Shown: one piece after another, positions 1 through 64,000 of the stretch
Layout of the letters: each line of letters starts with the position of its first letter
How positions within the stretch are numbered: position 1 is the first letter of the stretch
DNA from: Parcubacteria group bacterium Gr01-1014_8
Lineage (GTDB): Bacteria > Patescibacteriota > Minisyncoccia > Phycocordibacterales > UBA2100
Direction of reading: 5' to 3'
NCBI GenBank assembly: GCA_007376385.1
Contig: VMGC01000003.1
Coordinates: 37,271-101,270 of the forward strand
Length of the DNA stretch: 64,000 nt
Program-made: the position numbers and the translations under genes
The notes under the pieces: generated by a model
The model's database searches: none
The model's input: the letters and a program-made list of their open reading frames with translations, nothing else
What the model was told of the DNA's origin: nothing

Positions 1-83
1 GCGCTTAAGCTTACTTAAAGACGTTACCTCAGACCTCCTTTCGTTTCCGGACTTTCAACCAATGTGAGCCATTATACCCTGTC

Positions 84-968
84 CTAGCGGGCATCCAAGG
101 ACTTTTCTGCATCAATGAAGGATTGTATGTCCCCTCCGAGCACTTTTTCAACGTCCCTGCGTTCATGCTCCGTTCTGTGGTCCTTCACCAATTGATATGG
201 ATGGAGCGTGTATGAACGGATCTGACTTCCCCATTCTATCTTTGTCGAAGTGCCTGCCGAAAGTCCTCGCGCCTCCTTATCTTGTGCTTCTTGCCGCATT
301 TTAAACAGTTTCCCTCGAAGCATTTCAAGCGCTTTTTCTCGATTTTGGAGTTGACTCCTCTCGCTCGTGACATGCACGGAGATTCCAGTCGGTTTATGTG
401 TCATTCGCACCGCCGTGTCCCGCTTGTTCACATTTTGTCCGCCTGGACCACCTGAACGTGCAACGGTAATTTCAAGCTCTTGCTCAGGAATGTGCGATTC
501 GCCGACATCGGGTAATTTCGGCAATATCTCAACTAACGAAAAAGAAGTTTGCCTCTTACCTGCAGAATTAAACGGGGACATGCGGACGAGTCTATGAACG
601 CCTGCCTCTCTTTTTAAAGCTCCGAAAACACCGGAGCCCGCTATCTCAAACGAGACGCTTCGGTATCCTCCCATTGTATTTTGATTTGAATCAATAAGTC
701 CTGCCTGCCATCCTTTAGATGCCGCATACTTTCCATACATTTCAAAAAGAATGCGCGAGAAATCCTCCGCATCGTCTCCCCCAGCTCCAGAAACTATCGA
801 CACTATCGCATCCCCTTTGTCGTAGCCTTCACTCCCTGCAAGCTGTTGTTTCAAATGTTGATACTCCTTCAATATTTCCTGCGCTTTATCTTTATTGCTC
901 CAAAAGTCCGGCGCTCTCATCGCTGTCTCAATATCCCCAATTCTTTTTTCGATAAGTTCTTTTTGCAT
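84..968 (-). CDS. prfB: peptide chain release factor 2 (compact form, no programmed frameshift visible)
   Basis: Translation carries the SPF tripeptide ([15 protein letters not shown]) and the GGQ motif ([11 protein letters not shown]). The N-terminus is about 23 aa shorter than E. coli RF2, and the ATG sits 2 nt after a tRNA 3' end. Confidence 0.85.
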
Positions 969-969
969 A

Positions 970-1045
970 TGGAGCCACCTCCCGGGCTTGAACCGGGGAC
1001 CTACCCCTTACGAAGGGGTTGCTCTACCAACTGAGCTAAGGTGGC
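970..1045 (-). tRNA. tRNA-Thr (anticodon CGU), CCA encoded
   Basis: Hand-folded cloverleaf: acceptor GCCACCT/AGGTGGC, D-arm GCTCAGTTGGTAGAGC, anticodon loop TTCGTAA, T-arm CCCGG-TTCAAGC-CCGGG. Confidence 0.85.
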
Positions 1046-1053
1046 GCAGGCCA

Positions 1054-1082
1054 ATCCTACGGCAATATAGCCACATTTTCAA
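1054..1082 (-). promoter_or_regulatory. sigma70-like promoter for tRNA-Thr(CGU): TTGAAA-N17-TAGGAT
   Basis: The minus-strand sense reads TTGAAA, a 17-nt spacer, then TAGGAT about 8 nt before the tRNA +1. The same GCCGTAGGAT core recurs upstream of the tRNA-like fragment at 1536-1550. Confidence 0.45.
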
Positions 1083-1102
1083 CGCAAACACTTTATACAC
1101 CG

Positions 1103-1438
1103 TTGACACCGTATCCGATTGTACTCGGTTATACTTACTATATGACTGATCGTAGTCGTATTAGACCTCTCGAACAAAAACATGCATATAAGTTTGGTGA
1201 TCTGGTTCGCTTAAGCTCCACAATTCCAGGATCAGTGCTACCACTTGTAACAGATCGCTTCCAGCCTGGAAAACCATACCGCGTCGTAGCAGTAAAAGAG
1301 CCGATGATCTACCTTATGCACCCAAACATCGAATTGAACCGTGCTATCAATTTTAATCCTGATACTGATGTAGATAAGCCACGGTACGGATTTATCAGAA
1401 ACATCGGCATCAACCTTATTGAGCCGATGCCCAACTGA
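1103..1438 (+). CDS. hypothetical protein (ATG start likely at 1142)
   Basis: ORF track 111 aa. It has no recognisable motifs, and its coding quality looks better than the overlapping minus-strand ORFs. Confidence 0.35.
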   Translation: MTPYPIVLGYTYYMTDRSRIRPLEQKHAYKFGDLVRLSSTIPGSVLPLVTDRFQPGKPYRVVAVKEPMIYLMHPNIELNRAINFNPDTDVDKPRYGFIRNIGINLIEPMPN

Positions 1439-1504
1439 CAAAGCGGAGCACCTCCACCCTCAGTCACAGGATGAGTTTTAATACACCGTCTTTTCTTTCT
1501 CATG

Positions 1505-1550
1505 AGCCACCATCCCATAAGGACCGCCCGCTCAACTGAGCTAAGGCGGC
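1505..1550 (-). pseudogene. tRNA-Thr-like pseudogene (5' acceptor and D-arm intact, rest degenerate) with its own promoter
   Basis: The minus-strand sense reads GCCGCCTTAGCTCAGTTG, nearly identical to the tRNA-Thr 5' end and followed by a GGTGGCTC remnant. No anticodon or T-arm can be folded. Confidence 0.5.
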
Positions 1551-1559
1551 AACTTCGTT

Positions 1560-1588
1560 ATCCTACGGCAGATTGGACTAATTTCCAA
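1560..1588 (-). promoter_or_regulatory. sigma70-like promoter (TTGGAA-N17-TAGGAT) driving the tRNA-like fragment
   Basis: Same architecture and shared TGCCGTAGGAT core as the tRNA-Thr(CGU) promoter at 1054-1082. Confidence 0.4.
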
Positions 1589-1620
1589 TTTTCGGAACAG
1601 AGACTTTCAATTGGTCTTAT

Positions 1621-2568
1621 CTATTCAGAAAGAACCTTCATGACACGGTCGACCACCGTGGCCCTTGTACCAAGAGCATAGTGTCCTACGCCTTCGATTA
1701 CGAAATACGGGACTTTGTTTTCTTTCAACGCAGGCCCTAGGAGATCGCTCGGATATAAATGATCCTTGTCCCCAATCCCGGCAGAGACGCGAACTCCCTT
1801 TTCGATAAGCGCCCTTACCATCGGCGCGACGTAAGTTACTGCGACCTCGTCAATTTGTGCTTCAGCACCGAGATCTCCACGCATGGTCTGTTGCATTCCG
1901 AACATCTCGTAATCTATCTCGGCGCTCGGCAAAAAAGACTTGTCGTGCTCCCCGCCTGGCATCATCCCCAACTGCCGTAATTTACTCTTGAGAAGGACCC
2001 CGAAATTAATCGATGCCGTCTTAAGACGAAGTGGGTCGTCGCCCTCAATCATTCCAGCAGGAGCATAGAGAAAGATCTTTCGAAAGAGCTCCGGTCGGAG
2101 CGTGGCGGCCAGCACTGCAGACACGGCACCCGCAGAATGGGCTATGACATCTATGGGTTGTGGTATGGCCAGGTTTTCCAACATCTCTATCGAACCAATG
2201 GCTCGTTTCACTTGAGCATCAGAAAAGACGCACTTTTCTTTTTTCCACTTCGCTAATTCCTTTTTCGCATTTTGTAATTTTTCTTCTCCTTTGAGCTTAT
2301 TCTTCGATCCGAACTGGTCAATTTCTACATTTTCTGCAGCAAAAAAAGATTTTCCCTTATTGTAAAGGCTTTCTAGAAATCCCTTATAGGTGGTGTATGA
2401 CAATCCTAGGCCGGGCAAGAAATATACTGTGGGATCGCTGGAATTTTCTGCTTGCATTAAAGTGTATCTGATTTCTTGATCGCCCACTCGAACACTATGT
2501 GTGCACTTGTGAAAGAGATCTCTGAAAGGATCTCCTAATGATTGCGGTTGTTCAAGTAGTGTGTGCAT
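1621..2568 (-). CDS. alpha/beta-hydrolase fold esterase/lipase
   Basis: GxSxG nucleophile elbow (IAHSAGAVSA). Length and hydrophobic core are typical of alpha/beta hydrolases. Confidence 0.7.
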   Translation of the reverse strand: MHTLLEQPQSLGDPFRDLFHKCTHSVRVGDQEIRYTLMQAENSSDPTVYFLPGLGLSYTTYKGFLESLYNKGKSFFAAENVEIDQFGSKNKLKGEEKLQNAKKELAKWKKEKCVFSDAQVKRAIGSIEMLENLAIPQPIDVIAHSAGAVSAVLAATLRPELFRKIFLYAPAGMIEGDDPLRLKTASINFGVLLKSKLRQLGMMPGGEHDKSFLPSAEIDYEMFGMQQTMRGDLGAEAQIDEVAVTYVAPMVRALIEKGVRVSAGIGDKDHLYPSDLLGPALKENKVPYFVIEGVGHYALGTRATVVDRVMKVLSE

Positions 2569-2725
2569 ACATTGAAATATTTGAGTCTCAATTGTACTCC
2601 ACTCGAACCTATTTTGCCGAACACTGCTGATGTCGCGTGCTCCGCGCGCGGAAATCCCATTCCCCCCTACGCGGCGCTTCGCGCCGCGCGTATTTCGGCC
2701 TCTGAAAAGCCATTGAGTTTGATTC

Positions 2726-3010
2726 TGGAGCCGATGTCCGGGATTGAACCGGAGACCTCGTTCTTCGCTTACACCTCTCCTTTAGATATTCGAGAGGGCT
2801 AGACTGTATCTTCCCCCCACTTTTTTTGAATTCTTAAAGTGGGGGACCCTTGTCAGTCGTTCGGGCGAATCAAGCAAAATGCTCGTCGCCACGGTCTGAA
2901 CCTTTCGAGGCCTTTAACCGTAATTCGGGATTCATTCAGACGTTACCGCCCGAATGGGCAGGGGTCTGCGACCCACCAAGAACGTGCTCTACCAACTGAG
3001 CTACATCGGC
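2726..3010 (-). tRNA. tRNA-Thr (anticodon GGU) interrupted by a group I intron. Exons about 3010-2975 and 2765-2726, CCA encoded.
   Basis: The 5' exon GCCGATGTAGCTCAGTTGGTAGAGCACGTTCTTGGT and the 3' exon AAGAACGAGGTCTCCGGTTCAATCCCGGACATCGGCTCCA join into a perfect cloverleaf with anticodon loop UUGGUAA. Confidence 0.7.
2766..2974 (-). ncRNA. group I self-splicing intron (about 209 nt) inserted between tRNA positions 36 and 37
   Basis: The intron follows an exon-terminal U and ends in G (omega-G). It contains R-like (GGTTCAGACCG) and S-like (AAGATACAGTCTAG) conserved group I elements and an AATCCCGAATTACGG P/Q-like segment. No ORF is inside. Confidence 0.6.
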
Positions 3011-3138
3011 TAAAACATTTGCTCCGCAAATGTTCGCCCGAACATTCGGGATTGAATGTTTTAGGGCCTATTGCGCTTATATCAGCGCAAATCGATACTA
3101 GCACGCACCCTCTAATTTCTCCATGATAAAATTGCCAT

Positions 3139-3360
3139 ATGACGGAAATAGAGAAACATCCGCTCAAATATTTGAGCGAAAATATGGGCGTCGCGCTTGG
3201 GCTCGTCTTGATATGGCGTGGCCTGTGGTACGGGCTCGACGCGATAGATATGTGGGTGTTTGGAGGTACGCACATGTTCACTGCTATTTTCGGCGTGCTG
3301 CTCGGGGTCCTTATTTTGTATCTTCCGCATCGCGATCTGAGTGCTCTTGAACGGCTGTAA
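3139..3360 (+). CDS. small hydrophobic membrane protein (hypothetical)
   Basis: 73-aa ORF with two predicted TM helices. Weak support. Confidence 0.3.
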   Translation: MTEIEKHPLKYLSENMGVALGLVLIWRGLWYGLDAIDMWVFGGTHMFTAIFGVLLGVLILYLPHRDLSALERL

Positions 3361-3396
3361 TATCTCTTTTCACGAAGTTGTCGTAAGATACTCCGA

Positions 3397-4638
3397 ATGG
3401 CTGTCGTAAATCCGTTCACGTCATATATTGAACGCCTCGCACGCGCTGCGCGCGCCTTGGGACTCTCGGAAGTCGAAAAAAAACGATTGTCAGAGCCAAA
3501 CAACATTGTAGATACTCAGATAGAACTTACGCGTGATAATGGAACAGTAGAAAGACTCCGCACCTACCGCGTACAATTCAATAATGCACGCGGGCCGTAT
3601 AAAGGCGGGATCCGCTTTCACAAGGCGGCGGACTTAGACGAAGTAAAGGCGCTGGCTGCGGCCATGGCAATAAAGTGTGCGGTAGTTGATATTCCGATGG
3701 GAGGCGCTAAAGGAGGTGTCCAATTTGACCCAAAGCAATATTCAGAAGCGGAAATAGAGCGAGTCGCACGAGCATTCATCCGAGCTATGGGTGATGCAAT
3801 CGGCGCCGACAAAGATATTCCCGCGCCAGACGTATACACCAACAGCAACATAATGGGCATCATGCTGGATGAGTTTCAAAAAATGCACGGCCGAAATGAA
3901 CCCGCCATGATAACGGGAAAGCCGCAGGGACTCGGCGGAATAGTCGGTCGTGACACAGCTACAGCACAAGGCGGTGTGTATGTGCTCGATTACTTTGTGA
4001 GTGCTCTTGGTTTCAAGAAAAAAGGTCTGCGCGTCGCAATACAAGGGTTTGGGAATGCGGGGGCTACCGCTGCAAAGATCTTGAGCGGAGATGGACACAG
4101 TATCGTCGGCATTTCCGATAGCAGCGGAGCTCTCCTATTCGAAACTGGGCTGGACATAGACAAACTCCTTCTTGAAAAAAACAAAAGCGGCGAGTTAAAA
4201 GATACGCGTGCAAGAATCGCAACAAATCAGGAGCTATTAGAAACGGACTGTGATGTTTTGATACCTGCCGCACTCGACAATCAACTGACCGTTGAAAATG
4301 CGCCTCGGGTAAAAGCAAAAATAATACTGGAATTGGCCAACGGGCCAACTACTCCGGAGGCGGACGTGATTTTCGGGCAACGAGACATTACTGTCATCCC
4401 CGATGTACTAACTAACGCGGGGGGAGTTACCGTATCCTATTTTGAATGGCTGCAAAATCGGGAAGGAAGCATCTGGTCGGAAGAAAAAGTACGCGAGCAA
4501 TTGAAAGAAATAATGACAAAAGCATCCGGCGTTCTATGGAAAAAATCAAAGGAACTGAATGTCCCCCTCCGAGATGCGGCGTTCCTTCTTGGCGTTGAAC
4601 GAATTGTGAGTGCTATGAGGACCCGGAGGGCTGTCTAA
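3397..4638 (+). CDS. gdhA: glutamate dehydrogenase (Glu/Leu/Phe/Val dehydrogenase family)
   Basis: Catalytic lysine box DIPMGGAKGGVQFDP, Rossmann motif GFGNAGATAA, 413 aa. Confidence 0.9.
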   Translation: MAVVNPFTSYIERLARAARALGLSEVEKKRLSEPNNIVDTQIELTRDNGTVERLRTYRVQFNNARGPYKGGIRFHKAADLDEVKALAAAMAIKCAVVDIPMGGAKGGVQFDPKQYSEAEIERVARAFIRAMGDAIGADKDIPAPDVYTNSNIMGIMLDEFQKMHGRNEPAMITGKPQGLGGIVGRDTATAQGGVYVLDYFVSALGFKKKGLRVAIQGFGNAGATAAKILSGDGHSIVGISDSSGALLFETGLDIDKLLLEKNKSGELKDTRARIATNQELLETDCDVLIPAALDNQLTVENAPRVKAKIILELANGPTTPEADVIFGQRDITVIPDVLTNAGGVTVSYFEWLQNREGSIWSEEKVREQLKEIMTKASGVLWKKSKELNVPLRDAAFLLGVERIVSAMRTRRAV

Positions 4639-4639
4639 C

Positions 4640-4657
4640 GCGCGAGTGAAGGGACTT
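4640..4657. repeat. 18-bp copy of the tRNA-Asp 3' end (T-stem 3' strand plus acceptor 3' strand)
   Basis: GCGCGAGTGAAGGGACTT here versus GCGCGGAGTGAAGGGACTT at 4796-4815 inside the tRNA-Asp gene. Confidence 0.5.
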
Positions 4658-4760
4658 TTTCTCCCCCGCTTTGCATTTGCAAAGCTCCTCCGAAACCGGC
4701 CGCCCTCGCTCGAACCAGTGGCGCTCGGGTCGGCTTCAAGTCCCGTTTTGCATAGCAAAA

Positions 4761-4787
4761 CAAAAGAGTCCCATAGTGGGACTCTTT
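4761..4787. terminator. bidirectional intrinsic terminator hairpin (AAAAGAGTCCCA-TAG-TGGGACTCTTTT)
   Basis: Perfect 12-bp stem with A/T runs on both sides, immediately 3' of tRNA-Asp. Confidence 0.55.
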
Positions 4788-4796
4788 TGTCTCGCT

Positions 4797-4871
4797 GCGC
4801 GAGTGAAGGGACTTGAACCCTCGACCTTTCCCGTGACAGGGGAACGCTCTAACCAGCTGAGCTACACCCGC
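4797..4871 (-). tRNA. tRNA-Asp (anticodon GUC)
   Basis: Acceptor GCGGGTG, D-arm GCTCAGCTGGTTAGAGC, anticodon loop CTGTCAC, T-arm GAGGG-TTCAAGT-CCCTT. The acceptor 3' strand CACTCCGC has one extra C (a bulge) compared with the remnant copy at 4640-4657. Confidence 0.7.
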
Positions 4872-4959
4872 AAGTGAGGAACAAAGAGATGCGTGCACGC
4901 TCTTTTTCCGGACGCCGCGGGTGCATCCTAAACACATCCCGCAAGGCCCGTACAATATA

Positions 4960-5223
4960 TCACTTACGCCTCTTTTTCAAACCTTTATGACCTAAGAGAT
5001 ATTTAACGACATCGATACCCGAAACAGCGGCCCACACGCTATTTGTGAGCATGAACGGAACTACTCCTTGATCATACGCGTAGACGAAAAGACCTACCCC
5101 ACTCACAAAATTGATGAAGTCATACCAAAAACTTTCCGCCTTAAGTTTGCCGTACTCGTTGGCGATAAACGCGGAAAGAGTAAGGAGGGCAGATGCAATG
5201 CCCAGGATTTCTATGCTACTCAC
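4960..5223 (-). CDS. small integral membrane protein (hypothetical, GTG start with AAGG SD)
   Basis: 87 aa with two TM segments and a K/R-rich tail. It starts about 20 nt downstream of tRNA-Met. Confidence 0.5.
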   Translation of the reverse strand: MSSIEILGIASALLTLSAFIANEYGKLKAESFWYDFINFVSGVGLFVYAYDQGVVPFMLTNSVWAAVSGIDVVKYLLGHKGLKKRRK

Positions 5224-5242
5224 CTTAGTATTCTACTACAGG

Positions 5243-5316
5243 TGCTGGGGGACGGGATCGAACCGTCGACCTAGCGCTTATGAAACGCTCGCTCTAACCG
5301 ACTGAGCTACCCCAGC
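5243..5316 (-). tRNA. tRNA-Met elongator (anticodon CAU). Could be tRNA-Ile2 if lysidinylated.
   Basis: Acceptor GCTGGGG/CCCCAGC, anticodon loop TTCATAA, T-arm GACGG-TTCGATC-CCGTC. Confidence 0.8.
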
Positions 5317-5357
5317 GTTTCGCCAGAATAGCATTTTTGACAGGCGACTCAACTATT

Positions 5358-5373
5358 TTGTTGCGGGGGCGGG
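5358..5373. repeat. 16-bp copy of the initiator tRNA 3' end (TTGTTGCGGGGGCGGG)
   Basis: Identical to 5557-5572, the 3' end of the tRNA-fMet gene. Confidence 0.5.
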
Positions 5374-5520
5374 CTTGGTCAGGAATAATTCGCTTGCCGA
5401 CGCAAGCGAATTTTCACGACCCTGGCTCGCAGTCTCGCGCGCGCTCGACATCGCTCCGCCTTGCAAGTCCCGACGAGAAGTGCGAAGGCACTTCTCTCCC
5501 CCGCACAACCCGATCACAGC

Positions 5521-5548
5521 AAAAAATCCGCGCGAGGCGGATTTTTTG
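5521..5548. terminator. bidirectional intrinsic terminator (AAAAAATCCGC-GCGAG-GCGGATTTTTT)
   Basis: Perfect GC-rich stem flanked by A6 and T6, directly 3' of tRNA-fMet. Confidence 0.6.
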
Positions 5549-5556
5549 CTGTACTT

Positions 5557-5629
5557 GTTGCGGGGGCGGGACTTGCACCCGCGACCTTCAGGTTATGAGC
5601 CTGACGAGCTACTACTGCTCCACCCCGCT
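5557..5629 (-). tRNA. initiator tRNA-fMet (anticodon CAU)
   Basis: Near-identical architecture to E. coli tRNAfMet (AGCGGGGTGGAGCAG...CTCATAA...CCCCCGCAAC) with an unpaired 1:72 (A:A). Confidence 0.8.
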
Positions 5630-5826
5630 ACAGATGATGATACCGCGATTGAGACTCCGAACGCAAGCGAATTTTATTTGCGACGTAGAGCGAGTGAAAT
5701 GCAAAAGAGCACTTTTGCATTTCCGAGCCGAGGAGCAAACACAGGTTCAATACCTCGCAGCTTTGCTGCGAGACAGGGCGAGCGAAGCGAGCTCCATAAT
5801 ACCTCGGGGCTTGCTCCGAGGGACCT

Positions 5827-6516
5827 TTATTCAATATATTTGAATTCTCTAAAAACGCGCTCATACATTCGTATCACGCGTTTTGCTTCGCGCGCATCAA
5901 GCTGAACATTTGCACTATCGTGCACAACACGATTTCTTATTTTGTGAGCTTCCCACGCGAAATCGATCGAATTGAATGCCTCAATAGGAATTTGCTTCAT
6001 TTTATCTGCCATTGTTTCCCCTTTATATCCGAGCACATCCAAGAGGTCATTCAGCATGATATCCGCTTCAAGTATGGCAAGCCGCCATTTTTCCACATCT
6101 TCTGAATTCACCTGCTCCCAAATTCGACGCCAGCGAAGCTGTGTCCTAGACAGATCTTGGCTGACAATTGGTCGAGCACCGGCAGCCATAGCTGTTCGCT
6201 CAATGCGGCGTATCTGCAGGATGCGCACAACGCAATAGATGATGCCGGCGCCAAGGACAAGTGAAAGAAATGTTGCAAGGGGAAATATCGGCCCCCAGAA
6301 ATTTAGGATCGTATCGACTGACCAGCCGGTCGTCACCTCCTGCTGTATCGACTGCACGATTGGCGTTGGCTCCGGATAGACACTGGGATCATAGGTAAAG
6401 GGCGAGGGCGGCGGTGCGTCTCCGTAGCCCGCATCATAGAACCACGCCAAGGTAACGCTCTCAAAAAAATGAACTACTGCCCAGTAGGCATCTCCAAGTG
6501 AACTTCCTCCATTCAT
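5827..6516 (-). CDS. membrane-anchored protein with a C-terminal HEPN-like helical domain (hypothetical)
   Basis: One central TM helix (FWGPIFPLATFLSLVLGAGIIYCVV). The C-terminal 110 aa carry an Rx4H motif (HKIRNRVVHDS). No family assignment is possible by eye. Confidence 0.5.
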   Translation of the reverse strand: MNGGSSLGDAYWAVVHFFESVTLAWFYDAGYGDAPPPSPFTYDPSVYPEPTPIVQSIQQEVTTGWSVDTILNFWGPIFPLATFLSLVLGAGIIYCVVRILQIRRIERTAMAAGARPIVSQDLSRTQLRWRRIWEQVNSEDVEKWRLAILEADIMLNDLLDVLGYKGETMADKMKQIPIEAFNSIDFAWEAHKIRNRVVHDSANVQLDAREAKRVIRMYERVFREFKYIE

Positions 6517-6525
6517 TCGCCTATT

Positions 6526-7941
6526 CTACCGCGTTTGTTCAATATCCTTGCCGATTGTAAACAACATCTCTTCCCCACCATGCGAACCAATGGCTTGAAA
6601 GCCTACTGGGAGCTCTTTCCCATCGCGAGTGACAGTACCCGCGGGCACAGATATCGCAGGAACGCCTGCAAGATTTACAGGTACGGTGAAAATATCTGCC
6701 GCGTACATAGCGAGAGGATCGTCCGATTTTTCTCCGATCTTAAACGCGGGAATTGGCGATGTGGGTGTTGCAACAGCATCAACCGATTCAAATGCTTTTT
6801 TAAAATCCTCACGGACGAGGGAGCGAACAGCACGAGCCTTACGATAGTACGCGTCAGCGTAACCCGATGAGAGCACAAATGTTCCTACTAAGATCCGGCG
6901 CCTGGCTTCGGGACCGAATCCACGTCCTCGCGTTTTTGTGTATACATCTCCTATTGTTTCTGCGGGTTCAGAAAGACCATAACGTATACCGTCAAAGCGC
7001 GCCAGATTCGTAGACACTTCGGCCGGATTAATAATGTAGTACACAGCAAGAGAGTATGTGAGATTCGGCAATTCGATGTCTCGGATCTCATACCCTGCTT
7101 TCCGCAAATTATTGAGCACACTCTCGAACCGCAAAGATACATCTTTTTCCACTCCACTTGAGACGAACGCGCGAGGTACCCCTATCACCTTCGGCTTTTT
7201 TACGTACACAGCTGTATCCGGAAGCGACGTACTGTCGTTAGTATCGTGCCCTCGTATCGCGTTAAACACAGCCTCAACATCGCCGACTGTTTTGCCGATG
7301 GGGCCGATCTGATCAAGAGATGACGCAGCTGCCATTAATCCGAAGCGCGACACTGCACCGTACGTTGGTTTCAAACCGACAACACCGCAAAGAGCCGCGG
7401 GCTGGCGAATTGAGCCGCCAGTGTCACTTCCGAGACCGACCAGAGCCATATTCGCCGCAACCGCCGCCGCAGGTCCTCCCGACGTCCCGCCAGCAACACG
7501 CGATGTATCGTACGGATTCTTGGTTACGCCATACGCTGAATTTTCCGTCGAGGAGCCAAGAGCAAATTCATCCATATTTGCTCGTCCCAAAAATACCGCT
7601 CCCTCATTTTTTAGCTTTGTTGTTACGGTTGCATCATACGAAGCTACATAGCTCTCCAATATCTTGGAGGCAGCGCTCGCATGTCGCCCTTTTATTAAAA
7701 TATTGTCTTTTATCGCAACAGGAATTCCAGTAAGAGATAATGCATTGCCTTCTCGTATGCGTTCGTCCGCTTCTTGTGCTTCAGCGAGCGCTGTTTCCGC
7801 CCATACTTCTAAATACGCATGAATATCAGGGTCGCGCAGGGCTATCTCTTTTAAATAGGCTTCGGTTAGTTCTCTCGCTGAAAATTTCTTGGCATCGAGT
7901 GCGCGTCTGGCCTCCATAACCGTAAGTGCTGATAGTTCCAT
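6526..7941 (-). CDS. gatA: Glu-tRNA(Gln)/Asp-tRNA(Asn) amidotransferase subunit A
   Basis: Amidase signature GGTSGGPAAAVAA, 471 aa, followed by gatC. Confidence 0.9.
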   Translation of the reverse strand: MELSALTVMEARRALDAKKFSARELTEAYLKEIALRDPDIHAYLEVWAETALAEAQEADERIREGNALSLTGIPVAIKDNILIKGRHASAASKILESYVASYDATVTTKLKNEGAVFLGRANMDEFALGSSTENSAYGVTKNPYDTSRVAGGTSGGPAAAVAANMALVGLGSDTGGSIRQPAALCGVVGLKPTYGAVSRFGLMAAASSLDQIGPIGKTVGDVEAVFNAIRGHDTNDSTSLPDTAVYVKKPKVIGVPRAFVSSGVEKDVSLRFESVLNNLRKAGYEIRDIELPNLTYSLAVYYIINPAEVSTNLARFDGIRYGLSEPAETIGDVYTKTRGRGFGPEARRRILVGTFVLSSGYADAYYRKARAVRSLVREDFKKAFESVDAVATPTSPIPAFKIGEKSDDPLAMYAADIFTVPVNLAGVPAISVPAGTVTRDGKELPVGFQAIGSHGGEEMLFTIGKDIEQTR

Positions 7942-7943
7942 AC

Positions 7944-10264
<2,321 letters not shown>

Positions 10265-10316
10265 TTACAAGGTAGAGCCTGTCGATGCCAGTAGCCAATG
10301 TAGGGTCGAAAAACGC

Positions 10317-10727
10317 CTAGTACCGCAATTCGACGGAACGCTGAAGCGCACGAGCACTCGTCCCAATAGAAGCACAGCTAGTGCTGTATCCGTCCGAGTG
10401 AATAGTGGTCCGAGGATAAAAGTTTCGTTTCGTTACAACTACTCTCACGCAGCGCCCGTTTGGTTCGAATTCGTACGAGAACGTCACCGTCCACGGAGCA
10501 TACGATGCCTGGCTATAGTACGAGCCTTCGGCGTAGTAAGAAGACTGGCTGTAGTACGTGCTTTGCGAATAGTATGTTGATTGACTGTAGTATGTACCTT
10601 GAGAATAGTACGTCCCCTGCGAATAGTATCCGCCTTCACCATACGCAGCGTATGCAAAAAAGGGCACCGCGCTCAACAAAAAGACAAGAGCAAACAGAAA
10701 CTTCTTCTTTTGTTGCGATACGTTCAT
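10317..10727 (-). CDS. secreted protein with tandem YYSQ(G/S)T hexapeptide repeats
   Basis: N-terminal signal peptide (FLFALVFLLSAVPFFAYA) followed by about 9 YYSQxT repeats encoded by 18-nt DNA tandem repeats. Confidence 0.6.
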   Translation of the reverse strand: MNVSQQKKKFLFALVFLLSAVPFFAYAAYGEGGYYSQGTYYSQGTYYSQSTYYSQSTYYSQSSYYAEGSYYSQASYAPWTVTFSYEFEPNGRCVRVVVTKRNFYPRTTIHSDGYSTSCASIGTSARALQRSVELRY

Positions 10728-10732
10728 GTACT

Positions 10733-11044
10733 CTATTGAGCTTGGGTCGTTACGTTAACGGTTTGACCATCGCACGTTATTTGCTCAGGCGGAGATGACG
10801 TTGAAAATAGCTCATGACGAATATCCCAATAGAGCGCACATTCTGCCCCAGTGTCTGCAGCGTAAAATGCGAATTGCGAATCTCTTCCTATGGAAGAAAG
10901 AATGACGCTTTTACGCGCGATGGTTACGATAGCCAGTCCCAGCGCGAGTGAAAGCGAGGCGATAAGAGCCGAAAGAAGGAGTGTAAAACCGCGGCTTTTT
11001 TCCTTTGGAAATTTCATATCAATATCATTACAACGCGCTGCCAT
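10733..11044 (-). CDS. pseudopilin / minor pilin-like protein
   Basis: Prepilin-like N-terminus KSRG|FTLLLSALIASLSLALGLAIV. Confidence 0.5.
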   Translation of the reverse strand: MAARCNDIDMKFPKEKSRGFTLLLSALIASLSLALGLAIVTIARKSVILSSIGRDSQFAFYAADTGAECALYWDIRHELFSTSSPPEQITCDGQTVNVTTQAQ

Positions 11045-11798
11045 CTTCTACCCAGCGGTATAAGTTCTCGGAGATGGTGAACGAACGCGGTTGAAACGAA
11101 CCGCTACGCCACTGTACAGTCACGCTGACCCTTATTTCGTCTGGTGCATTTATGAACTTGACATGCGCGGTACGCGTAAAGCGCGTTGCAGTCCATCCCG
11201 ACAGGCCTCGGCCATACCCATACAAATTACCATCTGTCTCTAGCGGTGGACATGTGCCGGATGTACATACGCTTGCGTCCATGTAATTGTCGCGTGTATC
11301 TATAACGAACGGGGCATCATTCGGGATGCCTTCAAGCAAGTCTACAGCTGTGCCCAAAGCGTTCTCTAGTATGTGCCCGTCACGTACGGATCGAACTGAT
11401 TCAATCGCCTCTTGTGCCAGATGGAACGCCGTTATCTGATCTCTCGCATAGAAAGCAGTGGCCAGACTTTGCGCGACGAGTCCCATCGGAACCACGATAG
11501 CTATTGTGAGGAGCGAGATCGCTACCAACGTCTCAATGAGCGAGAACCCCGAACTGTCAGATGCTCTTTGCGGATCACGCAATAAAAAAGCCCGCCCCGC
11601 CGTTCCTCGCCTCATAGAGGCGAGGTATTCCGCGGGACGGGACCAGGCTTTTGTTTTGGAATAGGAATCGACCACCGTCGATTCGAGTTTAGTGTGCATC
11701 CCCGCAGCAAGCTGCGGGATATTGCACGCCAATAAAAGACCGGACATCGGTTTTCCTTGACTTGAAGCGCGTGAACCTGGACGCAGATGCTTTATCAT
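11028..11798 (-). CDS. type IV pilin-like protein (prepilin N-terminal domain). An alternative start near 11615 gives a 23-aa leader.
   Basis: SG|FSLIETLVAISLLTIAIV is the class III signal and hydrophobic N-terminal helix. The start overlaps the upstream gene as ATGA. Confidence 0.6.
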   Translation of the reverse strand: MIKHLRPGSRASSQGKPMSGLLLACNIPQLAAGMHTKLESTVVDSYSKTKAWSRPAEYLASMRRGTAGRAFLLRDPQRASDSSGFSLIETLVAISLLTIAIVVPMGLVAQSLATAFYARDQITAFHLAQEAIESVRSVRDGHILENALGTAVDLLEGIPNDAPFVIDTRDNYMDASVCTSGTCPPLETDGNLYGYGRGLSGWTATRFTRTAHVKFINAPDEIRVSVTVQWRSGSFQPRSFTISENLYRWVEDGSAL

Positions 11799-12433
11799 AG
11801 GTCTAGTATTCGCTGCGCCGCCGTCGCTTGTATGGAATAGGTAGTCTTTGTTTTTACTTTTGCTGCACCAGCAATGCCTTTCACGACAATAACGACTTTA
11901 GGCTGAACAGTATCACCCGGCGTAGTGCCCACTACGTAAAACGCCATCTCTTCAATACTGACCTCTTCTGCCGTTATGGGAAATTCTGTTCCCCCTCCAT
12001 TTTCAGATTTATATATTCGTTTCGTTTCTGCATCATATCGGTACCTCCACTGGTCATTAACATCACTTGAACTTCCGCCGAAAGGCTCGAACGCGAAGGA
12101 CGTACCGGGAGTATCCGCGCAATCCTGCGGGATTGTCTGCGTCCCGCTGCCGCAATGATAGGTACTGCCCATGCGGATAGCGCGCACCATGCCATCAAGG
12201 GCTATGTTCAAATTATTCATCACTGATTCGAGCGCCCGAGCTTTTCTGTTGGCATCAATGAGAGAAACGAGCGCCCCGAGACCAACGAGCATAACGATCG
12301 CAAAGAGCCCCACTGAGACGACCATTTCGACAAGCGAAAATCCGGGGGAGTGTCCTCCATGGAATACAGAACGCGAGGAATGAGGGTGAATCCCCTTTTT
12401 TTCCGTACTCCTTGCCGTTGATCTTGGTTCCAT
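11795..12433 (-). CDS. type IV pilin-like protein
   Basis: SPG|FSLVEMVVSVGLFAIVMLVGL prepilin N-terminus. Confidence 0.6.
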   Translation of the reverse strand: MEPRSTARSTEKKGIHPHSSRSVFHGGHSPGFSLVEMVVSVGLFAIVMLVGLGALVSLIDANRKARALESVMNNLNIALDGMVRAIRMGSTYHCGSGTQTIPQDCADTPGTSFAFEPFGGSSSDVNDQWRYRYDAETKRIYKSENGGGTEFPITAEEVSIEEMAFYVVGTTPGDTVQPKVVIVVKGIAGAAKVKTKTTYSIQATAAQRILDL

Positions 12434-12434
12434 A

Positions 12435-13136
12435 CTATCGTACTGAGATCTGCCCTGTCGCTTCGACGATGATCGACTTCGTATCTCCTCGAGGTGAACG
12501 AACGACTATCCGCGCGTTCTGCTGACAATTCGCGAGTGAGAGAAGACACGAGAGATCATTCGCACTTATAAGCGCATCCGGTTCCGGTCGTCTAAAGAGA
12601 ATATCCAACTTCGAGACCGCCGTACATGTGCTTGCGTCCGCACCTGCGGGTACGCAAAGCCTGCCGACCGAAAATCCACCTGCAAGCGTCGATGCTTGCT
12701 GCAGCTCGCACGTCGCTGAAGAACTGGAATCAGGACAATCATACAAACCATTCTCGATGACCGCGTCCGCAAAGATCTGGTAGGACGTAGGGTCAGAACT
12801 CGCGAAATGCATTCCATAGGATGCCCCGAAATTACCGGCGCCGAAGCGCTGCACGGCGATGCCATAGACTTGCGTCTGGCTTACGGAGAGGGCGACATCA
12901 TACGTCAAATTTTCCAACGTTATTGCCGCCCCGAATTTTGAATAATTTGCCAGGAGAATTGATGAAATGATCACAAAGATTGCCGTAACAACCATGAGCT
13001 CGATCAGCGTGTATCCTCCATCAGAAGATGCTTCCGCCGCGTCAGAACCTTTTTTTGAACGCGTTCGTTCACTTCCCCGCACAACGCTTCCTACGGAAGA
13101 AAAGGAATGGATATGCCGTATACGTTCAATTGCCAT
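12435..13136 (-). CDS. type IV pilin-like protein. The ORF track extends to 13532, but the extra 132 aa are Cys/Arg-rich junk that overlaps pilD.
   Basis: GG|YTLIELMVVTAIFVIISSILLA prepilin N-terminus. A Met at 13136 gives a 41-aa leader. Confidence 0.5.
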   Translation of the reverse strand: MAIERIRHIHSFSSVGSVVRGSERTRSKKGSDAAEASSDGGYTLIELMVVTAIFVIISSILLANYSKFGAAITLENLTYDVALSVSQTQVYGIAVQRFGAGNFGASYGMHFASSDPTSYQIFADAVIENGLYDCPDSSSSATCELQQASTLAGGFSVGRLCVPAGADASTCTAVSKLDILFRRPEPDALISANDLSCLLSLANCQQNARIVVRSPRGDTKSIIVEATGQISVR

Positions 13137-13900
13137 ACTAGTATGCAGCTTGCGATGAGAAAGGGACCAAAGGGAACCTCGCTCTCCATTGTAAAGCGCG
13201 GAGCGCCCCTGCTCAATGGAGTTATCCCAATCTTCTCCGCATACGCAAGAAGCACAGGAAGCGGGAGTAAGATACAGACACTTACGACGGCACCGATAAT
13301 GAACGCACATAGTATGGCAAAAGGACCCGCGATGGGTCCTAAAAGAAAACCAATAGTAAATGCAAGTTTTACGTCGCCGAGTCCCATCCATTTGCCTCTC
13401 GACACAAGCCACAGCGAAAAAAGCGGCGTTGCAGTGGCAAGAGCGCCAAGAACTACGTATGTAATTTGGGACGCCTCTTCCATCGCAAGGAGGCCATACA
13501 CAAATGCGACTACGCCCGCTGCATAGCTCCACACATCAGGAATAACTGTGTGGTATATATCGTACACAGTGATCGCTACAAAGAGTGCCATGATGAGCAC
13601 TCCTAAGATCTTTAATTCGATAGGAAGCGGGGAAAGACCCACCAGAACAAAAAGTAGCGCCGTTCCTATTTCAACCAGTGGATATTGCAAAGATATGCGA
13701 TTCTTGCAATAGCGACATGCGCCCCCTAAGTAGACAAAAGAAAACACGGGTACGAGATCGACAACCTTGAGTACCGTCCGACACGAAGGACATGCGCTTC
13801 TTCCCATCAAATCCCGCTTCCCTTCTCGCAGGATAAGCACATTCACAAAACTCCCAATGATCAACCCAGATGCGCCAAAGAGGAATGCTTCGAGGACCAC
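13091..13900 (-). CDS. pilD: prepilin peptidase (A24 family)
   Basis: Zn-binding CPSC...CRYC tetracysteine, 8 TM helices, conserved catalytic Asp region. 269 aa. Confidence 0.85.
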   Translation of the reverse strand: MVLEAFLFGASGLIIGSFVNVLILREGKRDLMGRSACPSCRTVLKVVDLVPVFSFVYLGGACRYCKNRISLQYPLVEIGTALLFVLVGLSPLPIELKILGVLIMALFVAITVYDIYHTVIPDVWSYAAGVVAFVYGLLAMEEASQITYVVLGALATATPLFSLWLVSRGKWMGLGDVKLAFTIGFLLGPIAGPFAILCAFIIGAVVSVCILLPLPVLLAYAEKIGITPLSRGAPRFTMESEVPFGPFLIASCILVWQLNVYGISIPFLP

Positions 13901-13976
13901 AGGGAAAAGAATAGCACAACGCCCCCTCCTTGGGGGCGTTGTGTATCCGCTCTTTTAGGCGGTAGAAGACTTTCCC

Positions 13977-14486
13977 CTACGGCTTCACGCAATACGACGG
14001 ATCATCACATGTGGTAGCGCCACCTGCGAGCCCCGCCCAAAGTCCGTCAACGTCACCGAGTGGAACCGCGCTAGCGCCTCCTTCGATAACTGATTTAATG
14101 ACGTAGCTAGAGCACGGCACTGCCGTACATGCTGCACCTGCCCCGTCGGCAGAAGCATACGAGTACACGTACGAACCACTGTTCGTCGGGTCACTTGATA
14201 TCTGTGAGATGAACTGCTCTGTGACAAGAGCCCCAAGTCCGCTGGCAGCACCCATGTCTGTTGTGCCAGACACACCACCCGCAACAACTGCTGGGTATGA
14301 TTGGTGCGCATCGTAGTACAACTCAAGCGCTAACTGCATTTGCTTCATGTCCGCGATGCGGCGTGCATCACGTCCCTTCTTTCGCGCGCTGTTCAAGGAC
14401 GCAAGAACGACGGACGAAAGAATACCGATGATGGCGATAACCACCAATAGTTCAATGAGAGTGAAGCCTCTCGATGTTCGATTCAT
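13977..14486 (-). CDS. type IV major pilin (ORF track start 14531, likely true start 14486)
   Basis: Leader MNRTSRG|FTLIELLVVIAIIGILSSVVLASL is the canonical type IVa pilin N-terminus. The C-terminal region has Cys pairs. Confidence 0.8.
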   Translation of the reverse strand: MNRTSRGFTLIELLVVIAIIGILSSVVLASLNSARKKGRDARRIADMKQMQLALELYYDAHQSYPAVVAGGVSGTTDMGAASGLGALVTEQFISQISSDPTNSGSYVYSYASADGAGAACTAVPCSSYVIKSVIEGGASAVPLGDVDGLWAGLAGGATTCDDPSYCVKP

Positions 14487-14521
14487 AAAATAAGATTTAT
14501 TACTAATGTTACTAATAATGG

Positions 14522-14995
14522 CTAATTGCAACCGGATCGAACGCTTCCGTTTGCATCAACGTATACCATTCCAGGGGTCGTCCGGGGCCCCGTTCCGACT
14601 TCCAGATATGCACACGCTTGCCAATTCTGGGTAGTCGCCCCCCCTGTTGAGAGATCCGCCTGCGTACCGATGGCATAATCGCATGCACTGCCCGATCCTT
14701 CAGTGCAGGCGGTGGTGGAGCCGGAGGGATCTTTATATGCCGACAGATCTGGCGTCGTACACGTGCTGACTCGAGCTGCCCCTGATGTGCAACCTACAAA
14801 GGTCGTAGCAGCTCCACCCGTATCAGCAATGGCAACTGCGTTGCCTATTTGGCGAAGATCCTCTACGCGGCGCGTATCGCGGCCTTTTTTACGAGCATTA
14901 TTCAAGGACGCCAAAATGACCGAGGACAAGAGCCCAATAACCGCAATAACCACCAATAGTTCAATGAGAGTGAAGCCTCTGTTTTTTTCTTGCAT
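14522..14995 (-). CDS. type IV major pilin (tandem paralog)
   Basis: Leader MQEKNRG|FTLIELLVVIAVIGLLSSVILASL. A TATAAT -10 box lies about 55 nt upstream. Confidence 0.8.
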   Translation of the reverse strand: MQEKNRGFTLIELLVVIAVIGLLSSVILASLNNARKKGRDTRRVEDLRQIGNAVAIADTGGAATTFVGCTSGAARVSTCTTPDLSAYKDPSGSTTACTEGSGSACDYAIGTQADLSTGGATTQNWQACAYLEVGTGPRTTPGMVYVDANGSVRSGCN

Positions 14996-15095
14996 AGCGG
15001 ATCATTAACACAGCGTCTCCCCACTTTTCACAGGGCGGCCGCCTAATTATACGGAATTATTGACGTCATTGGCGTCTGCCTGTGGATAGCTTCAT

Positions 15096-16304
15096 CTAGA
15101 GACCCGACGCAATGTTGTAGATAGGAACAAGAACAGCCGCGAGCAGTATTGCAACCCCAAGGGCGAGCCCTACGATCATCACCGGCTCGATAAGAGAAAC
15201 AAGAGTATCTATTGCATTATTGACTTCCCGCCGATAGTAACGCGACATCGTGTCCAGAATATTGCCCATATTGCCGGTCTCCTCTCCTATCTTCATCATC
15301 GCGACGATGATACCCGGAACTTCCGGATGTTTGCGGAATGCTTCGGATACGGGGAGTCCCGCCTTCACATCGGTAGCAACTTCTGTTAATACTTTTTCAT
15401 AGGTGACATCGCCCACAACGCTTGCAGTGATCTCAAGCCCGCGCAGCATTTGAATGCCACTTTTTAACATTGTTGCGAGGTTGTCGGACATGCGGGAGAG
15501 GTAAAGCTTTCGATAAATGACGCCAATGATCGGCATCTGCAATCTTGCTCGCGAGAGAAAAAGCATGCCGTTCTCGCTCTTGCCATATCGGAATATGAAA
15601 ACGCCGCTAATAACAAGAAGGACCCCCAAGAGTAATATGTAGTTTGATAGAAATGTGCTTATGCCTATGACTATTCTTGTGTAAATAGGCACGGCCTGTC
15701 CTACCTCCTCAAGCATCAGCGCGAGACGCGGTATGACAAGAGTGAGCATAAGGATCATAACAACCACGAACGTAAGCAGAATGAACGCTGGATAGACGAG
15801 CGCATTTTTCGCTTTTTGCGTGATCTCATAGTTTCTGTCGAGGTACTCCGCAAGAAATGCGAACGTCTCGTCTAATTTACCCGTTTCCTCGCCGGCGCGA
15901 ACCATGTTCACATAGAACGGCGAGAACACATCTGGCTGACGCGAAAGAGCAGCCGCTATAGAGCTTCCACTTTGAATGTCATTCGCGACTTCAGTGAGTT
16001 TTTCGGCAAGCTTCGGTGTTCTCGCCTCAGCTGCTAGCAATCTGAATGCGCGAAGCGCAGATACCTGTGCTTCGAAAAGCGTGGTTATCTGGCGCGACAC
16101 CATCACAAGATCGGAACTCTTTATCCTGTCAAATATCGCAACACGCGAAGTGAACGATTGCTTGATCTCAACCGGTTCTATGGAAGAGATGATCAAGCCT
16201 CTTCTCTGTATTGCGGTGATCGCAAGGTCTATGTTCACCGCATCAATGGTGCCAGTGCGCTCTGTCCCGGTTTGATCAAGTGCTTTGTAAGAAAAAATTG
16301 CCAT
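15096..16304 (-). CDS. pilC: type IV pilus platform protein PilC/GspF family
   Basis: Two GspF repeats, three TM segments, 402 aa. Confidence 0.9.
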   Translation of the reverse strand: MAIFSYKALDQTGTERTGTIDAVNIDLAITAIQRRGLIISSIEPVEIKQSFTSRVAIFDRIKSSDLVMVSRQITTLFEAQVSALRAFRLLAAEARTPKLAEKLTEVANDIQSGSSIAAALSRQPDVFSPFYVNMVRAGEETGKLDETFAFLAEYLDRNYEITQKAKNALVYPAFILLTFVVVMILMLTLVIPRLALMLEEVGQAVPIYTRIVIGISTFLSNYILLLGVLLVISGVFIFRYGKSENGMLFLSRARLQMPIIGVIYRKLYLSRMSDNLATMLKSGIQMLRGLEITASVVGDVTYEKVLTEVATDVKAGLPVSEAFRKHPEVPGIIVAMMKIGEETGNMGNILDTMSRYYRREVNNAIDTLVSLIEPVMIVGLALGVAILLAAVLVPIYNIASGL

Positions 16305-16325
16305 GAAAACAGAATATCGAGCTGT

Positions 16326-17387
16326 CTACAACAACTTTTGCAACACATTCGGGTTTAGAGAATACTGGTACGCGCTTTCCACCGATATCTCCCCCTTCCC
16401 TACAAGTTCAGCGAGGGAACGGTTCATGTCTATCATTCCTTCAGTCGAGGATGTTTCAATGACCGTATTTATCTCATGAGTTCTCTTTTCGCGAATGAGG
16501 TTCGCGACCGCTTTATTATTTATAAGAAGTTCGTATGCCGGGATCAATCCGCCTGATATGCGCGGGATGAGACGTTGTGAGAAGATCCCGGCGAGAGACG
16601 CCGCAAGCTGAAGGCGTATTTGGTCTTGCTGGTTCGCAGGGAAAGTGTCAATGATACGGTCGATGGTCTGCGCGGCATTGTTCGTATGAAGCGTCGAAAA
16701 GACCAGATGACCGGTTTCAGCCGCTGTAACAGCAGCGGCCATCGTCTCTGGTCCTCGCATTTCCCCTACCAAGAGAACGTCAACGTCCTCTCGGAACGCA
16801 GATAGAAGCGCGGAAGCGAAGTCTTTTGTGTCAATGCCAACCTCTCTCTGATCTATCAATGATTGTTTCGGAGTGTGCACATATTCTATCGGGTCTTCCA
16901 CCGTGACGATATGTTCCATACGCTCCGTATTGATGAGTTCGATCAAAGACGCAAGCGTCGTCGTCTTTCCTTGCCCCACCGGGCCTACCACCAAAAAGAA
17001 TCCTTGTGATTTTCGCGCGAACGACTCCAACACGTCGGGGAGATTCAATTCTTGCACGGAACGTATCGTCTTAGGGATAAGCCTCAGAGCGATGCCGACG
17101 GCACCGCGCTGAAAGAACGCATTACCTCTGAAACGGGTACCGTCCTCAGTCTGATACGCAAAATCTACTTCCTTGGTATCAAAGAATCGTTTCTGTTGTT
17201 CCGGTGTCAGGAGCGCTTTCGCGAACCCAAGCGTATCTTCCGGAGTTAGAACTGGTTCTTTCAACATTGGCGAGAGCGAGCCCGCTACGCGTATGGTGGG
17301 ATGTGCTTCTGTTGAAAAATGAAGGTCAGATGCACCTTCATGTATGACCACATTAATATACTTTGCCAGTGTTTGAGGATAATCCAT
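16326..17387 (-). CDS. pilT: twitching-motility / pilus retraction ATPase
   Basis: Walker A GPVGQGKTTT, Asp box, His box. 353 aa is typical PilT length. Confidence 0.85.
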   Translation of the reverse strand: MDYPQTLAKYINVVIHEGASDLHFSTEAHPTIRVAGSLSPMLKEPVLTPEDTLGFAKALLTPEQQKRFFDTKEVDFAYQTEDGTRFRGNAFFQRGAVGIALRLIPKTIRSVQELNLPDVLESFARKSQGFFLVVGPVGQGKTTTLASLIELINTERMEHIVTVEDPIEYVHTPKQSLIDQREVGIDTKDFASALLSAFREDVDVLLVGEMRGPETMAAAVTAAETGHLVFSTLHTNNAAQTIDRIIDTFPANQQDQIRLQLAASLAGIFSQRLIPRISGGLIPAYELLINNKAVANLIREKRTHEINTVIETSSTEGMIDMNRSLAELVGKGEISVESAYQYSLNPNVLQKLL

Positions 17388-17643
17388 ATGAAATCCCTAA
17401 GAGGAAAGCGAGTGTGTTGCTCCCTTCTCCCGACTCATGCACGCTACACACGACATTGTAACCTATTTTTTGTACGCACATGAGGAACTGTGTGAAGAAG
17501 TGGGATTTCTGTTTATACCTCTAGCGAGTCCGGGTGCCGGATGCGGTTTGTAGGGACCCCGCAGCCGACAGACGAGGACTCGAGGATTTTTCTAGAAAGA
17601 AAAATCCGTGCCCGGAAAACCGCATCCGGCACCCTGCGAGCGT

Positions 17644-18090
17644 CTATTTCTTTCCTATGGCCTCCATCGTCATCGTGACCACCTCCGAAGGTATCATGCT
17701 TGCCTTAACGACATACTTATCGACACCAAGCTTTTCCGCCTGCACTTTGTCACCATCATTGCTCTGATTCGTGAGGGCTATTGTTTTTGCACCCTCCGCT
17801 AATTTCTCTTCTTTGACTCTACTCAAGAAACTAAATCCATCGTCCCCTGGCATGACAATATCGAAAAGAATAGCCGCAGGCTTAAGACCTCCTCGAAGCA
17901 CCGTGAGAGCGTCCGCTGTAGACTGGCATGCCTCAACCGCAAATCCCTTCTGCATGAACTTCATACTGTACATATCAAGAAGGAAGTGGTCGTCATCGAC
18001 TAGCAGGATGGTTCCATTCTGCCCCGGGGAGGACGCGGGCATAGATGGCTTTTGCGGCCCACTCGCGCTATTTTGTTTTTCTTCAGCCAT
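17644..18090 (-). CDS. single-domain response regulator (CheY-like receiver)
   Basis: ILLVDDD...FDIVMPGDDG...K receiver signature. It sits between pilB and pilT, like PilG/PilH. Confidence 0.8.
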   Translation of the reverse strand: MAEEKQNSASGPQKPSMPASSPGQNGTILLVDDDHFLLDMYSMKFMQKGFAVEACQSTADALTVLRGGLKPAAILFDIVMPGDDGFSFLSRVKEEKLAEGAKTIALTNQSNDGDKVQAEKLGVDKYVVKASMIPSEVVTMTMEAIGKK

Positions 18091-18107
18091 ACAGGATCAT
18101 TTCTCTT

Positions 18108-19853
18108 TTAAACATCTGTAGTCTCTGTTTCAGTTTTTGCTGCAACCTCCTTCTCGGTTTCATCTGCCAAAAGCAAGGTACTCAAGGAATCAATCTCAGA
18201 ATAAGGAACCATTTTTGCGAACGACTTCAGCATAGCATCCTCTCTCATCGTGAGCATTCCCTGCGCGCGAGACACCCGCCACAATTCCGACTCGACGGGA
18301 TTCTTTAGGACAATATGCTCGATGTCCGACCCCATTTCCATGACCTCAAAGACTGCCATTCTTCCCTTTAATCCTGTCATGCAGCCGGGTGATTTCTCCG
18401 GTTCAAATATTGTGTCCGGTACCTTGAATCGGTATTTTTCCGGAAGACTTGAAAGCTGCTCTTCGATGTTCTTTCTGATAGATGGCGTCATGGGGACTTC
18501 CTTCCCTGTCCCTGCACAGAGTGTGCGCACAAGCCGCTGGGCAACCGAAGCGATGAGAACAGGCGGAATAAGGTAGGGTTCCACGCCCATATCGATGAGC
18601 CTCGGAATCGTCCCAACTGCATCGTTCGTGTGGATGGTCGAGAGCACCAAGTGACCCGTAAGCGCCGCCTGCACGGCAAGTTTTGCCGTTTCTGCATCGC
18701 GGATCTCACCCACCATGATGATATCGGGGTCTTGTCGGAGTGTCGTACGAAGGCCAGTCGCGAAGGTGTATCCTATCTCAGGCCTGACTTGTGATTGCGT
18801 AATACCTTCCACGTAATACTCGATCGGATCTTCGAGTGAAAGCACGTTCTTATGTTCCCTGTCCAGCTCTGATAGCATTGAATACAACGTCGTCGATTTA
18901 CCGCTTCCCGTGGGACCCGAGATGAGTACCAAGCCGTGCGGCTGTTTTATCGCGTTGCGTAACAATTTCAGATTTCTCTCCGAGAGTCCGATTGAATCGA
19001 GGGGAATAAATCCCTTATCACGGTCAAGGATCCGAACAACAACCTTCTCACCATTGGATGAAGGAAATGTGGAAACACGAAAGTCTATCTGCCTTTGCTC
19101 AATAGAAGCAGAAAAACGTCCATCCTGTGGTTTTCGTTGTTCATCGAGCCGTATTGAGGCCAAAACCTTGATACGTGCGACAAGCGCTCGATGAGTATTT
19201 GCCGGCAGAATAACACTCGTATGAAGATCTCCATCCACTCGGTAACGAACGCGAACTCCCGTCGGTGTCGGTTCGATGTGGATGTCGGACGCATTACCAT
19301 CAATGGCATACCTAAGGATAGTGGACACTATCTTTATCGTCGGCGCATCCTCCTGAATGACTTGTGTCGGCCCCTCTTTCGGCTTTGCGTTCCCAAGGTC
19401 CAATAGCGCTTGATCCAATTCATCCGTCGGCGGCCGCGTGTCTGATTCAGTTTGCAAGTCAGACACCGCTTGGTCCACGTCACCACCGAGAACGCGATAC
19501 ATTGCAATGACCTTCTTGAGATCCTCTTCTGATATTCGGAACACTTTGAAAGGAACGCCGGTCTTTCGTGCGATGAAGTTCAACGCGTCGATGCCTTCGA
19601 TATCATCCGGATCAACCATGCCGACTTCCAAGACTCCTTCTTCAAGAGAAACGGGGGCAAAACGATAGTGCTCCGCCGCTTCTTGCGGAATGAACTTCAA
19701 CACTTCGTACGGGATTTTGGTGTCTCCGAGAGCCTTTGAAGGAATATCAACAGATATATCCCCCGCGGCTCCTGGGGAAAAGTTGCTCGGTACCGGATTT
19801 GTTACTATCGGCTGGATTATGGTCATACTACGTTCATCAACGTCACGCTGCAC
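18108..19853 (-). CDS. pilB: type IV pilus assembly ATPase PilB/GspE
   Basis: N-terminal GspII_E domain, Walker A LISGPTGSGKSTT, tetracysteine-less hexameric ATPase core. 581 aa. Confidence 0.9.
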   Translation of the reverse strand: MQRDVDERSMTIIQPIVTNPVPSNFSPGAAGDISVDIPSKALGDTKIPYEVLKFIPQEAAEHYRFAPVSLEEGVLEVGMVDPDDIEGIDALNFIARKTGVPFKVFRISEEDLKKVIAMYRVLGGDVDQAVSDLQTESDTRPPTDELDQALLDLGNAKPKEGPTQVIQEDAPTIKIVSTILRYAIDGNASDIHIEPTPTGVRVRYRVDGDLHTSVILPANTHRALVARIKVLASIRLDEQRKPQDGRFSASIEQRQIDFRVSTFPSSNGEKVVVRILDRDKGFIPLDSIGLSERNLKLLRNAIKQPHGLVLISGPTGSGKSTTLYSMLSELDREHKNVLSLEDPIEYYVEGITQSQVRPEIGYTFATGLRTTLRQDPDIIMVGEIRDAETAKLAVQAALTGHLVLSTIHTNDAVGTIPRLIDMGVEPYLIPPVLIASVAQRLVRTLCAGTGKEVPMTPSIRKNIEEQLSSLPEKYRFKVPDTIFEPEKSPGCMTGLKGRMAVFEVMEMGSDIEHIVLKNPVESELWRVSRAQGMLTMREDAMLKSFAKMVPYSEIDSLSTLLLADETEKEVAAKTETETTDV

Positions 19854-19952
19854 GCAAAAAACATGTATATCAGTGCTTCCCAGTATACCGCGCTTCGCTC
19901 GCTGTCACATTTCAACACTCAAGAACATCGAGACGGTCCCCTTCAAAAGCGG

Positions 19953-20315
19953 CTATCGGCGAGGCGACGTGCTTGTGGCCTGCTTTCCCTGTCCTGCATT
20001 GAGAGGAGCGAACGGATTCAAGCGTCCGACTGGTTCAGGTATGATTTGACTCCCAAAATCCTGCAGCGTTTGGAAGGCAGGGTCTGAAAAAATGCTTCCC
20101 TCCAGAGCAACTGCACGTAGTTGAAGGAGTGTGGCAACGAGGTCTTTGTCAGACGCGGTGCCGGCCGTTGTAAAGTCTTCTGTTACCAACAGATCCGGCG
20201 AGCTCGAATCACCGCTGAGTCCAAACCACGCTCCCACGCCCACTATTATGGCGAGGCCGCCGATGACAATTTTGTTTCTAACTATCATTTCAAACATATT
20301 CATTATTTTAGCCAA
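19953..20315 (-). CDS. PilP-like small membrane-anchored protein (hypothetical)
   Basis: One N-terminal TM helix plus a short periplasmic domain. The position between pilO and pilB is the only evidence. Confidence 0.3.
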   Translation of the reverse strand: MAKIMNMFEMIVRNKIVIGGLAIIVGVGAWFGLSGDSSSPDLLVTEDFTTAGTASDKDLVATLLQLRAVALEGSIFSDPAFQTLQDFGSQIIPEPVGRLNPFAPLNAGQGKQATSTSPRR

Positions 20316-20866
20316 TACGTCCTCACCGTTACGTCGTAGCGATACGTCGGATTGACCTGGGTCTGCTGCCCCTCAGCATTCATCGAGAGTGACACGAGAT
20401 CAACGATGCGCAAACTTTTCTCCAATTCTTCCATGAATTGCACAAAGCTTTCGTACGAGCCGGAAGTCGTGAATTTGAATGTTAGGGAGTCAAAGGCGCG
20501 ATTGCCGCCGCCTATCACGCCGCTCACGGTTTTTGTAGCTTCTGCTGGCGTGCCAATGACGACATTCTGGAGTCCGAGCCCGAATCTGCTTGCGATATTG
20601 TCGAGGTCCAGAACGAGTCGCACATTGTCAACGTGATCCGGCAGCAATTTATGCAAGCGTTCTATGTCTTGCGGATCAAACGCATTGTAACGGGAGAGGA
20701 GAGATTGTTTTAATCGCTGCAATTCTCCCGCCTTGTCCAAGGCCTGGTTATATTCAGTTATTTGCGCTTGCAGGACACGGGTTTGATCGTACGTCGGTTT
20801 CGTATAAAAAAAGAAGATCGCAACGGACATTGCAAGTCCCGCAATAGCTATAATGGTACGTGACAT
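20303..20866 (-). CDS. pilO: pilus assembly protein PilO-like
   Basis: N-terminal TM helix, coiled-coil and ferredoxin-like C-terminal domain. Synteny pilM-N-O. Confidence 0.55.
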   Translation of the reverse strand: MSRTIIAIAGLAMSVAIFFFYTKPTYDQTRVLQAQITEYNQALDKAGELQRLKQSLLSRYNAFDPQDIERLHKLLPDHVDNVRLVLDLDNIASRFGLGLQNVVIGTPAEATKTVSGVIGGGNRAFDSLTFKFTTSGSYESFVQFMEELEKSLRIVDLVSLSMNAEGQQTQVNPTYRYDVTVRTYWLK

Positions 20867-20871
20867 ATATC

Positions 20872-21549
20872 TTATTGCGCGTCGGTACTCTCCGGTAGTC
20901 CTTCAGGAGGAAGCGGGAGAGCGCCGGTTGGTTGTTGTTGCTCTTGCACCTCCGGAGCTGCTACTGCGCCAAATTGGCCATACCGCAAGGCTGAAGGGTT
21001 TACGAGTGCCCCAAGGTCAAAGTGTACGCCGTCTATTTGCCTATTGATGTTAGAAAATATGGGACTTGCGATGGCGCCGCTTTTGCTGAGGTAATCCGCC
21101 TGCAAGGCTATCGAGTTTACACTCATGGCGATACCTCGCATTTTTACGTTCATGTTATGCGCATCGACTGCTTGAAAATCAAGATTGGTGAACGCAACTG
21201 TCTGAAGCGTCAGTTGCTCAAGCAAATGGAAAAAGATGGAAGGTGCGATGTGTTCAGAGAGCACCTGGTCGGCTGCACTCATGCGGTCGTCCAAACGCGT
21301 TAATTCCTGGATGAGCGCCGGTTCAAACGCAGCCTTTGCTCTCTCGAGTTGTTCAAGCTTGCTTGAAGTGGAGGTCTTCAAAAATTGTTCATAGAGAAAC
21401 ACTCCGACCGCCAAAGCGACAGACGCCACGAGCAGTACTATCGCGATGAGGACAAAAAGGTCGGAGAGACCAGGGCCGCGACTATACGATGGCGCAGCCG
21501 GAATGGTCGCGTCCCGAGGAATGAATGAAGATTTAATGCCGGTTTCCAT
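20872..21549 (-). CDS. pilN: pilus assembly protein PilN-like
   Basis: TM helix plus coiled coil. Immediately downstream of pilM. Confidence 0.5.
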   Translation of the reverse strand: METGIKSSFIPRDATIPAAPSYSRGPGLSDLFVLIAIVLLVASVALAVGVFLYEQFLKTSTSSKLEQLERAKAAFEPALIQELTRLDDRMSAADQVLSEHIAPSIFFHLLEQLTLQTVAFTNLDFQAVDAHNMNVKMRGIAMSVNSIALQADYLSKSGAIASPIFSNINRQIDGVHFDLGALVNPSALRYGQFGAVAAPEVQEQQQPTGALPLPPEGLPESTDAQ

Positions 21550-21558
21550 AAAAACTGT

Positions 21559-22710
21559 TCAGCGGTGCTGCAACTCACGAAGCGCTAACCCCACCGCAAC
21601 TGCAAACCCTGGACCGATCTCGCGAAGAACCTTGTCGAGAAACGCAGGCGTCTCAGTTCTCGCGAACGGATTCGCTATCTCGACTTCTGTTTGCAATAGT
21701 TCGTTCGCGTGAGCGGCAAGGCCGGGAAGAGAAGCTCCGCCACCAGTAAGTATCGCGCGCGATACATTTTTGTTGTATCGCTTCCCGTAGCTCAATAGTA
21801 CCCGATTCGCTTCCGAAAACACTCGTTCAAGTGTTGATAACAGAGCAACCTTTATTTTGTCGTTCTCATCAGCTGAAAATGCCGAGGCTTCCACAAGGCC
21901 ATGTTCCCTTTTTATCCTCTCCGCCTTTTCGAAATCCCAGTTCAAGGAACGCGCAAGGTTCTCCGTCATATGCTGCCCCCCGTGTGTTACGAGATGTGTT
22001 ACCCGCACGATGCCTTTCTCCACCACATACATCTTCGTTGTCGCAGCGCCTAGGTCTATGACAAGAACCGGAGCCATTCCATGGCCAAGAGATGAGCGTA
22101 TCGCACTGAAGATCTCTATTTCATAGAATTTTATGGAGAGCCCCGTTTCAGATGCTATGGTCTGATATGCACGTACGGTCTCATTGTGTATCGCAACCAA
22201 GAGCACCTCCTGGCCCTTTGATTGCATCGGTGTTTTTTCGGTTATGCGATCAAATGCGGCTTCCTCAGCCTCATCTTGCGGTATAACGAACCAATCGAGC
22301 ATAACTTCTGAAGCCGGCAACGGAATATATTTGCGAGCCTCGATAGGGATCATTCGTTTTAACTGGTCCGAATCAACTTTTGGCATATCAAGCACCGAGA
22401 CAAGGCTTGACGAGAATGGAATTGAAAGGCCCCCAGCGCGTGCTGTCACGTTGGCTTCGCGAATAAGATCGAGAATGGCTTCGGCGGTCTTTTCTGGCGT
22501 TAATTTGACGGCCTTCCCAATAGAAACGTCCCCATACGGTCCGAGGGCTATCTCGCCATATGTCTCAAGGATCGCAGCGCCATGGGCAGGCCGAAGTTGT
22601 ACTATTTTTGCCGATGAGGCGCCAATATCAATACCAAGTACACTTCCTGTTCCCGACTTGAATCCGAGTGAGGCACCTAGTTGCGAGAAGGATGGAAGTG
22701 AAAAAGCCAT
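21559..22710 (-). CDS. pilM: type IV pilus assembly protein PilM (actin-like ATPase fold)
   Basis: VLGIDIGASSAKIV phosphate-1 motif and FtsA-like domain order. 383 aa. Confidence 0.8.
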   Translation of the reverse strand: MAFSLPSFSQLGASLGFKSGTGSVLGIDIGASSAKIVQLRPAHGAAILETYGEIALGPYGDVSIGKAVKLTPEKTAEAILDLIREANVTARAGGLSIPFSSSLVSVLDMPKVDSDQLKRMIPIEARKYIPLPASEVMLDWFVIPQDEAEEAAFDRITEKTPMQSKGQEVLLVAIHNETVRAYQTIASETGLSIKFYEIEIFSAIRSSLGHGMAPVLVIDLGAATTKMYVVEKGIVRVTHLVTHGGQHMTENLARSLNWDFEKAERIKREHGLVEASAFSADENDKIKVALLSTLERVFSEANRVLLSYGKRYNKNVSRAILTGGGASLPGLAAHANELLQTEVEIANPFARTETPAFLDKVLREIGPGFAVAVGLALRELQHR

Positions 22711-22816
22711 ATACTTGCTAAAGAGTCCAGACGTTAACAGTTATACAAAGAAGCATACGGCAACGGAAAAAAGCCGAATGGCACGTGAGCGAATTGTACC
22801 ATGGCTAAAGCTGGCC

Positions 22817-23143
22817 CTATTCAATACCATCTATCTTAGCAGCAAGAATGAAGTCGTTTTCTGATAGTCCATGCATCGAATGTGTCGAGAGTTCCACCCC
22901 AACCCCACCCCACTTCAAGACAATGTCCGGATGATGACCTTCGGCTTCTGCAATTTCGCCAATTTTGTTCACAAACGCGAGTGCTTCCTTAAAATCCTTC
23001 AGCTTAAAGGAGCGGGACATCTTTTTTGCGTCATCCGACAGCCGCCACTCTGGAGTTTGTTTCCTCAGTGTCTCTGCCTCATCTCGCGTCAGCGGTACAG
23101 CGCCCACCTCGCATGGTATGCATTTTTTCTGCAGCAACGTCAT
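22817..23143 (-). CDS. phhB: pterin-4a-carbinolamine dehydratase (ORF track runs to 23236)
   Basis: EGHHPD catalytic motif and about 100-aa PCD fold. Confidence 0.8.
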   Translation of the reverse strand: MTLLQKKCIPCEVGAVPLTRDEAETLRKQTPEWRLSDDAKKMSRSFKLKDFKEALAFVNKIGEIAEAEGHHPDIVLKWGGVGVELSTHSMHGLSENDFILAAKIDGIE

Positions 23144-23157
23144 GACACAATAGTAGC

Positions 23158-23802
23158 ATGATGCGTTTTTTTCGAGCCATATTTGATGCGATTCTCCCGC
23201 AAAAAGCACGGGTCGCACGAACACAGACCTACACATTGAAAGATTTGGAGCTTTCGCCTACGACTCACGAAGCATACGGAGTACAGATAACAACGCTGAT
23301 GTCATATCGAACGAAAGCAGTTGAAGATCTCATCCGCGCTTTGAAATATGACGGGGCAAAACACGCATCACATGCCCTCGCAGAAGCACTTGGAGAATAT
23401 CTGCAAGAAGAGATCGCCCACATCAAGCTGTTTTCCTCAAAATCAGTGCTTCTCGTTCCTATATCCCTTCACAGTGAACGTCTTCGAGAACGCGGATTTA
23501 ATCAGATAGAAGTTGTGCTCAATGCATTGCCAGAAGAATTCAAGAACGGGAAGCTCACAACTCTCTCGCCTCGTACGCTCACGCGCATTCGCAACACCCC
23601 ACAACAAACAAGGCTTTCAAGAAATGAACGTCTGAAGAACGTAGAAGGTGCGTTCGCCGTTTCGGACGAAAAGACGCTTCAAGATACGCATGTCATTCTC
23701 ATTGATGATGTAACAACTACCGGAGCAACGCTTTCGAGTGCGGCACAAACACTCAAGAAAACAGGAGTATCATTTTCAATGATTGCTCTCGCACGAGCAT
23801 AA
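23158..23802 (+). CDS. comFC: ComF family protein (phosphoribosyltransferase domain)
   Basis: C-terminal PRTase motif VILIDDVTTTGATL. The length of 214 aa is typical of ComFC. Confidence 0.75.
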   Translation: MMRFFRAIFDAILPQKARVARTQTYTLKDLELSPTTHEAYGVQITTLMSYRTKAVEDLIRALKYDGAKHASHALAEALGEYLQEEIAHIKLFSSKSVLLVPISLHSERLRERGFNQIEVVLNALPEEFKNGKLTTLSPRTLTRIRNTPQQTRLSRNERLKNVEGAFAVSDEKTLQDTHVILIDDVTTTGATLSSAAQTLKKTGVSFSMIALARA

Positions 23803-23913
23803 ACTGCGGGCTTGGCGGGATTCAGACTTTGTAAGCGAGGCATCACAAGGGTATCTTAGCGAGTTTCTTGAGAGGTTATTGAGGTGTCTGGATCGCCCCA
23901 ACTGTACGGCGTG

Positions 23914-24504
23914 TTATTCGAGTGACACACCTATATCGCCATCAAACTGGCCCTGCTTTACGTTGATACTGTTTGCCTTGATGAAATTTCTGTAGACAAG
24001 TTTGCCAGCAATATCTAACTTATGGAATATCTCCATATAATTCCAGAATATGCCTTTGCTATATTTCGAATACTGTTTTTGATGAAGAGTCTCATTTGCT
24101 GCTTTATCTTTTTTAATGTCGCCCCATAAAGTCGTAATCGCATTTTGAACATCGCTTGCAAAAGATGGCACGTAGATAAGAAGTCCCTGATTAAAGAAAC
24201 CTAAATGTTCGCTCTGTGCAGACGGGTCCGCAGTAGGAACAACTGCGCCCTTTGCGACATAGCTATGCGATACTCCGTTTCGAAACAACTCATAAATCAA
24301 TTCTGCAATTGGATGATATTGAGGCGGCATGTACACACTCTTGCAAAAGGCAACAAAGTTATTCTTGGTAGTACCGGGCCCGGTTTTTCCTGTTATGAAA
24401 CTCCCACACATTTCCATGGCGGTAAATACCGCACTTGCCCACAGGAGGGTGCCTTTTTCATTTGGGCCGATAGAGTTTACTAAGTCCTCGAAAAAGATTG
24501 CCAT
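23914..24504 (-). CDS. hypothetical protein with HEPN-type Rx4HxY motif
   Basis: LFRNGVSHSY matches the Rx4HxY motif of HepT/Abi-type HEPN RNases. No other recognisable domain. 196 aa. Confidence 0.4.
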   Translation of the reverse strand: MAIFFEDLVNSIGPNEKGTLLWASAVFTAMEMCGSFITGKTGPGTTKNNFVAFCKSVYMPPQYHPIAELIYELFRNGVSHSYVAKGAVVPTADPSAQSEHLGFFNQGLLIYVPSFASDVQNAITTLWGDIKKDKAANETLHQKQYSKYSKGIFWNYMEIFHKLDIAGKLVYRNFIKANSINVKQGQFDGDIGVSLE

Positions 24505-24722
24505 ATTGAAAATTGTAGCTCCGACTGTGCTCTTCGGGTACTCGGGTCAGTCCGATAAAAAAGTCTTCGGGCGGTGAGATATTAGTCTTTGCTCGAACCC
24601 ACTTCGCACGCGCGGAGCGCGTGGTGGCTTGAAACTGAAGCGTACGCCCCGATTCCGCTGACTCTCGCCTCTGCCGCGCCGCTTTGCGGCGCGGCTCTGT
24701 CCGAACTCGAAGTTTCTATCTG

Positions 24723-24811
24723 CGGAGAGGGAGGGATTCGAACCCTCGAGACAGTTTTACCCGCCTAACACGTTAGCACCGTGCCGCCTTCGACCACTCG
24801 GCCACCTCTCC
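24723..24811 (-). tRNA. tRNA-Ser (anticodon GCU), long variable arm
   Basis: Acceptor GGAGAGG/CCTCTCC, anticodon loop with GCT, a roughly 17-nt variable arm, T-arm GAGGG-TTCGAAT-CCCTC. Confidence 0.85.
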
Positions 24812-25000
24812 CTCGATTCGCTTACGCGAATCATATCGGAAGGAGGCCTCGCCCTTCGGGCTCCCTAAAGCCTGCTCGGCACTTGCCTCGCATTGGCTTT
24901 TTCCGCATTCGCGGAATCGGATGAAATAGACGCCAGGTCATATTTCATGGCCACCTCTCCAACCGCACTACCCTATCATAGAACAATAGGGTTTTCTAAA

Positions 25001-25354
25001 TCACAAAACTTTGTGTATCAACCAAGAGAGAAGCGACAGAACGATGGCACCCAATACCGCACTCCAGAAACCTGCGATAGAAAATCCTGGCACTATCCAC
25101 GTCATTGCATAAAAAAGAAATGCGTTCAAAACAAAAGCAAACAGTCCGAATGTGATGAGAGTGATCGGGAATGTAAGGATCTGCAGAACGGGACGAATAA
25201 CGGTTACAATGACTGACCATACGAGTGCGACTAAAAGAACTGTCGTCCATCCGCCTGCAATTGTTATGCCTGGGACAATGTTGACGGTTAATAGCACCGC
25301 CGCGACGTTCCCTGCATATTTCAAGAGAAAGTGCATGCGTTCATGATACGACAT
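25001..25354 (-). CDS. DUF360 / phage-holin-4-2 family membrane protein
   Basis: 117 aa with four TM helices. The pattern VPG..I.G.W.A.L.A.V...L...IRP...L..P resembles the YvlD/holin superfamily IV. Confidence 0.55.
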   Translation of the reverse strand: MSYHERMHFLLKYAGNVAAVLLTVNIVPGITIAGGWTTVLLVALVWSVIVTVIRPVLQILTFPITLITFGLFAFVLNAFLFYAMTWIVPGFSIAGFWSAVLGAIVLSLLSWLIHKVL

Positions 25355-25715
25355 AAAGCACTCCCAGGCAAAACACCCGCCAGCTTTCGGCTGATGGGTG
25401 TCTTTTAGTTCCGAATTTCAGCGCTACTCCTGTTCTTCCTCTGCCATGCCTTCCAACAGGTCTTCATCCAGCTCTTCACTTTCCTCGGCTGGTTCATTCC
25501 CCTCATCATCGTTAGACATCATCATAGATATGCAACGCTATCCTGATAACGAGCATTCGCTCGATATCGTGTCTTCGCGGGGATGACAATGAAAGCAAGC
25601 TTTCGCTTCGCATCCTCGCTAGCCACGATAACACCGCTATCGTACCGATACCTACCCCGCGTGCAAGCGATAGGGGTGTGAATAACTTTTGGGGAGCATA
25701 TAATTCCTCTACCTC

Positions 25716-27884
25716 ATGAACGCCTCCGATACCATCACCGCGCATTTTCGCCTCACTAAGCCACAAATTGCGGCTCTCCGACGACTTGGACTAATAACTA
25801 TTGCTGATATCTTGCGCCATTTTCCTGCACGCTATGAGAGAGCCGGCGAATCATCAGACATCTCCCATTTGGTAGCGGGACAAAAAGTAACCCTCTATGG
25901 AGAGTTATCGAAACTTGAAGCAAAGCGATTATGGAAAAGTCGCCGCACAGCAACAGAAGGTATCTTCGAAGACGCGACCGGAAAAGTGAAAGTGCTCTGG
26001 TTCAATCAACCTTACATCGCAAAAATGGCGCCGCAAATGCAGCTTGTTAAATTAACAGGTTCCGTTGCCGGCAAAAACAAACCATATATCACTAATCCTG
26101 AAATTGAGACGTTGCCACCAGGCTTCATACCTCCGGTGCAAAGTGAAAAATTGTTCAACGTGGCACGATCTGAACCAACACCAACCTCCATTTTCCCCGT
26201 CTATCCGGAAACGCGCGGTATTACGTCTCGTTGGTTCTTTCACGCCTTGGAACGCATTTTTGGATCGAACACACATATCACGCTCGAAGATCCTCTCCCA
26301 AGTAATGTACGAGAAAGATACCACCTACCCGATCTTTCTACATCGCTTATGTGGGCGCATAAGCCGGAAAAGGAATCGCATGCAGAAGTCGCGCGAAAAC
26401 GTTTTGCGTTCGAAGAAATTTTTGTGCTCAACGTCATGCGTGCGAAAGAACGCGCAGAAAATGACGCACTGCCTTCATTTCAAATAGATAATGCAAAAGA
26501 ACATGCAGTGCATTTTCTCGAAAGCGTGTCGTTCAAAGCGACGCGCGCGCAGCATGTAGCGATAGAAGACATCCTCGCTGATCTTAAGAAAAATCACCCG
26601 ATGGCACGGCTCCTCGAAGGTGATGTTGGAAGCGGCAAAACCCTTGTCGCCGCAGCGACTGCATATGCGATCGTAAATTCAAGACCTCGAGGACAGACCT
26701 TCGGCACGCTCCAGGTCGGTTATATGGCGCCGACCGAGATCTTGGCAACGCAGCATTTCCAATCGTTCATCGAATATTTCCGACATCTGCCGATTAATAT
26801 TGCCCTCATCACTGGTAGTGGATGTAAAAAATTCCCGTCAAGATCCCACCCCGAAAAAGCAACAGATATCTCACGCTCGCAATTGTTGAAATGGGTAGCG
26901 AGCGGCGAAATAGCGATGCTCGTCGGGACTCATACGCTCATCCAAAAGGCGGTTCAATTCAAACACCTCGCATATGCCATCGTAGACGAACAGCATCGGT
27001 TTGGCACAAAGCAAAGGCGTGAGCTCGCACGAAAGGGCGACAAAACGCCACATTTCCTCAGTATGACCGCAACCCCCATACCGCGCACGCTGGCCCTCAC
27101 GATGTACGGCGACCTGGATCTATCCATTCTGGATGAGCTACCGCCTGGACGCGCAAAAATAACTACCCGTATCATCAAACCGAACGAACGCAGCCTTGCA
27201 TACGAGGCGGTAAGAACAGAACTTGCAAAGGGAAGGCAGGCGTTCATCATTTGTCCTCGCATCGAAGAGCCTGACCCGACAAAACTGAACGCACTGCAGG
27301 CAAAGTCCGCAAAAGCAGAGGCAAAACGATTGAAAGCAGAGATATTCCCCGAGTACCGCATAGGCCTGCTTCATGGCAGCGTGAAAACAAAAGAAAAAGA
27401 CGAGGTCATGCGAAAATTCGCCGCACACGAAATAGATATCTTGGTTGCAACATCCGTCGTAGAAGTCGGCATTAACGTCCCGAACGCAACCGTCATGCTC
27501 ATTGAAGGAGCTGAGCGGTTCGGACTTGCTCAGTTGCACCAATTACGCGGACGCATCATGCGTTCCTCGCATCCGCCGCTGTGTTTTCTCTTGCCTGAGA
27601 AAAAGGGCGAAATGGCAATGAAGAGGTTAAAGGCGTTAGAAAAAAGCGATAACGGATTTGAGCTCGCAGAATCAGATCTCGAGACGCGGGGCGCAGGCGA
27701 TCTCATAGGACGAAAACAATGGGGCATGACAGACCTCGGTATGGAAGCGCTGAAGAACATCAAACTCATCCGCGCTGCGCGCATCGAGGCTGCTGCGCTC
27801 ATCAAAGAGGACCCCGGCCTTTCAAAGCATTCTGCACTCAAAAACCGTGTAGCGTCCACGTCTGCGACATCACATCAAGAATAA
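25716..27884 (+). CDS. recG: ATP-dependent DNA helicase RecG
   Basis: N-terminal wedge domain, Walker A DVGSGKTLVA, DEQH box (VDEQHRFG), 722 aa. Confidence 0.9.
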   Translation: MNASDTITAHFRLTKPQIAALRRLGLITIADILRHFPARYERAGESSDISHLVAGQKVTLYGELSKLEAKRLWKSRRTATEGIFEDATGKVKVLWFNQPYIAKMAPQMQLVKLTGSVAGKNKPYITNPEIETLPPGFIPPVQSEKLFNVARSEPTPTSIFPVYPETRGITSRWFFHALERIFGSNTHITLEDPLPSNVRERYHLPDLSTSLMWAHKPEKESHAEVARKRFAFEEIFVLNVMRAKERAENDALPSFQIDNAKEHAVHFLESVSFKATRAQHVAIEDILADLKKNHPMARLLEGDVGSGKTLVAAATAYAIVNSRPRGQTFGTLQVGYMAPTEILATQHFQSFIEYFRHLPINIALITGSGCKKFPSRSHPEKATDISRSQLLKWVASGEIAMLVGTHTLIQKAVQFKHLAYAIVDEQHRFGTKQRRELARKGDKTPHFLSMTATPIPRTLALTMYGDLDLSILDELPPGRAKITTRIIKPNERSLAYEAVRTELAKGRQAFIICPRIEEPDPTKLNALQAKSAKAEAKRLKAEIFPEYRIGLLHGSVKTKEKDEVMRKFAAHEIDILVATSVVEVGINVPNATVMLIEGAERFGLAQLHQLRGRIMRSSHPPLCFLLPEKKGEMAMKRLKALEKSDNGFELAESDLETRGAGDLIGRKQWGMTDLGMEALKNIKLIRAARIEAAALIKEDPGLSKHSALKNRVASTSATSHQE

Positions 27885-27969
27885 AGGGAGGTCCCCTTTG
27901 TTGTCTCCTCGGCTCGGAAATACGAGAAGTTCTGCTCTCACATTCCTCTCGCAACGCTCGCCAATGGTC

Positions 27970-29295
27970 TTAGTAGACAATGCTCACGCCGACTGTGTCT
28001 GTTGACGAAAGATTAGAACCGCGCTTAAGAGTTATCGTATAGTTGCCAGCATCGGTATACGTATGCGAGAGCTGCTTGGTGACGGAACCGCTGCTACAGC
28101 TGCCTTGAGATTGACTCGCGTGCGTTGAACCATCTCCCCAGTCCAGATCATACCTGGTACAACTGCTCGAGAGTTCAAAATCCGCCCGAACGCTGAACTC
28201 ATCGCCACTACCTGACGGACTTACTGAGAAATATCCTCCTCCCTGGCCAGTGCCTCCCCCAACAGCAATCGAGACATTCCGCAGCTCCGACGAACCAAGT
28301 TTCAACCGAGCAAGATAATTACTCGAGGAATTATAGACATGATTTATTGAGAACGAGTTTGAACTGCAGTTATTTATGTTGATGTTCGTCGATTGTCCGT
28401 CGCCAAAATCGACGGAATACACACCGGGATTGCAGGCACCCGCAGAATTGACGAGCCCAGAGAACATTACCGAAAGAGGTGCGTCCCCTGACGTTGGCGA
28501 AGCAGACAGTGAATCGCCAGACGGATTCGGGTTCGAGGAACCTGTTACGGCCACCGTGGCATTTATCTGCTGCGTCCCGGAGCGAAGCGTAACTACGAAC
28601 GTCCCGCCGCTGCTGTATGTATGATTTATCAGCTGCCGGATCTCTGCGCACGCGTTCGCAGGCACGTTGATAGGCACGCGAGGAGCGCTATCGCCAAAGT
28701 CGAGCTCGTACGACACCGCGGCACATGATTTCGTCGTGTTGACAGTCACATCAACCGAAACAGGAAGCGGCGCTGGTCCTGATATCGGAGAAACGCGCAT
28801 AAAGCCGCCTGCATTTGCGGTCGCATCAGGGCACTGCAGTGCAAGGAGCGCAGCGGTACGTGGTCCAGTAACACCGAATCCCGTCTCCCCCGGGGAGCCA
28901 TCGCACACGATCTTATTTTTGCATTGGAATCGTTTGATGGCCGCCTCTGTGAGAGGACCATAGTAGCCGCTCACCTGCGCTTCTGGGTATACGGAAGGAT
29001 CAAGCGCAAGGAATCTCTGTAGGCGCGCCACATCATCGCCGGAGCTGCCAAGTTTGAGCGAACGCGAAATATAAGGACACTGAACATTACCCGATTGGAT
29101 CGGGGCGCCGCCCGTTGGCTGTGCCTGCGGATTGACGCCAAGCTGAGTTTGGAGTGCTTCTATCTGTCTAAGAAGCGCTTCGATCTGGACGCGAAGTTCA
29201 TCTGCCGTGAGCGCATACGAAACTAGAGGCAAAGACACGAGGAACAGGAACGCGAGCGCCATCTTCTTCATCCCCCTCATTGTCGCATGCCACAA
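27970..29295 (-). CDS. secreted protein: signal peptide, coiled coil, peptidoglycan-binding domain and three PKD-like repeats
   Basis: A PG_binding_1-like segment (DDVARLQRFLALD...YYGPLTEAAIKRFQ) and three repeats carrying DFGDG/DWGDG ... H(T/V)Y PKD hallmarks. Confidence 0.65.
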   Translation of the reverse strand: MWHATMRGMKKMALAFLFLVSLPLVSYALTADELRVQIEALLRQIEALQTQLGVNPQAQPTGGAPIQSGNVQCPYISRSLKLGSSGDDVARLQRFLALDPSVYPEAQVSGYYGPLTEAAIKRFQCKNKIVCDGSPGETGFGVTGPRTAALLALQCPDATANAGGFMRVSPISGPAPLPVSVDVTVNTTKSCAAVSYELDFGDSAPRVPINVPANACAEIRQLINHTYSSGGTFVVTLRSGTQQINATVAVTGSSNPNPSGDSLSASPTSGDAPLSVMFSGLVNSAGACNPGVYSVDFGDGQSTNININNCSSNSFSINHVYNSSSNYLARLKLGSSELRNVSIAVGGGTGQGGGYFSVSPSGSGDEFSVRADFELSSSCTRYDLDWGDGSTHASQSQGSCSSGSVTKQLSHTYTDAGNYTITLKRGSNLSSTDTVGVSIVY

Positions 29296-29327
29296 CCGAC
29301 GCGCAATAAGAAATACACACTATAACC

Positions 29328-29666
29328 TTAAAGCTTAAAATACTTTTTAACCGCCGCAACATCCCCCGCTATCGCGGCTTTCAGGCTTTCTTCTGTATCA
29401 AATTGCGTTGTCTCCCGAATTTTTTCGCGTAGTTCGACGGAAATCTCTTTACCGTATAGATCACCGCTGAAATCAGGCAAATATGCTTCGAGCACTTTCC
29501 TTTCCTTATTCGCAAAGACGGCCGCAACATACGTCCTTCCATCTACGCGTACCTGAGCAGCGTAAACGCCGGAGAAATCGCCCTCAAGCGGAATATTGGC
29601 CGTAGGGAATCCAAGGGTGGCACCATACCCCTTTCCTTTTTGTACGATGCCGGAGAATTTTTTCAT
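29328..29666 (-). CDS. riboflavin kinase (monofunctional, ORF track start 29702)
   Basis: GFPTAN flavokinase motif and E...VEL...R signature, about 112 aa. Confidence 0.6.
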   Translation of the reverse strand: MKKFSGIVQKGKGYGATLGFPTANIPLEGDFSGVYAAQVRVDGRTYVAAVFANKERKVLEAYLPDFSGDLYGKEISVELREKIRETTQFDTEESLKAAIAGDVAAVKKYFKL

Positions 29667-29912
29667 AACAATCCGCCCACAAGGACACTTTGGAAACACC
29701 ACAAGAGTACTTCAGAAAATATACTCGTGCCACTCGTTATTTTCTTGGTCACACCTCAAGGGTACTTCCATTTTTCTAAGCCGGAGTACCGGCAAGAAAA
29801 ATTGGTCGCCCACGGTTTTCCAACGGGCTTCGCCCTGCCTTCCTCCACGGGAAACAAAGTGTTTCCCCGACCCCCTTCCTGTCCAAGCGGGCGTCCATTC
29901 ATTTCATTCATG

Positions 29913-29986
29913 TCCGCCCGCTTGGACTCGAACCAAGGACCCTCGAGGTATAAGCTCGATGCTCTAACCAACTGAGCTACGGGCGG
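29913..29986 (-). tRNA. tRNA-Ile (anticodon UAU, reads AUA)
   Basis: Acceptor CCGCCCG/CGGGCGG, anticodon stem ATCGA/TCGAG, loop CTTATAC (anticodon TAT), T-arm CTTGG-TTCGAGT-CCAAG. Confidence 0.65.
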
Positions 29987-30104
29987 AAGTGAGGAGCAAT
30001 GTGCCAGCTCTTGAGCTCGCATATTGTCCGAACGCCCCGTCCGTATGGATTTCGTATACGGGCGGAGTGAACTCACGGATTATAGTCAGCCTGCGCCACT
30101 CGCG

Positions 30105-31073
30105 CTAGCGTATCAACTCCGAAAGCGACTTGCCTTCGTGCAACCGTTCGATCCCCTGCGCAACGAGTTCCGCAAGAGGAAGCACCGTAATTTTCACGCG
30201 TTTTGATTTTAGAAGTTCCGGGTCATGAGGAATCGAATCGGTAACGATAACTTCATCGACGGCAGAATCGTCAAAAGCTTCAATGACCTTCCTTGGATTC
30301 GACGCGAACACGGCATGCGTTGCGTAGCAGAAGATCTTTTTTGCGCCCGCTTCTTTTGCCGCCTCTGCATCGGCAATCATCGTGCCGCCCGAATCGATTA
30401 TGTCATCTACAAATAGCACGTCTTTCCCCTCAACAGAGCCGATTATTTTTATAGACTCACGCTTTACCTGTCCGGGAGCAGAACGGCTTTTAGAAAAGAC
30501 CACGAAATCTTCATGCCCGAGCCTTCTGGCGTACGCTTCTGCGCGCACCGCGTTTTTATCAGGAGACGCCACGATTGAAGACTCCGAGAGAATATTTTTC
30601 AAATATGGAACCGTCACTGACGACGAATAGAGATGATCAACCATCAGAGGATGAAAAAAACCAGCGGTCGGTTCCGAATGAACGTCAAAAAGAAGTGCTC
30701 TATCGGCGCCTGAATGCGCGAGGAAATCGATGATGACCCTTGCGCTCGTCGCGACACGCGGCCTGTCTTTGCGGTCTTGCCGATTATAGCCAAGGTAGGT
30801 GGGAACAAGCGTGATCCTTCCGGCTGACGAATCGTGCGCGGCTTCCGCAAGAAGCACCATCTCAAGGATGTTTTCTGCAGGCGGGTTAGTCGGGTTAATG
30901 ATGAATACATCCGTGTCTCGCACGTTCTCCAGTATCTGCACGCGCACCTCGCCGTCATTGAACCTCGCGACCTGTGCTTCGCCGAGCTTAATACCAAGGC
31001 GCTTACACACTGCCTCTCCCATCGCTTGCCCGGCAACTCCGGTAAATATTTTGATGGGCCTGTCGTGGTTCAT
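30105..31073 (-). CDS. prs: ribose-phosphate pyrophosphokinase (coordinates ±1-2 nt)
   Basis: PRPP-binding loop VDDIIDSGGTM and the Prs N-terminal domain. The ORF track gives a TTG start at 31112, and the ATG start is about 13 codons in. Confidence 0.9.
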   Translation of the reverse strand: MNHDRPIKIFTGVAGQAMGEAVCKRLGIKLGEAQVARFNDGEVRVQILENVRDTDVFIINPTNPPAENILEMVLLAEAAHDSSAGRITLVPTYLGYNRQDRKDRPRVATSARVIIDFLAHSGADRALLFDVHSEPTAGFFHPLMVDHLYSSSVTVPYLKNILSESSIVASPDKNAVRAEAYARRLGHEDFVVFSKSRSAPGQVKRESIKIIGSVEGKDVLFVDDIIDSGGTMIADAEAAKEAGAKKIFCYATHAVFASNPRKVIEAFDDSAVDEVIVTDSIPHDPELLKSKRVKITVLPLAELVAQGIERLHEGKSLSELIR

Positions 31074-31080
31074 GTACCCC

Positions 31081-32229
31081 TTAGCGTACCGCCTTTGCCA
31101 CCTGCTTTGCAACCCGTTTATCGAACATATCGGGGAGAATTTTTTGCGTTCCTGGTTTTTTTATGAGACCTGCAATGGCCTTCGCCGCTTTTATTTTCAT
31201 CTCGTCGGTGATCCGTCTCACACGGTTGTCGAGAGCCCCGCGAAAGACTCCTGGAAACGCGAGTGAATTATTGACCTGGTTCGGGAAATCAGAGCGACCT
31301 GTTGCGATCACCTTTGCTCCTCCCTTTTTCGCTTCATCAGGCATTATCTCAGGCAACGGGTTTGCCATCGCAAAGATGATCGGGTCTCGCGCCATTTTCT
31401 TTATCATTGCTGCGTTGATAACGCCCGGTCTCGAAAGTCCCAGAAACACATCCGAATTTATGAGAGCTTTAGAAAGATCTCCTCCGCTCTCCGCAAAAAT
31501 AGTCTTGTTTCTTATGAGCTCTTTCTTCGTGGAATTGAGGTCATCTCGCCCGCTCCAAACGATACCCGTACTGTCGACAGCGAGTATCTTCACTTTTGGC
31601 GCATATCGCTTCAACAGCCGCATCGTCGCAACTCCTGCCGCACCAACGCCGCTTACCGTCAACGTGCATTTGTTCATATCTTTTTTCACGACTTTCATCG
31701 AATTGATGAGCCCTGCTAGTACGACTATTGCCGTTCCATGCTGGTCGTCATGCATGACCGGTATGTCAAGCGCGTCGATGACCCTCTGTTCGATCTCAAA
31801 ACATTTCGGCGCCGCAATGTCTTCCAAGTTGATACCGCCGAATGCCGGAGCGATGCGGATCACCGTATCCACGATGGCATCCGCGTCTTGGGTATCGAGA
31901 ACTATAGGTACAGCGTCGACATCTGCGAACGTCTTAAAAAGCGCGCATTTCCCCTCCATCACAGGGAGCGCGCCCAGCGCGCCAATATTTCCCAGCCCTA
32001 GTACCGCCGATCCGTCTGATATAACGGCGACCATGCGGCCTTTCATTGTATAGATGCGGGCATCCTGCTTATGCTTTGCTACGTGGCTGGATACCGCAGC
32101 AACACCCGGCGTATACACAAGGGATAGGTCGGCTCGATTCCTCACGGGAGCGGCCGGCAGTATTCGTATCTTTCCGCCAAGTTTCTTGTGAAGTGCGAGA
32201 GCCTTTTTGGCGTTGTCATTTTTTTTCAT
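31081..32229 (-). CDS. NAD(P)-dependent malic enzyme (ORF track start 32298)
   Basis: Malic-enzyme N-terminal domain (YTPGVA...GLGNIG) and an NAD-binding domain, about 380 aa. Confidence 0.85.
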   Translation of the reverse strand: MKKNDNAKKALALHKKLGGKIRILPAAPVRNRADLSLVYTPGVAAVSSHVAKHKQDARIYTMKGRMVAVISDGSAVLGLGNIGALGALPVMEGKCALFKTFADVDAVPIVLDTQDADAIVDTVIRIAPAFGGINLEDIAAPKCFEIEQRVIDALDIPVMHDDQHGTAIVVLAGLINSMKVVKKDMNKCTLTVSGVGAAGVATMRLLKRYAPKVKILAVDSTGIVWSGRDDLNSTKKELIRNKTIFAESGGDLSKALINSDVFLGLSRPGVINAAMIKKMARDPIIFAMANPLPEIMPDEAKKGGAKVIATGRSDFPNQVNNSLAFPGVFRGALDNRVRRITDEMKIKAAKAIAGLIKKPGTQKILPDMFDKRVAKQVAKAVR

Positions 32230-32236
32230 ACCGAGA

Positions 32237-33631
32237 CTATATACGTTTTCCGCGAAAAAATACAGCCTCCACGCTTCCTGGCATTTCTCTGCCTTCAAGC
32301 GCTGACCATTTCACTTTTGTTTTGAGGTCCTCGCGCCGCACCTTTGTTTTTCTCTTTAGGTTCAACACAGTAAGGGAGCCGACAAAACCTTTTTTAACTT
32401 CACCGAACCCCTTCCCAAAATTTTGCTTTGGAAATTGTCTTTTTAGGAAAGGACTGACAAATTTCCCCGGATAGTATGCGGCTACCCGTGCGATATCTTG
32501 TGAAGTGAATCCACATTCGTTCATAAGCCACGCGCAAACCAGTCCATACGTATCAAGCCACGGCGCTCCGCTGTGATTATTCTCGCAGCACGTGGCGAAA
32601 AACAATTCTTTGTCTTTCTTTTTTATGTTTTCTGCTATTTCTTTGTTGTTTTTTCCCGGATACTCATTTGTGAATTTAGTGAATGCAGAAAATTTCTCCT
32701 CTTCGGTGTGGGGCGCATGGTCTGTGGCAAGAAATTGGATAAACCCATCTTTCAGCCCTTTGATCAAGGCCTTCCGGTGCCCCGGCGCCTGTATAGCAGG
32801 GTTCATCTGAATTTTCGTCCATAACGACGGATCAGCGTCGGTCATTGATGTATCGAACAGAAGGTGCAGCGGAGAAACTTCAAGCACAATGTCTGCTCCG
32901 CGCTTTCTTGCGGCTGTTATCATTTTGAAACTTATCCCCCCGATGGACCAATGACACAGTTTCGCTCGAATGTTGTATTTTTCGATGAGCGGAAGCAGTA
33001 TTTTTAACCCTTCGTTCACGCACTCAAGCGGACGCCGTTCAGTATGTGTCTTCCCTGCTACATGCGCCTGAACTATCGGTTCATACTCGACATGGAACGA
33101 CACATAATGGTGTTTATACTTGGCAAGAATTGCATCAAGCTCATCTCCATACGTTACCGTGAGGTCGCCTACTGATTTTCCAAAATATAATTTGTAGAAA
33201 TTCTCCCCGGGCTTGCCGAGCGGCTTCGTTTTCGGATCGATGCCAAGATAATTCAGGATAGAAACGGGGTGCGCGAGCTGCTTAACCCTGGCTCTGTGCC
33301 ATGTCCATTGTTCTTTGCCTACAACGGGATTTGGGGTATTAGGCATCGCACTCACATGCACGACTCCTCCACTCAGCGCAGCATCCGCCGCTGTTTTGTA
33401 GTCTTCTTTATAGACCTGCTTTCCCGTGTCGTCCTCGCGGGCGTGTATGTGCACGTCTCCGAAACCAGCAAATAGTAAACAATCATCGTTGAAAATATAG
33501 GTCGCCTTTAAACCCTTTCCTCGCTTAGAGACATTTAGTATGAGACCCGTCTTGCTATCAATTTCTACAACTCCCCGGTAAGGCTTTTTATCATGCCCTG
33601 CGATCATCCCCTCGATGGTGACCGTCTTCAT
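32237..33631 (-). CDS. pyrC: dihydroorotase-like cyclic amidohydrolase (ORF track start 33751)
   Basis: Metal-binding motif DVHIHAR at the N-terminus and ATDHAPH near the C-terminus. A Lys-rich C-terminal tail follows. Confidence 0.7.
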   Translation of the reverse strand: MKTVTIEGMIAGHDKKPYRGVVEIDSKTGLILNVSKRGKGLKATYIFNDDCLLFAGFGDVHIHAREDDTGKQVYKEDYKTAADAALSGGVVHVSAMPNTPNPVVGKEQWTWHRARVKQLAHPVSILNYLGIDPKTKPLGKPGENFYKLYFGKSVGDLTVTYGDELDAILAKYKHHYVSFHVEYEPIVQAHVAGKTHTERRPLECVNEGLKILLPLIEKYNIRAKLCHWSIGGISFKMITAARKRGADIVLEVSPLHLLFDTSMTDADPSLWTKIQMNPAIQAPGHRKALIKGLKDGFIQFLATDHAPHTEEEKFSAFTKFTNEYPGKNNKEIAENIKKKDKELFFATCCENNHSGAPWLDTYGLVCAWLMNECGFTSQDIARVAAYYPGKFVSPFLKRQFPKQNFGKGFGEVKKGFVGSLTVLNLKRKTKVRREDLKTKVKWSALEGREMPGSVEAVFFRGKRI

Positions 33632-33680
33632 TAGTCGCCATTTAAGCACAGCGCCGCAGCAAGTGCCACACGTGAAATTA

Positions 33681-33956
33681 TTACCCCCACCACGCTTCCC
33701 CTTTTTTAGGCTTGAACCCAACTTCAAGGGCGCGGTTATTTGCGATAGCACGCAACTCTTCTTTCGCCTGAAAATTAGTCATCAAATCTGATCTTAAAAT
33801 GTCTCTCTTCAGAGCATCAAGCGCATGCAGCGTATGCGCCAGTTTCAATTTACCCGTGAAATCCTTTATATGACTCTGCACAGACTTTGAGTAGTTGTTA
33901 TGGACAGCGCTGGCGAGAAACTCATCGGAAGGTTCGGGCATCGAACGATCAACCAT
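33681..33956 (-). CDS. hypothetical small protein
   Basis: ORF only. No motif. Confidence 0.25.
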   Translation of the reverse strand: MVDRSMPEPSDEFLASAVHNNYSKSVQSHIKDFTGKLKLAHTLHALDALKRDILRSDLMTNFQAKEELRAIANNRALEVGFKPKKGEAWWG

Positions 33957-34106
33957 GCTCAGAGTATACCCCGTGAGATAGAGATATAGCGATTGCAATG
34001 AGCAGACGAGCTATTTCTGAAATAATTACTGGTGAAATATGACGAGCCGTTATCTCATGGGGTATACGCCCTATCGGAACCGGCTCACGCAGGGAAGTGG
34101 ACAGTT

Positions 34107-36098
34107 TTAAACAAGCGGCTGATGCTCGATGTCTTCCTTCTTTTTTGGAACAATTCCGTGCGCGATGAGGATCTTTTCGAATTCTTCTCGTTCGATGGTC
34201 TCGACTTCAATGAGTTGCTTTGCGATAGCGTCCAAAACCTTGCGATATTTCTTCATGACGTCTTCTGCCCGCTTGTATGCGCCCTCGACTATCTTTTTCA
34301 CTTCCGAATCTATCGCGGCTGATACTTCCTCCGATAACTCTCCGGGTTCGATACCAGCACCAAAAAGTGTCCGGCCAGGCGCAGCTTCGAGCGCGACGGG
34401 CCCCATCTTGTCCGACATACCATACTTGGTGACCATGTCGCGCGCCAGCGCTGAGAGAACCTGCAGGTCATTTGATGCTCCTGTCGTGATGTCGTTGAAG
34501 ATCATCTTTTCTGCGATGTACCCGCCAAGAGAAACAGCGATATCATCCAAAAATTCCAGTTTCGATTGCATGCGTCGGTCTTCAAGCGGAAGTTTGAGCG
34601 TGTATCCTGCAGCGCGCCCGCGCGAAATGATAGAAACTTTGTGTACGGGGTCCGCATACGTCAAGACCGACGCAATGAGCGCATGTCCCGCCTCGTGATA
34701 CGCCGTTATCTCCTTCTCTTTCTTGTTAAGCACGTGGCTCCGCCTCTCTGGTCCAAGCATCACCTTCTCTATCGAACGAATGAGGTCGTATTGTGTCACT
34801 TCCTTTCTGTCCTCGCGCGCAGCAAGGATTGCAGCCTCATTCATAAGATTCGCCAAGTCCGCGCCTGAAAACCCCGGGGTTCTCTCTGCAATGACCATAA
34901 GATTCGTATCCGGCCCCATCGGTTTCTGCCTCGCGTGTATCTTGAGGATCGCTTCGCGATCCGACCTGTCCGGCAGATCGATAGTTACCCGCCTGTCGAA
35001 TCGCCCGGGACGAAGCAGAGCGGGATCAAGCACGTCCGGACGGTTCGATGCCGCCATGACGATAACTTTTTCATTCGGTTCAAATCCATCCATCTCGACG
35101 AGTATTTGGTTCAACGTCTGTTCGCGCTCATCATTTCCCCCTCCCACTCCAGAACCACGAACTCGCCCGACAGCGTCTATCTCATCCATGAACACAATGG
35201 CCGGTGCGGCTTTTTTCGCGGTTTGAAATAAGTCACGTACGCGCGAAGCGCCGACACCCACGAACATCTCCACAAATTCAGAACCGGATATTGAAAAGAA
35301 AGGAACACCTGCTTCACCCGCAACCGCTCGTGCTAAGAGCGTCTTTCCTGTTCCAGGCGCGCCCATCAAGAGAACACCCTTGGGGATACGCGCGCCTATC
35401 TGAATGAACTTTTTTGGATTCTTCAAAAAGTCGACTATCTCTGCAAGTTCCGCTTTTGCTTCTTTTGCACCGGCAACATCTGCGAACGTAACTTTTTGAA
35501 CCGTATCTTCCGGAGAAATAAGACGAGCCATCGAGCGACCAAAAGTGAATGCTTGCATGCCGGCACCCCTCACCTGCCTTGAAAGGAACCACATGATGCC
35601 AAGAAGAAGCAAAACCGGGATTAAAAGCGGCGCGAGCGTGAGAAACCAAAAGCGCGCGCCGCCCTGGTCCTGTATCTCTATCTTTATTGCCGCAATCTCC
35701 TCCGGTGAAAGTCCGTAACGCGCTAAGGTCTCGGTAAGCGGCGCCTCTCCTTCCTTCTGCGAAGTTTTTTCACTTTCATCTTTGTATGTTGCCTTGATAG
35801 TGTCACCTTCAACGGTGAGAGACACTACTTTGTCATCGCGAATGTCATTGGCAAGCTGCGATATTGCTATCTCATCCGCCCCGCTCTCAATATATTTGCG
35901 AACTGCCGAATAGCCCGCTGAAAGTACGAGAAAAACTGCGAACGCAACTGCTAGCTGCATCCAAATACCCGGTCCTTCCGACGGAGGAACGGCGGGTTTT
36001 TTCCCTTTTTTTCCGTGCAGATCGCCCGGAGTCATTTCTTCGGACATAGACAGCGCATTATACATAAATAGCTTGTCGCAGCTAGTTTGCGGCGACAA
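34107..36098 (-). CDS. ftsH: ATP-dependent zinc metalloprotease FtsH
   Basis: Two N-terminal TM helices, AAA Walker [20 protein letters not shown] zinc motif. 663 aa. Confidence 0.95.
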
Positions 36099-36154
36099 GA
36101 AAAGATAAAGAAAATGGTAAAGAAATTACCTGTAGTTCAGGTTATAGTGTCGTC

Positions 36155-36598
36155 ATGTCGCTGATAGATAACAAGCGCGGGCTCTTCGATTACTCGGTTC
36201 TTGAAGAACTCGAGGCTGGTATCGAGTTGTTTGGCTGCGAAGTGAAATCTCTTAGAAACAAACAAGGCTCCTTGAAAGGCGCTCGCGTCGTTGCGCGCGG
36301 CGGCGAAGCATATCTTGTTGGCGCTACCATACCTGCATGGCAAATGGCGAACGCCCCCAAGAGCTATGATCCGGAGCGACCGCGCCGATTGCTCTTAAAT
36401 CAGAAGGAAATCGCCCATATTGCCTCCGCAGAGGGGGAAAAGGGATTGACAGCAGTGCCGATTTCAGTGTATAATAGAGGGCAACGATTGAAGCTCGGCA
36501 TTGCTATCGCGCGCGGGAGGAAAAAAGAAGATAAACGTCATACAATACGTGCGCGCGAGGAGGAAAGAAGGATCGAGAGAACGAAAAAGCGGAAATAG
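36155..36598 (+). CDS. smpB: SsrA-binding protein
   Basis: SmpB fold with a K/R-rich C-terminal tail. The tmRNA gene lies 290 nt downstream. Confidence 0.9.
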   Translation: MSLIDNKRGLFDYSVLEELEAGIELFGCEVKSLRNKQGSLKGARVVARGGEAYLVGATIPAWQMANAPKSYDPERPRRLLLNQKEIAHIASAEGEKGLTAVPISVYNRGQRLKLGIAIARGRKKEDKRHTIRAREEERRIERTKKRK

Positions 36599-36634
36599 TT
36601 TGCGGATTTGGATGGACACTGAGGGAGACTGAAG

Positions 36635-36775
36635 ATGGACGACGAACTGCTGTTTATACTCATCGTTATCGTAGGAATCCTACTCTGTGTGGCATCTCCT
36701 TGGTGTATAGAGATATACACCTGGGTTAAGGGGAAGAGCGAATCTCTTTTCCGGGTCTTGCGACTAAAAGAGTAG
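36635..36775 (+). CDS. 46-aa hydrophobic small protein (hypothetical)
   Basis: GAGGGAG Shine-Dalgarno 8 nt before the ATG. One TM helix. Not in the ORF track (<60 aa). Confidence 0.3.
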   Translation: MDDELLFILIVIVGILLCVASPWCIEIYTWVKGKSESLFRVLRLKE

Positions 36776-36889
36776 CCCGTGCGGACGATCGAGGGCCACC
36801 CGGTCGTCTGCCTGTCCAAATTCGGAAACAGTTCTTTGAAAATTAAACAGCCAGTCCCCACCTCTGAACCTGAATCAGGTTCAGAGGTG

Positions 36890-37277
36890 GGGGGTGACTG
36901 GTTTCGACAGGAAATTCAATGTGCTTGTGTGCAAGACGGAAGTGAGAACCTTCCTAAAAAATCTCAAACTCTAAGTGCAAACAAAACTGCACGGGGGGTT
37001 CTTTCGCCGATTCAGGCGAAAGACCTCGGCCTCGTTTTCGCTTAATCGCCCAAACGACCGTTCGTTCAGCGGGTACTCGATACCGTTGACGCGAGCGTCA
37101 TAACCATCGAGTCCGGTTTCTATTTCACTCCGAGTAGAGACTTAAAGAAAGAGAGTTAGCCGACGTATGCTTTCGTTCATCTTCTACATACATCGGCGAA
37201 TCTTCAAGATGAACTACGTCTTGTAGACGCGCCTGTGCATCATTTCTTGGACTCGAGTTCAATTCTCGACACCTCCA
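36890..37277 (+). ncRNA. ssrA: tmRNA (one-piece SsrA); tag ORF 36977-37045 encodes ANKTARGVLSPIQAKDLGLVFA
   Basis: 5' end GGGGGTGACTGGTTTCGACAGG, tRNA-like T-arm TCGAG-TTCAATT-CTCGA, 3' acceptor CACCTCCA pairing with the 5' end including the G3:U70 Ala identity pair. Resume codon GCA in an AAAAAATCTCAAACTCTAAGT|GCAAAC context like E. coli. Confidence 0.8.
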
Positions 37278-37335
37278 CTCGATTCGCCTCTCGCTAACGC
37301 TTGAGGCTCGCTCGTGGCAAGCCACCAGTCAATAC

Positions 37336-37362
37336 AAAAACCGCCAAAGATGGCGGTTTTTG
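37336..37362. terminator. bidirectional intrinsic terminator (AAAAACCGCC-AAAGAT-GGCGGTTTTT)
   Basis: Perfect stem with A5/T5 flanks. It terminates tmRNA on the plus strand and the Cys-rich ORF on the minus strand. Confidence 0.6.
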
Positions 37363-37380
37363 TATGTGAACACGTTAATT

Positions 37381-37494
37381 TCACTCCTCGATCTTCGAGC
37401 GATTTGTGGGGCACGACTTACCGCATCCAGAACACGAGCCATCTCCCGGCTTGCACGTGCTGTGTTCTCCGCAATCACATTCGTCTGGATTCAT
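37381..37494 (-). CDS. 37-aa cysteine-rich peptide, possibly metallothionein-like (hypothetical)
   Basis: MNPDECDCGEHSTCKPGDGSCSGCGKSCPTNRSKIEE has 8 Cys and 1 His in 37 aa. The intrinsic terminator follows immediately. Not in the ORF track. Confidence 0.35.
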   Translation of the reverse strand: MNPDECDCGEHSTCKPGDGSCSGCGKSCPTNRSKIEE

Positions 37495-37560
37495 ACTAGT
37501 TAACGACTGTTATGAATAAACTACTGCAATCGTATACCCGTATATTTCTCTGTAAAGATG

Positions 37561-38115
37561 CTACAACTCTATTCCCACGGTCACGCTCACCGTTCCATCT
37601 CCCGCATCCTGAATGTATGCAGCAAACGTCCGAGTATCTTTCTTAGCGGCAATAACGTTCGTGCCTGCCATGTTCGCAGAGGCGTCGATTGTCCAACCCT
37701 CTGCTTTCAAGCGCGAATTGTAATAGTCGAGGATGCTCTGCGCCGATGCTTTCGTCGTGTAAACAACCGCAGAGCCAGCCGCACCGGTCGCTGGATTCGT
37801 CGAACCGGAATACATAATCGTTGCTCCCGAATATACAGGAGGTGCATCTGATGGCCAATTGCTAGGCATGCCTGCACCGCTTCCGACTGTCACGCTTCCT
37901 TCACCCGTATTATACGTAACTGTGCCATCAGAGTTTCTGTCAACATCGGCACCATTCACTCCAGGAAGATAAGCCGAACCAATAGAACCGCCTCGACCTC
38001 CCACACCTCCGAAGATGGCTACGAGCAATAAGACAACTGCTACCCCGCCGACTATCCAGAGTATTTTCTTGTTTTTGCCAGCCGGGGCCGGCGTTGCGCT
38101 TGTTCCTTCATCCAT
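37561..38115 (-). CDS. membrane-anchored extracytoplasmic protein (hypothetical, ORF track start 38280)
   Basis: Start at MDEGTSATPAPAGKNKK, then a TM helix (ILWIVGGVAVVLLLVAIF), then a Gly/Ser/Thr-rich domain. Confidence 0.45.
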   Translation of the reverse strand: MDEGTSATPAPAGKNKKILWIVGGVAVVLLLVAIFGGVGGRGGSIGSAYLPGVNGADVDRNSDGTVTYNTGEGSVTVGSGAGMPSNWPSDAPPVYSGATIMYSGSTNPATGAAGSAVVYTTKASAQSILDYYNSRLKAEGWTIDASANMAGTNVIAAKKDTRTFAAYIQDAGDGTVSVTVGIEL

Positions 38116-38220
38116 AATATATATGTGTCTATAAATAAGTACCCGCAGTCTCTCATCGGTCGCATTCCTGTGCAAGGCTGCATGGGGTAATGTTCCCCAC
38201 TGCTTGCCGTCCTCAATGAT

Positions 38221-39525
38221 ATGAGACAATTGCCGGACAATACAAACCCGCATATGCAACGAGCGAATTGGTGGAAACACGCGAAAATTTACGAACTCTA
38301 TATCGATAAATTCGCAGGCACTATCAGCGGTCTTACGTCAAAGTTGGACTACTTTACGCATTTGGGAATAAACACTCTGCACGTTCTTCCGCACTATCCT
38401 TCCCCGATGGTCGACGATGGGTATGACGTGACAGATTATCAGAATGTACGTCCGGAATTAGGCACGCTCGATGATTTCAAGAAATTCCTCAACGAGGCAC
38501 ATAGCCGGGATATATATGTCATCGTCGATTTTGTTCTAAACCACGTCTCGAGTGAACACCCCTGGTTTGTCGAAGCGCGCGCGACCAGAGAAAACCCCAA
38601 ACGCAATTTCTTTCTGTGGAGTAACACCGGTCAAGAATTCAAGAACGCGCGGAATGCGTTCGTGGATATTAAGCCATCGAATTGGATAAAGAACGAGTTA
38701 ACGGAAGATTATTACTACGCAACATTCTATCCGGAACAACCTGATCTGAATTGGGACAACCCGCTCGTTTTTGAAGAGATGCTCCAATATGCGAAATTTT
38801 GGGTGGATCTGGGTGTCGACGGCTTTCGTTTGGACGCCGTGCCGTTCCTCATTAAACGTGAAAACTCACCTTCTCTTGGTCTACCAGAGACGCATGCGAT
38901 CTTGAAAAAGATACGCGCGCAGCTCGATGAAAAATATAGCGGCCGGATCGCGCTCCTTGGAGAGGCACATCAGGAACTGAGAGACATGATGCAGTACTTT
39001 GGCGATGGCGACGAATGCCACATGCTGTATCATTTCCCCATGATGGAACAAATGCTTCTTGCACTGATGCGAAATGATGATTCTGCGGTTCGCACAATGG
39101 TTCAAGCATCGTCCGACATTCCCCCTTCATGTGAGTGGGCAGTGTTTGTGAGAAATCACGACGACATCTCTCTCACAACGCTTCCAGATGCCGACCGTAT
39201 GGAACTCGTTGATTTTCTTGACCCTCAACATCGCTATCCATTCAGCAATCACACGACGACTTCGATGCGCTTGGGAAGCATTTTTGAGAATCATTCTTCT
39301 CGCGTTCTTGAGGCGCTTGAATTGCTGTATTCAGTGCCGGGAGTCAAAGTTCTTTACTACGGCGACGAGATCGGGATGAAGAATCTCCCTCTTCAGGAAG
39401 GCGTGCGCGATTCGCGCGTGTATGTTCGCGGGGAATTCGATTGGAACAGCGCAAATACGATGCTTGCAGACCCCGATTCGCTTTTAAACAAGGTCGCGAG
39501 ATGTATCAAGCGCAGTGCTGCCTGA
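38221..39525 (+). CDS. glycoside hydrolase family 13 enzyme (alpha-amylase superfamily). Specificity not assignable.
   Basis: GH13 conserved regions I DFVLNHVS, II GFRLDAVPF, III EAHQ and IV FVRNHDD. Confidence 0.8.
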   Translation: MRQLPDNTNPHMQRANWWKHAKIYELYIDKFAGTISGLTSKLDYFTHLGINTLHVLPHYPSPMVDDGYDVTDYQNVRPELGTLDDFKKFLNEAHSRDIYVIVDFVLNHVSSEHPWFVEARATRENPKRNFFLWSNTGQEFKNARNAFVDIKPSNWIKNELTEDYYYATFYPEQPDLNWDNPLVFEEMLQYAKFWVDLGVDGFRLDAVPFLIKRENSPSLGLPETHAILKKIRAQLDEKYSGRIALLGEAHQELRDMMQYFGDGDECHMLYHFPMMEQMLLALMRNDDSAVRTMVQASSDIPPSCEWAVFVRNHDDISLTTLPDADRMELVDFLDPQHRYPFSNHTTTSMRLGSIFENHSSRVLEALELLYSVPGVKVLYYGDEIGMKNLPLQEGVRDSRVYVRGEFDWNSANTMLADPDSLLNKVARCIKRSAA

Positions 39526-39596
39526 TCTGCGATCCTCTCTTTCCTGCCGGCGAACTGTTTCGTGTACACAAGCCCTTCTTGATATACTTGCCGCAC

Positions 39597-40763
39597 ATGA
39601 AGTTGGCAGTAGTAGCAAGCATCGATAAGACAACGACGCCAAGCAGCAAAGGCGGGATGGAAGTTTGGACCTCCAATTTTGTCTTGGAAAGTTCGAAGCG
39701 AGGCCACCACATAGATCTGTACGCGACGGAGGGTTCGATACACGGTGAACGCGTCCGTCTCATCCCATCCCTGGATCGCCCGCTAAACGATTACTTTTCC
39801 GACGAATATTTCACTGAAAATCCAGGAGATTTCGACAAGCGCAAGGAGAAATTCATGTCGACCGTCTACGCATCATTGCTCAAAAAAGTCCGCGATCAGG
39901 AAGATGGCTACGACATAATAGTCGATAGCGTCGCGTATCCTTCATTCTCTTTCAATACAAATACATTTCATAAGCCGGTTCTGACGATCGGACATTTTCC
40001 TGTTGAGTTCATGCTGAAATTTTATGTCAAAACACTTGGCTGGCCGGAAAATAATACCGTAGTCTTTCCTTCTCGGTTCCAGAATGACCACGCCACCTTC
40101 TTACCTGAATCAAAAAGGCACGTCATTCCTCACGGCATCGATGAGGCATCGCTGACCTTCAGTCCGGAAGGGGGGAGTGGCATGCTCTGGATGGCGCGAG
40201 TACACCATAAATTCATGAACAAGGGTCTCGACGACGCGTTGACGGTCGCGAACACTCTTAAAAGACCGATATATGCCACGGGGTTCATTGAACGCTCTTC
40301 TCGAGCGTATTTTGATGAGATCATACGCCCGCTCCTCTCAGAGTATGCAACATTCGATGAACAAGGTATGGCAACTCCAATCGATAAAAGCCACGTGTTC
40401 GGAAACGCAAAACTTTTTCTTTTCCCTCTCAAATGGGAAGAAGCATTCGGTTTGGTCATGTTGGAATCGCTTGCCTGCGGGACACCCGTCGTGGCGTACG
40501 CGCGCGGCGCTGTTCCCGAGATAATCGAAGATGGCACCACGGGATTCATCGTAAATTCCAGCGCGGATGATATTCGAGGCGCATTCACCATACAAAAAAC
40601 TGGCCAGGAAGGTCTTTGCGAAGCAGTTGAGCGTATATATGCCATGAGCAAAGCAGACTACGCCGAAATGAGACGAGCTTGCCGTGCCCGCATCGAGAAA
40701 TCGTTCACACGTAGAAGAATGTTCGATGGCTACGAACAGCTTTTCACGACGATCACAACTTAA
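39597..40763 (+). CDS. GT4-family glycosyltransferase (ORF track start 39441)
   Basis: EX7E motif region EAFGLVMLESLACGTPVVAYARGAVPEII and the start MKLAVVAS typical of GT-B enzymes. Confidence 0.8.
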   Translation: MKLAVVASIDKTTTPSSKGGMEVWTSNFVLESSKRGHHIDLYATEGSIHGERVRLIPSLDRPLNDYFSDEYFTENPGDFDKRKEKFMSTVYASLLKKVRDQEDGYDIIVDSVAYPSFSFNTNTFHKPVLTIGHFPVEFMLKFYVKTLGWPENNTVVFPSRFQNDHATFLPESKRHVIPHGIDEASLTFSPEGGSGMLWMARVHHKFMNKGLDDALTVANTLKRPIYATGFIERSSRAYFDEIIRPLLSEYATFDEQGMATPIDKSHVFGNAKLFLFPLKWEEAFGLVMLESLACGTPVVAYARGAVPEIIEDGTTGFIVNSSADDIRGAFTIQKTGQEGLCEAVERIYAMSKADYAEMRRACRARIEKSFTRRRMFDGYEQLFTTITT

Positions 40764-42067
40764 CGTACTTCACCAAGACTGGGGATCGCAAGACGGCGGC
40801 GGGCAGTCCCTCCTTTGAAGAGTTGCGTTGCGCGTTCTGGCAGGTCACCTCGTTCACCAAGATGAGCGCCAAATTTCATTGCCTCGAAACTTGAGCCCAA
40901 AAACACGACATGCTTCCCGTATTTCTCTGAAAGTTCATCTACGCTTTCGAACACCTGCTTCAAACCCTCCTTTGCATGAACAGCCCCAAAAAGATCGAGC
41001 TGAACCGGAGCGTGTTTCTTTAATTTCATGAGCGTGATGCCGGTTGCACGATAGAACTCTCCTTTTTTGAACACGTTCGGAAAGTATTCTGCGACTGTTC
41101 GCACAATATCCTGCGGCAGATTTGTGTGGTGTGAGAGCTTAATTTCGCATCCATGATATTTGAAATCCTGTGTTTTAAGAAAAAAGAAGATCTCAAGCGT
41201 GGAGAGATCCCATTTGCGCACCTTTATACATGCATTTTCTATATTTTTTGAGAGTTGAGAAAACACGAATTTTTGGTCGCGGGAAGGAGGCGTAAAAGTT
41301 TTCGTCTTGCTGATGGATCGGTATGATTCCTTGCGTTCGGTTGTTATCTCATATGTCATTTCACCTCGCAGCTCGTGCCAGATCTCAACATATGGTTTAG
41401 AAAGCATCGCTGTTACCCACGTCTCTTCTTTGTTCACGAGATCTTGTATGCTTCTGACCCCGTATTTATTGAGATACTGGGCAGTGTTCGGTCCAATGCC
41501 CCATACAGAGCAAATGGGAAGCTTCTCTAAAAATTTATGTGCATCTCTAAGCGGGATCGCGGTGCATCCGTCCGGCTTCTTCCATTTCGAGCCGATCTTT
41601 GCGAGCACTTTCGTCGCCGAAAGTCCGATCGAGAATGTCATGCCGAGTTCTGTATCAAGTTCGCGTTTTATCTGCAATGCCGTTTCAGGATAATTCATCT
41701 TATTCACGCGGCGCATGCCGGTAATATCAGCAAAGCACTCATCGATTGAATACTCTTCAACTGCCGGCGTATAACGGCGCACGATCTCATACATGCGCTC
41801 TGAGAAAAGCGAGTACGTTTCGTAATCGGATGGCAAAATGACTGCCTCGGGGCACAATTTTCTTGCTTCTCCTAATTTCATCCCGCGCTTTACGCCCCGC
41901 GCCTTCACGTCGTACGTGCATGCTGAGACGATGCCGCGTTCTTTTCCCGTAATGACTGGTTTCCCTCTCAGACGCGGATCTTTTGCCACCTCACATGCTG
42001 CGAAAAAAGAATCTCCGTCAATATGAAGAATGGCATGAGGAAAAGAAGCTGAGATCCCCCATGTCAT
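40760..42067 (-). CDS. Y-family translesion DNA polymerase (UmuC/DinB-like)
   Basis: N-terminal palm with ILHIDGDSFFAA and SIDECFAD catalytic motifs. 435 aa. Immediately downstream of the lexA-like gene. Confidence 0.85.
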   Translation of the reverse strand: MTWGISASFPHAILHIDGDSFFAACEVAKDPRLRGKPVITGKERGIVSACTYDVKARGVKRGMKLGEARKLCPEAVILPSDYETYSLFSERMYEIVRRYTPAVEEYSIDECFADITGMRRVNKMNYPETALQIKRELDTELGMTFSIGLSATKVLAKIGSKWKKPDGCTAIPLRDAHKFLEKLPICSVWGIGPNTAQYLNKYGVRSIQDLVNKEETWVTAMLSKPYVEIWHELRGEMTYEITTERKESYRSISKTKTFTPPSRDQKFVFSQLSKNIENACIKVRKWDLSTLEIFFFLKTQDFKYHGCEIKLSHHTNLPQDIVRTVAEYFPNVFKKGEFYRATGITLMKLKKHAPVQLDLFGAVHAKEGLKQVFESVDELSEKYGKHVVFLGSSFEAMKFGAHLGERGDLPERATQLFKGGTARRRLAIPSLGEVR

Positions 42068-42074
42068 ACGCGTA

Positions 42075-42677
42075 TTAATATTTGCGCACTACTGCAGTGA
42101 CCACGGCTTCGATGCGAAACGATTCTTTTGGATAAAGCGCTCGGTAACGCTTATTCGCCGGCTCAAGATAGTATTGTTCTCCTGCCTGCGCCGCGAAGCC
42201 TCGCGTCGCGGCAGGCAGGCCCCGCTTCCGAAGATATTTCATCGTGTACTCGCTATCTATGCACGCAATAACTATTTGCCCCGGCTTGTAAGCACTCCTG
42301 CGCTCGACAATGACCATGTCGCCCGGTTGTATCCCCGCTTCTATCATGGAATCTCCTTTTACTTTCAGAATGTAGCTCATCTCTTTATTCGGCGTGAGAT
42401 ATTCATCGAAATTCATCACGTCGAGAAGCTCTTCCTCTGCAGCTGAAGGAAAGCCAGCCTCTACCAACCCGAGCATCTTTACGCCTTCTTCTAGGTTCTG
42501 TGGCAGAAGTTTCCCCGAGCCGTCCTTTGAGATAACACCCTCTTCTATGAGCGCTTCGATGCGGTAGTTGACCGCGCTCTTTGTTTTGTACCCCCACAAC
42601 TTCATCAATTCAGAGAATGTGGGCATCCTTTGCCGCGAACGATAAAACCCTGCCAGCTTTTCCTTGAATTTTTCCAT
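42075..42677 (-). CDS. lexA: LexA-family repressor (HTH plus S24 peptidase)
   Basis: Winged HTH N-terminus, cleavage-site/Ser-Lys dyad region (KGDSM...K), 200 aa. Confidence 0.8.
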   Translation of the reverse strand: MEKFKEKLAGFYRSRQRMPTFSELMKLWGYKTKSAVNYRIEALIEEGVISKDGSGKLLPQNLEEGVKMLGLVEAGFPSAAEEELLDVMNFDEYLTPNKEMSYILKVKGDSMIEAGIQPGDMVIVERRSAYKPGQIVIACIDSEYTMKYLRKRGLPAATRGFAAQAGEQYYLEPANKRYRALYPKESFRIEAVVTAVVRKY

Positions 42678-42732
42678 TCCCCCAGTCTATAGAACGTTCG
42701 TTCTGTAGTCAAGCGGGGCTAGCGGAAAAAAT

Positions 42733-43920
42733 CTAGTTGATCACACCAAATTGTTTGCCTACTTTTGCGAATTTTTCGACTGCGGTCTTGATGTCTTTCG
42801 TCGTATGTGCAGCTGAGACCTGTACGCGGATACGCGCTTTACCTTTAGGAACAACGGGAAACGCGAATCCAATAACATAAATCCCCTCCTTGAAAAGCGC
42901 GGCAGCCATCTCAACTGCCTTCTTTTCGTCGCCGAGCATGATAGGCGTGATGGGGTGCTGCGCATCTGGTACTCGAAAGCCCTTTTCTTTCATGAGCTTT
43001 CTAAAGAGGTTGGTGTTTTCCCAGAGTTTTTCGCGATGTTCCGGATGTTTTTTAAGATATTTAATGACATCGAGTGACGTACCGGTAACGGCGGTATCGA
43101 GGGCATTGGAGAAGAGGTATGTTCGCGAGCGATTGCGTAGATATTCGACGATCTCTTTTTTTCCAGCCGTGAACGCACCGCCAGCGCCTCCGAGCGCCTT
43201 TCCGAACGTGCCGGTCAAAAAGTCGACGCGGTTCTCGACGCCGAAATGTTGCGGAGTTCCTCCGCCCTTTTTACCCATGACACCGTTCGCGTGCGCATCA
43301 TCCACCATCACAAGCGCGTCGTATTTGTCGGCAAGATCGCAGATCTTGTCCAGGGGCGCAATGTCCCCGTCCATACTGTATACGCCGTCTGTCGCAATAA
43401 CGCGAAGCCTTTTTTCTTTAGTCGCTTTCAATTTTTCTTCGAGGTCCGCCATGTCCATGTGCTTGAATACGTGCCGCTCGGATTTCGCGAGGCGCACCGC
43501 ATCAATAATGGAGGCGTGATTCAATTCGTCACTTATTATTGCATCTTGGTCAGTAAAAAATGTCTGGAACAACCCCACATTCGCCATGAAGCACGACGAA
43601 TATGTTATCGCATCCTCCATGCCAACGTAATCTGCCACCGCTTTTTCCAGTTCTTTGTGGATAGTCTGCGTGCCGCAAATAAAACGGACTGACGCGAGGC
43701 CGTATCCCCATTTTTTTACGGCTTTTTCGGATGATTTTTCTACAAACTTCGTCCCCGCAAGACCGAGGTAATTGTTCGAGCAGAAATTCAGATACTTTTT
43801 TCCTCCGACCTTGATCTCCCTATCCTGTTTCGATCGTATAACGCGCTCCGTTTTATACGTTCCATTCTCCCGCATTTGAGCAAGTTCTTCCGCCAACATT
43901 TCCTTGAATTTTCCGTACAT
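42733..43920 (-). CDS. kbl: 2-amino-3-ketobutyrate CoA ligase (glycine C-acetyltransferase)
   Basis: Class II PLP aminotransferase fold with PLP-lysine region GTFGKALGGAGG, adjacent to tdh. Confidence 0.8.
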   Translation of the reverse strand: MYGKFKEMLAEELAQMRENGTYKTERVIRSKQDREIKVGGKKYLNFCSNNYLGLAGTKFVEKSSEKAVKKWGYGLASVRFICGTQTIHKELEKAVADYVGMEDAITYSSCFMANVGLFQTFFTDQDAIISDELNHASIIDAVRLAKSERHVFKHMDMADLEEKLKATKEKRLRVIATDGVYSMDGDIAPLDKICDLADKYDALVMVDDAHANGVMGKKGGGTPQHFGVENRVDFLTGTFGKALGGAGGAFTAGKKEIVEYLRNRSRTYLFSNALDTAVTGTSLDVIKYLKKHPEHREKLWENTNLFRKLMKEKGFRVPDAQHPITPIMLGDEKKAVEMAAALFKEGIYVIGFAFPVVPKGKARIRVQVSAAHTTKDIKTAVEKFAKVGKQFGVIN

Positions 43921-43922
43921 AT

Positions 43923-45146
43923 CTATCCGCTTATCTTGAAAATGATCTTTGGGTGCTCGTTCATAGCTTTCTCAAAACTTTCGGGGGTAAATTTATGGAA
44001 ATCCAGTAGTGTTCCCTTGCCGCTTTTCAAAATGACGTTCCACATATCATCTTGTATACCGTTCGACTTATCCGAAAGCATTCTCTGTGCTATCTGCCAC
44101 GTCGCAAATATGCGCCTGCCAATAATGCCATGTAGTGTGAGGCCGCGTACCACTACTTTCGGGGAGAAATTCGGGATGGTCATCGCGCCGTCTTTAATGC
44201 CGAATGCGATGACGTGACCGCCCCGGCGGGTCGAGAGAATGCAGTTATTCAATGAAGCCGCGGGGCCCGCCATTTCCATTGAAACATCGACGCCTTTGCC
44301 ATAGGTTAACTCCATTATCCTGTCGATGACTTCTGCATCGTGCTCCCATTCGTGTTCTTTCTTCTTCTTTCTGACGAGAATCGTCTCGTGAGCGCCCAAG
44401 CTCTTCGCCATTTTTAAATTCGCGGGATTCACGTCCACTGCAATTATCTTCACCGCACCGAAACTACGCAAAAGCAATATCGCGAACATGCCGATGGGGC
44501 CGGCACCCATGACCGCAACTCTCTGACCGCGAAAATCAACAACCGTCGTCGAATGTACGGCATTGCCTATCGGATCAAGGATAGAGGCTATTTCCGGCCG
44601 AATGCGGCTTTGATCGATTGCCCATAGATTCTTGGCGGGGATCTTCACGTACTCCGCGAAAATACCATCGATTGAAATACCAAGGATGGCCTCATTCATA
44701 CACACATGATCCTCGCCAATACGACACTGAAAGCAACGACCGCAGGTTACATGCGAGTCTCCCGACACAAGCGCGCCGACCTCGATCTTTACAGGGTTAT
44801 TCGGGTCTAGGTCGTTGTACAAACGCTCGACCATTGAACCCATCTCAACAACCTCGCCGACAAATTCATGGCCCATGATGCGCATCGTCTTTTTTTCCCG
44901 TTTCAGTGAGTCGTGCACAAGGTCGCGGAAGGCAGCGCGATTCCACATCCCTCTATCGGTACCACACACACCCGCGTATTTTATTTTCAAGATCACGGAG
45001 AGTGCGTCCTCAGGGTTTTTCCTTTCGTCCAGAACCGGCATCGGCACTTCCCGCATCACAAAGCCCCTGCTTTTCTGCCATCCGTCCTTGTTCGTATCGA
45101 ACGTTAGAGCGCGAATAGTGTTCTTTTTAGCCATGGTACTGAACAC
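43923..45146 (-). CDS. tdh: L-threonine 3-dehydrogenase (Zn-dependent MDR family). A start further in is possible.
   Basis: GHEFVGEVVEMG zinc motif, GVCGTD and the GxGxxG NAD motif (GAGPIGM). Confidence 0.8.
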   Translation of the reverse strand: MFSTMAKKNTIRALTFDTNKDGWQKSRGFVMREVPMPVLDERKNPEDALSVILKIKYAGVCGTDRGMWNRAAFRDLVHDSLKREKKTMRIMGHEFVGEVVEMGSMVERLYNDLDPNNPVKIEVGALVSGDSHVTCGRCFQCRIGEDHVCMNEAILGISIDGIFAEYVKIPAKNLWAIDQSRIRPEIASILDPIGNAVHSTTVVDFRGQRVAVMGAGPIGMFAILLLRSFGAVKIIAVDVNPANLKMAKSLGAHETILVRKKKKEHEWEHDAEVIDRIMELTYGKGVDVSMEMAGPAASLNNCILSTRRGGHVIAFGIKDGAMTIPNFSPKVVVRGLTLHGIIGRRIFATWQIAQRMLSDKSNGIQDDMWNVILKSGKGTLLDFHKFTPESFEKAMNEHPKIIFKISG

Positions 45147-45205
45147 TGTAGCTCAAACACCGAGGCAATGGAAGCGCTCAACATCTAAAATATTCCTGAG
45201 AAAAC

Positions 45206-47857
45206 CTACCGAGGCCGCGTTCCGGACTCCTTGGCTATGTACGAGGCAAGGCCGCCAGGTCTCGAGTAAGCGTACACGTCTTTTATTCCCATATCGTGGG
45301 CGAGCATCAAAACCATCTCTATCAATTGACTCGAAACCGGTGCATCCGGCGTTATCACGATATCGTCCGAAGGAGTCGGATATTTGAGAAGCATGTTGTA
45401 TCCAAGAGAGCTTTCGTCTTCCGGTCTGCTATTAGGAATAACATCAACAAGTGACGCGCCCTCCCTCTGTCCGCCTTTTGGTTTCTTGTGGAATCGCATG
45501 ACCGGATCATGCCCGGCATGAAGGTACTTTCGAACCTCCTCGGCATTTAGGGTACGCGTTACTTTTGGGATCGGCTTTTGCTGATAATCGGACGAGCAGA
45601 TAGATATGCAGACGAGAGCATTGCCATGAGGATCGAGAACGGCAGGCGTCAATAATGCATCATAGGTCGTATGCAAGAGTGCGTTGGCTGAAAGGCTTGT
45701 GCGTGCGATCGCTATCTGCCCAAGAAGGTTATCCTTTTCATCAGCGGCAAGAATGACAAGATGCTTCTGTATGTTCTTTTCATACTCGCTCTTCTCCGGC
45801 GAAAGATTGTCCCAGCACTGTCGGTACAACTCATACGAGGGAGCCATCCATCGTGAATATCGGTGAAGAATGGTAAACCGGATTATCGGTTTCTGGACTC
45901 CTCGGCTCGGAGATGTGGAAACTGTGTTTTCCCACCTCCCTCGCTCTACGTCGCCGGTAAAACGACGTGCCGGCATTTTGAGAAGTCCGAATATTGATTC
46001 AAAACGCTCGTAGGGCAATGTCTTCTTCAAAACGCTCCGCTGCACTTTGCCCGTCGACGTCATCGGCAATTCGTCAGCGGAAAAAGAGGTGAGATACTTC
46101 GGCGTCTCATATGCGCTTAAGTACGCCGTGCCGAATAGAAGCGACAACTTGAGCCGACGTTTGGCCTTCTTCTCATCTGTACCCGCTTTCCAGCAAATGA
46201 CCGCGCCCGCCTCTTCTCCGTAGCGCTCATCGGGAACAGCAACAACGTACACCTGGTCGATCTCAGGAGATATCTTTTTCAAGGCATTCTCAAGAGCAAC
46301 GGGCGAGATGTTAACCCCGCCCTTGATGATGATCTCCCGCTTGCGGCCCTTCAGATAGAAGAATTTCTGCTCGCCAACGACCTTAAAATATCCGATGTCG
46401 CCCGAGAGAAAATATCCGCCTGCCTGCCGCGTCCGACCAGCGCTATATTCACGTCTTAACCATTTTCGACCAAACCCTGTTTTTAAGTTTTTCTCCCGCT
46501 GTACCGCTTCTTTCAACGATGGAAATTCTTCGTGGTGAATAATTCCTATCGGTTTATGCTTTTTGGTGTGCTCGGCGGCTATACCGTTATAATGTTGTCG
46601 CCATCGTTCATGTATATCTTGAGTTTGACCGATATAAAATGAACCATCATCACACTTGATGACATAAACATAGAACATTTCTGGTCGCGGCGCAGGCAGG
46701 TCACGGATGGCCGGCTCATTCGTAACATACCCCTCCATAACGGCAGGCCCGCGTATCACCAGTTCACCTTCTTCTCCTTCACCGAGAAAGTTTCCTTTCT
46801 CATCCGATATCTGCACGTCGGCCCATGACATTGCCGAGCCAATAGAATTTTCCTCTATCAGTTTCTCGTATAGACCAGGGGGCAGTCCCATAGGTACCCC
46901 GGTAACGCGAAGCGCTGTTTCAGTCTGCCCATATCCTTGGTAGAGCGGAATATCGAATTTCGTCATGAACTCTTGCATCGTATGCACGACCACAGGAGCC
47001 GAGCCTATTTGGATGCGATTGAGCCGCAATCCTTTTTTAACGAGCGCGTAACTCTCGGAGCGTCCTACTTGATCGAACAGGATGGATTGCACTATTGATG
47101 TGCAGGTTGCCTGACTTTTCGCAGCCTGCTGCCAGAAATGTGAGTTTGAGTAATTCGGCGTGATCGCAATGCTGCCGCCTGCGAGAAGCGCCGACAGGCA
47201 AAATGTGGTGGAATTTATGTGGTGCAACGGGAGGTTTACCAGAAACCTGTCTTCTTCTGTCATGTGAAGCCATTCCTTGATGCCTTCTGCGTTCACAACA
47301 AGGTTATTGAGAGTCAGTTTTGCTCCTTTTGGATACCCTGTAGTCCCTGATGTAAATAAAATAAGGGCACAATGTGAAAGACCGGATTCCCAGGCTACCG
47401 GTCTATCTGTAATATCGGCAAATCCCGCAAATTCCTGGACTTTGACTTCTTTCAAAAAAATACTCTCAATATTTTTAAGCGCCTCCTTTTCTGCTATCAA
47501 TAATGTTGCGTTGTTTATTTTTAATTTGTATTGATACAACTCGCCGGTATCTCGCTTAGTATCGAGTGGAACAGTTACGACTCCGATACTCCACGCAGCC
47601 CAGCTTATTATGAGGAGTTCGGGCGAATTCTTAAATGCGAGAGCTACTCTATCGCCTCGTTTGATATCAAGCGCGTATAAATAGAGCGCAGCCTGTTTGA
47701 TTTTCTGCAGCAATTCTTTGTACGTGATCTCCCCCGAGATCGTTCCTTCGTGATCACACGAGAGGAGCGCGACTTTTCCCGGATTCTTTTGCGAGAGAGC
47801 AGAAATGTGCGAGTAGAGGCTTTGTATGGAAGCATGCTGCATAACAATCATCCTCAA
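45206..47857 (-). CDS. AMP-dependent synthetase/ligase (ANL superfamily) with an in-frame GIY-YIG nuclease domain insertion and a roughly 280-aa C-terminal domain of unknown function
   Basis: AMP-binding motif LFTSGTTGYPKGA, core GYGQTE, and the C-subdomain motif GGYFLSGDIGYF...GRKREIIIKGGVNISPVALE. Between them, about aa 388-478 are a complete GIY-YIG module (FYVYVIKCDDGSFYIGQT...R...E...N). The ORF is continuous, 883 aa. Confidence 0.7.
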   Translation of the reverse strand: MRMIVMQHASIQSLYSHISALSQKNPGKVALLSCDHEGTISGEITYKELLQKIKQAALYLYALDIKRGDRVALAFKNSPELLIISWAAWSIGVVTVPLDTKRDTGELYQYKLKINNATLLIAEKEALKNIESIFLKEVKVQEFAGFADITDRPVAWESGLSHCALILFTSGTTGYPKGAKLTLNNLVVNAEGIKEWLHMTEEDRFLVNLPLHHINSTTFCLSALLAGGSIAITPNYSNSHFWQQAAKSQATCTSIVQSILFDQVGRSESYALVKKGLRLNRIQIGSAPVVVHTMQEFMTKFDIPLYQGYGQTETALRVTGVPMGLPPGLYEKLIEENSIGSAMSWADVQISDEKGNFLGEGEEGELVIRGPAVMEGYVTNEPAIRDLPAPRPEMFYVYVIKCDDGSFYIGQTQDIHERWRQHYNGIAAEHTKKHKPIGIIHHEEFPSLKEAVQREKNLKTGFGRKWLRREYSAGRTRQAGGYFLSGDIGYFKVVGEQKFFYLKGRKREIIIKGGVNISPVALENALKKISPEIDQVYVVAVPDERYGEEAGAVICWKAGTDEKKAKRRLKLSLLFGTAYLSAYETPKYLTSFSADELPMTSTGKVQRSVLKKTLPYERFESIFGLLKMPARRFTGDVERGRWENTVSTSPSRGVQKPIIRFTILHRYSRWMAPSYELYRQCWDNLSPEKSEYEKNIQKHLVILAADEKDNLLGQIAIARTSLSANALLHTTYDALLTPAVLDPHGNALVCISICSSDYQQKPIPKVTRTLNAEEVRKYLHAGHDPVMRFHKKPKGGQREGASLVDVIPNSRPEDESSLGYNMLLKYPTPSDDIVITPDAPVSSQLIEMVLMLAHDMGIKDVYAYSRPGGLASYIAKESGTRPR

Positions 47858-47860
47858 GCA

Positions 47861-48547
47861 CTATTTCCTCCGCTGGAACGAGACTTCCTGTGGCCCAACA
47901 GCGTATGGACCAACCTGATACTCTTGGAAAATAAATATCACAGAATCTGCGTTCACGATAAAGGTCGCATAATTTTCCCTTTTTTCCTCAGTGCCCTCCG
48001 GAAAAAACGACCCTTCAAGCATTTTACTCAACTCGCTTCGTGCCTTTTTCGCTACATCATTCAGCGAGAGATCAATGAGCTTCAGCGCGTCGTCCAGTGT
48101 GAGCTCCCGACCGCTTTCGCGTTCAAAATTTAATCCTCTGATATCCGTGAGCGGATGCATGCCGCCCATATATGTGGAGATTGCAAGCCGAGCACTTACG
48201 ATGTCAGGGCCAATGTACGTTGAATCGTAGACAGACGAAAGATCATACGGAACATCTGTATCAGTATTATCCAAACCGTATGGCCTGAATCCCAGTATGA
48301 CCTCATCTATTTTTGCCGTAATGGCAGTATCGATGGCTGCGAGCCCAAAATTCGGATATTTCATGGTTATCGTAAATCCTTTTGCATCTTCCTTGACGAG
48401 TTTTGCTATCAGATGGGCTGTTTCCCGATTGCTATCATTCTCTTCTGCGGGCGTATCTATAGAAGTTCTCTGGTACCGTGAGATCCCATAGCCGCCGAGA
48501 GCGGCTACAAGTAGTACAACCACTATGAGAATTGCGCGTGAGTTCAT
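47861..48547 (-). CDS. membrane-anchored DUF3298/DUF4163-like protein (ORF track start 48610)
   Basis: N-terminal TM anchor and RsiV-like periplasmic domain pattern (…YMGGMHPLTDIRGLNFERESG..LTLDD). Confidence 0.4.
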   Translation of the reverse strand: MNSRAILIVVVLLVAALGGYGISRYQRTSIDTPAEENDSNRETAHLIAKLVKEDAKGFTITMKYPNFGLAAIDTAITAKIDEVILGFRPYGLDNTDTDVPYDLSSVYDSTYIGPDIVSARLAISTYMGGMHPLTDIRGLNFERESGRELTLDDALKLIDLSLNDVAKKARSELSKMLEGSFFPEGTEEKRENYATFIVNADSVIFIFQEYQVGPYAVGPQEVSFQRRK

Positions 48548-48560
48548 ACGGTAAATAGTA

Positions 48561-49967
48561 CTACACGTGCGCCTGTATATATTTCTTAATTTCCTCCGCA
48601 TCCGGTTCAAGAACGTCGAAACGCTCCATCAAGCCCTCCAGCTTTGCAAAGGAAGCAGGCCTATCTGGCTCTATACCTATTGCTTCTCGTATAGTCTCCG
48701 AGAATTTAGCAGGCTTGGCGGTTTCAAGACAAATAAGAGGAATTCCTTTCTCCCACATTTGCATGCCAACCTGTACTCCATCCGCAGTATGCGGATCAAT
48801 AATGACATTGTATGCCTTATGTATAGCTCTGATCGTCTGCAATCTATTTTGATGAGTGCTTGAGCCAGCGACAATACCTGTCTCCTGTATCTGTTCGAAA
48901 TCGCGCGTACCGCTTATGTCGAAAGCACCATTCTGCTCCAAATTTTCCCATAGTTCCTGCATGCGGACCGCATCGCGATGCACTAGATCGAATATGTATC
49001 GCTCGAAATTAGATGCCTTCGAGATATCCATGGATGGACTCGAGGTGACAGAAACTTCCTTGCTCTTGCGAGGTCTATAGACACCTGTCTGAAAGAATTC
49101 TTGGAGTACGTTATTCTCATTCGTCGCCAGAATAAGTCGTTTGATAGGAACACCCATTTGACGCGCGACGAATCCTGCAAGAATGTCGCCGAAATTGCCC
49201 GTTGGTACTGCGTAGCTTACAAATTCGCTGTTTGTTGACGTAGCTTTAAAATATCCATACGCATAATAGACAACTTGGGCGGCAATACGCGCCCAATTTA
49301 TTGAATTAACGGCACCGAGCGAGAATCTGCTTTTAAAGACGCCATCTTCGTTCACTTTCTTAACGACATCTTGGCAGTCATCGAACACGCCTTTTATCGC
49401 GATGTTGAAAATGTTTGTATCCTGCAGAGTATACATTTGTTTCCTTTGGAATTCGCTCATGCGACCCAGAGGAGAAAGCATGAATACACGAATGCCCTTT
49501 AGTCCACGCAGGGCATATTCTGCTGCGGAACCGGTATCTCCTGAGGTTGCCCCAAGAATATTGAGGGTGCCCCCGCTTTGAGAGAGTGCATACTCAAATA
49601 ACCGCCCGAGAAGCTGAAGCGCAAGGTCTTTGAAAGCAAGCGTCGGACCTTCTGATAGCCCGAGAAGGTAGAGCCCGTCGTCGAGTCTTTTAAGAGGAGT
49701 GATGTGCTCGCTTCCAAATAATTCCGCAGTGTATGTTGCAACAATCAATTGTCTCAATTCCTCCGACGGAATGTCATCGATGAACTTCTCAAGAATGAAA
49801 TGAGCAAGTTGCGCATAACTCATCGAACGCATCGCATCCAGGTTTGCATCGGTGAACTTCGGGTATCCGACTGGCACATATAGCCCACCGTCAGGCGCAA
49901 GACCTTCAAGAAGGATGTTCATGAACGACCGAGGTTCCGAGAGGCCGCGAGTCGAGATATAGTGCAT
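48561..49967 (-). CDS. thrC: threonine synthase (long form)
   Basis: N-terminal MHYISTRG signature, PLP-lysine region, 468 aa. Confidence 0.9.
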   Translation of the reverse strand: MHYISTRGLSEPRSFMNILLEGLAPDGGLYVPVGYPKFTDANLDAMRSMSYAQLAHFILEKFIDDIPSEELRQLIVATYTAELFGSEHITPLKRLDDGLYLLGLSEGPTLAFKDLALQLLGRLFEYALSQSGGTLNILGATSGDTGSAAEYALRGLKGIRVFMLSPLGRMSEFQRKQMYTLQDTNIFNIAIKGVFDDCQDVVKKVNEDGVFKSRFSLGAVNSINWARIAAQVVYYAYGYFKATSTNSEFVSYAVPTGNFGDILAGFVARQMGVPIKRLILATNENNVLQEFFQTGVYRPRKSKEVSVTSSPSMDISKASNFERYIFDLVHRDAVRMQELWENLEQNGAFDISGTRDFEQIQETGIVAGSSTHQNRLQTIRAIHKAYNVIIDPHTADGVQVGMQMWEKGIPLICLETAKPAKFSETIREAIGIEPDRPASFAKLEGLMERFDVLEPDAEEIKKYIQAHV

Positions 49968-49970
49968 ACG

Positions 49971-50396
49971 CTACAGTTCGATGCTATATACGTTCGTCTC
50001 TTTCCTTTGGAAACCTAATTTTTGATAGAGCTTATTTGCCGCGATGCGGGCCGGCCTTGTCGTGAGATACACTTTTTTTATATGTTTCTTTCGCGCAACA
50101 TCCAAAAGAAATTGCATGAGCTTTTCGCCTAAACCTTGTCCCCTATATGCATCGTCGACGACAACATCTTCCACATGTCCGGATCGTTTGCTTATTTTCT
50201 GTATCGTGTACAGAGTCCCGATGCCAACGATGCGCTCTCCATCCTTCGCAACGATGAGTGCGGTGTTGTCATTGTTCACAACGGCTTCCAGCTCTGAAAG
50301 CACCCCGTTGCCTCCCTCATCCCTCAGCTGCTTCAGCAATTTGTTTATATCAGAAAGCGCTTCACCCGTTGCACTCCTCAACTGTTCAATGATCAT
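49971..50396 (-). CDS. GNAT family N-acetyltransferase
   Basis: Acetyl-CoA binding motif A RGQGLGEKLM. 141 aa. Confidence 0.8.
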   Translation of the reverse strand: MIIEQLRSATGEALSDINKLLKQLRDEGGNGVLSELEAVVNNDNTALIVAKDGERIVGIGTLYTIQKISKRSGHVEDVVVDDAYRGQGLGEKLMQFLLDVARKKHIKKVYLTTRPARIAANKLYQKLGFQRKETNVYSIEL

Positions 50397-50455
50397 AGAG
50401 ATGGACGCATCATACGCGCATCTTCTGTTTCGCTCAACACGCTACAATATCTAGC

Positions 50456-51274
50456 ATGCATGCGTTCTATATTGCGCTTCTCGCTCTCGTCATTCTCGCC
50501 CTGACCGTGGCGACAACATGGTACCCGCCCTCATCGTCGAATAGCCAGCTCGCATCGCCATCTCTAGAAACTGTCGCGCCGGAGACAGAAATGTCGGAAG
50601 CGACGGAAGGAGAGAAAAAAGAGACATATCGGGTGGTAAAGGTTGTCGACGGCGATACGCTCGCTCTCGAAATGGGCGGAAACAGCGTCACGGTGAGACT
50701 TATTGGTCTTGATACGCCTGAAACACTCGACCCCCGTAAACCCGTGCAATGCTTTGGAAAAGAGGCGACGGAACATGCGAAAAAATTACTAGAAGGAAGG
50801 CGTGTGTCTATCGAAAAGGACCCGACACAAGGAGAATTGGACAAATACGGCCGCCTGCTGGTCTATGTGTATTTACCCGACCTGCCTGCCGAAGCCTCGG
50901 CGCAGGCAGGTGGCTTGATGTTCAACGAACAAATGATATCGGAAGGTTACGGGCATGAGTACACATATAATATTCCTTACAAATATCAAACGGAATTTAA
51001 AGCCGCGGAAAATAAAGCGCGAGAGAGGAAACGAGGTCTCTGGGCTGATAATGCGTGCGCCGAGGAATCAATGCGTGCACCAACCACTGCTGAAAAACCT
51101 ATCGTGGTTGTGCCGTCGGGAAATTATGACTGCACTCGCAATACATATAATTGCTCAAGTTTTAGAACGCAGACCGATGCGCAAGCCGCCTTTGGATCGT
51201 GCGGCGGGTCGGAGAACGATATACACAAACTTGATAGTGATAAAGACGGGACTGTGTGCGAGAGCCTTCCGTAA
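50456..51274 (+). CDS. secreted thermonuclease (SNase-like) with a C-terminal Excalibur Ca-binding domain
   Basis: N-terminal TM/signal, SNase core (VVDGDT...RLIGLDTPE...YGRLL.YVY), C-terminal DxDxDGxxCE loop (DSDKDGTVCE). Confidence 0.75.
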   Translation: MHAFYIALLALVILALTVATTWYPPSSSNSQLASPSLETVAPETEMSEATEGEKKETYRVVKVVDGDTLALEMGGNSVTVRLIGLDTPETLDPRKPVQCFGKEATEHAKKLLEGRRVSIEKDPTQGELDKYGRLLVYVYLPDLPAEASAQAGGLMFNEQMISEGYGHEYTYNIPYKYQTEFKAAENKARERKRGLWADNACAEESMRAPTTAEKPIVVVPSGNYDCTRNTYNCSSFRTQTDAQAAFGSCGGSENDIHKLDSDKDGTVCESLP

Positions 51275-51333
51275 CTTCCACAAAGTGCGAAACCTTGGCA
51301 CGATACCGACATTTGACTGCTATACTTTTGACA

Positions 51334-52551
51334 ATGTACAAGGCGTTCAGCCGTGTCCTTGGGATCTTGATCGTTGTCATTCTCACGTCGGGAACATGGG
51401 CGTTTGCCACTCTGCCAAAGACAGTGGAGTTCGGCGGAGTAAAAATAAGCGAGGATACTGCAAAACATTTGAAAGGGGGGTGCGAGTACGACCCGTATGC
51501 AAAATTATATGAGCTGAAAGCCGTCTCGAGTGGGGCGAAAGTCACGCCCACGCTCATCGATGGAGCGTTGAAAGACGGCCTCGATCCAGCGCTCGTCTGC
51601 CGGCTCACAAAACTAATTGAATGGGCACAGGGTCGTGGCTGTGTCCCTATGATAATCTCCGGTTTTCGTACATACGCTCAACAGGCTTCGATAGTGGCAA
51701 GAGGCAGATCAAAGGCGGGGCCAGGAGGTTCCTGCCATAATTTCGGACTGGCAGTAGACATGTCGAACCGTTGCCAAGGGGCGATGCAGGAGGCGGCACC
51801 GCAATTTGGACTGAAAAGCGGATTCCCCGGATATCCAAATCCGATCCACTTTCAATGCATCGAGCACAGCGCAGGTGCCGGACGATCTTCAGGGTGCAGA
51901 GGGTCGTGCAACGGAGGTATGGAAATCGCGCCAGACCCTACGATACTTTCCAATATCCCAAATAGCTCAGCTCCATTGGGCCTCGGAGATGCGTTTAGAC
52001 AGAACACGGGATTGGGTCAGCAGGATCCGCCGTCACCTGCTATTCCCCCGCAGTATGCAACCGCACAACCTCAGCAATTTTTTCAGCCAACCCAGACGGG
52101 ACAGCCCGGTCAGACCGGACAGCCGACGACCATAGGAACACCGACGGGAGGAAGTACTATACCGACCACTGGAGAGCCTCCGCCGTCAGTAGGAGATAAA
52201 TTGTTGAATCTAGCCTACGGAACTTCAACGATAGGCGGCCCAGTCAACATTGCAACGACAGTTCCTATTATCGTTACAAGCAAAGATGCAACAGGTCTGC
52301 CCGCAAAATCCACGAGCACACGATCAAAAGGATTCTACGGCACAACAACATCGCCGCTACACTTTGAGGAGACGTTCGGGACGAGTGAATATGAAGACAA
52401 CGGAACGTCCTCCGAGGTCGCAAGCAGAAATTGGATGGTACGGATACTCGCAGAATTGCGGGCCACACTTCTTATGATACTTGAGATACTCCGACCCTTT
52501 GGCATTCGTACGATCATTGACGCCGAGACATACGAGATCCACGATGAATGA
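51334..52551 (+). CDS. secreted peptidase M15 (VanY / D-Ala-D-Ala carboxypeptidase-like) with a Pro/Gln-rich linker (ORF track start 51256)
   Basis: SGFRTYAQQ...GGSCHNFGLAVD zinc-binding HxxxxxxD/H motifs after an N-terminal TM helix. Low-complexity QPGQTGQPT region. Confidence 0.6.
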   Translation: MYKAFSRVLGILIVVILTSGTWAFATLPKTVEFGGVKISEDTAKHLKGGCEYDPYAKLYELKAVSSGAKVTPTLIDGALKDGLDPALVCRLTKLIEWAQGRGCVPMIISGFRTYAQQASIVARGRSKAGPGGSCHNFGLAVDMSNRCQGAMQEAAPQFGLKSGFPGYPNPIHFQCIEHSAGAGRSSGCRGSCNGGMEIAPDPTILSNIPNSSAPLGLGDAFRQNTGLGQQDPPSPAIPPQYATAQPQQFFQPTQTGQPGQTGQPTTIGTPTGGSTIPTTGEPPPSVGDKLLNLAYGTSTIGGPVNIATTVPIIVTSKDATGLPAKSTSTRSKGFYGTTTSPLHFEETFGTSEYEDNGTSSEVASRNWMVRILAELRATLLMILEILRPFGIRTIIDAETYEIHDE

Positions 52552-52602
52552 TGATTAGCAGGCTGATTCAGCGCATGCTATACTCGCGAAACTAAATAGG
52601 AT

Positions 52603-53226
52603 TTGTCCAAAATGGGATTCACTAAATACACCTCTCAAAAGGAACAAGTGCGCGTGCGCATGAATGAAAGCATACGCGCGCCACAGGTACGAACTCTTGG
52701 CCCAAATGGCGAAAACTATGGTGTTCTCTCTCTCAAGGAAGCGCTCGGTAAGGCACAGGAAGCGGGACTCGACCTTATAGAGATCTCTCCAAATGCGACC
52801 CCGCCCGTCGCTAAAATTACTGACTACGGGAAATTCAAGTACGAGCAGAAGAAGAAGGATAAAGAGGTAAAGTCCAAGGCTCGCGTCACCGAAACCAAAG
52901 AAGCACAGGTAAAAATAGGCACTAGCTCGAATGATATGAACATCAAGGCCTCTAAGATAGCGGGGTGGCTCAAGGAGGGTCACCGGGTCAAAATAGACCT
53001 CTTTTTATGGGGTCGGTACAAGTATATGGAGTTCAACTTCCTTAAGGAGAGGCTTGAGCGTTTCCTTGCAATCATCCCAGAATCGTATAAAATCGCCGAC
53101 GAGATCAAGAAGAGCCCGAAAGGCCTCTCGGTCGCCATAGAGGGGACGACCTCGAAGAAGCCTGCATCCAAGCCAAAAATGGCCACTCCGGCTTCCGAAT
53201 CTCAAACTCCCGAAGGATCCATATGA
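52603..53226 (+). CDS. infC: translation initiation factor IF-3 (TTG at 52603 or ATG at 52612)
   Basis: N domain (IRAPQVRTLGPNGENYGVLSLKEAL) and C domain. It lies in the conserved infC-rpmI-rplT operon. Confidence 0.85.
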   Translation: MSKMGFTKYTSQKEQVRVRMNESIRAPQVRTLGPNGENYGVLSLKEALGKAQEAGLDLIEISPNATPPVAKITDYGKFKYEQKKKDKEVKSKARVTETKEAQVKIGTSSNDMNIKASKIAGWLKEGHRVKIDLFLWGRYKYMEFNFLKERLERFLAIIPESYKIADEIKKSPKGLSVAIEGTTSKKPASKPKMATPASESQTPEGSI

Positions 53227-53402
53227 AATCAAACAAATCATATTCAAAGCGTCTTCGCGTCACGAAGAAGGGCAAGGTTGTCGCGCGTACGCCAGGGCAT
53301 AACCATTTCAATGCAAAAAGAAGCGGTGGCGAGAGACAGCGCCGCAAGCGTGCAGACTCTTTGAACATGACCTCGCAGGACAGAAGCCGCTTTCTAAATT
53401 AG
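53223..53402 (+). CDS. rpmI: 50S ribosomal protein L35
   Basis: 59-aa K/R-rich ORF (MKSNKSYSKRLRVTKKGKVVARTPGHNHFNAKRSG...), overlapping the infC stop as ATGA. Below the ORF-track size cut-off. Confidence 0.8.
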   Translation: MKSNKSYSKRLRVTKKGKVVARTPGHNHFNAKRSGGERQRRKRADSLNMTSQDRSRFLN

Positions 53403-53403
53403 T

Positions 53404-53751
53404 ATGGCAAGGGTAAAGAGAGGAACACTGAAAAATAAGCGACGCAAGAATATCCTTGCGCAGACCAAGGGCTACCGATTCGATCGTTCGTCAAAGGAAC
53501 GCGTCGCAAAAGAAGCCATTCTTCATGCCGGCTCTCACGCATTCCGCCACCGTCGCACGAAAAAGCGTGAATTCAGACAACTGTGGACCATTCGGCTGAA
53601 CGCAGCTCTTCGACAGGGTGGGTTTGCTTCGTATAGCAAATTCATCGGCTCTCTAAAGAAAAAAAATATTTCGCTCGACCGCAAATCTCTCGCAACGCTC
53701 GCGAAAGATCATCCAGAAACATTCGCGCGACTCGCGAAACAGCTCGCTTAA
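53404..53751 (+). CDS. rplT: 50S ribosomal protein L20
   Basis: MARVKRG...RRRTKKREFRQLWIxRLNAA signature, 115 aa. Confidence 0.9.
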   Translation: MARVKRGTLKNKRRKNILAQTKGYRFDRSSKERVAKEAILHAGSHAFRHRRTKKREFRQLWTIRLNAALRQGGFASYSKFIGSLKKKNISLDRKSLATLAKDHPETFARLAKQLA

Positions 53752-53843
53752 GTTGCGAACCGCGATATATCGGCGGTTCTCCTTTTTCACCTCCTCCTTT
53801 CAATATCCTGTTTCTAGATCTTGGGGGCGAGCATATACGTGCC

Positions 53844-54536
53844 TTACAAGATTATTTCCGCCTTCTTCCCTGTTGCGCTCCACCCATCATGATTGTTGAA
53901 GACCGGGCTGTGTTCCGCTCTATCTTTCATAACGCGCTCTATCAATTTTTCGACAAGCGCTTTCGGATCAGAGTCAAAATAGATGGCATCATTCGGCCTG
54001 TGGGCTAGATTGATGATGTAACGAAGCTCCTCATCGGTTTTCCACGTGCCTTCCAGAATGCCTATCGGACGTCTATCTTCAAACGAGACGGCAAATTCAT
54101 TGATGGTCCCGATGCGCCCGCAGCCTATGATCATCGCATCGCACGAGCGCACCAACAGAAGGTCTCGCCCTGCGTATCCAAATCCGGTATACACAATGAC
54201 GTCAAGATATTCGAGGGGAAGCTTATATACATCAACATGCTCTCGCTCTGTGGACGCTGGAGAAAAACCTATTGAAAAACCGCATTCATCCTTCGCGCCC
54301 ATCGCTGCATACATCGGAAAGCCTGTGGTCGCTCCGGTGACGATAATACCGCCTTGAACGGCGATCTCGCGGCCAACTTCTTTTGCTTTCTCGAACGCGT
54401 CCAGACCGCAGTGCCCAGTTTCCGCTGCACCCGACACGCCGATCTTTACGACACCGTATCCGCTCGGGAGACGACAGAAATTTTTCGGCACCGCTGTGTG
54501 GTTTGGATGTATCGTTCGCATCCTTTTATCGGTCAT
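53844..54536 (-). CDS. TIGR00725/LOG-like Rossmann-fold protein (SLOG family)
   Basis: IGVSGAA...GGIIVTGATTG...GRIGTINEF pattern typical of the LOG/YgdH-like nucleotide-binding family. Confidence 0.55.
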   Translation of the reverse strand: MTDKRMRTIHPNHTAVPKNFCRLPSGYGVVKIGVSGAAETGHCGLDAFEKAKEVGREIAVQGGIIVTGATTGFPMYAAMGAKDECGFSIGFSPASTEREHVDVYKLPLEYLDVIVYTGFGYAGRDLLLVRSCDAMIIGCGRIGTINEFAVSFEDRRPIGILEGTWKTDEELRYIINLAHRPNDAIYFDSDPKALVEKLIERVMKDRAEHSPVFNNHDGWSATGKKAEIIL

Positions 54537-54556
54537 ACCTCGCTGATTTTACCATG

Positions 54557-54955
54557 CTATTCGTGTACATCCACATTGGCGGCTGAAAACAGAGCAGTTT
54601 TTCGACGTACAAAATACATCGCAGCGAAACTGCCCGCAACATCCATCAACAGATCAAGCGATGTATCAGGCCGATAATTTGATTCACGGGGCGCGCCAAT
54701 AACAAATTCAAATATCTCCCACAAAACGCCGATAATGATCACCAAAGAGATCACGTGAGCCCATCGCGGCGGTATTTTGTACATCGCAAAAGACCACATC
54801 ACCGCGAGCGCTGCCCATGCACCTCCTAAAAAATGCAGCACGATGTCATACCACCAGAACACCCAGTGAAGATAGAGAAAGAAACCGAGAAAATAAAGAA
54901 AGGCTGTTATGAGAAGAATGATGCTTTGGGCAAACAATAACTGCCGAACACTCAT
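54557..54955 (-). CDS. integral membrane protein (hypothetical, 4 TM, Trp-rich)
   Basis: ORF with four hydrophobic helices. No motif recognised. Confidence 0.4.
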   Translation of the reverse strand: MSVRQLLFAQSIILLITAFLYFLGFFLYLHWVFWWYDIVLHFLGGAWAALAVMWSFAMYKIPPRWAHVISLVIIIGVLWEIFEFVIGAPRESNYRPDTSLDLLMDVAGSFAAMYFVRRKTALFSAANVDVHE

Positions 54956-55202
54956 ATGAAAATTTTAACATCGCCAGCAGCTCCAACGCTGGCGCGAAAC
55001 AGCCCCGTCAGAGAGCGCATTGGCGCAATCTCGCGGGGCAACTTCGGCGCGGCAAGTACGGCAAGCCTGGGGTTGATGCCAGGTGGGTCTCCGCATCGTC
55101 GCGCCAAGGCGCGAAGAAATGTAGGAATCCCTTTCTTGTACCAAGCAGGTTTAAGTACCAGCCGCTGCCCGCAAGTATAGCACTACAGTCTTTGGCACAC
55201 TA

Positions 55203-55814
55203 CTATTCAAGAATCCCGTCCAGGTTCACATCGTACAAAATTTCTTCATGAATGATGCGATAGTTCGTCAATTCCTCCGGTTTGAACCAATGAGCTATCT
55301 CCACGTTCGCCTCCTCAACCGAGCCAGAAGCGTGGGCAAGGTTTCGGACGGCACGCCCGTCTTCATCCGCCATCTGGTATGAATCCAGGACGAAATCGCC
55401 TCGAATCGAGCCAACGTCTGATGTCAGCGGCTCTGTGCCTCCCGTCAGCTTCCGTACTATCTTAACGGCGTGAGCTCCTTGCAAGACCATCGCAACAACA
55501 GGTCCCGAGGAAAGATACTTCTTTAAGTTTGTAAGAATTTTCGCGGTAATTTCAAGTGGGTCCTGTGAAGGAGGTGTCATCCCCTTGTCCAAATACCCCT
55601 TGATGGTCTTTTCTCCCGTGACCTTTCTCCAGTTTGGATCGAGCGTGTAGTGCGTTTCGACATGCTCTGGTGTTGGCACCATCATTTTCATGCCGACGAG
55701 CTTTAAGCCCGAAGACTCGTAGCGATTGATTATCTCTCCTATCAAAGAGCGTTGAACCGCATCTGGCTTAATAACAACGAGCGTGCGTTCTTTGCTGTGA
55801 TGGTCTTGCGGCAT
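55203..55814 (-). CDS. ndk: nucleoside diphosphate kinase (long form with insertion)
   Basis: Active-site His context NLAHASGS and the N-terminal ERTLVVIKPDAV. 203 aa, so it carries insertions relative to the 140-aa canonical Ndk. Confidence 0.8.
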   Translation of the reverse strand: MPQDHHSKERTLVVIKPDAVQRSLIGEIINRYESSGLKLVGMKMMVPTPEHVETHYTLDPNWRKVTGEKTIKGYLDKGMTPPSQDPLEITAKILTNLKKYLSSGPVVAMVLQGAHAVKIVRKLTGGTEPLTSDVGSIRGDFVLDSYQMADEDGRAVRNLAHASGSVEEANVEIAHWFKPEELTNYRIIHEEILYDVNLDGILE

Positions 55815-55833
55815 GTATGTACGAAATTAATTA

Positions 55834-58659
55834 TTAGTAGGACGGCATCAAAGGATCTGCATACGGACTGCTCTGCGCTGCTTGATCACCTGCATATTTC
55901 TTTTTTATCTCGTCTTCAACTTCCTTGCGATCCCTGCCGTACGTACGATACGAAAGTTCTTTCAGCGCGTCAACTGGAGTGTAATCTAAAGATGGCATCT
56001 TCACTGTCTTGATAGTAAATGGTCTCGCGGGCACCCCGTTCACAAGAAGTGCGACGCTTGCGTGGTAGTTCTGTTGATTCTCGAGGTCATGCCGCGTAAA
56101 CACAGGATGGAATTGTTTTTCAAGGAATTCCGCGTCGGTCGTACCGATGCGAAAGACCATTTTTGTACCGACGTTACCGATAACAGCATCTCGTATTTTC
56201 TCTTCGAGCTGTGCAATGAATTGGTGCGCAATTGTCAGCGAGAGTTTGTATTTACGAGCTTCGGAAAGGATGGTCCCTATGGACGGCGTCGCGAAGTTTT
56301 GGAATTCGTCGATATAAAGATAGAAAACCGGAAGGTCTGCAGATTTCGCATCAACGCGTGAAAATGCCGCTTGCAGGAACTTTGATACGAGAACAAGACC
56401 AAGAAGCGACGTATTCCTATCGCCAAGCCTGCCTTTCGAGAGGTTCGCGAGAAATATTTTCTTTCCATCAAGGATCTCCCGGAAATCGAACGCAGATTTT
56501 TCTTGCGCTACGATCGGACGCATGATGTCGTTGGCGAGGAAAACGTCGAATTTGCTGGTAATGTACGGTGCGACGTTCTCAAGCGATGGATCTCCTCCCG
56601 CTTTTTCCGCGATGCCTCTCCAGAATTGGACGATAACGGGGTTGGGACACCGTGAAAGTTTCAAATTCCGGAATCCTGGATCTGCAAAGATGCGTGGGAT
56701 CTCGAGGAATGTTGAGCCGGAATCCGGGTCTTCGACAACGAGCTGCACCGCATTTCGGTAGTACTGCTCGAACATTGGACCGAATGCTTCAGGCACATCG
56801 GCGTACAGCTTTCGGAAGATTCCGTACACCTCGTCCACGACAAATGTTTTCATTTCCGGCTTGTTGCGGTCATATTCAAGCATATTTAGTCCCATCGGCC
56901 GTGCCGTATGCGCAGGATCGAAATAGATGACATCTTTCGCCCGCTCTGGCGGAACCGATGCAAGAATATCCTCAATATCGGTGCCATGCGGGTCTATGTA
57001 GGCAACGCCGTCGCCATTTTTCATGTCCTGCATGATCATATTCTTCAGAAGCGACGTTTTGCCCGTACCTGTTTGCCCTATGACGTAACAATGACGCAGC
57101 CGATCCGCAGTGCCGTATTTCACCTCCCTCTCTTCTGCGCCGTAATGGTTGATACCAACGACTATGCCATCTTCCGGCATCTCAACAGGGGAAGGCGCTT
57201 GTTTTGCGTATGATTTCTTCAACTCGCGCGACGTCGTGACACGTTGTGCTGTGAAGTGGAACATTGATGTAATTTCCGATAACGAGAGAGGTATCGCGTA
57301 CGAATCGTTATGAACACGATATGTAAAATCGCGCAGGAACCCGGACAAGTTCCAGCGCGATATGCGATTGAATATCAAGTGATTGCCCCGCGGGTCATCA
57401 AGTTGATTGAAAGGCGCTTCGAGATTCTTGAGAAGATCCGTCGCTCTCTCTTCCGTAGGGGCAGACGCAACAATACGAACGACTGTAGGAGCGATGCGGC
57501 TTTTTATCTTGCGCCCGAATTCTTCATTCGCAACTTGGTCTGGATTTCGTCTGAATGTGCGGTCTTTTTCTTCTTTTATGTAGTTCTCCGATTTAAAAGA
57601 AACCTCTGCTATTTCTTTAATGGTATCTAGAAAGTAACTCTCCGGGGTCTTCAGAGCTTTGTGCAAGATCTTCCCTCTCTCCAGCTTCCGGATTATCCGC
57701 TTATAGTGCTCGTTGTAGCGGTCGCCGTCATTTCCAACGACTATTTGAACCGCAGCACCTTCACCGTGCTTCGCAATCTTCGCGAATGCCGCAAGCATGA
57801 CGTTCATTGGGTCATGTTCGAACATTTCGGGCGTTTTAAGCGGATACGCCGGGTGCTGCATCTGCGTGGCATATGCCGCAGCATGATAGCCTTCATAATT
57901 AAAAATGTTGTAATCTCCGCGGCATTCGCTGATGAGCGCATTGGGAAAGACAGAAGAAAGAAGACGCTCGGCAAGGGCCTGCCGCGCACGCGGTACGGCA
58001 AGGTAGAGTGTCGCTTCTTCCGTACCCTCACCGACGGCTATCTCAAGAGAAAATCCTTCATTTTTGCCAAGCAAGGGAAGAAGCCCCGCATACAACTGTT
58101 CCGACGATGAAAGCACTTGTTCCAATTTTTGCTGCTGCTCACTTTCCTTCGTGCCCTCGCTATGCGCCTGAGGATGTATCTCAAAGAGTACGAGGTGCAA
58201 CGCTTTGATTATCTTCTCTGGCGGTTTTGCGCCCTTTTGCGGAAGTCCCTGCGCAATGTACCGTATCAGTGCGCGATGAAGGTCATCCTCCAGATGCACA
58301 TTTTTCATTTTAGCGACGATGGTGAGTGCATTTCTGACGCCGTGCTGCTCAACTATCTTCAGGAGTTCATCTATCTGGGTGTCGTGGGTTTCCGGTTCGA
58401 GTTGGAGTGCCTTTCGCATTGCTTCGTACTCGGGCATGACAACTGCCTCGTGTAGCACTGATGCGGCGGGAGTTGCCGCATACTCCGCGACTTCACGTTT
58501 TGCGATGCGTTCTTGTTCTGCAATGTTACCGGCTGTTTCGAGTTCTTGCTCTTTTTCTTTCACTTTACCCCGCAAATAAGCAAGCTCCTCTTCTGGAGTA
58601 TGGAATTTTTTTGGAGCGGCCACACGCAACCGCTCTCCTACCGCAGAGTGAGGAGACAT
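55834..58659 (-). CDS. large P-loop NTPase, VirD4/TraG/TraD-like (type IV coupling protein / DUF87-like) with about 470-aa N-terminal extension
   Basis: Walker A YVIGQTGTGKTSLL, Walker B LYIDEFQNFAT, C-terminal LTIAHQ...VGTKMVFR typical of TraG/VirD4-like ATPases. 941 aa. Confidence 0.5.
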   Translation of the reverse strand: MSPHSAVGERLRVAAPKKFHTPEEELAYLRGKVKEKEQELETAGNIAEQERIAKREVAEYAATPAASVLHEAVVMPEYEAMRKALQLEPETHDTQIDELLKIVEQHGVRNALTIVAKMKNVHLEDDLHRALIRYIAQGLPQKGAKPPEKIIKALHLVLFEIHPQAHSEGTKESEQQQKLEQVLSSSEQLYAGLLPLLGKNEGFSLEIAVGEGTEEATLYLAVPRARQALAERLLSSVFPNALISECRGDYNIFNYEGYHAAAYATQMQHPAYPLKTPEMFEHDPMNVMLAAFAKIAKHGEGAAVQIVVGNDGDRYNEHYKRIIRKLERGKILHKALKTPESYFLDTIKEIAEVSFKSENYIKEEKDRTFRRNPDQVANEEFGRKIKSRIAPTVVRIVASAPTEERATDLLKNLEAPFNQLDDPRGNHLIFNRISRWNLSGFLRDFTYRVHNDSYAIPLSLSEITSMFHFTAQRVTTSRELKKSYAKQAPSPVEMPEDGIVVGINHYGAEEREVKYGTADRLRHCYVIGQTGTGKTSLLKNMIMQDMKNGDGVAYIDPHGTDIEDILASVPPERAKDVIYFDPAHTARPMGLNMLEYDRNKPEMKTFVVDEVYGIFRKLYADVPEAFGPMFEQYYRNAVQLVVEDPDSGSTFLEIPRIFADPGFRNLKLSRCPNPVIVQFWRGIAEKAGGDPSLENVAPYITSKFDVFLANDIMRPIVAQEKSAFDFREILDGKKIFLANLSKGRLGDRNTSLLGLVLVSKFLQAAFSRVDAKSADLPVFYLYIDEFQNFATPSIGTILSEARKYKLSLTIAHQFIAQLEEKIRDAVIGNVGTKMVFRIGTTDAEFLEKQFHPVFTRHDLENQQNYHASVALLVNGVPARPFTIKTVKMPSLDYTPVDALKELSYRTYGRDRKEVEDEIKKKYAGDQAAQSSPYADPLMPSY

Positions 58660-58747
58660 AGGCTAATTATAGCCTAACGAAGCGAGTGAAGTGGGAACCT
58701 GTTCACACTTCCGAGCGAGTGACGGCTAGACGAGCGAAGTGAGTATA

Positions 58748-60031
58748 TCATCCAGTTCTTAGTGCTTTCGCCCCTATGTCGCGCCGGAAATATTTCCCTT
58801 CGAATTGAATACGCTCGCACGCTTGATACGCCGCATTAAGTGCTTCCTTCAGAGTTCCGCCCACTGCCGAAACGCTTAAGACACGTCCTCCACTTGTGAG
58901 AGTCTGTCCATTCTCGTACCTGGTCCCCGCGTGAAATACGACCACTCCCTCAATTTTTTCTGCTTCTTCTATGCCGGCGATGGGAAGATCTCTCTTATAC
59001 GCGTCCGGATACCCGCCCGAAGCCATGATGACCGTAACGGCAAATCCAGGTTGCCACTCGATATTCTTTTTTGAAATTGTTCCGTCAACACTCGCTTCAA
59101 GCAGGTCTAGAAGATCCGTTTTGAGAAGACGCATATACACTTCTGCTTCGGGACATCCGAACCTTGAATTGAATTCAATGACTTTCGGCCCCTGTTTCGT
59201 CATCATCAAGCCCGGATAGAGGAGCCCCTGGAACGGCGTGTCCCGTTTTGCCATGGTTGCAATGGCTGGAGCAACTATATGTTTCCTGATATCCAATAAC
59301 TGTTCATCGGTAACCCACGGCACGGGTGCGATGGCGCCCATTCCTCCAGTATTCTTGCCCGTATCGTTTTCTCCGATAGTTTTGTGGTCTTGCGACGTAG
59401 GAAACATAATAAAATCTTTTCCATCAGAAAGTGCGTGAATTGAAATTTCTGGTCCCTCAAGAAATTCTTCGATAACAACCTCGTTTCCGGAATCTTTGAA
59501 GATCTTTTTAACCATGACTTCGTTCAAGAAATTCTCCGCTTCCGCAACCGTCCTGCACACCATAACTCCTTTTCCGAGTGCAAGACCGCTTGCTTTTACA
59601 ACGATTGGCGCACCTTTTTCGTGCACGTATCGGAGGGCGTCAACATGAGCCGTGAATACTCTGAATTCTGCTGTTGGAATATTCGCTTGACGCATTAATT
59701 CCTTCGCGAACGCTTTCGAACCTTCGAGCTTTGCAGCAACTTTTGAGGGACTCCAAATTCTAAGTCCGTGAGCCCTAAAAGCATCACCAATGCCCCCCAC
59801 GATCGGGTCATCTGAGCCAGCAACGGTTAAGCCCACCTTCTTTTCTTCCGCAAACGCAACGAGTTTATCGAATTCCATCACGCCGATAGAAATCGGCTCG
59901 CCAACTGCATGTGTTCCTCCGTTTCCTGGTGCAATGTAAATCTTCCCAACGCGAGATAATTGTTTCAACTTCCATGCGATAGCGTGTTCCCTCGAATATG
60001 CCCCGACGACGAGAATATCGATGCTCATCAA
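58748..60031 (-). CDS. purD: phosphoribosylamine--glycine ligase
   Basis: ATP-grasp fold, N-terminal ILVVGAYSREHAIAWKL, 427 aa. Confidence 0.9.
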   Translation of the reverse strand: MMSIDILVVGAYSREHAIAWKLKQLSRVGKIYIAPGNGGTHAVGEPISIGVMEFDKLVAFAEEKKVGLTVAGSDDPIVGGIGDAFRAHGLRIWSPSKVAAKLEGSKAFAKELMRQANIPTAEFRVFTAHVDALRYVHEKGAPIVVKASGLALGKGVMVCRTVAEAENFLNEVMVKKIFKDSGNEVVIEEFLEGPEISIHALSDGKDFIMFPTSQDHKTIGENDTGKNTGGMGAIAPVPWVTDEQLLDIRKHIVAPAIATMAKRDTPFQGLLYPGLMMTKQGPKVIEFNSRFGCPEAEVYMRLLKTDLLDLLEASVDGTISKKNIEWQPGFAVTVIMASGGYPDAYKRDLPIAGIEEAEKIEGVVVFHAGTRYENGQTLTSGGRVLSVSAVGGTLKEALNAAYQACERIQFEGKYFRRDIGAKALRTG

Positions 60032-60062
60032 TCCAGTGTATTACACTTTCGTTTACCGAGCA

Positions 60063-60320
60063 CTAAGTTTGGTCTTGGCGACTTTCGGAAAGACGTTGCC
60101 TAAGCTTCGATTTAGCATATCCGCGATATTTTAACTGATGTTCGCGCCGACGTGCATCACCTTCAGCACGATAGGCTTCGTAATATATCAAGGTCCACTT
60201 ATGTTTTCGCGTAAATTTTGACTTTCCCTTAATATGCTCAGAAAGTCGCCGCCTCAGATCGTTTGTCGAACCTACGTACAGCAAACCGTCCTGATTTTCC
60301 AGAACATATACGTAATGCAT
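60063..60320 (-). CDS. GIY-YIG nuclease superfamily small protein
   Basis: YVYVLENQDGLLYVGSTNDLRRRLSEH...E...N is the canonical GIY-YIG core in an 85-aa standalone protein. It is paralogous to the insertion in the 45206-47857 gene. Confidence 0.75.
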   Translation of the reverse strand: MHYVYVLENQDGLLYVGSTNDLRRRLSEHIKGKSKFTRKHKWTLIYYEAYRAEGDARRREHQLKYRGYAKSKLRQRLSESRQDQT

Positions 60321-60335
60321 AAGAACAGACCAAAC

Positions 60336-61112
60336 TTATAGCTCGGTTAAAATTTCTGCTCCGCTTTTTGTGACAAGCACTGTGTGTTCGGCATGCACTG
60401 TCCGGGAACCGTCTTTCGTGCGATAGGCGTGGCCGTCTTTGCCCGAATCGACACGCAAATCGCCAGAACCTCTTGCGAACATCGGCTCAATTGCGATGAC
60501 ATGACCCTCAACAAGTTTGTCTCCTTCCCCGGGAATTCCGTAGTTCGGCACATGCGGCTCTTCATGCACCGTCCGTCCTACTCCGTGCCCGCTTAGATTG
60601 CGCGGAAACCCAAGGTTGTATTTTTTCGCTATGCGCTCCACAGCATGTCCGATGTCGCCGGTCGTGTTCCCCACTTTCGCTTGTGCTATTCCTGCGTCGA
60701 GCGCCTCATAGGCGGCATGAACTAATTTTTCATCCTCCGGGTCTCGCGCCTCTCCTGCAATACGTGTGATGGCATGGTCGGTAAAGAATCCTCCGTGGAT
60801 GATGCCAAAATCCAACGACACAATGTCGCCATCGTGAATGACATCATCGCTCTGTCCGGCTGGATTATGAACGATGGCACTGTTTATGGAAACACTGAGA
60901 GCTGACGGCATCGGATTTTTATCGCTCGCGTACTTATAGTTAAGGAACGCAGGCTCGTCGCCATCCTCTTCAACCATTCTGCGGGCCTCCATTTCGAGCT
61001 GCCGCGCTGTAATTCCTGGTCGTATCATGCCTGCAAGCGCTTGCAGATGGCGCGCAAGACGCCTGCCGCCCTCTCTCAGGACGGCAATTTCTTCAGGGGT
61101 TCTTGCTATCAT
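60336..61112 (-). CDS. map: methionine aminopeptidase type I
   Basis: Metal ligands in DIVSLDFG...HGVGR...HEEP...E context (pita-bread fold), 258 aa. Confidence 0.9.
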   Translation of the reverse strand: MIARTPEEIAVLREGGRRLARHLQALAGMIRPGITARQLEMEARRMVEEDGDEPAFLNYKYASDKNPMPSALSVSINSAIVHNPAGQSDDVIHDGDIVSLDFGIIHGGFFTDHAITRIAGEARDPEDEKLVHAAYEALDAGIAQAKVGNTTGDIGHAVERIAKKYNLGFPRNLSGHGVGRTVHEEPHVPNYGIPGEGDKLVEGHVIAIEPMFARGSGDLRVDSGKDGHAYRTKDGSRTVHAEHTVLVTKSGAEILTEL

Positions 61113-61732
61113 AACGTTAATCCTAAACGCGTGAGTATGTCCTTGTGAATTGTTTGAATATCAGGTTCACCGTTAACACGATGAATTTTCCAGCCAAGTT
61201 CTTCAAGACGCTTTATAGCAGGCACGACATGCTGTTCATACCACGCAAACCTGCTCGTCATAGCCGCTTCGCTCGCGTCATCGACACGGCCTCGTGCCGA
61301 GAGTCGTGCACGCGCCGCGGCGGGAGAGAGTTCCAGCACAATGGCCTGCAGATTGTCTCCTTCATAAAATCGGACGATCTCATCTACCAATTCCGACTGT
61401 GCAGGCCTGCGGCATACTCCGTCGAGGATCAAATGTTCAGTCCCATGAAATATAGGATTTAAGTGTTCTGCGAGCATGAAAATCGGCATAAACGAGGGCA
61501 GAAGTCCGCCTGCTTCCACTATTTTTCGCGCCCTTTTTGCAAGTGGCGTGTCTGTCTTGAAGAATTCCCTGAGAAGTCCGCCCATTTCTGCTCGGTTCAC
61601 TCCTCTCCCGGAATCTTTACCAGTCAGAAATCGTTCCAATAGATCCGCTTGCGTTCCTTTGCCGGAACCGGAAATACCGAAAAAGACCACCGTGACTGGC
61701 TTTTCTATTGTTTCTTGTGATTGTGCATTCAT
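61109..61732 (-). CDS. adk: adenylate kinase
   Basis: P-loop GISGSGKGTQA and a LID region. It sits in the secY-adk-map neighbourhood. Confidence 0.8.
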   Translation of the reverse strand: MNAQSQETIEKPVTVVFFGISGSGKGTQADLLERFLTGKDSGRGVNRAEMGGLLREFFKTDTPLAKRARKIVEAGGLLPSFMPIFMLAEHLNPIFHGTEHLILDGVCRRPAQSELVDEIVRFYEGDNLQAIVLELSPAAARARLSARGRVDDASEAAMTSRFAWYEQHVVPAIKRLEELGWKIHRVNGEPDIQTIHKDILTRLGLTL

Positions 61733-62316
61733 ACGACGCCGAGATTGTACCCTTCTTTTTTAAGAATTGCCATTGTTTCATTCACCGAATCGAGCAATTT
61801 TCCGGTCGCATTTATCACACGATAGTCATACAGCGGCGCATGATCCGTTATTTCCTCCCCTGCTATCCTCATTCTCTCTCCGAGTTCTTCAGGAGTCATT
61901 GAGGGATTGCGGCTGCGAATGCGTTCGAACAATTCTTCGTGTGATAGCGGAAGAATAAATATTGTCGTTGCGTTGTATTTTTCTTTCAAGAATTTCGCAC
62001 CAATGATATCGAGATGCGCGAGAACTATGTGCCCCTTTTGCAACCGAGCCTCGAGGTCTGGCTTGTATACGCCATAGTGAGTACCCAGTTTCTCGATGTA
62101 TCTATGCTCAAGAATATTTCCTTTCGCAAGTTCAAGTTGGAATTTTCGCTCTGAAAAAAAGTAGTAATCAACGCCATCAACTTCACCTGGCCGCGGCAAA
62201 CGCGTGGTCGCAGTTACTAGCAGCGTGCAATTGGGACATTGCCGCATGATCTCCTGAATTATTGTGTTCTTTCCGCCACCGGAGGGCCCGGCTATGACGA
62301 CGATCTGCTTTTCCAT
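61729..62316 (-). CDS. gmk: guanylate kinase
   Basis: P-loop GPSGGGKNT, TTRLPRPGEVDGVDYYF guanylate-binding signature. Confidence 0.8.
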   Translation of the reverse strand: MEKQIVVIAGPSGGGKNTIIQEIMRQCPNCTLLVTATTRLPRPGEVDGVDYYFFSERKFQLELAKGNILEHRYIEKLGTHYGVYKPDLEARLQKGHIVLAHLDIIGAKFLKEKYNATTIFILPLSHEELFERIRSRNPSMTPEELGERMRIAGEEITDHAPLYDYRVINATGKLLDSVNETMAILKKEGYNLGVV

Positions 62317-62351
62317 GCGACATCATAGCACATGGCATAGGGTAAACACGC

Positions 62352-63626
62352 TTAGTATTCTCGTATTGATGTCTGCGCGTCTATTTTTTTTACGAGATCG
62401 AGAACAACAGAAACAACGATGAGAAGCGCAGTTCCACCAATAGTGACCGCCGTAAGCCCCGTTGCTCCTTGAAGCGCGATGGGAAGAACAGCTATGGCGC
62501 CCAGGAACAGCGCGCCCACAAGCGTAATTCGCGTGATGATGTTGCCGAGATAGTCGGCCGTCATCAAGCCCGGCCGAACGCCGGGAATGAATGCCCCATT
62601 CTTTTGCAAGTTCTTTGCGATTTGATGCGGCTCAAACGTAATAGCAGTGTAGAAGTACGTAAAGAGAAAGACGAGAAGGAAGTACAAAATGCCATACACC
62701 CATTGATTATTAAGGAACGTGACTGTCGCGGTAGCGCCATTCGCCAGCCATGGTAATGGAGAACGAGTGAGGAATGTAGCGATCATTTGCGGAAAAAGGA
62801 TCAATGAGAGGGCAAAAATTATCGGAATAACGCCGGCTTGATTCACGCGAAGCGGGAGATACGTTGAGATGCCACCGAGAACTTTCGTCCCTCGTACCCG
62901 TCTGGCGTAGGTAACAGGAACTGGCCGCTCCGCTTCCGTAATGAACACAACGCCTGCCGTGATAGCGACCGCAGCCGCAGCGAATGCAATGTATGCAGGA
63001 AGTTGAGAGATGTCGAATGAAAATATAGCTTGCGCAAGTGCCGCTGGAATTCCTGAAACGATGCCGGCAAAGATGAGCAAAGAAACTCCGTTCCCGACAC
63101 CATATTCGGTGATAAGTTCGCCAAGCCACATTAAAAGCAGCGAACCTGCCGCAACAACGAACACATTCGTCACCGTTCCCAACATATCGAGCTTCGGCAC
63201 TATGCCGTTTTGCTCAAGAAGCAGAAGAAAGGCAAACGCCTGAAAAAATGCCATCGGCACGCAGAGATACCGAGAATATTGCATGAATCGCTGACGCCCT
63301 GCATCGCCTTCCTCTTGATAGAGCGCTTTCAATTTTGGCGAGAGGATGGTCATCAGCTGCATGATGATGGACGCAGTAATATACGGACCTACCCCGAGCA
63401 TCACGATTGAGAGGTTTGAAAATCCTCCTCCAGAAAAGATATTCAAGAGGCCGAAAAACTGGTTATTGCTTAAGAAGGCTTCGAGTGCGCTCACATTGAT
63501 GCCGGGGGTCGGGATAGCAGCGAGAAGTCGGAATACCATAAGTGCACCAAGAACAAATAAAACTCTCTTCCGCAGCGTCTCGTCTTCTATGACGAGCCAA
63601 ACTTTCCTCATGAATGTATCGAACAT
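62352..63626 (-). CDS. secY: preprotein translocase subunit SecY
   Basis: 10 TM helices, conserved SecY motifs (GxGPYITASIIMQL, plug and hinge regions), 424 aa. Confidence 0.95.
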   Translation of the reverse strand: MFDTFMRKVWLVIEDETLRKRVLFVLGALMVFRLLAAIPTPGINVSALEAFLSNNQFFGLLNIFSGGGFSNLSIVMLGVGPYITASIIMQLMTILSPKLKALYQEEGDAGRQRFMQYSRYLCVPMAFFQAFAFLLLLEQNGIVPKLDMLGTVTNVFVVAAGSLLLMWLGELITEYGVGNGVSLLIFAGIVSGIPAALAQAIFSFDISQLPAYIAFAAAAVAITAGVVFITEAERPVPVTYARRVRGTKVLGGISTYLPLRVNQAGVIPIIFALSLILFPQMIATFLTRSPLPWLANGATATVTFLNNQWVYGILYFLLVFLFTYFYTAITFEPHQIAKNLQKNGAFIPGVRPGLMTADYLGNIITRITLVGALFLGAIAVLPIALQGATGLTAVTIGGTALLIVVSVVLDLVKKIDAQTSIREY

Positions 63627-63633
63627 ACGTATC

Positions 63634-64000
63634 TTAGGCGACTGTACCGCCGGCTTTTTCTATCGCAACCTTCGCGCTAGCGGTGACCGCGCAATCTTTG
63701 AAACTTAGTTTTTTTGAGAGCGTGCCGCCCCCAACGATCTTCACAAATGGAAATTTCACACTCCTTTCGCTCAAAAGGTCATGTGTTTTCAGCGTCTTTG
63801 GAGTTACCTCGGCGCCCGCATCAAAAGCGCGCTCAAGCTGTTCAAGGGATATTATCACCGCGCGTTGCCTATCGCTTACAACTGTGCGCCCGCGGTTCTT
63901 GCCGTACCCTCGGCGCTTAGGGAGTTTCTTTATGATATCGCGCCATTCTGGCCTCTTCTTGCGGCCTGAGCGTGCATTTTGGCCTTTGGTGCCGCGCCCA
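63634..64000 (-). CDS. rplO: 50S ribosomal protein L15 (5' end beyond window)
   Basis: GRGTKGQNARSGRKKRPEW...LPKRRGYGK L15 signature. The reading frame runs open to the window edge. Confidence 0.8.
   Translation of the reverse strand, partial: GRGTKGQNARSGRKKRPEWRDIIKKLPKRRGYGKNRGRTVVSDRQRAVIISLEQLERAFDAGAEVTPKTLKTHDLLSERSVKFPFVKIVGGGTLSKKLSFKDCAVTASAKVAIEKAGGTVA

Follow-up and report, generated by a model that had tools for sequence, protein, structure and literature searches.

The window analysed here, a 64,000-nt stretch of one contig of a Parcubacteria genome, carries on its minus strand a tRNA-Thr(GGU) gene in which a compact ribozyme intron of group I type, 209 nt long, appears to lie between U36 and A37, and we infer that this intron is removed by guanosine-dependent splicing. 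We give this reading a probability of about 0.87. It is supported by covariation across an intron family, by a test of the splice boundary, by intron-less orthologs and by a local match to the Rfam group I core. The same results uphold an earlier, sequence-only reading of this DNA, which had proposed a small, ORF-less group I intron at position 36/37.

An interrupted tRNA-Thr(GGU) gene

Once spliced in silico, the split gene at 3010..2726 (minus strand) is a canonical tRNA-Thr(GGU). The joined exons make 76 nt, for which ARAGORN reports tRNA-Thr(GGT), a regular cloverleaf and an anticodon loop of 7 nt, TTGGTAA. Together with the exact coordinates (Table 1), this confirms the sequence-only description of two exon halves about 209 nt apart that form a perfect cloverleaf with the loop UUGGUAA. 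The base before the insert, closing the 5' exon, is U and the last base of the insert is G; both had been remarked on from the letters, and both recur in 42 of the 42 introns listed for the family described below. The 5'-half pattern occurs once in the 64-kb window and in none of 100 shuffles. Neither default ARAGORN nor Rfam at its gathering threshold reports the locus, and scans for sigma-70 promoters and intrinsic terminators around it found nothing above shuffled expectation.

Table 1. Features of the split tRNA-Thr(GGU) gene; intron positions are numbered from i1 = 2974, and helices are as predicted from the family comparison.
Feature	Intron positions	Window coordinates	Strand	Remarks
5' exon of tRNA-Thr(GGU), tRNA positions 1-36		3010..2975	minus	reads GCCGATGTAGCTCAGTTGGTAGAGCACGTTCTTGGT
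Anticodon G34 G35 U36, 3' end of the 5' exon		2977, 2976, 2975	minus	from the sequence
Putative group I-type intron, 209 nt, without ORF	i1-209 (i209 = 2766)	2974..2766	minus	GGGTCGCAGACC...GGTGTAAGCG; R1 204 bits
3' exon, tRNA positions 37-76		2765..2726	minus	reads AAGAACGAGGTCTCCGGTTCAATCCCGGACATCGGCTCCA
CCA encoded in the 3' exon		2728..2726	minus	from the sequence
P1, G34G35U36 with guide 5'-GCC-3'	guide i16-18 (2959..2957)	2957..2977	minus	wobble pair U36·G16 at the 5' splice site
P1 extension hairpin, between 5' splice site and guide	i1-5/i9-13		minus	first pair covaries: GC 26, UA 10
P2 hairpin with GNRA-type loop GUAA	i19-28/i33-42; loop i29-32	2933..2956	minus	9 of 10 pairs with compensatory changes
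P3 5' strand CCC; partner GGG	i46-48; partner i126-128 (2849..2847)	2927..2929	minus	99% paired
J3/4 GAAUU; P4 ACGGU/ACCGU; J4/5 UAAA; P5; J5/4 CAG	J3/4 i49-53; P4 i54-58/i80-84	2891..2926	minus	
P5 hairpin	i63-66/i73-76	within 2891..2926	minus	3 pairs with compensatory changes
P6, variable distal hairpin	i85-89/i107-111	2864..2890	minus	3 of 5 pairs with compensatory changes
Core: J6/7 CGAAC, P7 5' strand GACUG, J7/3 ACAA, P3 3' strand GGG		2847..2863	minus	contains CGAACGACTGACAA
P7 5' strand GACUG	i117-121	2858..2854	minus	G117 in the presumed G-binding pair
P8 hairpin	i129-139/i152-162	2813..2846	minus	11 of 11 pairs with compensatory changes; aligned as P8 by Rfam
J8/7 AAGAUA and P7 3' strand CAGUC	i163-168; i169-173	2802..2812	minus	invariant; matches RF00028 consensus gAAGAUAuAGUC
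P9.0 5' dinucleotide GC	i176-177	2799..2798	minus	pairs with GC i207-208
P9 hairpin	i178-183/i196-201	within 2774..2799	minus	
P9.0 3' dinucleotide GC and omega-G	i207-208; i209 (2766)	2766..2768	minus	omega-G in 42 of 42

Gene order around the locus

In two relatives, whose glutamate dehydrogenases (GDH) are 71% and 67% identical to that of the window, the order RF-1, tRNA-Thr(CGU), ..., GDH is kept, and both carry an uninterrupted tRNA-Thr(GGU) between tRNA-Thr(CGU) and GDH, where the window has the split gene. Intron-less counterparts in relatives, which the sequence-only reading had suggested looking for, thus exist at the orthologous position. It follows that the split gene occupies the normal place of tRNA-Thr(GGU) and that this orthologous locus is polymorphic for presence or absence of the intron.

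Next to the split gene lie a conserved gene for a 73-aa protein (3139-3360, plus strand), 63% identical to the one found at the corresponding place in L143, and the GDH gene (3397-4638), whose next named match after the host's own protein (100%) is from Candidatus Kaiserbacteria. The ORFs at 2563-2802 (plus) and 2943-3506 (minus) had been dismissed as artefacts of the locus, and plausibly they are: neither has a Pfam match, both overlap the structured RNA, and the second runs antisense to the 73-aa gene and to the start of the GDH gene. The host, Parcubacteria group bacterium Gr01-1014_8 (Patescibacteria), is a groundwater MAG with a reduced genome.

A family of tRNA-Thr introns fixes the splice boundary

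We searched metagenome contigs with a pattern made of a D-arm of the tRNA-Thr type, then NNNNNN-Y-TGGT, then any base other than A. This pattern returned at least 120 loci, which were parsed by exon complementarity into at least 45 complete genes with at least 42 distinct introns; each of the parsed genes is a tRNA-Thr(GGU) interrupted exactly at 36/37. Among the matches listed, the inserts are 177-264 nt long and have invariant blocks in common, CGAACGACTGACAA among them, with the invariant core of the family reading CGAACGACUGACAA. A covariance model built from 41 family homologs (R1) finds a single match in the 64-kb window, at 2754-2986 on the minus strand (204 bits, E about 4e-73), and so no further copy of the intron; other family members score 147-213 bits. 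Matches to the core motif with up to three mismatches were no more frequent in the window than expected by chance. The smallest listed members measure 177-181 nt, less than the 205 nt of the Azoarcus intron. They also fall below the shortest of 333 bacterial tRNA introns reported so far, at 184 nt (Nakagawa et al., 2026, mSystems; PMC13011429).

With intron ends set from the tRNA exons alone, the 36/37 boundary yields the anticodon GGU, U at position -1 and a terminal omega-G in all 42 of the distinct introns among the matches listed. Intron-aware ARAGORN, which the sequence-only reading had put forward as a check, calls the locus tRNA-Arg(GCG) with an intron at 34/35 and not tRNA-Thr(GGU). 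Under the 34/35 boundary, the same 42 listed introns fall into 31 with GCG and 11 with GUG; the base at -1 is G throughout, and the last intron base is either A or G. Thr(GGU) at 36/37 is thus unambiguously the sole consistent boundary across the family.

A conserved fold with a predicted pseudoknotted core

The helix map in Table 1 was compared with the family alignment. Paired bases fill 88.7% of cells in a MAFFT alignment and 89.8% after model-guided realignment, against 32-45% when the partners are slid by 1-3 columns. Compensatory changes occur at 34 of 59 pairs (35 pairs after realignment), and none of 500 shuffles reached the observed covariation score.

Individual helices differ in how they contribute. 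The P1 pairs G34-C18, G35-C17 and U36·G16 are each present in 42 of 42 listed sequences, and the G and the last A of the P2 loop are invariant in the family. P4 is invariant in the Thr set and covaries among the phage relatives (ACGGU/ACCGU, UCGGU/ACCGA, UCGGG/CCCGA), and a G-C pair of P6 is replaced by A-U in L088, L092 and L095. P9.0 is 100% paired through four dinucleotide combinations (GC/GC, GU/AC, AU/AU, AC/GU), and both of its pairs covary. The strand order P3-P7-P3'-P8-P7' is present. Independent compensatory events are few in P3, which is 3 bp long: L032, L093 and the phage relative L164 carry CUC/GAG double changes, and three sequences have G·U. The P7 strands GACUG/CAGUC are 100% complementary and never vary in the family, so covariation is silent on their pairing. 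No P10 longer than 1 bp is evident at the locus.

Two motifs had been singled out from the letters as group I core elements, one S-like and one R-like. The S-like motif stands: AAGATACAGTCTAG (2812..2799) comprises J8/7 and the P7 3' strand and is aligned as such by Rfam, the S element GAAGAUACAGUCUAG falling on the RF00028 consensus gAAGAUAuAGUCua. The R-like motif does not. GGTTCAGACCG (2902..2892) is instead P5'/J5-4/P4', in which AGACCGU pairs with ACGGU as P4, and the true R region is CGAAC-GACUG-ACAA-GGG (J6/7-P7-J7/3-P3') at 2863..2847. All family members share the 14-mer within it, CGAACGACTGACAA, without change; it has a single occurrence in the window and aligns both to P7 of an Azoarcus-like intron and to P7 of an Rfam-recognised tRNA-Phe intron. 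A first hand fold (P3 as i20-28/i107-115, P7 as i77-81/i171-176, with a 'P7.1' hairpin) was overturned by the family comparison, which identifies i21-40 as the P2 hairpin, AGACCGU as P4' and i85-111 as P6.

Relation to canonical group I introns

In a permissive Rfam scan of positions 2600-3100 (501 nt), Intron_gpI (RF00028) matched at 15.3 bits, with E = 0.2, so that the significant RF00028 match named beforehand as a check was not obtained (gathering score, 50). The match is local, covering 70 nt and model positions 160-251, that is P8, J8/7, the P7 3' strand and P9. None of eight other family members tested, and none of the phage relatives tested, reached the gathering score either. This miss is not evidence against the intron, since RF00028 has a known blind spot for the intron class (PMC13011429).

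A link to canonical introns comes from the same metagenome scan, which also returned tRNA-Phe(GAA) introns that RF00028 recognises at 83-91 bits. R1 aligns its whole core to one of these, L108 (18.7 bits, E 7e-6 in 22 kb), spanning P2 with its GNRA loop, J3/4 GAAU, P4, P5, P6, P7, P8, J8/7, P7' and P9; the tRNA-Phe intron so aligned, helix by helix, scores 87.7 bits with RF00028. The P4-P6 domain of the locus falls on the P4-P6 of an RF00028-recognised intron. The exon flanks of L108 are out of register with those of the family, so the likeness lies in the core and not in the flanks. Of the features by which group I introns are known, the locus has a P1 with U·G, P9.0 with omega-G, P4-P6 with J3/4 and J6/7, and the S element.

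Likeness to subgroup IC3 is slight: the Azoarcus-like intron L078 has the same P7, GACUG/CAGUC, and scores 26 bits with R1, against 173-213 bits for family members. Subgroup IA is defined by extra helices, P7.1 and P7.2, between P7 and P3'. These are absent here, where P7 and P3' are joined by the 4-nt ACAA in all family members. The published placement of such introns in IA rests on subgroup covariance models and phylogeny (PMC13011429).

Phage relatives and excision in silico

The core motif was also found in 26 IMG/VR contigs beyond those retrieved with the tRNA pattern, at 50-130 bits with R1, and no tRNA was found around these IMG/VR family members. In one of them, L162, three intron copies break up a gene that lies downstream of a portal-like one. 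We predicted their boundaries from the model, taking three exon nucleotides that end in U and pair with a 3-nt guide before P2, and an omega-G after the P9.0 partner. Spliced in silico at these sites, the gene encodes a protein that aligns collinearly with eight uninterrupted homologs, 433-440 aa in length; Pfam SU10_MCP is matched by one of the eight. Against the homologs, no gap falls at junctions 2 and 3. For intron 1, a 5' site 6 nt further upstream was ruled out because the residues YA would be missing relative to the homologs; the site adjusted after the homolog alignment, GCU| with guide GGC and a U·G pair, fits the P1 rule, which holds in all three phage copies. The spliced protein had no tblastn match among annotated phages and no match in PHROGs. 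In another contig, L155, RF00028 does detect a group I intron of the canonical type, at a distance of about 500 nt from a family member.

The collinearity of the L162 protein provides indirect but independent evidence that members of the family are excised precisely at the sites that the model predicts. Family members reach down to 177 nt, have a 3-bp P3 and a 4-nt J7/3 and do without P7.1/P7.2, and the guide of most is 3 nt long and reads ...GGU. Tentatively, and with the odds somewhat against it, these traits could mark a distinct, unusually compact group I lineage outside the Rfam models, common to Patescibacteria tRNA-Thr genes and phage capsid genes, in which the tRNA copies arose from phage introns, or the reverse, through GGU targeting.

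Proposed splicing pathway and its alternatives

Sequence and covariation bear out the exons, P1, the predicted pseudoknotted core and P9.0 with omega-G; the splicing steps are carried over from established group I chemistry. In the precursor, G34-G35-U36 would pair with the guide 5'-GCC-3' to form P1, with the 5' splice site marked by a U36·G wobble. What the guide reads is the anticodon, which ties the intron to the Thr(GGU) isoacceptor. The remainder is predicted to fold into P2 with its GNRA loop, a P4-P5-P6 stack and a P3-P8/P7 pseudoknotted core with J8/7 AAGAUA, and P9.0 and P9 would present the terminal G. A free guanosine held at the G117-C173 pair of P7 would attack after U36. Omega-G (2766) would then take its place at G117-C173, and the 3'-OH of U36 would attack after omega-G, joining U36 to A37 in a mature tRNA that should read ACC and ACU.

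Four other readings were weighed against this one, two of which concern what the insert is. The gene might be a tRNA-Arg(GCG) with its 209-nt intron between positions 34 and 35, exactly as intron-aware ARAGORN outputs it. This boundary, however, places G instead of U at -1, leaves a mixture of GCG and GUG anticodons on one tRNA body with A or G as the final intron base, and splits the covarying P9.0 pair. The orthologs at the same gene-order position are tRNA-Thr(GGU), and Arg(GCG) at 34/35 is on record as an ARAGORN miscall (PMC13011429). We give this possibility next to no credence. The same holds for the idea that the insert is some other structured RNA or mobile element whose group I likeness is limited to a short motif, as the 70-nt RF00028 match at E = 0.2 might suggest; its probability is close to nil. 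The full helix order, P1 (with U·G), P2, P3, P4-P6, P7, P3', P8, J8/7, P7', P9.0, P9 and omega-G, fits group I, R1 aligns across the whole core to introns that RF00028 recognises, and published subgroup models and phylogeny put the Thr introns with the subgroup IA introns of Patescibacteria (PMC13011429).

The other two readings concern whether the intron still splices, and whether it does so alone. It might be derived from group I and excised at these sites yet be non-autonomous, dependent on a protein cofactor from host or phage, or on unusual conditions. The very compact core, the 3-bp P3, the 3-bp pairing of P1 with the guide, the want of a clear P10 and the strong divergence from RF00028 all lean this way. 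Against this, the intron has no ORF, its conserved GNRA loop and the A-rich J4/5 and J5/4 hint at tertiary contacts within the RNA itself, and tRNA introns of Azoarcus size (205 nt) reportedly self-splice. The published splicing assays used Asn and Asp introns and not the Thr type, but these related Patescibacteria introns do self-splice in vitro (PMC13011429). On balance we consider dependence on a cofactor unlikely. Less likely still, at a few chances in a hundred, the gene is a pseudogene in decay, its tRNA put out of action by an intron that has lost splicing. The locus does escape default tRNA finders and Rfam; its exons, however, are intact and fold perfectly, it sits where relatives carry tRNA-Thr(GGU), the core is invariant over 42 diverged listed copies, and the helices keep their pairing through compensatory changes. 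The published tRNA counts, with the column order inferred, moreover imply that tRNA-Thr(GGU) is the sole GGU isoacceptor in the intron-bearing genomes (PMC13011429).

Implications for annotation

Default tRNA finders and Rfam alike overlook the tRNA, which intron-aware ARAGORN mislabels Arg(GCG). As a result the genome would wrongly seem to have no tRNA reading ACC and ACU, and this affects estimates of completeness in Patescibacteria. Biologically, the locus would be a further instance of a bacterium with a reduced genome relying on an RNA-catalysed step, here for a tRNA-Thr(GGU) that is probably its sole one. The helix map, the at least 42 aligned copies and the phage relatives are a basis for a proper covariance model, and the 177-181-nt members are very small candidates for ribozyme studies, of some specialist interest if they truly self-splice.

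Comparison with known introns

The locus intron is a further case of an already published class of Patescibacteria introns at 36/37 of tRNA-Thr(GGU). Nakagawa et al. (2026; PMC13011429) found such introns in the complete genomes of three Patescibacteria, no fewer than two of which are Paceibacteria, and described them as 'divergent group I introns' (a term that the paper credits to Castelle et al., 2018, Nat Rev Microbiol), comparable in length and in predicted structure, undetected by RF00028 and ARAGORN and found solely by the tFind model of bacterial tRNA introns. For two of the three, ARAGORN returned Arg(GCG) at 34/35. In the published phylogeny they stand on long branches in the IA clade, beside other Patescibacteria tRNA introns, none of which was assigned to IC (PMC13011429). 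The locus intron shares with them the phylum, the tRNA, the anticodon, the 36/37 site, a comparable length and the lack of an ORF, as well as the RF00028 miss and the ARAGORN call of Arg(GCG) at 34/35. We assign it to this class because every published tool behavior is reproduced here. Parcubacteria correspond to the class Paceibacteria, home to two of the three published Thr introns; Gr01-1014_8 is not among the three genomes, and the likeness drawn here is in site, tRNA and tool behavior. The novelty claimed in the sequence-only reading goes too far: Thr at 36/37 does lie outside the four classical interrupted tRNAs, a list that tFind had extended to 21 cases (Williams, 2020; bioRxiv 10.1101/2020.01.27.920355), but Thr(GGU) introns at this site in Patescibacteria had been published (PMC13011429). 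The present analysis, and not the published work, is the source of the helix map with its covariation, of the at least 42 metagenomic copies and of the phage relatives.

Other Patescibacteria tRNA introns resemble the locus intron in phylum, in their position in the anticodon loop and in being mostly without an ORF. They differ in tRNA and site, in being detected by RF00028 and in having been assayed for splicing.

Reinhold-Hurek and Shub are said to have described, in 1992, the group I introns of Azoarcus tRNA-Ile(CAU) and Agrobacterium tRNA-Arg(CCU), reportedly of subgroup IC3. Those introns are small and ORF-less, follow the third anticodon nucleotide and have a very short P1, and the locus intron is the same in these respects. 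Metagenomes also contain Azoarcus-like introns that interrupt tRNA-Thr(GGU) at 36/37 (L078, L117). The locus intron nonetheless belongs to a different lineage: its J8/7, AAGAUA, is not the Azoarcus-type sequence, and the published phylogeny points to IA and not IC. Finally, the Staphylococcus phage Twort has three group I introns in one gene. The L162 relatives recall this arrangement, three to one capsid-like gene, whereas the locus copy sits in a tRNA; the likeness to Twort is one of arrangement.

Relatives of the Thr intron in viral contigs

The family model, a covariance model of 41 Thr introns, scored relatives of the 209-nt intron at 50–130 bits in 26 viral contigs of IMG/VR (L147-L172), none of them within a tRNA. 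In two of these contigs, L162 and L170, one capsid-like gene is interrupted by three intron copies, and removal of the three introns yields a protein that is collinear with uninterrupted homologs. Many viral copies have the GGU-ending exon and the guide GCC in common with the tRNA copies; before intron 3 of L162, the six exon bases CUUGGU are identical to those of the window tRNA. Past the motif GNSDAL, the C-terminus of the capsid-like protein of L162, like that of P0121, departs from all other homologs (columns 417-449 of the protein alignment A6; L162 at about 8000-8450), a divergence suggesting that the gene has another intron, or else a frameshift, close to its 3' end. Viral contig L155 carries a family member and a canonical group I intron, spaced about 500 nt apart.

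Features of the window and of metagenomic and viral contigs
Feature	Location	Strand	Remarks
Thr-intron relatives	L162: 6280-6469, 6746-6935, 7569-7752		family model
Thr-intron family member	L155: 4403-4611		undetected by Rfam
Canonical group I intron	L155: 5099-5361		RF00028, 78.5 bits
Azoarcus-like intron, tRNA-Thr(GGU) 36/37	L078: 886-1102	-	
Azoarcus-like intron, tRNA-Thr(GGU) 36/37	L117: 4415-4685	+	
Family member, 264-nt intron	L120: 989-1276	-	P1-loop insertion of ~75 nt
Second, weak family-model match	L120: 4407-4624	-	15.6 bits, E 0.002
GOLLD RNA (RF02032)	L136: 5016-5531	+	155 bits
Small hydrophobic ORF, 73 aa	window 3139-3360	+	upstream of the glutamate dehydrogenase gene (GDH)
tRNA-Ile, anticodon UAU	window 29912-29986	-	
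tRNA(CAU), two genes	window 5241-5316 and 5557-5629		

Other inserts in tRNA genes

The 36/37 site of tRNA-Thr(GGU) also hosts other inserts. The Azoarcus-like introns of L078 and L117, with the motif order CAAAUUCGGGGAAACC...GGCAAUCCCGAGCCAAGCC...GUAGAGACUGG, are a second lineage at the identical site, unrelated to the Thr family; neither matched RF00028 at the gathering threshold. Among the matches listed, five further loci (L047, L056, L044, L022 and L111) hold inserts of about 477-486 nt that start with TTAGAAATCTGCTTT... and whose last base is not G. An Rfam scan of L047 and L056 assigned these two inserts to no family.

The tRNA-pattern scan of metagenome contigs returned at least about 20 tRNA-Phe(GAA)-like genes with introns of 224-451 nt (L038, L072, L106, L062, L108, L133, L121, L096, L130, L065, L075, L099, L061, L129, L045, L064, L102, L063, L025, L017). 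Their insertion site is likely 33/34 (...ACU|GGUUUUCGG...AAG|GAAAAUCC), and RF00028 gives 83-91 bits to L038, L108 and L072. A Phe(GAA) 33/34 intron is on record in Patescibacteria (PMC13011429). In tRNA genes of viral and gut contigs (L027, L054, L059, L138, L139, L134, L137, L136, L141), inserts of 46-91 nt follow the anticodon-loop sequence ...CTGGT on its 3' side, and every insert terminates in CCATT or CAATT. Two of these genes are covered by Rfam's tRNA model as long tRNAs (L134:4471-4593 and L141:2504-2667). The GOLLD RNA of L136 lies inside a tRNA-rich region of this 146-kb viral contig.

Surroundings of the split tRNA

Two neighbouring hairpins stand directly upstream of the 5' end of the split tRNA (window 3011-3060), where an Rfam match to Pox_AX_element was dismissed as spurious, and a GC-rich palindromic stretch, GCGCGCGG...CGCGGCGCTTCGCGCCGCG, stands just downstream of its 3' end (window 2640-2700). 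A scan around the locus revealed neither a sigma-70 promoter nor a canonical terminator. The 73-aa ORF, probably a genuine gene, matches no Pfam family and has a counterpart of 63% identity at the equivalent gene-order position in L143. Elsewhere, the window combines a tRNA-Ile(UAU), an anticodon uncommon among bacteria, with two tRNA(CAU) genes.

Size and structure variation in the Thr-intron family

Among members with the P1 loop UCGYA, Y (C/U) tracks R (G/A) two bases before the intron-terminal G (intron alignment A1, columns 17-21 vs. 305-309; window 2970..2967 and 2768..2766), so that the P1-loop CGY is complementary to the tail RCG. The loop CGY also carries a dinucleotide identical to the P9.0 partner in J7/9. 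The CGY/RCG match could mean that the 3' tail pairs alternatively with the P1 loop, or it could stem simply from shared ancestry.

In L120, the second, weak match lies about 3 kb from the 264-nt member. At the other extreme, the shortest introns, of 177 nt (L105), 178 nt (L088) and 179 nt (L070), owe their size mainly to short P5, P6, P8 and P9 hairpins. The minimum among 333 bacterial tRNA group I introns is 184 nt (PMC13011429), and all three introns fall below this published value.

Follow-up and report, generated by a model that had tools for sequence, protein, structure and literature searches.

A predicted membrane-anchored HEPN protein at the end of the ligA-gatC-gatA gene string of Parcubacteria, and a structured element linked to the neighbouring initiator tRNA

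The window (the whole stretch of DNA analyzed, 64,000 nucleotides) carries on its minus strand a 229-codon ORF set among housekeeping genes, those around it being a release factor gene, gdh, tRNA genes, gatA, gatC, ligA and pilin-like genes (Table 1). Nine nucleotides separate the stop codon of gatA from the ATG of the ORF, and 197 nucleotides downstream, on the same strand, lies a tRNA-Met(CAU) gene in which the Rfam tRNA model marks the 1:72 pair as non-standard (A.A), a feature of initiator tRNAs. The perfect 16-bp hairpin which follows looks like the terminator of this tRNA gene. An initial annotation of the region had placed the ORF, with the peptide stretches that it quoted, beside an initiator tRNA, and both are there. 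NCBI protein G01um10148_638, from "Parcubacteria group bacterium Gr01-1014_8", has exactly the sequence of the product, for which a protein collection clustered at 90% contains 1378 homologs at E <= 1e-3; we therefore regard it as the product of a real gene. A search with a family profile recovered 2598 clusters at 50% identity, of which 695 reach E <= 1e-30. No paralog was found in the window, and a regular-expression search of its six-frame translation found no GatB signatures.

Table 1. Positions of the genes, protein segments, repeats and tRNA-linked elements in the window
Feature	Position	Strand	Basis or remark
Gene of the predicted HEPN protein, 229 aa	5827..6516	-	ORF list, ATG start, stop codon included; exact NCBI match; homologs
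Predicted TM helix, residues 77-97 (IFPLATFLSLVLGAGIIYCVV)	6226..6288	-	Kyte-Doolittle ~2.1; flank charges -2/+4; AF2
Predicted cytoplasmic HEPN domain, residues 124-224	5845..6147	-	AF2 model
Rx4H motif R194-N-R-V-V-H199, end of helix 3	5920..5937	-	Sequence; conservation; PMC3710099
gatA (amidase)	6526..7941	-	Pfam Amidase, 479 bits; same place in 79/80 loci
gatC	7944..8255	-	Pfam GatC; conserved across loci
ligA (NAD-dependent DNA ligase)	8252..10255	-	Pfam; conserved; upstream in the same gene string
tRNA-Met(CAU), 73 nt, initiator type (A1.A72 mismatch)	5557..5629	-	ARAGORN; Rfam tRNA, 60.8 bits
Terminator-like hairpin, perfect 16 bp, A-run/T-run flanks (ACAGCAAAAAATCCGC / GCGGATTTTTTGCTGT)	5516..5552	.	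Inverted repeat
tRNA-linked structured element, type-1 core, ~150 nt	5357..5504	-	Model R1, 139.8 bits; RNAfold; covariation
a', antisense to the tRNA acceptor 3' strand	5498-5505		First in tRNA strand order; a hairpin comes next
t', antisense to the T-loop and T-stem 3' strand	5464-5472		Follows that hairpin
Core of the element	Between t' and the 3'-end copy		Two hairpins in a three-way junction; the 15-mer at 5400-5414 is an arm of the second hairpin
Direct copy of the tRNA 3' end	5358-5373		Last part of the element
Second ACGCAAGCGAATTTT copy	5661..5675	.	In the 197-nt spacer between gene and tRNA
Second, weaker element: exact 18-nt copy of the tRNA-Asp 3' end	4640..4657	-	tRNA-Asp at 4797-4871
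Third element, type-3 core	29800..29895 (approximate)	-	After tRNA-Ile(UAU), 29912-29986

Only one segment of the protein is strongly hydrophobic: the best 19-residue Kyte-Doolittle windows begin at residues 77-84 and average about 2.1, while the N-terminal helix (residues 7-28) peaks at 0.85. The 74 residues which precede the transmembrane segment carry a net charge of -8 and the 21 which follow it +4, an asymmetry which argues for an N-out, C-in orientation. Hydropathy and charge thus agree with the extracytoplasmic N-terminus and single membrane passage of the initial annotation. In the AF2 model the transmembrane helix runs on into a juxtamembrane helix to about residue 114 (helix 77-114, pLDDT 83-97).

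Transmembrane helix, juxtamembrane helix and HEPN domain form the module which is conserved across the family. Its members are 128 to 696 residues long (median 223), and their extracellular part ranges from about 30 to more than 500 residues. The long forms consist, in order, of a short basic segment, a first transmembrane helix (TM1), SH3b-like repeats, a second transmembrane helix (TM2) and the HEPN domain; up to about 500 residues are taken up by the repeats, which are of the GERYWYVDFESGPDGWV type and match bacterial SH3 domains, those of the long form P0178 scoring 42.7 bits with SH3_3. This layout independently places the HEPN domain in the cytoplasm. It also makes it likely that the variable extracellular part is a binding or sensing module.

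HEPN domains are recognized by three features (Anantharaman et al. 2013, PMC3710099): helix 3 ends in an Rx4-6H motif, helix 2 bears a conserved acidic residue, and an insert separates these two helices. The C-terminal domain was modeled by AF2 with a pLDDT above 90 over most of its length (84 for the whole protein) as a four-helix up-down bundle of two alpha-hairpins, with helix 1 at residues 124-136, helix 2 at 141-162, helix 3 at 184-199 and helix 4 at 208-224. Helix 2 carries E150 and D152, the insert (residues 163-183) holds a short helix at 169-174, and R194-x4-H199 closes helix 3. The three top matches of a Foldseek search against the PDB are all HEPN or HEPN-like proteins. The model thus supports a HEPN fold for the C-terminal domain, as the initial annotation had suggested from the Rx4H motif.

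Among 268 family members D152, H191, R194 and N195 are invariant (268/268), E150 is conserved in 96%, and H199 is kept in 257 (96%), the other 11 having Q, K or N in its place. The catalytic-type set E150/D152, H191 and R194-N195-x3-H199 is thus under strong purifying selection. The same residues bear upon the idea that the protein is not a nuclease at all and serves as a membrane-tethered module which binds RNA, tRNA or nucleotides, or as a scaffold, for example one which positions GatCA(B) or tRNA at the membrane. HEPN families which have become inactive usually drop the R/H motif (PMC3710099), whereas here the arginine and the following asparagine are invariant, the histidine is nearly so and the acidic residues of helix 2 are retained; we consider a non-nuclease role unlikely.

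The initial annotation had likened the domain to HEPN/Abi nucleases, and resemblances to HEPN_Swt1 and to DUF4145 were indeed recovered, but all of them are sub-threshold. With Pfam HEPN_Swt1 (PF18731) the protein scores 13.3 bits (E 0.1; gathering threshold 27.5 bits) in a match which spans positions 7-112 of the 115 in the profile. When 102 diverse members were scanned individually, 46 matched HEPN_Swt1 (best E 8.8e-4), 23 HEPN_RiboL-PSP, nine the pEK499_p136 HEPN family and four DUF4145, always below threshold. No Pfam or NCBIfam model covers the family, the NCBIfam scan of the ORF being empty. Neither the protein nor the family profile found a relative in a sequence search of the PDB; matches to GPCRs and to butyrophilin were set aside as chance similarity of transmembrane helices.

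Membrane-associated HEPN proteins have been known as a kind since 2013, when three groups with scattered distributions were described (Anantharaman et al. 2013, PMC3710099, section 15). The protein shares with the second group (Abi2/Swt1-type) a single transmembrane helix followed by a cytoplasmic HEPN domain which keeps Rx4H, and HEPN_Swt1 is the best Pfam resemblance of the family; however, the conserved globular all-alpha domain which precedes the membrane helix in that group is absent here. Nor does it carry the WP signature of the first group (DUF4145-type), W74 being present in 177 of 268 members (66%) and P76 in 61 (23%). While the published groups are scattered, this family occurs in Parcubacteria/Paceibacteria alone, where it evolves slowly and keeps a fixed place in the ligA-gatC-gatA string. 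From the HEPN-MNT toxins (PDB 5yep_B, 8xdj, 7ae2) it differs in being membrane-anchored, slowly evolving and syntenic, and in having no adjoining MNT or antitoxin gene. Our literature search found no publication joining HEPN with these lineages.

A scan of one genome per species gave 234 loci with a relative of the gene, of which the best 80 were analyzed, their neighbors being called with the window's own proteins as queries. These best 80 come from 80 different assemblies, and the lineage-named sources among them are Kaiserbacteria, Paceibacterota, Minisyncoccia, Nomurabacteria or Parcubacteria; the named sources of the whole family are all Parcubacteria/Paceibacteria. Within the best 80 of the 234, gatA is the next upstream gene on the same strand in 79 of 80 loci with upstream sequence, and ahead of it stands gatC, usually also ligA. 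In the sole exception (L054) gatA is 4.4 kb distant. The order ligA-gatC-gatA-ORF recurs in two long contigs, where again no MNT gene adjoins. The gatA gene is also directly upstream in the nearest relatives (L207-L212) and in the divergent long-form loci L085/L086; in the long forms P0154 and P0178 the start codon overlaps the gatA stop codon or lies 3 nt beyond it.

Downstream of the gene, a tRNA-Met is found within 1 kb in 39 of the 70 loci with enough sequence. The 73-nt form accounts for 37 of these; 25 of the 37 are on the same strand, mostly 40-60 nt past the stop codon, and they are often followed by a second tRNA-Met and then by tRNA-Asp and tRNA-Thr. Based upon these gene orders the initiator tRNA appears to be an ancestral neighbor, and the HEPN gene would be a vertically inherited, single-copy gene and the last cistron of the ligA-gatC-gatA string. 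In small CPR genomes a fixed gene order need not imply a functional link to gatCA.

This arrangement has to be set against the proposal of the initial annotation, in which an Abi-like effector at a repeat-marked tRNA locus was put forward and an island thereby implied: a membrane HEPN toxin or defense effector would have been acquired at a tRNA integration hot spot. HEPN domains are indeed frequent in defense and toxin systems (PMC3710099). The window also offers a direct copy of the tRNA 3' end downstream of the tRNA, which is the classical mark of integration, and a suicide or defense RNase which has become fixed in the chromosome is compatible with the sequence data. However, the gene lies 5' of the tRNA and outside the duplicated interval, which comprises 181 gene-free base pairs with neither integrase nor cargo; the gatC-gatA-ORF order is fixed and the tRNA is itself a conserved neighbor; and no MNT, antitoxin, integrase or defense gene adjoins. 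Across the family the domain keeps about 50-60% identity, unlike fast-evolving toxins. Scans of the ORF with PADLOC (0 families) and PHROGs (0 matches) were empty, and the BFVD viral fold search gave no match with E < 0.15. The initial annotation had named the lack of a HEPN-like fold and the presence of conserved synteny as grounds for abandoning it; the fold is present and the synteny is conserved. Acquisition as a mobile defense effector is, in our judgment, very improbable, and the role of the gene is probably housekeeping or regulatory rather than mobile anti-phage defense. The description which we hold to be probable is that of a single-copy, vertically inherited, membrane-anchored HEPN protein, specific to Parcubacteria/Paceibacteria, which ends the ligA-gatC-gatA string and serves a housekeeping or regulatory function.

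The repeats which had drawn attention to the locus are genuine. Two exact copies of the 15-mer ACGCAAGCGAATTTT flank the tRNA as the initial annotation had it, although its coordinates (5398-5412 and 5660-5674) were 1-2 nt off, the copies being at 5400-5414 and 5661-5675. With up to two mismatches allowed, the expected count of this 15-mer is 0.40 and 8 of 100 shuffles reach two matches; two exact copies within 1.4 kb have an estimated chance probability of about 1e-3. The copy of the tRNA's own 3' end is likewise borne out: the 16-mer TTGTTGCGGGGGCGGG occurs at 5358-5373 and at 5555-5570, with an expected count of 0.01 and no shuffle in 100 reaching two. The window holds no further copies of either sequence. 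The interval between the two 3'-end copies is the gene-free one referred to above.

A structured element (RNAfold -78 kcal/mol, z -5.5) sits after the tRNA-Met and its terminator-like hairpin and is bounded by sequences related to the tRNA (Table 1). The ACGCAAGCGAATTTT copy at 5400-5414 and the TTGTTGCGGGGGCGGG copy at 5358-5373 are parts of this element, which is separate from the HEPN gene. The spacer between the gene and the tRNA, which houses the other 15-mer, is unusually long at 197 nt (40-60 nt in most relatives) and is homologous to the spacer of locus L049. Two further tRNA genes in the window are followed by comparable sequences. The copy of the tRNA-Asp 3' end lies 143 nt downstream of its gene, with a fold z of only -0.7 and no match to the covariance model (R1) described below; after tRNA-Ile(UAU) an inverted copy, GCCCGCTTGGAC, begins 19 nt past the gene.

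Of the 163 tRNA genes in the window and the loci taken together, 24 are followed, at 114-202 nt, by an exact 14-nt copy of their own 3' end; no such copy lies upstream of any of the 163. Under looser settings a direct copy of at least 10 nt was found downstream of 40 of 162 and an inverted copy of at least 9 nt downstream of 58 of 162, as against two and two upstream. A covariance model (R1) was built from ten type-1 copies and searched against 865 kb, where it made 56 matches at E < 1e-3. Forty-nine of these are downstream of a tRNA on the same strand, at a distance of 0-58 nt (205 nt in one case), the preceding tRNA being initiator Met, Asp, elongator Met or Val. Type-1-like elements are carried by 33 of 50 initiator, 11 of 38 Asp and 13 of 45 elongator Met tRNAs, and flanks of this kind surround at least three cores which are unrelated to one another. 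Between the tRNA and the HEPN gene, whose end is convergent here, locus L051 differs from L055 and L057 by an insert of about 170-190 nt.

In the alignment of the 49 matches, which was fitted to the model and so favors its structure, 92% of cells are paired, as compared with 68% in shuffles and at most 52% with slid partners, and compensatory changes occur in 24 of the 25 pairs of the element in this same model-fitted alignment. The core helices contain 30 G.U against 7 A.C combinations, an excess which speaks for an RNA of the same sense as the tRNA. In tRNAs whose acceptor stem contains a G.U pair, a' matches the 3' strand by Watson-Crick complementarity throughout and extends over N73-C74, which suggests that the copying took place at the DNA level. 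A comparison of core identities within and between genomes, made with recent mobility in mind, gave means of 0.55, 0.55 and 0.53, with hints of intragenomic copying in L077 (0.79) and L022 (0.70) alone.

Several known entities were considered in attempting to place the element. With Rfam 15 only tRNA scored above threshold in positions 4500-5900 and in five loci which between them hold all three core types, and a BLAST search of the GenBank phages with the element was without a match. A scan of IMG/VR with the loose pattern GGAGCGATGN{8,30}CGCGAG returned at least 120 stretches; 80 were screened with R1, which found no element, and we regard these stretches as chance matches. The group I introns reported from Patescibacteria tRNA genes are a different thing, being located in the anticodon loop at position 35/36 (PMC13011429). 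Simple tandem duplication of a tRNA was rejected as the whole explanation: the same architecture follows different tRNAs in many species and encloses a conserved, covarying core.

Integrases which target tRNA genes leave attL/attR duplications. The element resembles these in that a copy of the last 14-22 nt of an intact tRNA lies downstream and ends at the gene end, in that sites are either filled or empty, and in that the 3'-end copy is succeeded by another terminator in at least 7 of 24 cases. It differs in the size of the insert, only about 130-200 bp without integrase or other cargo, and in possessing also an inverted copy of the same tRNA segment and a core with strongly covarying helices. 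No recombinase, reverse transcriptase or nuclease gene adjoins the elements. The element may be an RNA gene imitating the acceptor and T arms, a mini-insertion, non-autonomous and supplied with a tRNA 3' end and a terminator of its own, or else a guide-like RNA; we entertain all three readings. These blocks of about 130-200 nt may, in short, be a structured RNA or a non-autonomous mini-insertion whose two ends repeat the last 14-25 nt of their own tRNA, once inverted and once direct, and tRNA genes could here be targeted or mimicked in a new way.

One might ask whether protein and element form a single system, an RNase which acts on tRNA 3' ends with the elements as its decoys, guides or regulators. 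The module of gatA, HEPN gene, initiator tRNA and element does recur, with R1-type elements after the majority of initiator tRNAs, and in the work behind PDB 7ae2 some HEPN toxins reportedly clip the 3' end of tRNAs. Yet elements are also found after Asp, elongator Met, Val, Thr and Ile tRNAs away from the gene, the tRNA-plus-element module stands in either orientation relative to the gene, and many loci have the gene without an adjoining element. We give this proposal next to no credence. The broader proposition, which takes jointly a new class of element with tRNA-built ends and a HEPN protein that is a lineage-defining RNase tied to tRNA metabolism, is one which we put forward tentatively and consider unlikely.

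Returning to the protein as a housekeeping or regulatory component, its mode of action can be sketched by analogy. By the predicted topology and fold, an acidic N-terminal tail lies outside the cell, linked through one transmembrane helix to a four-helix HEPN domain in the cytoplasm. From the established biochemistry of HEPN proteins this domain would be a metal-independent endoribonuclease, with a composite active site formed upon dimerization, and RNA would be cut at the inner face of the membrane. More speculatively, the ectodomain and the juxtamembrane helix might couple an outside cue, such as the cell wall or contact with the host surface, to dimerization and hence to RNase activity.

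Such coupling would resemble that of the eukaryotic Ire1 or RNase L, in which a membrane-spanning (Ire1) or ligand-dimerized protein has a HEPN-type RNase that is active on self-association. Regulation of dimerization in this manner has been proposed for other membrane HEPN proteins by analogy with Ire1 (Anantharaman et al. 2013, PMC3710099). Unlike these two, the present protein has no kinase domain, and the homology is at the superfamily level only; while the KEN domain is a circularly permuted HEPN (PMC3710099), the helix order here is canonical.

A second possible analogy is functional. RNase Y is a membrane-anchored housekeeping endoribonuclease of Firmicutes, and it too combines an N-terminal transmembrane anchor with a cytoplasmic endoribonuclease in the product of a core gene. 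The catalytic domains are unrelated, being KH and HD in RNase Y and HEPN here. As regards the substrate, tRNA-related RNA is the obvious candidate in view of the putative cotranscription of the gene with gatCA and with the initiator tRNA, gene order being insufficient alone to establish it. Under the broader proposition given above, the protein would be an RNA-processing or signaling RNase of Paceibacteria, tied to tRNA metabolism through this cotranscription and possibly acting on the tRNA-like RNAs of the elements.

HEPN RNases are known mostly as toxins and immune effectors. If our reading is true, a slowly evolving, operon-fixed membrane HEPN protein across a CPR class would be a bacterial counterpart of Ire1 signaling or of membrane-bound RNA decay. 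For catalogues of defense islands the locus is a false positive removed, the adjacency of a tRNA and of repeats here not being a sign of mobility. The tRNA-linked element may be the more novel of the two findings: if confirmed, these elements would be an unannotated and abundant family of structured RNAs or mini-insertions in Patescibacteria genomes. Their presence may also be the reason that the short contigs of the nearest relatives (P0002, P0003 and P0005) all stop just past the HEPN gene, 1-120 nt beyond it. The HEPN protein itself is a testable candidate for the coupling of surface contact to RNA metabolism in ultra-small, host-dependent bacteria.

Directly 3' of tRNA genes, both in the window and in loci L001–L084 (from related genomes encoding a HEPN-family relative), lie structured blocks of approximately 130–200 nt each. 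The tRNAs which precede them are those for initiator Met, Asp, elongator Met, Val, Thr and Ile-UAU. Each block contains an inverted copy of the last 14–25 nt of its own tRNA, often together with a direct copy, and these copies surround one of at least three cores. The family displays strong covariation, and its sites are filled in some cases and empty in others. Rfam contained no family matching the blocks of window 4500–5900 or of five loci spanning three core types. Type-1 elements, the kind found at window 5357–5504, still adjoin decayed or 5'-truncated copies of the initiator tRNA in L027 (~8600–8890) and L060 (~4150–4481); elsewhere in L027 there is an intact initiator tRNA lacking the element.

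Coordinates of structured blocks and of the spacer repeat
Feature	Location	Strand
Structured block	window 5357–5504	-
Structured block	window ~4640–4760	-
Structured block	window ~29800–29895	-
Structured block, example	L053 9159–9308	
Structured block, example	L077 6776–6924	
Structured block, example	L050, downstream of tRNA at 7391–7463	
Two-copy unit AATACCTCGNNGCTT in spacer	window 5749–5763 and 5798–5812	

Compared with E. coli tRNA-fMet, the window's initiator-type tRNA (5557–5629, minus strand) possesses an A1.A72 mismatch, the usual one being C1.A72, and its anticodon stem retains only two of the usual three consecutive G:C pairs, A29:U41 standing in place of the third. Window 29912–29986 (minus strand) holds a gene for tRNA-Ile whose anticodon is UAU. 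In most bacteria AUA is decoded by a lysidine-modified CAU tRNA.

The HEPN gene is separated from the initiator tRNA by a spacer of 197 nt (window 5630–5826), as against 40–60 nt in most relatives; this spacer contains several hairpins. It is homologous to the corresponding spacer of L049 and partially so to L052, L056 and L018. Pieces of about 60 nt (75–78% similar) occur elsewhere in the window at 45898–45962 and 27895–27952.

Among the 80 loci compared, L054 is the only one in which gatA does not adjoin the HEPN gene. Since gatA lies some 4.4 kb upstream there, an insertion between the two genes is suggested. The genes for the long family members of 450–700 aa (P0168, P0178, P0213 and P0154; loci L085 and L086) still come directly after gatA. 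In these proteins the conserved TM and HEPN module is preceded by an initial TM helix and then by SH3b-like repeats (GERYWYVDFESGPDGWV), which extend over as much as ~500 aa. A gene of the ParE toxin family is inserted between gatC and gatA in L211 (695–1021) and L212 (638–964), the relative carrying it showing 67% protein identity; the remaining gene string, including the HEPN gene, is unaltered.

In the nearest relatives (L005 and L207–L212), whose contigs come from independent assemblies, every contig stops 1–120 nt past the HEPN gene. This pattern would fit assembly having broken off in a repeated downstream sequence (the tRNA and its element).

Follow-up and report, generated by a model that had tools for sequence, protein, structure and literature searches.

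A lineage-specific gene for a putative HEPN-family ribonuclease beside tRNA-Ser(GCU) in a Parcubacteria genome

Within 1.6 kb of the Parcubacteria Gr01-1014_8 genome, a gene for a 196-aa protein with a HEPN-like motif, a tRNA-Ser(GCU) gene, a gene for a DUF360 membrane protein and an acidic micro-ORF all lie on one strand. Do they belong together, as a small abortive-infection or toxin module dropped at a tRNA gene, or have they merely come to be neighbors? A sequence-only reading of the 64-kb window (the whole stretch of DNA analyzed here) had proposed the former, a HEPN RNase acting with a membrane effector. The shared strand and short distance argue for such a module of HEPN-like protein, acidic peptide and DUF360, as does the "phage holin" Pfam name that the DUF360 protein bears. 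The gene order of relatives nevertheless argues so strongly against it that we consider a module highly improbable.

RecG relatives at 49–58% identity are too distant to inform on this region, and the decisive relatives came instead from among the DUF360 homologues. In these, whose RecG is 75–77% identical to that of the window, the order is PilM, PCD, ComF, a slot, DUF360, the acidic micro-ORF and RecG. In L041 (RecG 75% and PilM 82% identical), the backbone is kept and the slot between ComF and DUF360 is taken up by a LAGLIDADG-like gene, a tRNA-Ser in inverted orientation and a gene for an unknown protein of 288 aa. DUF360 and the micro-ORF stand beside RecG in L041, L042 and L043, all of which lack the HEPN-like gene, and this synteny largely refutes the module. 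Furthermore, none of the other family-bearing loci (33 loci were compared for neighbors) has a DUF360 neighbor, DUF360 is among the best-conserved genes here (68–86% identity in more than 100 clusters of homologues), and the tRNA gene and a hairpin stand between the genes of the supposed unit. The region is a composite of a conserved backbone (ComF ... tRNA-Ser(GCU), DUF360, micro-ORF, RecG) and one lineage-specific cargo gene. The variability among strains by which the locus was to be judged holds for the 196-aa gene, which alone is lineage-specific and has other cargo in its place in the slot of relatives, but not for DUF360, the micro-ORF or the tRNA, which are conserved.

The DUF360 ORF (25001–25354, minus strand) matches PF04020 (Phage_holin_4_2/DUF360) over its full length with E=9.4e-28, so its assignment to the holin superfamily was correct. 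Its homologues fall into 436 clusters at E<=1e-10, and the 120 of these that were listed are 68–100% identical and nearly all 111 aa long, so the true start is probably M7 at 25336, which would give a 111-aa protein encoded at 25001–25336. "Holin" is a family label only. The gene is vertically conserved beside RecG, with which it is syntenic in L041–L043. Its PHROG matches are weak, and there is no lysis cassette or prophage near it. It is like the "mycobacterial 4-TMS phage holin" family of PF04020 in domain, but unlike it in context, with RecG as its neighbor. The 33-aa acidic micro-ORF, MMMSNDDEGNEPAEESEELDEDLLEGMAEEEQE, does exist on the minus strand, but at 25424–25525 and not at ~25435–25536. 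Its counterpart is MMTNDDEEKEEGEEGEDAGAGDDLLEGLGDEIEPE in L042 and L041 (tblastn E=6.7e-7 for L041) and MMADDGYMDPDEAEGDDLLGMDEGDKEEEEESE in L043. Between the micro-ORF and DUF360, at 25373–25401 on the minus strand, is a terminator-like hairpin with a U-tract (-20.4 kcal/mol, z = -3.4), and relatives have a hairpin in the same place at -24 and -26.5 kcal/mol when each sequence is folded singly. Together with this hairpin, the micro-ORF is core and syntenic, keeping its place upstream of DUF360 in relatives. Because both the "phage holin" and the acidic mini-gene are core in this lineage, neither should be counted as defense or lysis cargo.

The tRNA-Ser(GCU) at 24722–24811, a host tRNA, is where it had been reported, next to the 196-aa ORF, and is recognized by both ARAGORN and Rfam (54.7 bits), the latter finding nothing else. 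Since tRNA and ORF are both on the minus strand, the tRNA is upstream, 217 nt away. It is also found upstream of RecG in L004, L005, L006, L007, L009, L013, L015 and L041. Relatives differ in what lies beside the tRNA: L041, L043, L004, L007 and L015 have other cargo, and in L004 a Shedu SduA_C gene is found on the 3' side of the syntenic tRNA-Ser. This variable slot, together with a tRNA-Ser upstream in two close homologues, speaks weakly for the integration hotspot that had been proposed, but there is no integrase among the neighboring ORFs, and a search for att sites found the tRNA 3' end only once in the 64-kb window. Between homologues, homology at the DNA level does not reach beyond the ORF, which counts against a dropped element. 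The repeat of the tRNA start that was noted along with this idea is real, though it required correction: the 12-mer GGCCACCTCTCC, the first 12 nt of the tRNA (24800–24811), has an exact second copy at 24949–24960 (listed on the plus strand), not 24945–24956, and the two are 137 nt apart, not 134 bp. The 12-mer occurs nowhere else in the window, and ~0.1 exact 12-nt direct repeats would be expected by chance in a region of 2.1 kb, although what makes the repeat notable is that it coincides exactly with one end of the tRNA. That end is the 5' and not the 3' one, and no gene lies between the two copies; the second copy is unexplained and possibly a recombination scar.

What, then, is the one cargo gene? 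The 196-aa ORF (23914–24504, minus strand) belongs to an unannotated HEPN-like family without a match in Pfam, NCBIfam, PADLOC or PHROGs. Its database twin is a 100% identical hypothetical protein of Parcubacteria Gr01-1014_8, and only three close homologues were found. A profile search gave 47 representative clusters (E<=1e-3), a second search gave 53 proteins and a third 24 metagenome loci, for a family of ~80 clusters or members, patchily distributed, among billions of proteins. As had been pointed out, the protein carries RNGVSHSY, an Rx4HxY signature, within the stretch F74-R75-N76-G77-V78-S79-H80-S81-Y82, and the codons for R75 to Y82 (24259–24282, minus strand) encode what is putatively the catalytic motif, judging by sequence and by conservation in 83 family sequences. 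The motif is the best-conserved feature of the ~80-member family: R75 and H80 are each present in 82 of the 83 sequences and G77 in 79. At position 76, 60 sequences have N, 12 have H, 9 have C, one has S and one has D, and at position 82 there are 62 with Y and 11 with F. Outside the motif, E/D31 is kept in 81/83 and D118 in 79/83. Selection on the gene is purifying and strong (pN/pS 0.21–0.29, with synonymous sites saturated).

In the published definition (PMC3710099), HEPN domains carry Rx4-6H where helix 3 ends, a polar residue (N, D or H) directly after the R, and an acidic one in helix 2. The 196-aa protein has R75-x4-H80, and the residue that follows the arginine is N or H in 72/83 family sequences and D in 1/83. 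Its E/D31 lies in the modeled helix 19–38. The typical pattern is Ex3[KR]; at +4 the family has S, G or R, so K/R is not constant there. AlphaFold gave a confident model with an alignment of 45 sequences (pLDDT 88.6, pTM 0.85) and only with that, as a 4-sequence alignment yielded a pLDDT of 35.6. The core of the model is an up-down four-helix bundle, as expected of HEPN domains, in which helices 2 and 3 are often separated by an insert. The Rx4HxY motif is at the C-terminal end of helix 61–78, after which come a beta-hairpin and the long helix 112–143. The best structural neighbors of the model are HEPN domains, but the Foldseek comparison that had been suggested found nothing at E<=0.001 in PDB or BFVD. 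No HEPN chain was found in the PDB by sequence, in a single-sequence search or in three profile searches (E<=10), and a Pfam hmmscan of 45 family members at E<=1 returned no HEPN family, only noise. The protein could instead be an unrelated helical bundle, DinB-like or another four-helix type, that uses RNGxxH for ligand or metal binding or the like; we think this improbable. The modeled fold points to the HEPN class, and the HEPN reading is supported by the conservation of the motif, its place in the model and the structural neighbors, and is further backed by homologues in defense contexts and by the absence of the gene from close relatives. We lean, with confidence somewhat above even, towards a hitherto unannotated family within the known HEPN superfamily, whose member here is a stand-alone effector.

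The homologues are found in a defense context in some genomes and in housekeeping surroundings in others. The hsdM–hsdS interval is the classic position of RNases guarded by restriction-modification, and the HEPN anticodon nucleases of the PrrC and RloC type lie within type I restriction-modification loci. In L046, a 48% identical homologue likewise sits between hsdM and hsdS, in the order hsdM, LexA-like, two small ORFs, AbiTii, HEPN-like, hsdS. Another likeness to PrrC/RloC is that the gene comes after an ABC-type ATPase in some homologues, as in L031, where the order is MvaI/BcnI restriction enzyme, methyltransferase, AriA/PtuA-like ATPase, HEPN-like, DUF5677 and Fic. The window protein differs from PrrC and RloC in being solo, without a fused ATPase domain and without sequence similarity to them. 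DUF5677, methyltransferases, HTH_17 and a resolvase occur near the homologues in L036, L037, L039 and L040. The candidate of a conserved protein partner was rejected, because clustering of the neighbors of 33 loci showed no general partner: by clustering DUF5677 is in three loci (a fourth, L037, was added by Pfam) and a small GIY-YIG protein is in three, in sub-branches only. Linkage to a tRNA was likewise rejected as a rule of the family, as only 2/24 new loci have a nearby tRNA, which is tRNA-Gln, and none has tRNA-Ser.

Many other homologues are solo among housekeeping genes, and this raises the alternative of a HEPN-fold protein with a non-defense role, in RNA processing, nucleotide binding or regulation, possibly in the metabolism of tRNA-Ser. 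Flanking genes for CysRS, GluRS, BipA and XseA in many homologues, the strong purifying selection, the native-looking promoter before the gene and the tRNA-Ser upstream in the two close homologues (that of the window and that of L001) would all suit such a role. It is harder to reconcile with a patchy distribution over ~80 clusters, with the absence of the gene from relatives that have the same backbone, with the lack of a conserved neighbor and with the several homologues inside restriction-modification, Abi or ATPase defense operons, and we regard it as rather unlikely.

The reading that we prefer, and to which we give a little more than even weight, is thus of a cargo gene in a conserved backbone that encodes a putative HEPN-family RNase, most likely a stand-alone abortive-infection, defense or toxin effector; the protein itself is probably a solo defense or toxin RNase. 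We infer its RNase activity, RNA target and defense role, and how it might be kept inactive. The protein would be a metal-independent endoribonuclease that cleaves with R75 and H80 as its catalytic residues and with help from N76; the acidic E31, also conserved, would lie on core helix 2. If it resembles other HEPN enzymes, it would be dimeric and its products would end in 2',3'-cyclic phosphates. Its gene, lodged in the variable slot adjoining the tRNA gene, seems to have a -10 box of its own for transcription, directly before the ATG. Characterized HEPN toxins usually have an antitoxin or sensor partner; no such partner is evident from the neighbor clustering of 33 loci or in the flank of the window gene. 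The proposed search with a defense-finding tool did not support the idea, as PADLOC-DB v2 has no match for the window protein or for the homologues in L031 and L046.

HepT/DUF86 HEPN toxins (e.g., SO_3166; PDB 5yep, 7ae2, 8xdj) are paired with an MNT nucleotidyltransferase antitoxin, whereas the neighbors of the 196-aa gene are tRNA-Ser and ComF, no nucleotidyltransferase is found in the annotated neighborhoods of its homologues, and the family has no Pfam match. The model of the 196-aa protein also adds to HepT/DUF86 a beta-hairpin after the motif and ~55 extra C-terminal residues. Compared to Csm6/Csx1, the window protein is without a CARF sensor domain and without CRISPR context. As to AbiV and AbiD/AbiF, neither the protein nor its family matches PF18728 or Abi_2. 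The canonical H of the HEPN motif is typically missing from AbiV (PMC3710099) but kept in the 196-aa family. Both AbiV and AbiF depend on an antitoxin RNA (PMC13064643), and none was found beside the 196-aa gene.

That an RNA could nonetheless restrain this protein, as in a type III-like toxin–antitoxin pair akin to AbiV, AbiF or AbiD, merits consideration, since the solo lactococcal HEPN Abi proteins AbiV, AbiD, AbiD1 and AbiF are protein and RNA pairs (PMC13064643). The antitoxin would be the 217-nt spacer or the tRNA-Ser transcript, an RNA gene that is directly upstream on the same strand both here and in L001. The spacer (24505–24721, minus strand) is G+C-rich and has two hairpins, including a perfect 10-bp stem at 24673–24695, but it has no tandem repeats, its fold z-score is only -1.8, and it has no other copy in the 64-kb window and none among loci L001–L040; its hairpins are probably the 3' trailer of the tRNA or a terminator. 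The tRNA-to-ORF gap in L001 is only ~33 nt, L002 has no upstream tRNA, 0/24 of the more distant loci have a tRNA-Ser, and tRNA-Ser(GCU) is a host gene that is present in relatives without the HEPN-like gene. We give an antitoxin RNA of this sort a small chance; it would be a non-repetitive one. A slightly smaller chance goes to a related proposal, of a minimal HEPN RNase defense gene without a protein partner, typical of the ultra-small genomes of CPR/Patescibacteria, in which the subclade of the window has become functionally coupled to the upstream tRNA-Ser, either as the restraining RNA (the tRNA or its 3' trailer, type III-like) or as the target. Such coupling would explain why two diverged homologues are directly 3' of different tRNA-Ser isoacceptors.

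To our knowledge, few immune systems are recognized in the tiny genomes of Parcubacteria and other CPR bacteria, and as yet these bacteria cannot be screened by experiment. If the stand-alone effector reading is true, the 196-aa gene is a candidate single-gene defense or toxin effector for these bacteria, and if the biochemical inference holds, the HEPN RNase superfamily gains an unannotated family for which there is no Pfam, NCBIfam, PADLOC or PHROG model. The homologues in the restriction-modification/AbiTii operon, or behind the AriA/PtuA-like ATPase together with DUF5677, suggest new multi-gene systems that defense-finding tools miss at present.

The -10-like hexamer before the gene is TACAAT (24512–24517, minus strand), 7 nt upstream of the ATG, and may be a leaderless promoter; the same element precedes the L001 homologue. 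It fits a genome-wide pattern, as TAnnnT hexamers are near the start codons of 16/56 ORFs, against a background of 6% (p = 2e-7), while only 4/56 ORFs have a Shine-Dalgarno-like motif. The low G+C of the 196-aa gene might be taken as proof of horizontal transfer, but this is weakened by a GC3 of 0.43, unexceptional next to the 0.405 of ComF, so the low G+C owes as much to amino-acid composition as to foreign origin.

The features that the sequence-only reading had listed around this locus are all present, with small coordinate errors only. The 196-residue product of the ORF at 23914-24504 (minus strand) is 100% identical to hypothetical protein G01um10148_660 of Parcubacteria group bacterium Gr01-1014_8 and carries F-R75-N-G-V-S-H80-S-Y82, the motif on which a HEPN assignment had been proposed. 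It has no match in Pfam, PADLOC, NCBIfam, PHROGs or PDB sequences, and a search of 5.8 billion clustered proteins yielded only three close homologues (65-74% identity). With a profile, 47 clusters at E<=1e-3 were recovered from 1.84 billion representatives; a second profile search returned 53 proteins, from named sources that include Candidatus Daviesbacteria and an actinobacterial MAG, none with a Pfam domain over the family region; and a metagenome scan added 24 further family loci. R75 and H80 are each kept in 82 of the 83 sequences in our family alignment, and G77 in 79; position 76 is N in 60, H in 12 and C in 9, and position 82 is Y in 62 and F in 11. Elsewhere, position 31 is E or D in 81/83, Y63 is conserved in 80/83, and G34 and D118 in 79/83 each. 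Across four close homologues pN/pS is 0.21-0.29, with synonymous sites saturated, which indicates purifying selection on the gene.

HEPN domains are defined by Rx4-6H at the end of helix 3, with N, D or H usually following the R, often a conserved acidic residue in helix 2, and typical inserts between helices 2 and 3 (PMC3710099). AlphaFold gave no usable model from a 4-sequence alignment (pLDDT 35.6), and from 45 sequences it gave one with pLDDT 88.6 and pTM 0.85, in which predicted helices at 2-11, 19-38, 46-54 and 61-78 are followed by a beta-hairpin (87-91 and 107-111) and long helices at 112-143 and 152-177. The family fits the descriptors of PMC3710099, with the helix-2 acidic residue (E/D31, in helix 19-38) only a tentative match. 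Foldseek found no significant match for the model in PDB or BFVD, and sequence-profile searches found no link from the family to any known HEPN family. Weighing the fit together with these negatives, we therefore regard it as a separate family that probably belongs to the HEPN superfamily, and the original HEPN reading is now considerably better supported. This would be a new family inside a well-known superfamily, with a plausible, putative role in defence.

Some homologues keep company with defence genes. One (L046, 48% identity) is embedded in a type I restriction-modification operon, between its hsdM and hsdS genes and right after an AbiTii gene. In Daviesbacteria (L031-L033; L031 1735-5483) the HEPN-like gene follows that of an ABC-type ATPase matching AriA, PtuA and OLD models and has a DUF5677 protein downstream, and the operon is flanked by an MvaI/BcnI restriction enzyme, a methyltransferase and two Fic genes. 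DUF5677 (PF18928) is also linked to the HEPN-like gene in L037 (3647-5423), L039 (1062-4718) and L061 (1407-2156), which together with L031 represent a distant branch, and the ATPase, HEPN-like and DUF5677 genes may form an undescribed three-gene defence system. DUF5677 is reported to be enriched beside defence-linked serine recombinases, and was among nine ORFs tested in that study but not among the five named as protective (10.1101/2025.10.07.681051). Methyltransferases, HTH_17 and a resolvase turn up at L036, L037, L039 and L040, and other homologues sit amid housekeeping genes (CysRS, GluRS, BipA, XseA); the compared family loci share no general partner gene. Mobile, solo genes for defence or toxin proteins typically show such patchy spread, variable neighbours and occasional embedding in restriction-modification or Abi operons. 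At three metagenome loci a small GIY-YIG domain protein adjoins the HEPN-like gene (L059 250-489, L061 3714-3956 and L063 1089-1466), directly upstream in L063, and a tRNA-Gln is nearby in L061 and L063.

Relatives found through RecG are 49-58% identical, too distant for judging the variable slot between ComF and DUF360, and share a recurrent backbone of tRNA-Ser(GCU), RecG, tRNA-Ile(UAU) and tmRNA. Much closer relatives were reached through the contigs of the best DUF360 homologues: compared with the window, L041 is 75% identical in RecG, 82% in PilM, 84% in DUF360, 61% in ComF and 69% in pterin-4a-carbinolamine dehydratase (PCD), and L043 is 77% identical in RecG. These relatives keep the order PilM, PCD, ComF, slot, DUF360, micro-ORF, RecG and PG-binding protein. 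The slot holds the HEPN-like gene and tRNA-Ser in the window, a 361-aa unknown protein in L043, and in L041, the closest relative (7328-8429), a 330-aa HTH and LAGLIDADG_3-like protein whose gene abuts an inverted tRNA-Ser(GCU), together with a 288-aa lysine-rich protein that has no family match.

The DUF360 ORF (25001-25354) has a full-length PF04020 match (E=9.4e-28) and 436 homologous clusters at E<=1e-10. The 120 clusters listed, many named from Kaiserbacteria or Paceibacterota, are 68-100% identical and nearly all exactly 111 aa, a length that points to M7 at 25336 as the true start. Directly upstream, the 33-aa acidic micro-ORF (25424-25525, minus strand) is kept in position and character in at least three related genomes, at 33-35 aa with the pattern MM.NDDE...DDLLEG...; L041 (5725-5835) and L042 (5194-5301) encode MMTNDDEEKEEGEEGEDAGAGDDLLEGLGDEIEPE, and L043 (5820-5921) encodes MMADDGYMDPDEAEGDDLLGMDEGDKEEEEESE. 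Differences fall mostly at third positions of GAN codons, and a stable G+C hairpin follows the micro-ORF in 3/3 genomes (window 25373-25525 for both, minus strand), with a U-tract in 2/3. The micro-ORF may encode a genuine micro-protein or act as a leader or attenuator for DUF360. The earlier suggestion of a holin-like partner in a HEPN-plus-membrane-effector module proved wrong: DUF360 and the micro-ORF belong to the core gene set, conserved beside RecG in relatives that lack the HEPN-like gene, and since no DUF360 gene adjoins the family member at any of the other loci, the module is rejected.

The proposal that the gene was dropped in at a tRNA hotspot holds up only weakly. The tRNA-Ser(GCU) at 24722-24811 is also on the minus strand and therefore lies 217 nt upstream of the HEPN-like ORF in the same orientation. 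Slot contents vary among relatives, and throughout the group the flank of tRNA-Ser seems to receive cargo: in L004 (RecG 58% identical) a Shedu SduA_C gene (3762-4985, minus strand, E=1.8e-30) lies immediately 3' of the syntenic tRNA-Ser(GCU) at 5469-5562, and the same flank carries a NikA-like gene in L015 and TspO with methylpurine glycosylase in L007. In L001 a tRNA-Ser(CGA) precedes the 74% identical homologue in the same orientation, with about 33 nt between them. However, no integrase was found, and the tRNA 3' end occurs only once in the window. The repeat GGCCACCTCTCC is real, with its only two exact copies in the window at 24800-24811 and 24949-24960 (4 nt from where the second had been placed), but the end of the tRNA that it copies is the 5' one, and no more than 137 nt lie between the copies. 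The L002 homologue has no tRNA upstream; among 24 more distant loci a tRNA is nearby in just two, each time tRNA-Gln. At the DNA level, homology between the four close homologues extends over the ORF and about 15 upstream bases only. The ORF is the lowest-G+C 591-nt stretch in the window (41.8% vs 49.6 +/- 2.4%), with an unexceptional GC3 of 0.43. Together these observations only weakly suggest insertion targeted to the tRNA.

We propose that the protein would be a HEPN endoribonuclease that, like other HEPN enzymes, would work as a dimer, R75 and H80 forming its catalytic pair; its putative role is that of an abortive-infection or toxin effector acting alone. AbiV, AbiD and AbiF, HEPN Abi proteins of lactococci once taken for 'single-gene' systems, need an RNA antitoxin (PMC13064643), and we therefore looked for one here: the window flank has no tandem repeats, the spacer between tRNA-Ser and the ORF is absent from L001-L040, and its fold z-score is -1.8. 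These results lend no support to an RNA antitoxin, though one may still exist.

A TACAAT element 7 nt ahead of the ATG, also found before the L001 homologue, seems to be the gene's own promoter. Among the 56 window ORFs of >=120 aa, counted roughly from the first in-frame start, 16 have a TAnnnT hexamer whose end lies 4-9 nt from the start codon on its upstream side, most often 6-7 nt (background 6.2%, p = 2e-7), and only 4 have a Shine-Dalgarno-like motif (background 8.6%). The match of TACAAT to this signature and the scarcity of Shine-Dalgarno-like motifs make leaderless expression of the gene plausible, and the sequence counts suggest that leaderless mRNAs are widespread in this Parcubacteria genome.

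Several smaller observations concern the surrounding genes. In L001 (8083-8135) a T7 run puts the GTG at which the homologue should start one base out of frame, either an assembly error or a genuine frameshift, so the public gene call extends into tRNA-Ser(CGA) with a spurious N-terminus, VAEWLKALVSKTSG... In L009 (8522-8755) ARAGORN calls a divergent pair 62 nt apart, tRNA-Ser(GCU) and a 'tRNA-Ser' with anticodon ACU; the latter may be a pseudo-tRNA or palindromic artefact. The longest PCD ORF (22817-23236, minus strand) overlaps the start of ComF (23158-23802, plus strand) by 79 nt; its true start is probably further downstream, because the Pfam match begins at residue 48 and the alignment with the L041 orthologue at residue 34. 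tRNA-Ile(UAU), uncommon among bacteria, lies near RecG in the window (29912-29986) and most relatives (L004, L005, L007, L008, L009, L012, L013, L041 and L043), with tmRNA a few kb beyond it in the window (36890-37278), L004, L005 and L013. In the intergenic stretch from the micro-ORF to the start of RecG, a block at ~25630-25690 (minus strand), GTTATTCACA ... CGCTTGC ... GTACGATAGCGGTGTTA, is kept in L041 and L043 while the flanking spacer has diverged; upstream of RecG, it could serve as a regulatory site or encode a small RNA.

Follow-up and report, generated by a model that had tools for sequence, protein, structure and literature searches.

The window (the whole stretch of DNA analyzed, 64,000 nucleotides of Parcubacteria group bacterium Gr01-1014_8) contains a genuine, canonical tRNA gene with a UAU anticodon. 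We read it, with a probability of about 80%, as a functional minor tRNA-Ile(UAU) of an ultra-small, Kaiserbacteria-like CPR host from groundwater, in which it would be the sole decoder of AUA codons and would replace tRNA-Ile2(CAU) together with lysidine synthetase (TilS). Under this reading, IleRS would charge the tRNA with isoleucine, U34 would pair directly with the A of AUA, and the cell would have no other tRNA for this codon.

Assignment to the host rests on several observations. The FtsH protein encoded in the window is 100% identical to the NCBI FtsH of Gr01-1014_8, and the next matches, at 80 to 92%, are from “Candidatus Kaiserbacteria” and Paceibacterota. The gene content (type IV pilus genes, a TraG-like coupling protein, and small housekeeping genes) fits CPR/Patescibacteria, the S10-spc ribosomal operon lies just outside the window, and an ENA groundwater assembly contains the same DNA as well.

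A core tRNA gene of Patescibacteria in a conserved position

Seven RNA genes are present in the window, including a tRNA-Ile(tat) that ARAGORN places at 29912-29986 on the minus strand. The Rfam model RF00005 matches 29913-29986 on the same strand over model positions 1 to 71 of 71, with 70.4 bits (E value of 2.4e-13; gathering score of 29), which is the top score among the six tRNAs of the window, and every stem is free of mismatches and of non-canonical pairs. The gene and its anticodon are located as follows.

29913-29986, minus strand: tRNA-Ile(UAU) gene, 74 nt (ARAGORN; Rfam, 70.4 bits; covariation of the acceptor and T stems among 94 distinct homologues)
29950-29952, minus strand: anticodon UAU, ATA on the plus strand (direct reading; ARAGORN anticodon position 35)

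Arranged by structural element, the tRNA reads CCGCCCG UA GCUC AGUUGGUUA GAGC A UCGAG CUUAUAC CUCGA GGGUC CUUGG UUCGAGU CCAAG CGGGCGG A. Its 7-nt anticodon loop is C32 U33 U34 A35 U36 A37 C38, and other features include C1-G72, C2-G71, C4-G69, U12-A23, A37, C38, and the discriminator A73; the gene encodes no CCA and has no intron. The initial annotation had reported a tRNA with anticodon UAU in the loop CUUAUAC and had left the strand unstated; ARAGORN, Rfam, and the covariation described below all bear out a genuine tRNA, and its strand is minus. Two features of the molecule are noted in passing: pair 1-72 (29986/29914) is C-G, which is unusual, and the anticodon loop combines C32 with C38 (window position 29948), a position at which the E. 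coli IleRS identity element is A38.

The same tRNA is widespread among relatives of the host. At least 60 GTDB species representatives, almost all labeled Patescibacteria, Paceibacterota, Nomura-, Taylor-, or Zambryskiibacteria, or Minisyncoccia, share an exact 43-nt core that spans the D arm, the UAU anticodon arm, and the variable loop, and the 28-nt anticodon arm with T34 was recovered from at least 120 metagenome contigs. The tRNA had initially been framed as a rarity, a description that is not supported for Patescibacteria: in several classes of the phylum, tRNA-Ile(UAU) appears to be the rule.

From other genomes and metagenomes we extracted 172 full-length copies, 94 of them distinct, and the alignment of these sequences formed the basis of a covariation test. 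Stem cells are paired in 99.4% of cases across the 94 distinct copies, and changes on both sides of the helix occur at 11 pairs (seven of seven in the acceptor stem and four of five in the T stem), amounting to 246 compensatory cells. The covariation score is 0.346, compared with 0.110 for shuffled alignments (none of 500 shuffles reached 0.346) and no more than 0.049 with slid partners. Nothing can be learned in this test about the D and anticodon arms, which the search pattern fixed as identical. The discriminator A73 is invariant in the 94 copies, C2-G71 and C4-G69 are each conserved in about 95% (C4-G69 in 89 of 94), and pair 1-72 is C-G in 57 (about 60%) and G-C in 28 (about 30%). The gene is thus far beyond chance and under strong purifying selection.

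Its genomic position is likewise conserved, and the following neighbors define the locus.

34107-36098, minus strand: ftsH, called product of 652 aa with a start slightly inside the open reading frame (Pfam AAA and Peptidase_M41; synteny)
36155-36598, plus strand: smpB, divergent from ftsH (Pfam SmpB; synteny in relatives)
25716-27884, plus strand: recG, convergent neighbor across the tRNA (Pfam RecG_wedge, DEAD, and Helicase_C; synteny)
30105-31112, minus strand: prs, ribose-phosphate pyrophosphokinase, the direct upstream neighbor of the tRNA in this genome, codirectional and 118 nt away (Pfam)
29876-29898, no strand assigned: inverted-repeat arm whose complement, 29910-29932, is the 3' part of the tRNA (repeat search; lineage-specific)

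The gene order of the clade runs from smpB, which lies divergently upstream of ftsH, through ftsH and tRNA-Ile(UAU) to recG, which converges from the other side. Among 60 related genomic loci compared, ftsH adjoins the UAU tRNA in 45; in 34 of these 45 the tRNA is on the ftsH strand, typically some 15 to 70 nt past the ftsH stop codon, and in the other 11 the tRNA alone is flipped. The window preserves this frame, from smpB at 36155 through ftsH to recG at 25716, except that three inserted genes (for an amidohydrolase and malic enzyme, and prs) separate ftsH from the tRNA and two more (for a riboflavin kinase and a PKD protein) separate the tRNA from recG. The conservation of sequence and of position marks the UAU tRNA as belonging to the core gene set, in shared gene order, of a large radiation within the Patescibacteria. 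As separate observations on these neighbors, the riboflavin kinase, directly downstream of the tRNA (29328-29702, minus strand), is a stand-alone domain of 124 aa that lacks the FAD-synthetase half, and the FtsH proteins of three close relatives of the window organism (P0006, P0025, and P0037) are 1,088 to 1,105 aa long and contain an intein domain (PF14890).

In the 34 codirectional loci, a gap of 15 to 70 nt after ftsH leaves little space for a promoter of the tRNA's own. The tRNA of the window probably shares a transcript with the genes upstream of it in the ftsH string, from which it would be processed out. A scan for sigma-70-like promoters found none on the coding strand near the tRNA, including the spacer between prs and the tRNA, although such a scan is uninformative for a CPR organism.

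The inverted repeat at the tRNA comprises 13 perfectly matching nt separated by an 11-nt spacer, complements the 3' strands of the T stem and the acceptor stem, and dominates the predicted fold of the precursor. We considered this downstream repeat as a conserved terminator or processing element and rejected the idea, in that a repeat of at least 11 nt is present in just 5 of 168 homologous loci. Since the tRNA is flipped in 11 of 60 relatives, inverted partial copies of this kind might be scars or substrates of local inversions.

Lysidine system and CAU tRNAs

Searches for the lysidine system covered the window, its flanks, and related loci. No TilS-type domain was detected by Pfam in the 50 open reading frames of the window or in the called genes of the approximately 20-kb flanks (together some 84 kb of the genome), and tblastn with E. 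coli TilS returned nothing at an E value below 1 in the flanks or in 1.2 Mb consisting of the window and 185 related loci, a search in which a single distant query could miss a divergent homologue. In tblastn with E. coli IleRS, ileS was absent from the window, the approximately 20-kb flanks, and the related loci. The classical gene order in many other bacteria is tilS-hpt-ftsH; here and in 28 related loci, it is smpB, not tilS-hpt, that lies upstream of ftsH. The supplementary gene tables of two CPR papers (PMC9530719 and PMC11188291) hold no entries for tilS or K04075. Within the portion of the supplementary table of PMC10936435 that was available, an entry reading “lysidine synthase” proved to be a Prokka mislabel of an amidotransferase.

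The strongest line of evidence comes from a census of 61 complete Patescibacteria genomes, based on the tRNA counts in supplementary Table 2 of PMC13011429 (“Group I introns in tRNA genes of Patescibacteria”), which are given per amino acid and not per anticodon. Because ARAGORN names tRNAs by anticodon, the Met column counts every CAU tRNA; the tRNAscan-SE columns for Ile and Met apparently exclude Ile2 and fMet calls. The 20 genomes with one non-CAU Ile tRNA all possess three or four CAU tRNAs, and of the other 41 genomes, in which non-CAU Ile tRNAs number at least two, 38 possess at most two CAU tRNAs and three possess three. Within the Paceibacteria, 15 of 20 genomes have two Ile genes, 14 of these 15 with just two CAU tRNAs. 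A genome whose CAU tRNAs are only an initiator and an elongator contains no substrate for TilS, and since AUA is used, the second Ile tRNA of two-CAU genomes would have to be the UAU species, the census itself being without anticodons.

The two CAU tRNAs found in the window are the following.

5243-5316, minus strand: elongator-type CAU tRNA that is most likely a tRNA-Met, not a substrate of TilS (Rfam, 69.3 bits; sequence features; census)
5558-5629, minus strand: initiator-type CAU tRNA, with an A1xA72 mismatch and A11-U24 (non-pair 1-72 in the Rfam alignment; direct reading)

The elongator-type tRNA has G1-C72, C11-G24, and G4-C69/G5-C68 and is without the C4-G69 pair that is common to the UAU tRNA and the Ile tRNAs of E. 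coli. A comparison with E. coli metT, ileX, and ileV is not decisive at such an evolutionary distance, and the absence of C4-G69 is suggestive of a CAU tRNA that is not an isoleucine tRNA. Together with the neighboring initiator-type CAU tRNA, these features support the proposal in the initial annotation that the gene at 5243-5316 encodes a true elongator tRNA-Met. The Asp-CAU tRNA cluster is also conserved in locus L037. A lysidine-free genome is expected to have two CAU tRNAs, one initiator and one elongator, and if the UAU tRNA replaces tRNA-Ile2(CAU) and TilS, the genes at 5243-5316 and 5558-5629 would be the elongator Met tRNA and the initiator, respectively. The initiator-type tRNA is itself atypical in two respects, having A1xA72 where C1xA72 is usual and just two consecutive G-C pairs (30-40 and 31-39) at the bottom of its anticodon stem.

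Taken together, the TilS searches and the reciprocal pattern of the census make replacement of tRNA-Ile2(CAU) and lysidine by the UAU tRNA the most likely arrangement. That the organism may lack tilS had been suggested at the outset, and we consider it probable: the absence of the gene is observed in the window, the approximately 20-kb flanks, and 1.2 Mb of related loci and agrees with the census, which suggests its absence from the rest of the genome as well.

The alternative that survives best, which we nonetheless regard as unlikely, is that TilS and a tRNA-Ile2(CAU) are encoded elsewhere in the genome and that the UAU tRNA just adds capacity for reading AUA. Such coexistence is documented (PMC3575796), with a redundant role of this kind suggested in Lactobacillus casei, Cyanothece PCC 7424, and Ferrimonas; it does occur in 3 of 41 complete two-Ile genomes, which have three CAU tRNAs; and our view of the genome covers about 84 kb. 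It sits poorly, however, with the 14 of 15 two-Ile Paceibacteria that have just two CAU tRNAs, with the presence of both an initiator and an elongator CAU tRNA in the window already, with the lack of any TilS-like sequence in the window, the flanks, and 1.2 Mb of relatives, and with the position of smpB, which in this clade occupies the usual place of tilS-hpt next to ftsH. The body of the UAU tRNA also has no C34 form in the metagenome collection: the 28-nt arm with C34 gave no matches there, versus at least 120 for T34, and no C34 ancestor or sister of the tRNA was present in the viral collection either.

Meaning of AUA and identity of the tRNA

The use of AUA, which the initial annotation had proposed as a check, is strikingly high. 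In the 46 long open reading frames of the window, AUA accounts for 361 of 1,116 Ile codons (32%, or 21.6 per 1,000 codons), and its share is 31.7% in 18 ribosomal-protein genes of the same organism. The corresponding A-ending codons of other amino acids are used far less in the same 46 reading frames (CUA and UUA, 6 to 7% of Leu codons; GUA, 18% of Val codons), so that the preference is specific to AUA and is not a general bias toward A in the third position. The G+C content of E. coli is the same (50.7%), yet AUA makes up 0.5% of the Ile codons of its ribosomal-protein genes and 7.7% of those of its other genes. Relatives of the window organism use AUA for an average of 24% of Ile codons, a share that drops as G+C content rises.

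The meaning of the codon was assessed on codon-aware alignments of 75 FtsH and 64 RecG genes. The residues aligned with AUA match those aligned with AUU and AUC (about 50% Ile, 18% Val, 14% Leu, and 3% Met). At AUA sites, the residue in E. coli FtsH is I in 30%, L in 23%, V in 17%, and M in 10% of cases, a distribution that is indistinguishable from that at AUU/AUC sites and unlike that at AUG sites, where M accounts for 32%. These alignments show AUA to behave as a frequent, ordinary isoleucine codon in the window organism.

The isoleucine identity set of E. coli, as reportedly defined by Nureki et al. in 1994, consists of A73, C4-G69, U12-A23, C29-G41, A37, and A38. The UAU tRNA departs from this set in having C38 in place of A38 and G29-C41 in place of C29-G41, although the E. 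coli rules may not be those of the host. With A73, C4-G69, U12-A23, A35, U36, and A37 in place, the tRNA has features that would suit charging with isoleucine by IleRS. We take the domain DUF5915 to mark type-2 IleRS. An IleRS with DUF5915 is present in another Paceibacteria MAG, according to the available portion of the supplementary table of PMC10936435, which hints at the same type of enzyme as in Bifidobacterium and Neorickettsia. IleRS features that would fit U34 are an Arg or Lys at the position of E. coli W905 or an enzyme of type 2.

A second alternative is that the anticodon does not match the identity of the tRNA, which would be charged with another amino acid (e.g., Met), AUA being reassigned as in mitochondria. 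Codon reassignment is known in CPR bacteria, UGA having been reassigned in Gracilibacteria/Absconditabacteria, and C38 and G29-C41 do deviate from the E. coli identity set, but A73, C4-G69, U12-A23, and A37 fit an isoleucine tRNA. We reject the reassignment of AUA as very improbable on the grounds that AUA columns in FtsH and RecG, also in the comparison with E. coli FtsH, behave as AUU/AUC columns do and unlike AUG columns.

Genes for tRNA-Ile(UAU) are frequent on phages, and an inverted partial copy of the 3' end of the tRNA lies 11 nt downstream, but a pseudogene (the outcome that would have spoken against the initial annotation), a chance tRNA-like sequence, or a tRNA recently acquired from a phage or mobile element is hardly conceivable and is ruled out by the top Rfam score in the window, the pervasive compensatory covariation, the fixed place that the tRNA has in dozens of species between two housekeeping genes, ftsH and recG, and the search for phage counterparts, which yielded no IMG/VR match and no phage record with more than about 84% identity to the UAU tRNA.

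Known counterparts and wider meaning

The tRNA-Ile(UAU), as the putative sole decoder of AUA, can be set against five kinds of known systems, as follows.

(i) The tRNA-Ile2(UAU) of Mycoplasma mobile (Taniguchi et al. 2013, PMC3575796) shares with the window tRNA a genomically encoded UAU anticodon, the role of AUA decoder, a reduced genome, and an A37 available for t6A. M. mobile itself lacks tilS, whereas for the window organism this would follow from the searches and census above. M. mobile, in contrast, is AT-rich; its U34 was shown biochemically to be unmodified, and it possesses an adapted type-1 IleRS (Arg865) and a ribosome that rejects AUG. In the window organism, the G+C content is 50% and AUA is as frequent a codon as AUU and AUC, and the tRNA is conserved over a very large radiation, as opposed to one species. 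Only on its own ribosome does the M. mobile tRNA discriminate between AUA, which it reads, and AUG, which it does not (PMC3575796).

(ii) In Bifidobacterium and Neorickettsia, a tRNA-Ile(UAU) likewise replaces the CAU tRNA and lysidine in bacteria without tilS. These tilS-less bacteria have an IleRS of the eukaryote type (PMC3575796), and their tRNA is named tRNA-Ile3(UAU) in PMC8450103; unlike the window organism, they belong to another phylum, and the origin of their tRNA was presumably independent.

(iii) The canonical tRNA-Ile2, in which TilS converts CAU to LAU, performs the same task of making AUA mean Ile and not Met. The acceptor end of E. coli ileX has C4-G69, C5-G68, and A73 in common with that of the UAU tRNA. 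The window gene, in contrast, encodes T34 and not C34, and the switch in identity needs no base modification.

(iv) A suppressor of a tilS deletion in Bacillus subtilis, a G34U mutant of tRNA-Ile1 (Kohrer et al. 2014, PMC3919564), also reads AUA with a UAU anticodon. This tRNA, whose U34 is unmodified, showed strong binding to AUA but weak binding to AUG when tested with a bacterial ribosome, and it allowed near-normal growth (PMC3919564). The suppressor is a laboratory mutant of a GAU tRNA, whereas the gene in the window is natural, ancient, and dedicated.

(v) The cytoplasmic tRNA-Ile(UAU) of eukaryotes and the tRNA-Ile3(UAU) of the archaea Nanoarchaeum and Korarchaeum also provide a genomic UAU for AUA, and in the two archaea it replaces the CAU/agmatidine system (PMC8450103). 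In the eukaryotic tRNA, U34 and U36 are made into pseudouridine and an intron is spliced, unlike the intronless gene in the window.

By analogy with M. mobile and the B. subtilis suppressor, misreading of AUG would likely be avoided through an unmodified or minimally modified U34, competition from tRNA-Met, and properties of the ribosome or the anticodon loop. With AUA at about 20 per 1,000 codons, even in ribosomal proteins, decoding by the UAU tRNA, if true, would call for an efficient means of holding UAU off AUG, for which a new modification of U34, the unusual C32/C38 loop, and a CPR-specific feature of the ribosome are candidates.

Bacteria with a UAU tRNA and without tilS were tallied at nine species in 2013 (PMC3575796); by 2021 the tally was 17 genomes, all belonging to Bifidobacterium, Mycoplasma, or Neorickettsia (PMC8450103, the tRNAscan-SE 2.0 paper), and a paper from 2025 still gives M. 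mobile as the example. A full-text search of the accessible literature found no paper linking lysidine, tilS, or tRNA-Ile(UAU) with Patescibacteria/CPR. The kind of system, a tRNA-Ile(UAU) that replaces tRNA-Ile2(CAU), is therefore known, the lineage is new and probably very large, and the likely spread of the system over several CPR classes appears to have gone undiscussed, though visible in a published supplementary table.

For the window alone the result is modest, that of an ordinary core tRNA gene of its lineage. We would put at even odds the wider proposition that decoding of AUA without lysidine is the normal state in most classes of Patescibacteria (namely, Paceibacteria, Microgenomatia, ABY1, Dojkabacteria, Doudnabacteria, and part of Gracilibacteria), well beyond the roughly 17 genomes tallied. 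TilS is regarded as a drug target and as a bacteria-specific enzyme that is essential and almost universal. Should AUA be read by a plain UAU tRNA in a large part of the CPR, a sizeable share of bacterial diversity would be lysidine-free, TilS would not be near-universal in Bacteria, and the evolutionary picture of AUA decoding would shift. TIGR02432 is one of the GTDB bac120 markers, and annotation pipelines and marker sets that expect TilS would under-score such genomes. The lineage would also offer a natural system for how U34 tells A from G under a heavy load of AUA.

Several other features of the window merit mention. An RF2-type release factor of 294 aa (84-968, minus strand) has SPF and GGQ motifs, but its match to Pfam PCRF begins at profile position 86, so that most of domain 1 is missing; a tRNA-Thr(CGU) at 973-1045 (minus strand) lies directly upstream, so that a frameshifted N-terminal part would have no space. 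An AMP-binding, acyl-CoA synthetase-like enzyme (45206-47857, minus strand) contains a GIY-YIG nuclease domain at residues 394 to 462, between AMP-binding and AMP-binding_C, and a free-standing GIY-YIG open reading frame of 85 aa lies between map and purD in locus L062 (13307-13564). The nucleoside diphosphate kinase of 203 aa (55203-55814, minus strand) has a Pfam match that is split in two, which suggests an insertion in the NDK fold. Finally, a tmRNA gene (36890-37280, plus strand; Rfam, 139 bits) immediately follows smpB on the same strand, and its tag peptide, ANKTARGVLSPIQAKDLGLVFA, is long and ends in VFA instead of the usual LAA.
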